Shown here: piece by piece, positions 1-10,807 of the stretch
Numbering within the stretch: the first letter of the stretch is position 1
Layout: each line of letters opens with the position of its first letter
From: a virus
Strand: one strand, 5' to 3'
IMG/VR virus record: IMGVR_UViG_3300045988_043823
DNA length: 10,807 nucleotides
Made by a program: the position numbers and the translations under genes
The notes under the pieces: generated by a model
The model's database searches: none
Seen by the model: the letters and a program-made list of their open reading frames with translations, nothing else
Told to the model about the DNA's origin: nothing

Positions 1-70
1 GATCTAAATATGCACTATCGCCCCCTTTTTAACGTTTCCCAACGCACTTTTAACACCGGCCAACACACTT

Positions 71-86
71 TGGCACGCTTTTTGCC
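71..86 (+). promoter_or_regulatory. Sigma-54 (RpoN)-type -24/-12 box 1, or an origin iteron
   Basis: TGGCACGCTTTTTGCC matches the consensus TGGCACG-N4-TTGCW. GG at 72-73 and GC at 84-85 have the canonical 12-nt offset. Confidence 0.35.
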
Positions 87-127
87 TGGGCCAATGCCAC
101 CATAAAAACAATGCTCCAAAATAAGTT

Positions 128-143
128 TGGCACGCTATTTGCA
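128..143 (+). promoter_or_regulatory. Sigma-54 (RpoN)-type -24/-12 box 2, or an origin iteron
   Basis: TGGCACGCTATTTGCA matches TGGCACG-N4-TTGCW at every position. GG is at 129-130 and GC at 141-142. Confidence 0.4.
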
Positions 144-175
144 TAGCCTAAATTTATTTTGAAATGTTTCACTTT

Positions 176-191
176 TGGCATAGTTTTTGCA
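176..191 (+). promoter_or_regulatory. Sigma-54 (RpoN)-type -24/-12 box 3, or an origin iteron
   Basis: TGGCATAGTTTTTGCA has GG at 177-178 and GC at 189-190 with the same spacing. It is immediately preceded by AAATGTTTCAC, an 11-mer shared with the 662-684 operator-like repeat. Confidence 0.35.
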
Positions 192-237
192 TAAACGAAG
201 AAAACTTTTGTCTTTTAAGATTTATTAGTACAGAAAA

Positions 238-269
238 TTTGCTATCATATACAAAAGTGTGTACCTTTG
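238..269 (+). promoter_or_regulatory. Bacteroidota-type housekeeping promoter (-33 TTTG / -7 TAnnTTTG) for the early operon
   Basis: TTTG (238-241), a 20-nt spacer, then TAccTTTG (262-269). This fits the Bacteroides consensus TTTG-N19-21-TAnnTTTG. It is followed by an A-rich, unstructured leader of about 45 nt running to the ATG at 318. Confidence 0.6.
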
Positions 270-317
270 CAATATCAAAAATAAAACAACAAGCAACAAC
301 TTAAAACTACAAACAAG

Positions 318-632
318 ATGGAAACAAAAAACATTTTACGAGAGTTAAGCGAGATAATAAACAGAGCCGATGAAAATATAAAATACGCCATTAGTGTACG
401 ACACGCTGACACTACGCGTTTATTGGAAGCCATTAGCGACACACTGACAAACGCGGTGAACATCTTGAAAAGTGAAGCAGACCGCCAAACCAACGAACGG
501 GACGAATTCATTAAGAAAATCAACGTTGAAAAGTCTTGTAAAAATCAAGCATATTTTTTCATCTTGGAGAACGGTCTTATAAATGTGTTCAAAGAATTTT
601 GCGCAAATAACCCCCGAATAGATTTTGAATAA
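318..632 (+). CDS. Early protein of unknown function (104 aa, predicted helical/coiled-coil); the first 16 codons lie inside ITR-L
   Basis: First ORF downstream of the left promoter. It starts with ATG and ends with TAA. The sequence is charged and heptad-like (RELSEIINRADENIKY...). I recognise no family. Confidence 0.65.
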   Translation: METKNILRELSEIINRADENIKYAISVRHADTTRLLEAISDTLTNAVNILKSEADRQTNERDEFIKKINVEKSCKNQAYFFILENGLINVFKEFCANNPRIDFE

Positions 633-638
633 CTTAAT

Positions 639-684
639 ATGTTCCACGTGGAACACCTAAAATGTTTCACGTGGAACACTTAAA
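639..684. promoter_or_regulatory. Two tandem 23-bp repeats, each with a CACGTG-centred palindrome (candidate operator pair)
   Basis: The repeats are ATGTTCCACGTGGAACACCTAAA (639-661) and ATGTTTCACGTGGAACACTTAAA (662-684). GTTCCACGTGGAAC at 641-654 is a perfect 14-bp palindrome; the 664-677 copy has one mismatch. The centres are 23 bp apart. Confidence 0.55.
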
Positions 685-694
685 CTAAACAGAA

Positions 695-901
695 ATGAAC
701 AAGAAAAAAATTAAAAACATTTGTGAATATCTTTTTGCCGTGTACGCATTTGCCTTTATCGGGTGTTTAATCTACCTTTGTGCAGTCTTGCAAAGTTGTT
801 CAATGTACAAACAAACCGACATAAACGGCAAAACCACGATTGTTACAACTGATACAACATACATGAACCACAACACACTACTTAAATACAAAAAGAAATG
901 A
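695..901 (+). CDS. Small membrane or lipoprotein-like early protein (68 aa)
   Basis: The basic N-terminus MNKKKIKN is followed by a hydrophobic stretch of about 24 aa ending in VLQSC, which is lipobox-like but not canonical. The polar T/N-rich tail ends in KYKKK. The stop TGA overlaps the next ATG (ATGA). Confidence 0.6.
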   Translation: MNKKKIKNICEYLFAVYAFAFIGCLIYLCAVLQSCSMYKQTDINGKTTIVTTDTTYMNHNTLLKYKKK

Positions 902-1071
902 CCAATGAACAAAACCTATTTGACGATGCAATATTTTCGGCTTGCACGTCACTCGGTCAGCTAATGACCACAAAGGAAGTGAACGCGAACACTCGCACAC
1001 TTTTGAAAATATCAAAATTCAGAAACTACCTACTAGCATTGGGTAACGAACAACAAAGTAATAATCAATAA
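898..1071 (+). CDS. Unlisted small early ORF (57 aa), unknown function
   Basis: I translated it by hand: MTNEQNLFDDAIFSACTSLGQLMTTKEVNANTRTLLKISKFRNYLLALGNEQQSNNQ*. The ATG at 898-900 overlaps the upstream TGA at 899-901. The ORF exactly fills the otherwise empty 901-1083 gap and is probably below the ORF track length cutoff. Confidence 0.5.
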   Translation: MTNEQNLFDDAIFSACTSLGQLMTTKEVNANTRTLLKISKFRNYLLALGNEQQSNNQ

Positions 1072-1082
1072 AAATTAAAGTT

Positions 1083-1442
1083 ATGGTAAGTTTTGCACAA
1101 AAGTATAACAAGTGTAATGTTAACCCGTTCACATTCGATTTGAAAGGCTACACTTTTACAAGCCTAAAAGAATTGTTTAACTCGGATGAAAGCAAAAACA
1201 AAGTGCACTCTTTAGACGGTTTTTATTTCACCCGTGGCAAGTTCGGGGTTCACGCGGTAGTTGTTATGTCAGACGTTAAAAAGCGCGTGGATATTCCGCT
1301 AAACCTTACAGAGTTATTCACCGACATTGTAAACAATAGCGAAGCGGTTAACGACATCAAGTGCGGCAAAGTTGGTTTTATTGTACGAAAGTACGTGAGC
1401 CACAACAAAGAGTGTTATTCAATAACTTTTAAGGATAAGTAA
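1083..1442 (+). CDS. Early protein (119 aa); candidate replication accessory or ssDNA-binding protein, based on position only
   Basis: It lies just upstream of the terminal-protein/polymerase pair, where phi29 encodes its 124-aa SSB. It is followed by a strong intrinsic terminator, as expected for an abundant product. Any sequence resemblance to phi29 p5 is weak and unverified. Confidence 0.55.
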   Translation: MVSFAQKYNKCNVNPFTFDLKGYTFTSLKELFNSDESKNKVHSLDGFYFTRGKFGVHAVVVMSDVKKRVDIPLNLTELFTDIVNNSEAVNDIKCGKVGFIVRKYVSHNKECYSITFKDK

Positions 1443-1448
1443 CAAATT

Positions 1449-1486
1449 CGGGTGGGGAGACGTTAATAACCCACCCGTTTATTTTT
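1449..1486 (+). terminator. Rho-independent terminator or attenuator
   Basis: Stem CGGGTGGG (1449-1456) pairs with CCCACCCG (1470-1477) across a 13-nt loop, followed by TTTATTTTT (1478-1486). The next start codon is only 7 nt downstream. Confidence 0.75.
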
Positions 1487-1492
1487 ATAATT

Positions 1493-2149
1493 ATGGGTGT
1501 AATACGTTTTACAAAAGTGGTTTTTTCAGCCACGCAAAAAGCAAAATTAAAAAAAGAAATTATAGCAGCGGCAAAAAGCGACCCCGAATTGCGCAAAGAA
1601 ATAAGGCGTGTTTTTCATCAAGCAAATAGACGTATACAAAACGTTGAAAGCAAGGGTCTTTTAAGCCCTGCAATAAAGTCCCTAAACAAAGGCGGTGTTA
1701 CGGGGTTTAGTAAGTTTGCGATGGGTGATTTGTCGTGGGAAGAGTTAAAACGCGAATACGCGAAAGCAGTAGCTTTTTTAAGACAGCCTACAAGCACCGT
1801 ACGGGGTACACTCCAATACAACGACCATATAAAAAGCGCGTACGGGCTTACCGACAAAGAATTTAACTTAATGGCCGACCGCATAAACAAAAAGTTACAA
1901 AGCATTTCCGATAGCAAGTTTGTCGAAAAGTATTTGATGCGTTACAAAGACTTTACTGGAGATTTGGAAAGCGAAGCGACCGATGTTAGCTCACAGATTG
2001 AGAGGGACGCAATATCGTTAGAAAACGCTTTACAAAATGATATAGAAAAGTTTGCCAACGAATCAGTTAACGAGGTAGAAAACGATATAAACAAAATAAA
2101 CAGGAATATGCAACGTATTTTGAATTCGTTTGAAAAATTCGGGCTATGA
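1493..2149 (+). CDS. Putative terminal protein (218 aa)
   Basis: It sits immediately upstream of the protein-primed polymerase and is coupled to it by an ATGA overlap at 2146-2149, the canonical TP position in phi29, PRD1 and similar phages. It has a basic N-terminal half and an acidic C-terminal half. The stretch SWEELKREYAKAVAFLRQPTSTVRG resembles the phi29 TP region as I recall it. The priming residue is not identifiable by eye. Confidence 0.55.
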   Translation: MGVIRFTKVVFSATQKAKLKKEIIAAAKSDPELRKEIRRVFHQANRRIQNVESKGLLSPAIKSLNKGGVTGFSKFAMGDLSWEELKREYAKAVAFLRQPTSTVRGTLQYNDHIKSAYGLTDKEFNLMADRINKKLQSISDSKFVEKYLMRYKDFTGDLESEATDVSSQIERDAISLENALQNDIEKFANESVNEVENDINKINRNMQRILNSFEKFGL

Positions 2150-4332
2150 AAAAAGTTGATTATGAACAACGCAATAGCATATACAATGTTTCGGACATAA
2201 GCGAAGTGTTAGAAAAAGCGGTTAACGACAAAAACGTAATTGGCAATAATAAAGGCGTCAAGTTTTACAACGTGCCGTGTTCATTCGATATAGAAACAAC
2301 ATCTTTCTATCGAGATACAGACGGGAACACATACAATTATGAACAATACGCGAAACTCGGTGTAAAATTGGAAAAATGCAGTATTATGTATGTTTGGCAA
2401 TTCGGCATAAACGGGTATATAATAATGGGGCGCACATGGCAAGAATTTACGCAAATGTGTTCCGATATAGTCCGCACTTTGTGCCTATGCGAAAATAAAA
2501 AGTTAATCATCTACATACATAATTTGTCTTATGAATTCCAATTTATACGTACTTTGTTTGAGTGGGAAAAAGTTTTCAGCATAGACGTACGAAAACCTTT
2601 GTACGCTACAACTAAAGGCGGTTTAGAGTTTAGGTGTTCGTATCTGTTAAGCGGTTACAACCTTGCTAAATTGGGCGAGCAATTACAGAAATACAAGTGT
2701 GCAAAATTGGTGGGTGATTTAGATTACACCTTAATACGTCACAACGAAACGCCCCTTACTACGAAAGAAATAATGTATTGTGTTAATGATATTCGCGTGG
2801 TCATGAACTACATACAGGAACTAATAGAACAATACAAGTTAATAACGCGTTTACCACTTACAAAGACAGGGTTTGTACGTAAGCACTGCCGGAAGAATAT
2901 GCTACAAAAACGCGTGAATGGGAAAATCGCACGTAATTGGGAATGTATCAATTTAATACACTCGCTAACAATAAACGGGCTGCATGAATTTAATATGCTC
3001 CAAAGGGCGTTTAGTGGTGGCTTTACTCATGCGAACGCGAACAACGTTGACGAGATTTGCACGAATGTAGCAAGTTACGATTTTACAAGTAGTTACCCGT
3101 ATGTTATGGTGTCGGAAAAATTCCCCATGTCTAAAGGTGTAAGAGTGACCACCCGAAATATGTACGAATTTAATTACTACATAAAAAACTACCTTTGCAT
3201 TTTTGATGTAGAATTTACCGACATTTGTGCAAGTGAGTTGCAAGATAACCCAATAAGTGTAAGCAAGTGCTACATTAAAAAAGATGTGGTAGAAAATAAC
3301 GGGCGTGTCGTATGTGCTAAACAGATTTGCACCACACTTACAAATATAGACTATAACGTTATAAAGATGTTTTACAAGTGGGGTAAAATCAGAATTGGCG
3401 AAATGTACATCTACAAAGCTGACTATTTGCCCACTGAATTTATAAATACTATTTTGGACTTGTACGAAACCAAAACGAAGTTGAAAGGCGTGCAAGGTAA
3501 GGAAGTAGAATATTTGAACTCAAAGGAAATGCTAAATTCTTGCTATGGTATGTGTGTGACAAACCCGTTACGCGATGAATTTACCTATACGGGCAAGTGG
3601 GACACCAACACGTTAACGGAAACAGAAAAGACCGAAATGCTACAAAATTACAACGATAGCAAAAATCGCTTTTTGTTTTACCCTTGGGGTGTGTTCGTTA
3701 CCGCGTATGCAAGGCGAAACTTGTTTACCGCAATCTACGAAGCAAAGCAAGACTATATTTATAGCGACACCGATAGTATCAAATTACAAAACGCAACCAC
3801 ACATAAAAAGTACTTCGATGCGTATAACAATATGGTATATAACAAACTAAAAGCAGCGTGCAAGCACCATAAAATTCCATTCGACAAATGCGCCCCAGAA
3901 ACGATAAAGGGCATTACAAAAATTTTGGGTGTATGGGATTATGAAGGAACTTACACCCGTTTCAAAACGTTAGGAGCAAAACGTTATATGGTTGAGGGAG
4001 AAAACGCCCTGAATGTGGACGGAAAAAGTTATAAATATAGTCTTACTATTAGCGGTGTAAACAAGAAAACCGCGATCCCTTACTTAGTTAAAACGTATGG
4101 TGACAACATATTTAACGCCTTTACAAATTACCTTGAATTTCCATGTGAAGCCACGGGCAAAAATATACATACGTACATAGACTACAAAATAACGGGTGAA
4201 GTTACCGACTATCAAGGTAAAAAATTTACATTTGCAGAAAACACGGGTGTACATTTAGAGCCAACAAGTTATAATTTATCTTTAAGTGTGATGTATCTAA
4301 ATTATCTAAAAGGTATAAAATTAAAAGATTGA
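2146..4332 (+). CDS. Protein-primed family-B DNA polymerase (728 aa)
   Basis: All signature motifs are present. ExoI is FDIETT, ExoII is HNLSYEFQF and ExoIII is YCVNDIRVV. Motif A is YDFTSSYPYVM (Dx2SLYP type), motif B is KEMLNSCYGMCV (Kx3NSxYG), motif C is YIYSDTDSI (YxDTDS) and the KxY motif is GAKRYMV. The order and spacing match phi29 DNAP, with extra insertions. Confidence 0.97.
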   Translation: MKKVDYEQRNSIYNVSDISEVLEKAVNDKNVIGNNKGVKFYNVPCSFDIETTSFYRDTDGNTYNYEQYAKLGVKLEKCSIMYVWQFGINGYIIMGRTWQEFTQMCSDIVRTLCLCENKKLIIYIHNLSYEFQFIRTLFEWEKVFSIDVRKPLYATTKGGLEFRCSYLLSGYNLAKLGEQLQKYKCAKLVGDLDYTLIRHNETPLTTKEIMYCVNDIRVVMNYIQELIEQYKLITRLPLTKTGFVRKHCRKNMLQKRVNGKIARNWECINLIHSLTINGLHEFNMLQRAFSGGFTHANANNVDEICTNVASYDFTSSYPYVMVSEKFPMSKGVRVTTRNMYEFNYYIKNYLCIFDVEFTDICASELQDNPISVSKCYIKKDVVENNGRVVCAKQICTTLTNIDYNVIKMFYKWGKIRIGEMYIYKADYLPTEFINTILDLYETKTKLKGVQGKEVEYLNSKEMLNSCYGMCVTNPLRDEFTYTGKWDTNTLTETEKTEMLQNYNDSKNRFLFYPWGVFVTAYARRNLFTAIYEAKQDYIYSDTDSIKLQNATTHKKYFDAYNNMVYNKLKAACKHHKIPFDKCAPETIKGITKILGVWDYEGTYTRFKTLGAKRYMVEGENALNVDGKSYKYSLTISGVNKKTAIPYLVKTYGDNIFNAFTNYLEFPCEATGKNIHTYIDYKITGEVTDYQGKKFTFAENTGVHLEPTSYNLSLSVMYLNYLKGIKLKD

Positions 4333-4336
4333 AACA

Positions 4337-5467
4337 ATGAAGAAAGAAACAAATAAGAAAGAAACGATAAAATTTTACTCGCTCACCAACATATTAAACA
4401 AAAATGCAGATTATAACATAATATTTGGCGAGCGTTCGAACGGCAAAACGTACGCCACTTTGGCGTATGGCATTAAACGTTACATACAGACGGGCGAACA
4501 AATGGCCTATATACGTAGGTGGCGCGAGGATTTACGCGGCAAACGTGCTGAAAATCTGTTTGCTAACCACGTGGCAAACGGGTATATTGAAGAAGTAACA
4601 AATGGAGAATTTAACTCCGTATTTTATATTGGCGGTAAATGGTATCTTGCAAAATACGACCACGAAAAAAAGAAGTACGCACCACAAACTACACCGTTTT
4701 GCTATGGTTTTTGCTTATCAGAGCAAGAGCACGAAAAAAGTAGCAGTTACCCAAACGTTACCACGATTGTTTTTGATGAGTTTTTAACTCGTAGGTACTA
4801 TTTGCCCGATGAATTTATGTTGTACATGAATCTTTTAAGTACCATAATACGACAGCGCGACAACGTTAAAGTTTTTATGTTAGGTAACACAATAAACAAG
4901 TTTTGCCCCTACTTTAGCGAAATGGGACTAAAGCAAGTTACTAACATGGGCCAGGGCACTATCGATATATACAAGTTTGGCCAACATGGAGCAGTAGTAG
5001 CGGTGGAGTATTGCAGCACGATAGTAAAACAAAAAGCAAGTAACAAGTACTTTTGCTTTGATAATCAAAATCTTGAAATGATAACGGGCGGCAAATGGGA
5101 AATGGCCGCATATCCACATTTGCCCACGAAGTACAAACCAAATGAAGTGCTTTTTGTGTATTACATTGTATTCAACGAATATATTTTGCAGGGCAACATA
5201 ATACAGCACGGAAACGAAAACTTTACGTACATACACGTAAAGACCACCCCAATAAAAGACCCCGAAAACTCGCTAATATACAGCCTACAAATGAACGGAA
5301 AGCAAAACTACAAGCGCAAGTTAATAAGCAGCGCTACCTACATAGAGGCACAAGTAACAAAGTACTTTGCTACTGATAAAGTATTTTACCAAAACAACGA
5401 AGTTGGCGAAATAGTACGAAACTATTTAATGACCTCCGCACGTACTAACATAGTAAGTGTAAAATAA
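4337..5467 (+). CDS. DNA encapsidation (packaging) ATPase, phi29 gp16-like (376 aa)
   Basis: Walker A is IIFGERSNGKTYA, compared with phi29 VIGARGIGKSYA. GEQMAYIRRWREDL compares with GEQFIYVRRYKPEL. Walker B is SSYPNVTTIVFDEFLTR, compared with NAYPNVSTIVFDEFIRE. The phi29 sequences are from memory. Confidence 0.9.
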   Translation: MKKETNKKETIKFYSLTNILNKNADYNIIFGERSNGKTYATLAYGIKRYIQTGEQMAYIRRWREDLRGKRAENLFANHVANGYIEEVTNGEFNSVFYIGGKWYLAKYDHEKKKYAPQTTPFCYGFCLSEQEHEKSSSYPNVTTIVFDEFLTRRYYLPDEFMLYMNLLSTIIRQRDNVKVFMLGNTINKFCPYFSEMGLKQVTNMGQGTIDIYKFGQHGAVVAVEYCSTIVKQKASNKYFCFDNQNLEMITGGKWEMAAYPHLPTKYKPNEVLFVYYIVFNEYILQGNIIQHGNENFTYIHVKTTPIKDPENSLIYSLQMNGKQNYKRKLISSATYIEAQVTKYFATDKVFYQNNEVGEIVRNYLMTSARTNIVSVK

Positions 5468-5473
5468 AAACAC

Positions 5474-5481
5474 TATCTTTG
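5474..5481 (+). promoter_or_regulatory. Candidate -7 element (TAtcTTTG) for the morphogenesis genes
   Basis: TAtcTTTGca lies in the 41-nt gap after the ATPase stop, 28 nt before the ATG at 5509. It has the same TAyCTTTGC core as the ITR promoter. No clear -33 TTTG is present. Confidence 0.45.
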
Positions 5482-5508
5482 CAGTAAACTTTTCAAAACT
5501 ATAAATTC

Positions 5509-5712
5509 ATGGATATAAATGAAGTTATACAAGTTATTTCAAATGTGGGGTTTCCTATTGGTATGTGCTTACTCGTGTTTTACTACATGACAAAACAAGA
5601 CACAAAGCACACAGAGGAAACAGAACATTTGCGTACAACTTTAGAGGAAAACACAAAGGTACTATCTGAACTAACAACTTTAATAAAAAACGTGTATGTC
5701 AAAGAAAGATAA
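5509..5712 (+). CDS. Small single-pass membrane protein, YvrJ-like (67 aa); possible holin or lysis-related protein
   Basis: VISNVGFPIGMCLLVFYYM followed by a charged helical tail resembles YvrJ-family proteins (...GFPI...YLL...) as I recall them. There is one predicted TM segment. The ORF overlaps the portal start by 17 nt. Confidence 0.6.
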   Translation: MDINEVIQVISNVGFPIGMCLLVFYYMTKQDTKHTEETEHLRTTLEENTKVLSELTTLIKNVYVKER

Positions 5713-6592
5713 TTTTTACTTGAAATATCAAGAGCAAATTAAAAGCAAGGACAAAAGCGTAAACAGCTATATTCAAAAAATGTTGGCTGTTTCTCAAGCA
5801 ATGTTTGTTTATACGGGGCTGCCCGAAACACTCCCACAAGTAGAACTTGAAACGCTTTTACAGACTAACGGCAATGTGTTCGTAACAAAGGTAAACGGGG
5901 ATTTATATGCGTTTACCGGTGGTTGGGGCGGTGTACCGGACGCGTACAACAGACCAACCGAATACATAGTTTCAAACACGTACTTACAACTGAATAAAAC
6001 GTATAAAATAGGTGTTGACGGGGTTCTGGTCAAAAATGATAGCGGAGCGAATAGTCTATTACCCATTTTTGGCAAGTATGGCGTTTTATGTGCTGATACT
6101 CTTTTGTCATTAAATACGTGTTCGGTATTGTCGCGTATTACAATGCTAATCAGTGCGAGCGATGACAAGACAAAGCAAAGTGCCGATGATTTTGTAAGTA
6201 AAATAATAAATGGAGATTTCTCGGTGATTGGCGAAAACGCATTTTTCAAGGGCGTTAACCTACAAAGCATTAACTCCCAAAGCGCGAACCAAATCGGCCA
6301 ACTAATAGAACTTTTGCAGTACTTCAAGGCCAGTGCATTTAACGAAATAGGGCTGAACGCTAACTACAATCTAAAGCGCGAGCGACTGAACACAAGCGAA
6401 GTGCAAATGAATGTGGACGCGTTAAACCCATACGTTGATAATATGCTACAAGAGCGCAAAAAAGCAGTAGACAAAATAAACGAAATGTTTGGTACTGAAA
6501 TAAACGTGGAACTTGGAAGTAGCTGGGCAATACGAAAAGAGGAAACAGAAAACGACAATGCGAAAATTCTACTGAATAAGAAACGGAAGTAA
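5696..6592 (+). CDS. Portal / upper collar connector, phi29 gp10-like (298 aa)
   Basis: The size matches gp10 (about 309 aa). Recalled gp10 blocks align: MFVYTGLPETLP..LETLL..NGNVFV with LFEWENLPPTIN..LEKSI..FGYVGF; AFNEIGLNANYNLKRERLNTSEV with [22 protein letters not shown]; and RKKAVDKINEMFGTEINVEL with REEACEKINELYGLNVKVKF. Confidence 0.85.
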   Translation: MSKKDNFYLKYQEQIKSKDKSVNSYIQKMLAVSQAMFVYTGLPETLPQVELETLLQTNGNVFVTKVNGDLYAFTGGWGGVPDAYNRPTEYIVSNTYLQLNKTYKIGVDGVLVKNDSGANSLLPIFGKYGVLCADTLLSLNTCSVLSRITMLISASDDKTKQSADDFVSKIINGDFSVIGENAFFKGVNLQSINSQSANQIGQLIELLQYFKASAFNEIGLNANYNLKRERLNTSEVQMNVDALNPYVDNMLQERKKAVDKINEMFGTEINVELGSSWAIRKEETENDNAKILLNKKRK

Positions 6593-6712
6593 CAGAAACA
6601 GACACCGAAACGGAAAAAGAAACGGATACAGAAACAGACACCGAAACGGAAAAAGAAACGGATACAGAAACAGACACCGAAACGGAAAAAGAAACAGAAA
6701 AAGAAAAGAAAC
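6592..6712 (+). repeat. Tandem direct repeat array: 36-bp unit x ~3 (two perfect copies plus 32 nt), built from 12-bp sub-repeats GAAACRGA-N4
   Basis: ACAGAAACAGACACCGAAACGGAAAAAGAAACGGAT occurs at 6592-6627 and 6628-6663, with a partial copy at 6664-6695. GAAAC(A/G)GA recurs every 12 nt from 6595 to 6691, with an extra copy at 6580-6587 inside the portal 3' end. The + strand carries a single T per 36-bp unit. Confidence 0.95.
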
Positions 6713-7282
6713 ATGAAAATAATTGACATCTACCCCGACCCACAAAACGGGCTATTCACAAAGGTTTTCAAGGATAATTTTGCGGAACAATACACGGCAA
6801 TTTTTGGAGACCTTGATAGTGTGGGGCTTGATACACTTGTGATTTTGGAGTATGGCGAAAGAGAAATGCTAAACACCATAACACAGGACAACGCCAACAC
6901 ATATGTTAAAAACGTCATCGCATTAAGTTTGCCAAATTGGGTAAAGGTGGCGAACGCGTACAACACAAAATACAACGTGTTAGAACCAACGCAAAAGACA
7001 ACCACAAAAACCAATAACGCCACAGAAAGCGAAAACAACACTAACACAAACGTATCATCAAACAAGCCATATAATGAAACGACTTTTGAGGAATACGACA
7101 AAGACAACAACACAAGCGACAAAACCCGTACAAATAAAACAGAAGTAACCGAAAGTGTAACGGGGCTAAATGGCAAGTCGGCCGTAGATGAGTTGCAAAA
7201 AGATATAGACTTTTCATTGAGAAATTGGAGAAAAAGCATTATCTTTGCCGTAATAAATGAAATAACAAAATCAATTTACTAA
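6713..7282 (+). CDS. Structural protein (189 aa); candidate lower collar (gp11-like head-tail adaptor/tube) or scaffold
   Basis: It lies between the portal gene and the capsid gene. In phi29 gene 11 follows gene 10, and the gene 7 scaffold precedes gene 8. Globular ends flank a T/N/K/E-rich central segment of about 60 aa that could form the extended beta-hairpin of a collar tube. The assignment is positional and compositional only. Confidence 0.4.
   Translation: MKIIDIYPDPQNGLFTKVFKDNFAEQYTAIFGDLDSVGLDTLVILEYGEREMLNTITQDNANTYVKNVIALSLPNWVKVANAYNTKYNVLEPTQKTTTKTNNATESENNTNTNVSSNKPYNETTFEEYDKDNNTSDKTRTNKTEVTESVTGLNGKSAVDELQKDIDFSLRNWRKSIIFAVINEITKSIY
7215..7247 (+). promoter_or_regulatory. Candidate promoter for the major capsid gene (ATTG-N21-TAtcTTTG)
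   Basis: TAtcTTTGcc at 7240-7247 lies 48 nt upstream of the ATG at 7295, inside the 3' end of the preceding ORF. A -33-like ATTG sits at 7215-7218. The TAyCTTTGC core is shared with the two other intergenic candidates. Confidence 0.4.
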
Positions 7283-7294
7283 AATACACGTAAT

Positions 7295-8467
7295 ATGAAA
7301 GTAAACCAGATTTACAAGCTACTTAACGACGTAACACAAGAGGTTTTAGGTAGCACCGAACTAGTGAATGAAGATTTGACGGGCCTGGTTGATTTGGGTG
7401 CAGAAGTATTCAACCAAAATGCCGTAGACAATTACGTTAAATCTTTGGTTAACCATATCGGTAAGGTAATCTTTGTAAACCGCCCGTATAGCGGCAAAAT
7501 TCCATCTGTGTTAATGGATAGTTGGGAGTTCGGAAGCGTACTCGAAAAGATAAATGCCGACATTCCCGAAGCAGAGGAAAACAAAACTTGGGATTTGGTA
7601 GATGGTCAATCGTACTCACAGGACGTTTTCCACAAGCCCGTAGTTACTGCAAAATTCTTTAATTCAAAGGTGACTTTTGAGGTGCCCGTATCTATCACAG
7701 AGCGACAAGTAAAGGAAAGTTTCAGCAACTCGGAACAACTCAACGCTTTTTTATCAATGATATATAGTGCGGTAGAAAAAGCAATCACCATCAAGACGGA
7801 TGCGCTAATCATGCGAACAATAAACAACATGATTGGTGAAACACTCATAGCAGACGCTACTGCATTCGGTAAGGATGGCTCAGAAGATTACACAAGCGCA
7901 TCTACTGCACGATGTGTGAACCTCCTTAAGTTGTACAACACACAGAAAGGCGCAACTTTGGCCGCTGATAAAGCAATTACCGACCCCGATTTCATTAAAT
8001 TCGCATCTTACAACATCGGTTTGTATAGTGACCGACTTGCAAGCATCTCGAGCGTGTTTAACATTGGCGGTAAGGCCCGTTTCACACCTAAAGAGAATTT
8101 GCATATTGTTTTGCTCTCGGAATTTGAAAAAGCCGCAAAGACGTACCTCTATGCAGATAGCTACAACAAAGACCAAGTGCTTTTGCCGAACGCTGAAACT
8201 ATCCCATTTTGGCAGGCGAGCGGCACAAAGTACGATTTTGCAAGTACATCACACATCAAAATCAAGGAGACAAACGGCAAATCTGTTGAGATTAGTGGGG
8301 TGCTTGGTGTTATGTTTGACAGAGATGCGTTGGGCGTTTGCAACCTCGACCGTCGCGTTACTACTAACTACAACGCAAAGGCGGAGTTCTTCAACAACTA
8401 CTACAAGTTTGATGCCGGCTATTTCAATGACACTAACGAAAATTTCGTAGTTTTCTTTGTTGCTTAA
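7295..8467 (+). CDS. Major capsid protein, phi29 gp8-like HK97-fold core (390 aa), without a C-terminal Ig-like domain
   Basis: The N-terminal block LGAEVFNQNAVDNYVKSLVNHIGKVIFVNR compares with recalled phi29 [30 protein letters not shown]. The C-terminal ...FFNNYYKF...NFVVFFVA compares with ...LYTNYYLHV...NAVAFV. The gene is followed by the strongest terminator in the genome, consistent with the most abundant transcript. Confidence 0.8.
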   Translation: MKVNQIYKLLNDVTQEVLGSTELVNEDLTGLVDLGAEVFNQNAVDNYVKSLVNHIGKVIFVNRPYSGKIPSVLMDSWEFGSVLEKINADIPEAEENKTWDLVDGQSYSQDVFHKPVVTAKFFNSKVTFEVPVSITERQVKESFSNSEQLNAFLSMIYSAVEKAITIKTDALIMRTINNMIGETLIADATAFGKDGSEDYTSASTARCVNLLKLYNTQKGATLAADKAITDPDFIKFASYNIGLYSDRLASISSVFNIGGKARFTPKENLHIVLLSEFEKAAKTYLYADSYNKDQVLLPNAETIPFWQASGTKYDFASTSHIKIKETNGKSVEISGVLGVMFDRDALGVCNLDRRVTTNYNAKAEFFNNYYKFDAGYFNDTNENFVVFFVA

Positions 8468-8501
8468 AGTTTTTGGTTATTAAATTGTTGTTTTGTTTAT
8501 T

Positions 8502-8539
8502 GGGGTGTAAGTTAAACAACTTGCACCCCTTTAATTTTT
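8502..8539 (+). terminator. Rho-independent terminator after the capsid gene
   Basis: A 12-bp stem GGGGTGTAAGTT (8502-8513) pairs with AACTTGCACCCC (8518-8529), including one G-U pair. The loop is AAAC and the tail is TTTAATTTTT (8530-8539). Confidence 0.85.
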
Positions 8540-8545
8540 CAAACT

Positions 8546-8992
8546 ATGGAAACAATTCATTTCTATAATTACAACGGGGATATGAAAGTAATAAATAAAA
8601 CGCTTTCCCCTCCTACTGATATGGATTGTACGTTATGGAAAACCTTTGACGTGCTACACCCTTCTTTGCTTGTAAGACTGCAAGAAAGACCAACTTTCAA
8701 CTACTGCAAAATAGATAGTTTGAACCGCTTTTATTTCGTTGATAGTATTAAATTCATTGGAAATTTCACGTATGAAATTCTTCTATCGGTGGACGTGCTC
8801 AAAACGTACGAAAATGATATATTGAGGGTAAAAGGACATGTTGCGGTATCTGATGACCCAGATAAATACATATCCACAAGGCAAAGCATATATTCAAGAA
8901 CGCCGAACTTTGAAAAAATACCGTTTCCGAATACGGGGTTATTGAATGATACAGGCACAATGATAATGATAACTATTAAAGGTAATAAGTAA
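8546..8992 (+). CDS. Tail knob (phi29 gp9-like) N-terminal-domain protein (148 aa)
   Basis: NRFYFVDSIKFIGNFTYEILLSVDVLKTYENDILRVKGHV parallels recalled gp9 [47 protein letters not shown]. The ORF ends in TAATG, sharing one base with the next start. Confidence 0.55.
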   Translation: METIHFYNYNGDMKVINKTLSPPTDMDCTLWKTFDVLHPSLLVRLQERPTFNYCKIDSLNRFYFVDSIKFIGNFTYEILLSVDVLKTYENDILRVKGHVAVSDDPDKYISTRQSIYSRTPNFEKIPFPNTGLLNDTGTMIMITIKGNK

Positions 8993-10395
8993 TGACAGAC
9001 TTCAAATTTACAAATAACATTCCTAACACAACCGAAGATTATCCCGATATGATTATAAACGGAGAAAGCGAGGTGGGAACGCAAGTACCGCAAGTTACGG
9101 TAAACAATGAAATTGCAGATACGACAGAATCACACATTATAAATGATAGCCAAGTAGAAATTACCGTAAAGGGAGATAAAGCGGGCTGTTGGTTTTTTGA
9201 CGCTAAAGCGAATTATAAAGATAAAGGCAATTTAGACAAATCTGTAAATATGGTTGTAAGCGGAACACGACCGCACTACGCTAAAATAACAATAAATGAC
9301 GCCGATTTTAATTACCCTATCACGTTAACGGGAACTTATGAACGTTCGTATGAAATAAACAATAGAACGGAAAATTGTACCGTTGAAAACTTGAAAGAGC
9401 ATTACAAGGATAAAGAACCCGTAACAATAGCATTAACGGCTAATAAGGGATATATATTCGACAATGAAAACAAGCCTATAATTAATTTCCAATCTTCATT
9501 CAGCTCTTACAAAGTTGAAAGTACATTACAGGACGGAAATAAAAAGGCTGTATTTTCGTGGTTAATGAATGAGGGTGTAAGAAACCCTAATACAGGAACT
9601 TATTACCTTAAAGGAAGCGCAAAGCCAGACACAACACCGCCCGTTGGTGGTAAATACGGGGCTATCAATGTCTATATAGTAAATGATGACGTGTTAGACC
9701 AATTAGCGAAACAAAGATTTATACAAAGCACGGGAACGAACGAAAACGCTACGGCAATCGATATAGGCGACTATGTAAACCGTATTAAAAGGATATACAC
9801 GGATATAACCGAAAGAGGCGAAAGTACACTATCATTAGGGAACTATAATACGGGTATAACGGTAAAAACTCCAGCGCTTGAAAATATAACGCTTGACTAT
9901 GGTAGTATTACCGTACCGGCACCAAACAAGGATATTACAGACTATGACAGTAACTTTAAGCTGTTCCTACCGTTCAAAGGTTTTGTTTCTTTAAGTGAGG
10001 AATATGCCGGCAAGGAAATAAACCTACAATACGTTGTGAATATAATAACAGGTAACGGCGTTGCAAAATTATCGTGTGATGGGAGTGTATTCCAAGTAGA
10101 GACCGTAACACCGTCTTTAGACGTTATATATAGGACACTCGCACAAGATATTAGACAGGTAGGAGGCGATAGTTGGAACGATTTCGCATTATATGGAATA
10201 GAGCCGTATTTATACGCTACTTATTATGTGAGCAAAACTGATATTAGAAATAATGACAGTAAACGAAGCGTATTAGGCCATTTGAAGGGGTTTGTTTCGG
10301 TTGATGATGTGGATATTATTAGCACCACTAATATGCTTGCTGACGAACAGGAAATGATATATAATAAACTTTCTGACGGGGTTTATATAGAGTAA
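8992..10395 (+). CDS. Tail knob (gp9-like) C-terminal portion with an inserted beta-rich region; probable distal tail and receptor-binding protein (467 aa)
   Basis: KLFLPFKGFVSLSEEYAGKEINLQYVVNIITGNGVAKL and the C-terminal ADEQEMIYNKLSDGVYIE parallel recalled gp9 segments [26 protein letters not shown]... and NDLQEIRTIFDNGITLW. The combined length 148+467=615 aa compares with about 599 aa for gp9. Residues ~55-210 look like two tandem beta-sandwich-like modules, each ending in TGTY. Confidence 0.55.
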   Translation: MTDFKFTNNIPNTTEDYPDMIINGESEVGTQVPQVTVNNEIADTTESHIINDSQVEITVKGDKAGCWFFDAKANYKDKGNLDKSVNMVVSGTRPHYAKITINDADFNYPITLTGTYERSYEINNRTENCTVENLKEHYKDKEPVTIALTANKGYIFDNENKPIINFQSSFSSYKVESTLQDGNKKAVFSWLMNEGVRNPNTGTYYLKGSAKPDTTPPVGGKYGAINVYIVNDDVLDQLAKQRFIQSTGTNENATAIDIGDYVNRIKRIYTDITERGESTLSLGNYNTGITVKTPALENITLDYGSITVPAPNKDITDYDSNFKLFLPFKGFVSLSEEYAGKEINLQYVVNIITGNGVAKLSCDGSVFQVETVTPSLDVIYRTLAQDIRQVGGDSWNDFALYGIEPYLYATYYVSKTDIRNNDSKRSVLGHLKGFVSVDDVDIISTTNMLADEQEMIYNKLSDGVYIE

Positions 10396-10410
10396 CCTAA
10401 TTAGACAATA

Positions 10411-10443
10411 AGAAAGGCGGCAACTAATTGTTACCGTCTTTCT
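10411..10443. terminator. Bidirectional hairpin terminator straddling the ITR-R boundary
   Basis: AGAAAGGCGG (10411-10420) pairs with CCGTCTTTCT (10434-10443) as 10 bp with one G-U pair and a 13-nt loop. Moderately U-rich sequence follows on both strands. It lies 16 nt after the last + strand stop, and the stop codon of the minus-strand mini-ORF falls in its loop. Confidence 0.6.
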
Positions 10444-10490
10444 CTGTTTATTATCTCGCTTAACTCTCGTAAAATGTTTTTTGTTTCCAT
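10431..10490 (-). CDS. 19-codon mini-ORF (METKNILRELSEIINRERR*), created by the ITR copy of the ORF1 start
   Basis: The mirror of the ATG at 318 is at 10490-10488. The first 16 codons are ITR-encoded, followed by GAA AGA CGG TAA. It may be a by-product of ITR structure rather than a functional gene. Confidence 0.25.
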   Translation of the reverse strand: METKNILRELSEIINRERR

Positions 10491-10538
10491 CTTGTTTGTA
10501 GTTTTAAGTTGTTGCTTGTTGTTTTATTTTTGATATTG

Positions 10539-10570
10539 CAAAGGTACACACTTTTGTATATGATAGCAAA
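10539..10570 (-). promoter_or_regulatory. ITR-R copy of the TTTG-N20-TAccTTTG promoter, firing inward
   Basis: Exact mirror of 238-269; CAAAGGTA at 10539-10546 on the + strand is the -7 element. Confidence 0.5.
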
Positions 10571-10616
10571 TTTTCTGTACTAATAAATCTTAAAAGACAA
10601 AAGTTTTCTTCGTTTA

Positions 10617-10737
10617 TGCAAAAACTATGCCAAAAGTGAAACATTTCAAAATAAATTTAGGCTATGCAAATAGCGTGCCAAACTTATTTTGGAGCATTGT
10701 TTTTATGGTGGCATTGGCCCAGGCAAAAAGCGTGCCA
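10617..10737 (-). promoter_or_regulatory. Mirror copies of the three sigma-54-type boxes in ITR-R, facing inward
   Basis: These are the ITR images of 71-86, 128-143 and 176-191, at 10722-10737, 10665-10680 and 10617-10632 on the minus strand. Confidence 0.3.
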
Positions 10738-10807
10738 AAGTGTGTTGGCCGGTGTTAAAAGTGCGTTGGGAAACGTTAAAAAGGGGGCGATAGTGCATAT
10801 TTAGATC

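Follow-up and report, generated by a model that had tools for sequence, protein, structure and literature searches.

Can a metagenomic contig of less than 11 kb be a whole tailed-phage genome, and is such a phage new? The window, the 10,807-nt stretch of IMG/VR virus record IMGVR_UViG_3300045988_043823 analysed here at its full length (GC 37.7%), was read in a first-pass annotation as a complete, very small phi29-like tailed-phage genome bounded by inverted terminal repeats (ITRs), and as a distinct, possibly undescribed lineage. Our analysis supports the former: the window is very probably a complete genome, the linear dsDNA of an uncultured podophage from the human gut that falls in the Astrithrvirus-like branch of protein-primed, phi29-like phages. 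It is a gut phage genome among the smallest of the tailed phages, and it belongs to an already described miniature phi29-like group (Astrithrvirus and relatives).

The two arms (1-366 and 10442-10807, 366 nt each) show 100% complementarity and reach both window edges. The perfect inverted repeat of the annotation therefore stands, but its length does not. Bases 1-5 (GATCT) and their mirror 10803-10807 (AGATC) are not phage sequence but a remnant of the 3′ end of the Illumina TruSeq adapter, since a longer adapter piece ending in GTGTGCTCTTCCGATCT is fused to the same terminus in five relatives (L063, L074, L013, L001 and L006) and 33 of 58 mapped ends begin exactly at AAA; the relatives L002, L003, L010 and L011 begin exactly at AAATATGCA. 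With 5 nt removed from each end, the true genome is 6-10802 (10,797 bp). The left ITR (6-366, plus strand, 361 bp, 5′-AAATATGCA) contains the candidate replication origin and the early control region, and arm comparison shows the right ITR (10442-10802, minus strand) to be identical to it. Among fetched IMG/VR contigs (the best 80 of at least 340), 50 have flush ITRs, in genomes of 10.66-12.69 kb. Completeness is supported because many independent relatives terminate at exactly the same base as the true end of the window.

Thirteen ORFs, all rightward as annotated, cover 89.8% of the window, and for each of them a homologue occurs in the majority of the 80 fetched relatives (again the best 80 of at least 340). 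The core order is terminal-protein (TP) candidate, family B DNA polymerase (PolB), ATPase, small membrane protein, connector, putative lower collar, major capsid protein (MCP) and split tail knob. All features, palindromes apart, are on the plus strand unless noted. At the left end, a 104-aa early protein (318-632) has its first 16 codons inside the ITR, and the 5′ end of its gene is duplicated in the right ITR as a 19-codon stub, METKNILRELSEIINR followed by ERR* (10431-10490, minus strand). The next gene (695-901) is conserved in 68 loci and encodes a 68-aa predicted lipoprotein; its signal peptide and lipobox VLQS↓C were read directly from the sequence, and family searches gave no match. 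Two further conserved early proteins with homologues in relatives are of 57 aa (898-1071) and 119 aa (1083-1442). No link was found between the latter and phi29 p5 or the astrithr gp13 family, and an SSB or DNA-binding role for it is only a guess.

The TP candidate (1493-2149) has 218 aa, is all-alpha with an acidic C-terminal helix, and overlaps the PolB start with its stop (ATGA). Its annotation is based on position and on homology to astrithr gp02 (29% identity), which was called a p3 counterpart by Evseev 2024 (PMC11476376), and was not confirmed by fold: the AF2 model (pLDDT 74) is helical throughout and had no significant fold match in the PDB, hhalign against phi29 p3 gave nil, and in PHROGs a few of its homologues had scattered, unrelated weak matches. 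The other replication, packaging and head assignments of the annotation were confirmed by Pfam and PDB searches. They are the protein-primed PolB (2146-4332, 728 aa; PF03175, 4.6e-12; phrog_1907, 2.6e-70; best PDB match phi29 DNA polymerase, 2.8e-9), the gp16-type packaging ATPase (4337-5467, 376 aa; PF05894, 3.4e-23; phi29 gp16, 2e-21), a truncated gp10-type head-tail connector (5696-6592, 298 aa; PF05352, 1.7e-14) and the phi29-type (gp8-like) MCP (7295-8467, 390 aa; PF25622, 1.7e-51). Between ATPase and connector lies a 67-aa protein (5509-5712) that combines a transmembrane segment at the N terminus with a coiled coil. It is homologous to astrithr gp05 (33% identity), family searches gave no match, and it is a holin-like candidate.

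Three genes appear to make up the tail. The 189-aa protein (6713-7282), syntenic with astrithr gp07, is a putative short lower collar or tail tube protein; the lower-collar assignment follows Evseev 2024 (PMC11476376), and hhalign to phi29 gp11 is weak (E 0.022). The annotated gp9-like component is a tail knob divided over two proteins. The proximal one (8546-8992, 148 aa) is equivalent to the N-terminal domain found in phi29 gp9 (hhalign 6.8e-4) and Streptococcus phage C1 gp12 (4eo2, E=4e-4). The distal one (8992-10395, 467 aa) has a variable N-half with two Ig-like domains that is likely to bind the receptor, and a conserved C-half whose homologues are the C-parts of gp10 from astrithr and from Acinetobacter phage Aci01-2-Phanie (Phanie). 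This distal protein is only 40% identical to that of relative L001, against about 87% DNA identity in the rest of the L001 genome. Endolysin, scaffold protein and pRNA were looked for in the window and none was found.

Megablast against 50,697 GenBank phage records returned nothing, and the near-identical classified phage that would have contradicted novelty was thus absent there. Nucleotide similarity makes the window a new species in an unclassified genus, and its relation to every classified phage is below genus level. At least 340 IMG/VR contigs are closer to it than the cultured phages are. Unclassified gut genomes (L001, L003 and the GenBank 'Bacteriophage sp.' faecal MAGs with proteins UWG73444, UWI20457 and UWG72930) share all 13 gene families, the AAATATGCA termini and the ITR motifs. 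L003 is 79% identical over 95% of the window and L001 87% over 85%, both below the 95% species line. The probable receptor-binding half of the tail gene is a different one (40% identity to L001); L003 further differs in its 617-nt ITR, which contains the whole 104-aa gene, and in having an amidase.

The range of roughly 16-21 kb that the annotation gave for cultured phi29-like phages is out of date, since isolates of 10.4-11.9 kb exist: Salmonella astrithr, Astrid and assan, Pectobacterium DU_PP_III, Acinetobacter Phanie, Enterobacter Entb_47, Shigella vB_SHGBLB0004 and Vibrio K58 g2. Window identities to these are 55-58% for MCP (maximum 58.6%) and 41-45% for PolB (maximum 44.8%). In the collinear core (astrithr, Phanie, K58 g2) they are 29% for TP, 33% for the small transmembrane protein, 45% for the connector, 36% for the knob N-part and 23-26% for its C-part. 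The astrithr group resembles the window in size, low GC (Astrid, 39.8%) and gene order (TP candidate, PolB, gp16 ATPase, small transmembrane protein and connector, then a protein of about 185 aa, MCP, a knob N-part of about 146 aa and a large knob C-part). It has no nucleotide similarity to the window, carries an endolysin after the tail gene and two to four leftward right-end genes (the window has neither, its accessory genes being rightward at the left end), and uses Shine-Dalgarno sites, which the window does not; the ITR of astrithr is about 18 nt long and starts GG, whereas that of the window has 361 nt and starts AAA. Phanie shares the core gene order, a flush ITR (171 nt) and the split knob, whose distal C-part matches the 467-aa protein (26% identity over 184 aa); unlike the window, it has an amidase-type lysin, a distal tail protein of 854 aa and leftward genes at its right end. 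More distantly, phi29 (Bacillus; Salasmaviridae, Picovirinae) shares protein-primed PolB, gp16 ATPase, gp10 connector, gp8-type MCP and gp9-type knob, and like the window it has terminal inverted repeats with AAA at the ends, whereas its 19.3-kb genome has a 6-bp ITR and divergent early and late units. The phi29 pRNA, scaffold, head fibre, appendages, gp13 lysin, holin and endolysin have no counterpart found in the window.

The annotation took the single transcription direction, the long ITRs and the position of the ATPase as marks of a distinct lineage, possibly an undescribed family-level group, unlike known phi29-like phages. The lack of any nucleotide-level GenBank match, identities to any cultured phage of at most 58.6% (MCP) and 44.8% (PolB), and the placement of all 13 genes on one strand agree with this, as does the absence of a family assignment for Astrithrvirus in ICTV/NCBI. 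We consider it improbable, however. The group, including faecal metagenomic genomes, was described as 'cluster 23' by Evseev et al. 2024 (PMC11476376; 11.2-12.5 kb for the faecal 'Bacteriophage sp.' genomes in Table S1). Nine of the 13 genes match astrithr genes by position, eight of them also by sequence and the 189-aa protein by position only, and the ATPase is placed identically in the cultured 10.4-11.9 kb phages. ITRs of 55-1050 nt are the clade rule (51 genomes). The single direction is real here, but it hinges on where one small gene, that of the 104-aa protein, lies, and it differs between close relatives. In the window this gene is at the left end; 49 relatives carry the homologue at their right end on the minus strand, and L003 and L038 have it in both ITRs. 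What remains of the family-level claim is that Astrithrvirus sits in no family and that the window falls below genus level to classified phages.

Since almost all relatives have a longer connector, this particular sequence could stem from a defective variant or from local misassembly. Missing from the truncated connector is the acidic low-complexity tail found in 78 of 86 relatives and retained in cultured phages including the astrithr group; a T-free 12/36-nt tandem repeat (GAAAC..., 6574-6712) at its end is the orphaned coding remnant of that ETETE tail. Measured between conserved anchors, L001 and L002 have 43 nt more in this region (a difference that is not a multiple of 3), the acidic-tail frame carries CAA>TAA, and in L117, another assembly of this virus, a 100-N scaffold gap falls exactly here (window 6552-6627); L003 moreover has its amidase gene after the tail gene, where the window has none. 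That flush ITR, missing lysin and truncated connector are all products of assembly or degeneration is nonetheless quite unlikely, given that the two assemblies agree at 100% identity outside the repeat, all other ORFs are intact and conserved, the 50 contigs noted above have identical-terminus ITRs, and lysin absence is the clade rule, with endolysin only in L003 and L087 among roughly 85 gut-clade genomes examined. The same absence favours a helper-dependent (satellite-like) phage that needs the tail, perhaps also lysis functions, of a co-infecting phage, as do the knob split as in Phanie and the lack of a tail-fibre or spike gene. Phanie, helper-dependent by experiment, is reported to need the tail of myophage Aci01-1 in order to infect (Pourcel et al. 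2024, J Virol, as relayed in PMC11476376), and that review suggests that its relatives may behave alike. Yet a preprint (bioRxiv 10.1101/2025.06.18.659913) treats Astrid and astrithr as isolates that are not satellites, the distal knob has its own hypervariable Ig-like N-half, expected of an autonomous receptor-binding protein, and the window carries no sign of interaction with another phage; we find helper dependence unlikely.

In the left ITR, three inward-facing TTTGGCAC(G)-N4-TTGCW copies (71-85, 128-142 and 176-190) match the sigma-54 -24/-12 consensus and are mirrored in the right ITR (10618-10737, minus strand). Described by a PWM, this motif has six matches in the window versus 0.04 expected and occurs in 68 of 83 loci, and in 56 of 58 ends a distance of 65-66 nt separates the first copy from the true terminus; it is absent from three cultured genomes. 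A Bacteroides-type promoter candidate, TTTG-N20-TACCTTTG (238-269), lies 49 nt upstream of the first ORF, with a mirror copy in the right ITR (10539-10570, minus strand); the composite TTTG-N18-22-TAnnTTTG was observed five times versus 0.85 expected. Ahead of the 68-aa gene, two CACGTG-core palindromes, TGTTCCACGTGGAACA and TGTTTCACGTGGAACA (641-677, a stretch that TRF also reports), form a candidate operator. Such palindromes have three matches in the window versus 0 expected and occur in 73 loci, mostly as pairs and upstream of the same gene; they are absent from the cultured phages. A strong intrinsic terminator hairpin and T-run directly follow the capsid gene (8502-8529), and a terminator-like hairpin facing the right ITR (10418-10436, minus strand) would stop inward transcription from the promoter copies there.

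The host is probably a member of Bacteroidota, judging by expression signals only: the genes are without Shine-Dalgarno sites (such motifs precede 9% of 1011 gut-clade genes versus 8% background and 58% in cultured relatives), and the promoter motifs are Bacteroides-type. The best cultured matches of the L003 amidase are lysins of Bacteroides, Flavobacterium and other Gram-negative phages; MAG labels of related contigs spread over many phyla and are uninformative.

In the life cycle that we propose, the 218-aa product of the gene directly before PolB would be the terminal protein capping both 5′ ends, and replication would begin at both ITR ends opposite 3′-TTT, with sliding-back as in phi29. 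Transcription would run rightward only, starting at control elements that lie within the left ITR and shortly behind it, and be attenuated after the capsid gene, while the right ITR promoter copy would fire into its terminator. The ATPase would pump unit-length TP-DNA through the connector, and the short tail would consist of a small lower collar and a knob of the 148-aa and 467-aa proteins, the latter of which may recognize the host through its two Ig-like domains.

Bases 1–366 and 10442–10807 of the window form an inverted repeat of 366 nt that is 100% complementary and flush with both window edges. The first-pass annotation was right about the perfect, flush repeat and wrong about its length, because the outer 5 nt at each end (bases 1–5, GATCT, and bases 10803–10807, AGATC) are an Illumina TruSeq adapter remnant and not phage DNA. 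The true genome is window 6–10802, 10,797 bp; it has the linear form with inverted terminal repeats (ITRs) that marks phi29-like phages broadly, here with real ITRs of 361 bp and a 5′ start of AAATATGCA. The same kind of fusion between adapter and terminus is seen in other contigs of the group, with GACGTGTGCTCTTCCGATCT running directly into AAAGGTACGC in L063, CTCTTCCGATCT into AAATATGCAT in L001 and TCT into AAATATGCAC in L006, and four further relatives (L002, L003, L010 and L011) carry no adapter and have the start of AAATATGCA as their first base. Fifty-eight contig ends could be anchored, and at 33 of them AAA are the first bases; this start is common to both subclades (AAATATGCA and AAAGGTACGC). 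Up to ~68 nt of TruSeq or Nextera adapter remain at contig ends in L013, L036, L045, L049, L063 and L074. An adapter joined straight to a conserved end in many independent assemblies indicates a physical DNA terminus and is good evidence for completeness. The virus has also been assembled a second time (ENA ERZ28596390, label LIUW16-1_SAMN05414935; Logan SRR3992986), with 100% identity except at one repeat; the label probably denotes a human gut cohort. The window is, as had been claimed, a real and complete genome of a miniature phi29-like phage.

Thirteen plus-strand ORFs (57–728 aa) fill 89.8% of the window, whose GC content is 37.7%. All have homologues in most of the best 80 related IMG/VR contigs, which upholds the earlier call of 13 co-directional genes; minus-strand ORFs are antisense to plus-strand genes or lie inside the ITRs, and none matches a family conserved in relatives. 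Pfam, PHROGs and PDB searches of the hallmark proteins also confirmed the proposed PolB, gp16-, gp10- and gp8-like set. PolB (2146–4332) is of the protein-primed family B type, DNA_pol_B_2 (PF03175, 4.6e-12; best PDB match phi29 DNAP, 1xhx, 2.8e-9), with a conserved YxDTDS motif; the ATPase (4337–5467) is gp16-type (PF05894, 3.4e-23; phi29 gp16, 2e-21), the connector (5696–6592) gp10-type (PF05352, 1.7e-14) and the major capsid protein (MCP, 7295–8467) phi29-type (PF25622, 1.7e-51). The 189-aa protein (6713–7282), syntenic in position with the short lower collar, has no PDB-profile or PHROG match, and its hhalign comparison with phi29 gp11 is weak (E 0.022, 2% probability). NCBIfam and PADLOC scans of the window proteins without an assigned function gave nothing real. 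The 119-aa protein (1083–1442) was considered as an SSB and rejected, being related neither to phi29 p5 nor to the protein that astrithr, Phanie and K58, all cultured phages, conserve at their right end. No tRNAs were found in the window, and a search for a pRNA gene, a Salasmaviridae trait, gave no Rfam match at E ≤ 10 except two chance snoRNA hits. A structured RNA in the 312-nt non-coding ITR was also rejected, as the segment folds no better than its shuffles (z = −0.89 as RNA, −0.21 as DNA).

Megablast against 50,697 GenBank phage records found no nucleotide match, in agreement with the expectation that no near-identical phage had been classified. By tblastn, the window matches cultured phages of 10.4–11.9 kb: Salmonella astrithr, Astrid and assan, Enterobacter Entb_47, Acinetobacter Phanie, Pectobacterium DU_PP_III, Shigella vB_SHGBLB0004 and Vibrio K58 g2. 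Identity to these is 55–58.6% for MCP, over 100% of the protein, and 40–45% for PolB; Amedibacillus phages and faecal MAGs come next, with at most 35%, and for MCP at most 34%. Pairwise identity to cultured homologues falls from 45% for the connector through 36% for the N-part of the tail knob, 33% for the small transmembrane (TM) protein and 29% for the terminal protein (TP) candidate to 23–26% for the knob C-part. Window and cultured maps have a common core order: a ~200-aa protein, PolB, ATPase, a ~65-aa protein, connector, a ~185-aa protein, MCP, a ~146-aa protein and a large tail protein. The MCP clusters with those of Astrid, DU_PP_III and Phanie ('MCP cluster 23'), and all top cultured MCP matches are Astrithrvirus-like phages. 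The passages of Evseev et al. 2024 (PMC11476376) that treat this cluster give it genomes of 11–14 kb, a short lower collar, Gram-negative hosts and a tail knob built from two genes with Ig-like domains; entries of its Table S1 place faecal 'Bacteriophage sp.' genomes of 11.2–12.5 kb there. The split knob with Ig-like domains in the distal gene is found in the window (148-aa and 467-aa proteins).

The idea of an undescribed family-level architecture had therefore to be given up, since cultured phages of 10.4–11.9 kb have the same core order and cluster 23 has been described; the window adds a species to a kind of phage known before. It falls outside the genus Astrithrvirus, for which ICTV asks that genome-wide nucleotide identity to the type species be some 70% or higher: megablast gave no match, and protein identity to astrithr is 57.6% for MCP and 44.8% for PolB. 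Astrithrvirus itself has no family in NCBI taxonomy. At least 340 IMG/VR contigs are related to the window, and the GenBank proteins UWG73444, UWI20457 and UWG72930 belong to its clade. Closest to it are the genomes L003, with 79% identity across 95% of the window, and L001, with 87% across 85%, values that would make them roughly members of the same genus and of different species. Similarity to phi29 proteins is detectable at profile level only, and phi29 and Salasmaviridae have divergent early (leftward) and late (rightward) units, whereas all window genes run rightward. The cultured phages carry 2–4 leftward genes at the right end; the accessory genes of the window are at the left end and are four in number, small and rightward.

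The putative terminal protein is the 218-aa product of 1493–2149, proposed by analogy with phi29; its stop overlaps the PolB start and it is 29% identical to astrithr gp02. Its AF2 model (pLDDT 74) is all-alpha with an acidic C-terminal helix, and this fold has no Foldseek PDB match below E 0.39. Alignment to phi29 p3 by hhalign gave nothing, and PHROGs returned only scattered, unrelated weak matches. Public data hold 3,187 clusters of the family at 90% identity, and residues T100-S101-T102 and S58 are invariant. If the phi29 scheme applies, replication would start opposite the 3′-terminal T run with sliding-back, and the TP-DNA would be packaged through the connector by the gp16-type ATPase.

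The 'gp9-like' call is right for the 148-aa protein (8546–8992), whose profile matches the N-terminal part of phi29-type knobs (Streptococcus C1, 4eo2, 4e-4; phi29 gp9 by hhalign, 6.8e-4), with the amendment that the knob is split over two genes. The distal part, the 467-aa protein (8992–10395), has two confident Ig-like domains at residues ~30–210 in its AF2 model, with Foldseek matches to tandem Ig receptors at ~2e-4. Its C-half is conserved and homologous to the gp10 C-part; the AF2 monomer model of residues 215–467 is of low confidence, and hhalign of this half against phi29 gp9 gave E 0.43. The N-half is the most variable stretch of the genome, being 40% identical to L001 where other L001 genes are 65–95% identical (most 77–95%). 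Window 8992–9640 and L001 8906–9490 differ by a swap of the Ig-like N-half between genomes otherwise ~87% identical. Such variability fits a receptor-binding role, and the Ig-like N-half is a likely host-range cassette.

Terminator-like hairpins lie directly after the capsid gene (8502–8529, plus strand) and just inside the right ITR (10436–10418, minus strand). The ITR boundary runs through the gene of the 104-aa protein (318–632, of which 318–366 lie in the left ITR), and the right ITR copy holds its first 16 codons followed by a stop after 19 codons (stub 10431–10490). Together, the stub and the minus-strand terminator make inward transcription from the right end appear a dead end. Among relatives the homologue of this gene is at the right end on the minus strand in 49 and at the left end on the plus strand in 7, and L003 (617-nt ITR) and L038 (1050-nt ITR) have a copy within each ITR; ITR length ranges from 55 to 1050 nt. 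Since the position of the gene varies with the ITR, the ITR boundary moves and shifts the gene from one end to the other. A single transcription direction, which had been taken to set the lineage apart, is correct for the window and is a sub-lineage state, as the 49 minus-strand homologues show.

Each ITR of the window contains three inward-facing copies of TTTGGCAC(G)-N4-TTGCW, six in all against 0.04 expected. The array (TTTGGCACG-N4-TTGCW; 71–85, 128–142 and 176–190 on the plus strand, 10618–10737 on the minus strand) matches the sigma-54 −24/−12 consensus. ITRs across the gut clade of metagenomic relatives have one to three directional copies of the perfect sigma-54 (RpoN) consensus TTGGCACG-N4-TTGCW; among 136 distinct terminal instances the flanks vary, and the positions that never change coincide exactly with the −24/−12 consensus. 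The motif occurs in 68 of 83 loci, inward in every case, and not in the cultured phages; at 56 of 58 ends, 65 or 66 nt separate the start of its first copy from the true terminus. These motifs could be sigma-54-dependent promoters, or they could be a directional protein-binding array of the replication origin; partial inverted half-sites (CGTGCCAAA) near them favour the latter. We found no earlier report of a sigma-54-like terminal array of this kind in the literature. It is rather unlikely, in our estimate, that a host sigma-54 holoenzyme binds here and that this is a tailed-phage lineage with sigma-54-based early transcription, or a sigma-54-based origin; if it is, the lineage, which also has no recognisable endolysin, would stand out among tailed phages in how it expresses its genes as well as in how it leaves the cell.

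In some 20 loci of a group B (e.g. L029 5150–5164), a conserved terminator-like hairpin (CGGGCGGTTTGG...CCAAACCGCCCG, then Ts) near the junction of the ATPase and small TM protein genes holds a sigma-54-like string in its loop; the window has no such copy. A second motif, a palindrome with a CACGTG core (TTYCACGTGGAAC), occurs twice at 641–677, and 73 loci have such palindromes (TGTTYCACGTGGAACA), in most cases paired and placed upstream of the 68-aa gene. They are likely an operator. In the other subclade the palindromes lie inside both ITRs, and some genomes have an extra copy between PolB and ATPase.

The host was sought in expression signals. None of the 13 window genes has a real Shine–Dalgarno (SD) site, as the one match, AAGG in front of the last gene, is weak and 4 nt long; the same scoring finds sites at 12 of 15 astrithr genes and 11 of 13 Phanie genes. 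Over 1011 gene starts in 86 gut-clade genomes an SD-like motif occurs at 9%, against a background of 8% and against 58% in the cultured relatives. SD-independent initiation is characteristic of Bacteroidota, and from this and the missing SD sites we infer a host in that phylum, an assignment we hold to be somewhat probable. The Bacteroides housekeeping promoter pattern TTTG-N18-22-TAnnTTTG was found 5 times where 0.85 were expected, with one copy (238–269) 49 nt upstream of the first ORF. Gene leaders in the window and the 86 related genomes are A/T-rich, which points to initiation of the Bacteroidota type. MAG labels were tried as a guide to the host and set aside: the 32 related contigs in GTDB genomes bear labels from Prevotella to Melainabacteria to Staphylococcaceae, a scatter likely due to whole phage genomes having been mis-binned. 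Many of these contigs (L084–L115) are ~10–13 kb and whole-phage-like, in MAGs labelled Prevotella, Melainabacteria, Gastranaerophilales, Staphylococcaceae, Christensenellaceae and others. Several more distant GTDB contigs have a different gene order, with MCP near 2.3–3.1 kb.

No lysin domain was detected in any window protein by Pfam and further profile scans. The endolysin that follows the tail genes in all cultured Astrithrvirus-like members is absent from the window (10396–10441). The astrithr-type lysin is confined to the three cultured genomes examined, and of ~85 gut-clade genomes examined only L003 and L087 have a lysin: an Amidase_2 in L003 (10537–10941, after the tail gene; 1.2e-16), whose nearest cultured matches, taken as a further host signal, are Bacteroides, Flavobacterium, Helicobacter and marine Gram-negative phage lysins, and an M15-like peptidase ORF, recognized by motif, in L087 (10308–10733). 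The only candidate lysis proteins of the window are the conserved 67-aa TM protein (5509–5712), a homologue of astrithr gp05, and the 68-aa lipoprotein (695–901). The latter has a signal peptide, a lipobox (VLQS|C) and a T/N-rich mature peptide of ~33 aa; it is kept in 68 relatives and sits among early genes, and it could act in superinfection exclusion or lysis.

The window might be a helper-dependent satellite of the Phanie type, its infectivity needing the tail of a helper phage; there are indirect hints of this in that the window has neither a fibre or spike gene nor a lysin gene. In 78 of 86 relatives, and in every cultured phage examined, the connector is extended by a long acidic tail of low complexity; that of the window ends at 298 aa and has lost the acidic ETETE... 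C-terminal tail. Between conserved anchors this region is 43 nt shorter in the window than in L001 and L002, with a CAA>TAA change in the acidic frame, and a T-free 12/36-nt tandem repeat (6574–6712) is left orphaned in what is now apparent intergenic DNA. The truncation may be an assembly problem; the second assembly (L117) has a 100-N scaffold gap over window 6552–6627. Programmed frameshifting or readthrough that would restore the tail was rejected, because the acidic frame is closed by TAA and the stretch from one stop to the other has no slippery heptamer; the 'open' frames at the repeat are a trivial result of T-depletion. Similar connector truncations are seen in L005 and L034. The acidic tail is itself a clade-wide trait and might take the place of the scaffold protein, which is missing here.

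At 10,797 bp, this complete tailed-phage genome is smaller than the smallest isolated tailed phage cited in a passage of recent work, 11.6 kb (bioRxiv 10.1101/2025.06.18.659913), and its 13 genes come close to the smallest set of parts for a tailed virion. Completeness surveys keyed on direct terminal repeats would overlook genomes bounded by ITRs in this way. The missing lysin, the mobile ITR boundary and the sigma-54-like motifs at a fixed distance from the terminus are leads worth following and leave the classification unchanged. Astrithrvirus-like miniature phages, in culture known from Proteobacteria only, yet have a large uncultured human-gut radiation, whose expression signals point to Bacteroidota hosts.

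Follow-up and report, generated by a model that had tools for sequence, protein, structure and literature searches.

We found that both inverted terminal repeats (ITRs) of a linear phage genome of 10,807 nt (the whole stretch of DNA analyzed, hereafter the window) carry three tandem, inward-facing boxes with the -24/-12 architecture of sigma-54 promoters and that these boxes resemble the elements preceding the groES and dnaK chaperone genes of Bacteroidales. The identity of the motif, its conservation among related phages, its orientation, its placement at both ends, and its likeness to host chaperone promoters are directly observed, and together they suggest a link between the ends of the phage genome and the sigma-54 machinery of its host. 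Our preferred explanation, in which we place about even confidence, is that the boxes are host sigma-54 elements of the chaperone-gene type, which the sigma-54 holoenzyme would bind and at which a host activator would trigger transcription. The type of element is known; what is new is that copies of it stand in tandem in the ITRs of a family of protein-primed phages, together with its apparent kinship with host chaperone promoters. To our knowledge, sigma-54 promoters have hardly ever been described in phages, a near-absence explained by their requirement for a host ATPase activator. None of the papers searched describes sigma-54 boxes in the terminal repeats of phages or in phages of the phi29-like kind, and a 2024 review of the latter makes no mention of sigma factors.

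The window is the complete linear, protein-primed genome of a phi29-like mini-podovirus, with an ITR of 366 nt that is 100% identical at the two ends. All of its recognizable genes lie on the plus strand, including those that Pfam and PHROGs identify as encoding a packaging ATPase of the phi29 Gp16 type (4337 to 5467), a phi29-type connector (5696 to 6592), and a phi29-type major capsid protein (7295 to 8467); a 218-aa product encoded in the terminal-protein position (1493 to 2149, plus strand) shows weak similarity to the equivalent gene of relatives. A megablast search of GenBank phages with the whole window gave no match. The closest cultured relatives are the ~11.5-kb phages of the Astrithrvirus group (Salmonella phage astrithr, Acinetobacter phage Phanie, and Pectobacterium phage DU_PP_III), in which polB is ~41 to 45% identical and the gene order is unchanged. 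IMG/VR holds many relatives, with human-gut samples as the main source. Clade A (L001 to L003 and L008 to L012) has polB 81 to 93% identical to that of the window, and clade B, which is large, has polB ~65% identical. The small early genes ORF1 to ORF4 (ORF1, 318 to 632, plus strand) are common to clades A and B, are missing in the relative L004 and in the Astrithrvirus relatives, and have no recognizable DNA-binding domain in Pfam or PHROGs. Likewise, Pfam detected no AAA+ enhancer-binding protein (Sigma54_activat or other) encoded in the window, in agreement with the initial annotation. Because its promoters are of the TTTG/TAnnTTTG type and its genes are devoid of Shine-Dalgarno sequences, the host is very probably a member of Bacteroidota; a pointer to the genus Bacteroides comes from the groES flank identity described below. 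Two host parS sites, both close to the consensus, were found in the window as well.

On the plus strand of the left end, box 1 spans 69 to 94 (core TGGCACGCTTTTTGCC at 71 to 86, with GG at 72 to 73 and GC at 84 to 85), box 2 with its upstream flank spans 116 to 151 (core TGGCACGCTATTTGCA at 128 to 143), and box 3 spans 174 to 199 (core TGGCATAGTTTTTGCA at 176 to 191). Their inward-facing mirror copies occupy 10617 to 10739 on the minus strand of the right ITR, the cores of boxes 3, 2, and 1 lying at 10617 to 10632, 10665 to 10680, and 10722 to 10737, respectively. These are exactly the sequences and positions first reported in the initial annotation, and the 12-nt offset of GG and GC that it described holds in each box. 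In all three, GG and GC stand 10 nt apart within TGGCAYR-N4-TTGCW, the sigma-54 consensus, in which GT is a rare substitute for GC at -12; against the stricter TGGCACG-N4-TTGCW, box 2 is indeed a full match (0 mismatches), with one mismatch in box 1 and two in box 3. Were the boxes promoters, transcription would be predicted to start at ~97, ~154, and ~202 for boxes 1, 2, and 3. The repeat unit, TTTGGCA..T.TTTGC.T., is longer (~26 nt) than the 16-nt core. Regularity, which had been claimed for the array as a whole, is confined to the inside of each box: from box to box the distances are 57 and 48 nt in the window, 70 and 47 nt in L002 and L003, and ~58 nt in clade B, and we found neither helical phasing nor regular spacing in any of these three.

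The matrix scan that had been proposed as a check sets the boxes clearly apart from their background. Our sigma-54 matrix was derived from 29 Salmonella promoters that are intergenic and supported by ChIP (Table 3 of PMC3844500); when left out one at a time, these promoters themselves score between 14.0 and 22.5 bits (median, 17.6). Boxes 1, 2, and 3 score 21.2, 22.0, and 19.4 bits, inside this range of supported promoters, which argues for the promoter reading; the next best site in the window reaches 10.2 bits. Across 200 genome shuffles the median of the per-shuffle maxima was 10.9 bits, and the single best shuffle equaled box 3 at 19.4. A chance match of 19 to 22 bits three times over, with only 1 of 200 shuffles attaining 19.4, is thus very improbable, and this weighs against any reading in which the likeness to sigma-54 sites is a coincidence. 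The pattern TGGCA-N6-TTGC occurs six times in the window versus 0.12 expected and never outside the ITRs; the initial annotation likewise noted no other full -24/-12 match in the unique region. Box 3 begins with TGGCATAG, as does the Salmonella prpB promoter (TGGCATAGCCTTTGC).

The boxes are embedded among other elements from which they can be told apart. The ends of relatives identify the GATCT at 1 to 5 and 10803 to 10807 as a remnant of an Illumina adapter that is not part of the phage: the true terminus is AAATATGCA, starting from position 6 of the window, the right end of L001 reads CTCTTCCGATCT and then AAATATGCA, L002 and L003 begin at AAATATGCA, and other contig ends bear a longer piece of adapter (L041) or a Nextera adapter (L077). 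Two 21-nt direct repeats on the plus strand, TTTTAACGTTTCCCAACGCAC (27 to 47) and TTTTAACACCGGCCAACACAC (48 to 68), are conserved in both clades. They are distinct from the boxes and were rejected as sigma-54 sites; the degenerate fourth unit that the initial annotation placed at 46 to 57 belongs to them and not to the array. In clade B, the sequence TTTAAC(A/G)TTT precedes the outer boxes by ~22 nt, making the outer repeat units ~58 nt long. Downstream of the boxes, which face inward toward it as first described, lies a sigma-A early promoter of the Bacteroidota type on the plus strand (238 to 269; -33 TTTG at 238 to 241 and, after a gap of 20 nt, -7 TACCTTTG at 262 to 269), which is conserved in relatives and precedes ORF1. 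The boxes were also considered as parts of Bacteroidota sigma-A promoters and rejected, as their TTTG pairs are 11 to 12 nt apart versus the 17 to 23 nt required; box 2 alone is overlapped by TAAGTTTG, with no -33 partner. Just inside the right ITR, a terminator-like hairpin on the minus strand (10418 to 10436) would end inward transcripts from the right end, which up to that point would cover just a 19-codon remnant of ORF1. A phi29-type pRNA gene near the left end was rejected: no Rfam match for a pRNA or other relevant RNA was found in the window up to E = 5, and the single-strand fold of 6 to 215 is weak (z = -2.0).

The comparison with related ITRs, another of the checks proposed at the outset, showed that the cores are kept across clades while the flanks and inter-box spacers have diverged, e.g., by a 13-nt indel between boxes 1 and 2. 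The comparison covered 66 complete genomes of the family (ends identical over 40 nt; polB 65 to 93% identical to that of the window), in whose terminal 450 nt the sites of at least 14 bits number 339 inward versus 4 outward, a bias that favors promoters. Each end commonly has two to four boxes (range, one to six) arranged in tandem ~66 to 190 nt from the genome end, and in both clades the first box begins ~60 to 66 nt from the true terminus. The phages L008 to L012 are especially informative, since their strict ITR of ~100 nt includes box 1 only, and yet both of their ends retain box 2, within differing flanks; at the right end of L012, it lies directly against the stop codon of a tail gene in convergent orientation and has no gene downstream. 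We conclude that the boxes are selected at both ends regardless of ITR homogenization or of a downstream gene, and the retention of box 2 outside the strict ITR is again in keeping with the promoter reading. L004, which has Firmicute-like signals, and the Salmonella, Acinetobacter, and Pectobacterium phages are without boxes; these relatives appear to infect other phyla, and their lack of boxes counts in favor of the promoter reading. In L004, different and unrelated repeats occupy the same place, so that repeats near the ends look to be general for the group.

TGGCA does not vary in any of the 121 distinct box contexts compared. Position 5 is C or T, position 6 is G or A, positions 7 and 9 also vary, and the base at -12 is C in 79 contexts, T in 40, and G in 2. 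These substitutions fall mostly at positions where sigma-54 is tolerant, namely, the Y, the R, and the spacer, and C/T variation at -12 is likewise natural, T at -12 being found in the strong promoters pspA and pspG. Such confinement of variation to the sigma-54-free positions and -12 supports promoters and is unfavorable to a dedicated phage-encoded reader. On the other side of the ledger, T8, T10, and T11 of the spacer never vary in the phage boxes, a demand absent from the general sigma-54 consensus, and box 1 of L003 has TTGG at -12. In L010 and L011, box 1 has become a palindrome, TGGCACG-N5-TGCA-N5-CGTGCCA. As a separate observation, clade B has recurrent internal matches, TGGCAAGGAACTTGCAAG in the terminal-protein gene and TGGCACGAAATTTGCACC just after the ATPase gene; the window has neither.

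The host side of the comparison comes from Bacteroidales groES and dnaK loci taken from metagenome assemblies. Every locus fetched has a -24/-12 element of the TTTGGCAC type ~75 to 90 nt before the start codon: the groES element reads TTTGGCACG[CG]TTTTCG[CT] in several Bacteroidales and TTTGGCACACTTTTCGCA in L178, and the dnaK elements read TTTGGCACGGCATTTGTT, TTTGGCACGACGTTTGTC, and TTTGGCACATACTTTGCT. They score 14.0 to 17.6 bits with the Salmonella matrix and are not sigma-A -7 boxes, because in several species there is no overlapping TAnnTTTG. Positions 116 to 136 of the window (CCAAAATAAGTTTGGCACGCT) are identical over 21 consecutive nucleotides to one Bacteroides groES promoter (L175 and L176), and a wider stretch has 28 of 33 identities, as counted from the alignment; none of 20,000 flank shuffles reached the 11-nt identity of the flank upstream of the motif. 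The inner box of clade B, TTTGGCACGGTTTTTGTTATG, in turn resembles the groES promoter TTTGGCACGGTTTTCGTTTATG of another Bacteroidales lineage (L182). The use of a like element by host groES and dnaK, with the 21-nt identity to one groES promoter, speaks in favor of the promoter reading and tells against a fortuitous likeness. Phage boxes and host elements alike open with TT, have a T-rich spacer, and alternate between C and T at -12. T at -12, which is seen in the inner boxes of clade B, and the invariant spacer Ts were considered as an argument against sigma-54, and this objection falls, for the host elements share both features; the T-run of host groES also tempers the point made above about the invariant Ts.

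Work on the Bacteroidota themselves provides a setting for this likeness: rpoN is present in all 27 Bacteroidia genomes analyzed, predicted sigma-54 promoters are enriched at Bacteroidota chaperone genes, and groES and grpE of B. thetaiotaomicron are stated to be sigma-54 dependent (PMC12316311). Along with the host phylum indicated by the promoter type and the absence of Shine-Dalgarno sequences, these data add to the case for promoters. The sigma-54 dependence of the host elements themselves is suggested by the statement of that one paper and by motif scores, and we count this against the promoter reading. Upstream of the host promoters are TTGGCAG-N7-CTGCCAA palindromes or else repeats of CTGCCAA or TGTCAG, which are plausible activator sites. 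No copy of the palindrome was found in the window, where only a CCAAAATAAG remnant is left.

With a search pattern of two boxes 30 to 60 nt apart, we recovered the motif from unrelated replicons as well. An unrelated viral contig (L093) has 14 intergenic TGGCAYR-N4-TTGCW motifs with free spacers, four others (L127, L094, L126, and L112) have palindromic versions, a Chitinophagales metagenome-assembled genome has six motifs in 260 nt, and one of Fibrobacter has at least five repeat units. A common phage-encoded binder was considered for these arrays and rejected, as tblastn with the small ORFs of the window found no homologue in the stretches fetched around them. That a single bipartite specificity recurs in unrelated replicons, with no such homologue in those stretches, suggests a universal host reader, a description that fits sigma-54, and thereby lends weight to the promoter reading.

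The initial annotation had left a choice between a coupling to the host sigma-54 regulon and iterons for an origin-binding protein. At the level of sequence, the former is considerably reinforced by the matrix scores, the tolerated substitutions, and the groES/dnaK likeness. If the boxes are promoters, the host sigma-54 RNA polymerase would bind them as stable closed complexes, and these would fire inward upon the activity of an enhancer-binding ATPase supplied by the host, as the phage has none of its own. At the left end, firing would add transcription, coupled to stress, of the gene train, which lies wholly on the plus strand; at the right end of the window, it would give only a short, terminated RNA. 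Polymerase binding or transcription at the ends would probably also aid an end function, e.g., origin opening, because the boxes are kept at gene-less ends and their distance from the termini is fixed. The host activator may act from solution or from other sites. Sigma-54 binding, the involvement of an activator, firing, and a benefit to the phage are inferences from these observations. Several facts sit uneasily with promoters. The lack of both a phage-encoded enhancer-binding protein and the host-type palindrome leaves activation without an explanation; two to six tandem sites 48 to 70 nt apart could not all hold productive holoenzymes simultaneously; the right ends of the window, L012, and L001 offer nothing to transcribe; and the early genes are already served by the sigma-A promoter.

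These very weaknesses (the activator, the crowding, the sigma-A promoter, and the gene-less ends) lend support to a second explanation, which we regard as possible if somewhat unlikely: sigma-54, its holoenzyme, or a regulator of the chaperone regulon would be bound in cis at the ends, where it would open or organize the origin, or else the boxes would be sigma-54 decoys. Boxes at both ends, with the first one 60 to 66 nt from the true terminus in both clades, are as such a role would have it, and so are their retention at right ends that have no gene and, in L008 to L012, beyond the strict ITR, their variable number (one to six per end), and the unrelated iterons in the equivalent position of L004. 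Decoys would sequester sigma-54 with increasing copy number of the genome, and, as the two near-consensus parS sites imply, the phage already borrows host DNA-binding factors. We know of no precedent for a role of sigma-54 in replication, which counts against this explanation. Moreover, the spacing (57 and 48, 70 and 47, or ~58 nt) is neither constant nor helically phased, a strictly inward orientation and a location upstream of early genes are in character for promoters, and the Astrithrvirus relatives cope without such repeats. In an extended form that we consider unlikely, a large family of mini-phages of gut Bacteroides would recruit sigma-54 RNA polymerase to both ends either for origin activation or organization or for a titration of sigma-54 that reprograms the chaperone regulon and, with the parS sites, would thus possess a module sensing the state of the host.

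Iterons for a phage-encoded protein, the other reading first offered, would have the boxes act in origin function, packaging, or regulation, with ORF1, ORF3, and ORF4 as candidate binders and a likeness to sigma-54 sites that is coincidental or competitive. ITR repeats of protein-primed replicons commonly bind replicon-encoded proteins. The placement of the boxes near both termini, including gene-less ends, agrees with this reading, as do their conservation among relatives, the co-occurrence of ORF1 to ORF4 with the boxes in clades A and B, which is also their lineage distribution, and the invariant T-run of the spacer; the palindromic box 1 of L010 and L011 and the palindromes of some unrelated contigs would suit a dimeric binder. 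Nevertheless, it is position that speaks for iterons, and the specificity of sigma-54 would have to be a coincidence, one that is hard to reconcile with the bit scores, with substitutions that follow sigma-54 degeneracy, and with a like element and flank identity at host groES and dnaK. The absence of a DNA-binding domain from ORF1 to ORF4 in Pfam and PHROGs, the lack of an ORF homologue in the stretches fetched around the unrelated motif arrays, and the irregular unit spacing also disfavor it. We therefore hold phage-protein iterons to be less likely than host sigma-54 elements and, taken alone, improbable. That the boxes are a neutral relic, a captured fragment of a host groES promoter duplicated and spread by ITR homogenization, is suggested by the 21-nt identity and by the inflation of apparent conservation through homogenized ITR copies, and it is very improbable given cores kept at 65% polB identity amid flanks and spacers diverged with indels, box 2 kept at both ends outside the homogenized ITR in L008 to L012, and 339 inward versus 4 outward sites in 66 genomes.

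A family of ~11-kb phi29-like phages, found in many human-gut samples, thus keeps groES/dnaK-like arrays at both genome ends. If the boxes fire, the phage would read the proteotoxic-stress state of its host; if they merely bind polymerase, a host sigma factor would have been co-opted for a function of the genome ends. The system is small, fully sequenced, and open to Bacteroides genetics, and it offers a clear sequence-level entry to the sigma-54 chaperone regulon of Bacteroidota, which is poorly understood, and to the TTGGCAG/CTGCCAA elements upstream of its promoters.

The nearest counterparts of the boxes are the Bacteroidales groES and dnaK elements, with which they share TTTGGCAC(G/A)-N-T-rich spacer-(T/C)G(C/T), with C or T at -12. 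The host promoters are single, lie 75 to 90 nt before the gene, and have an upstream palindrome or repeats, whereas the phage boxes are tandem (two to six), lie next to the termini, are without this upstream element, and are present at some ends without genes. With enterobacterial pspA, pspG, and prpB (PMC3844500), the boxes share GG-N10-GC(T), TGGCAYR, and TTGCW, and they score as high as the best of them. In contrast to the boxes, the enterobacterial sigma-54 promoters have known activators and mapped upstream sites.

In position, the boxes recall the ends of other protein-primed genomes. The ITR of adenovirus is bound by NFI and Oct-1, both of which are host transcription factors, and, like the sites of these proteins and of phi29 p6 (PMC4974454), the boxes would be protein-binding DNA tens of nucleotides inside both ends. 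If end-factor recruitment is true, they would be a bacterial counterpart of the use of NFI and Oct-1 by adenovirus. The NFI site is a TTGGC-N5-GCCAA palindrome, whereas the boxes are asymmetric and direct. For its part, phi29 p6 reads bendability with a 24-bp periodicity and not sequence. The adenovirus and phi29 sites act in replication, and the likeness of the boxes to them is one of position. Phage T7 has three tandem promoters, A1 to A3, for the host sigma-70 polymerase at its leading end, which are activator independent. Like the boxes, these are tandem, face inward, and lie beside a genome end; they occur at one end only and are of the sigma-70 type, whereas the boxes occur at both ends and are of the sigma-54 type. 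Finally, phi29 carries sites for host factors, namely, Spo0A boxes and parS sites. The putative parallel with the window, which has two parS sites of its own, is the embedding of sites for global host factors that would sense or exploit the state of the host; the boxes differ from the phi29 sites in the factor (sigma-54), the location (the ITR), and the host phylum.

We observed that motifs of the sigma-54 type recur in some relatives of this phage in configurations beyond the inward-facing terminal boxes. In the close relatives L010 and L011, about 60-95 nt from each end, box 1 makes up a complete palindrome, TGGCACG-N5-TGCA-N5-CGTGCCA, which creates a second, outward-directed site overlapping the first at TGCA and accounts for the only four outward matches in the family. 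A subset of clade B, the large group of more distant relatives, carries a recurrent minus-strand site of the sigma-54 type, TGGCACGAAATTTGCACC, that scores 17.5 bits and lies close to where the packaging-ATPase gene ends (e.g., L023, position 5586, minus strand; L030, position 5317; and L028, position 5296); this site is not present in the window.

Dense TGGCAYR-N4-TTGCW arrays were also recovered from unrelated viral contigs (L093, L127, L094, L126, L112, and L125). The array in L093 (6500-8300) comprises 14 motifs, four of them in tandem at a spacing of 26 to 28 nt, while that in L127 (5800-7860) contains convergent palindromes of the form TGGCA-N6-TTGC-ATAT-GCAA-N6-TGCCA, which are found in other unrelated viral contigs as well. 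Tandem arrays of perfect sigma-54-type motifs further occur in bacterial chromosomes (L169, L170, L171, and L173), including those of a Chitinophagales metagenome-assembled genome (MAG) (L169, 341-600) and a Fibrobacter MAG (L171, about 7600-7800; L173, 92-350). One bacterial array has six motifs within 260 nt, with variable spacers, and another consists of at least five units of about 68 nt each. The L171 array faces a convergent gene and points into its 3' end. Upstream of Bacteroidales chaperone promoters (groES, L174-L187; dnaK, L188-L193) lies a TTGGCAG-N7-CTGCCAA palindrome with a CIRCE-like geometry, or else CTGCCAA or TGTCAG repeats; a sigma-54 heat-shock regulon may have its regulator bind at these elements.

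At the right end of the window, the interior of the inverted terminal repeat (ITR; 10442-10490) contains a second copy of the sigma-A promoter together with codons 1-16 of the early gene ORF1, yielding a 19-codon open reading frame that reads into a terminator-like hairpin (10418-10436). In clade B, the ORF1 homologue at the right end is a genuine gene facing inward, and the arrangement in the window therefore looks like an ITR extension. The connector is 298 aa long versus 325 to 366 aa in relatives, and between it and the next gene lies a 12-nt tandem repeat in eight overlapping registers (6579-6722) that encodes an acidic ETDTETEK repeat in another frame; the connector tail may be either frameshifted in this genome or produced by frameshifting.

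Two near-consensus chromosomal parS (ParB/Spo0J) sites, TGTTCCACGTGGAACA (640-655) and TGTTTCACGTGGAACA (663-678), were identified in the window (two observed versus zero expected). Clade B has two copies within each ITR, and a parS-type site, GTTTCACGTGAAAC, is found at 183-196 of the box-less relative L004. Because parS sites are also known in phi29, these phages may share the recruitment of host ParB as a conserved trait.

Two direct repeats of 21 nt each (TTTTAAC...CCAAC.CAC) occupy 27-68, and T-tracts at about 26, 47, 68, and 79, whose intervals are multiples of ~10.5 nt, suggest intrinsically bent DNA in the stretch that separates box 1 from the terminus. The outer boxes of clade B are preceded by a TTTAACATTT motif. 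The outermost nucleotides, GATCT at 1-5 and 10803-10807, are an Illumina adapter tail; adapter sequence also occurs in other contigs (CTCTTCCGATCT in L001, a longer piece in L041, and Nextera in L077). The true phage terminus is AAATATGCA, which, like the phi29 end (5'-AAAGTA), begins with AAA.
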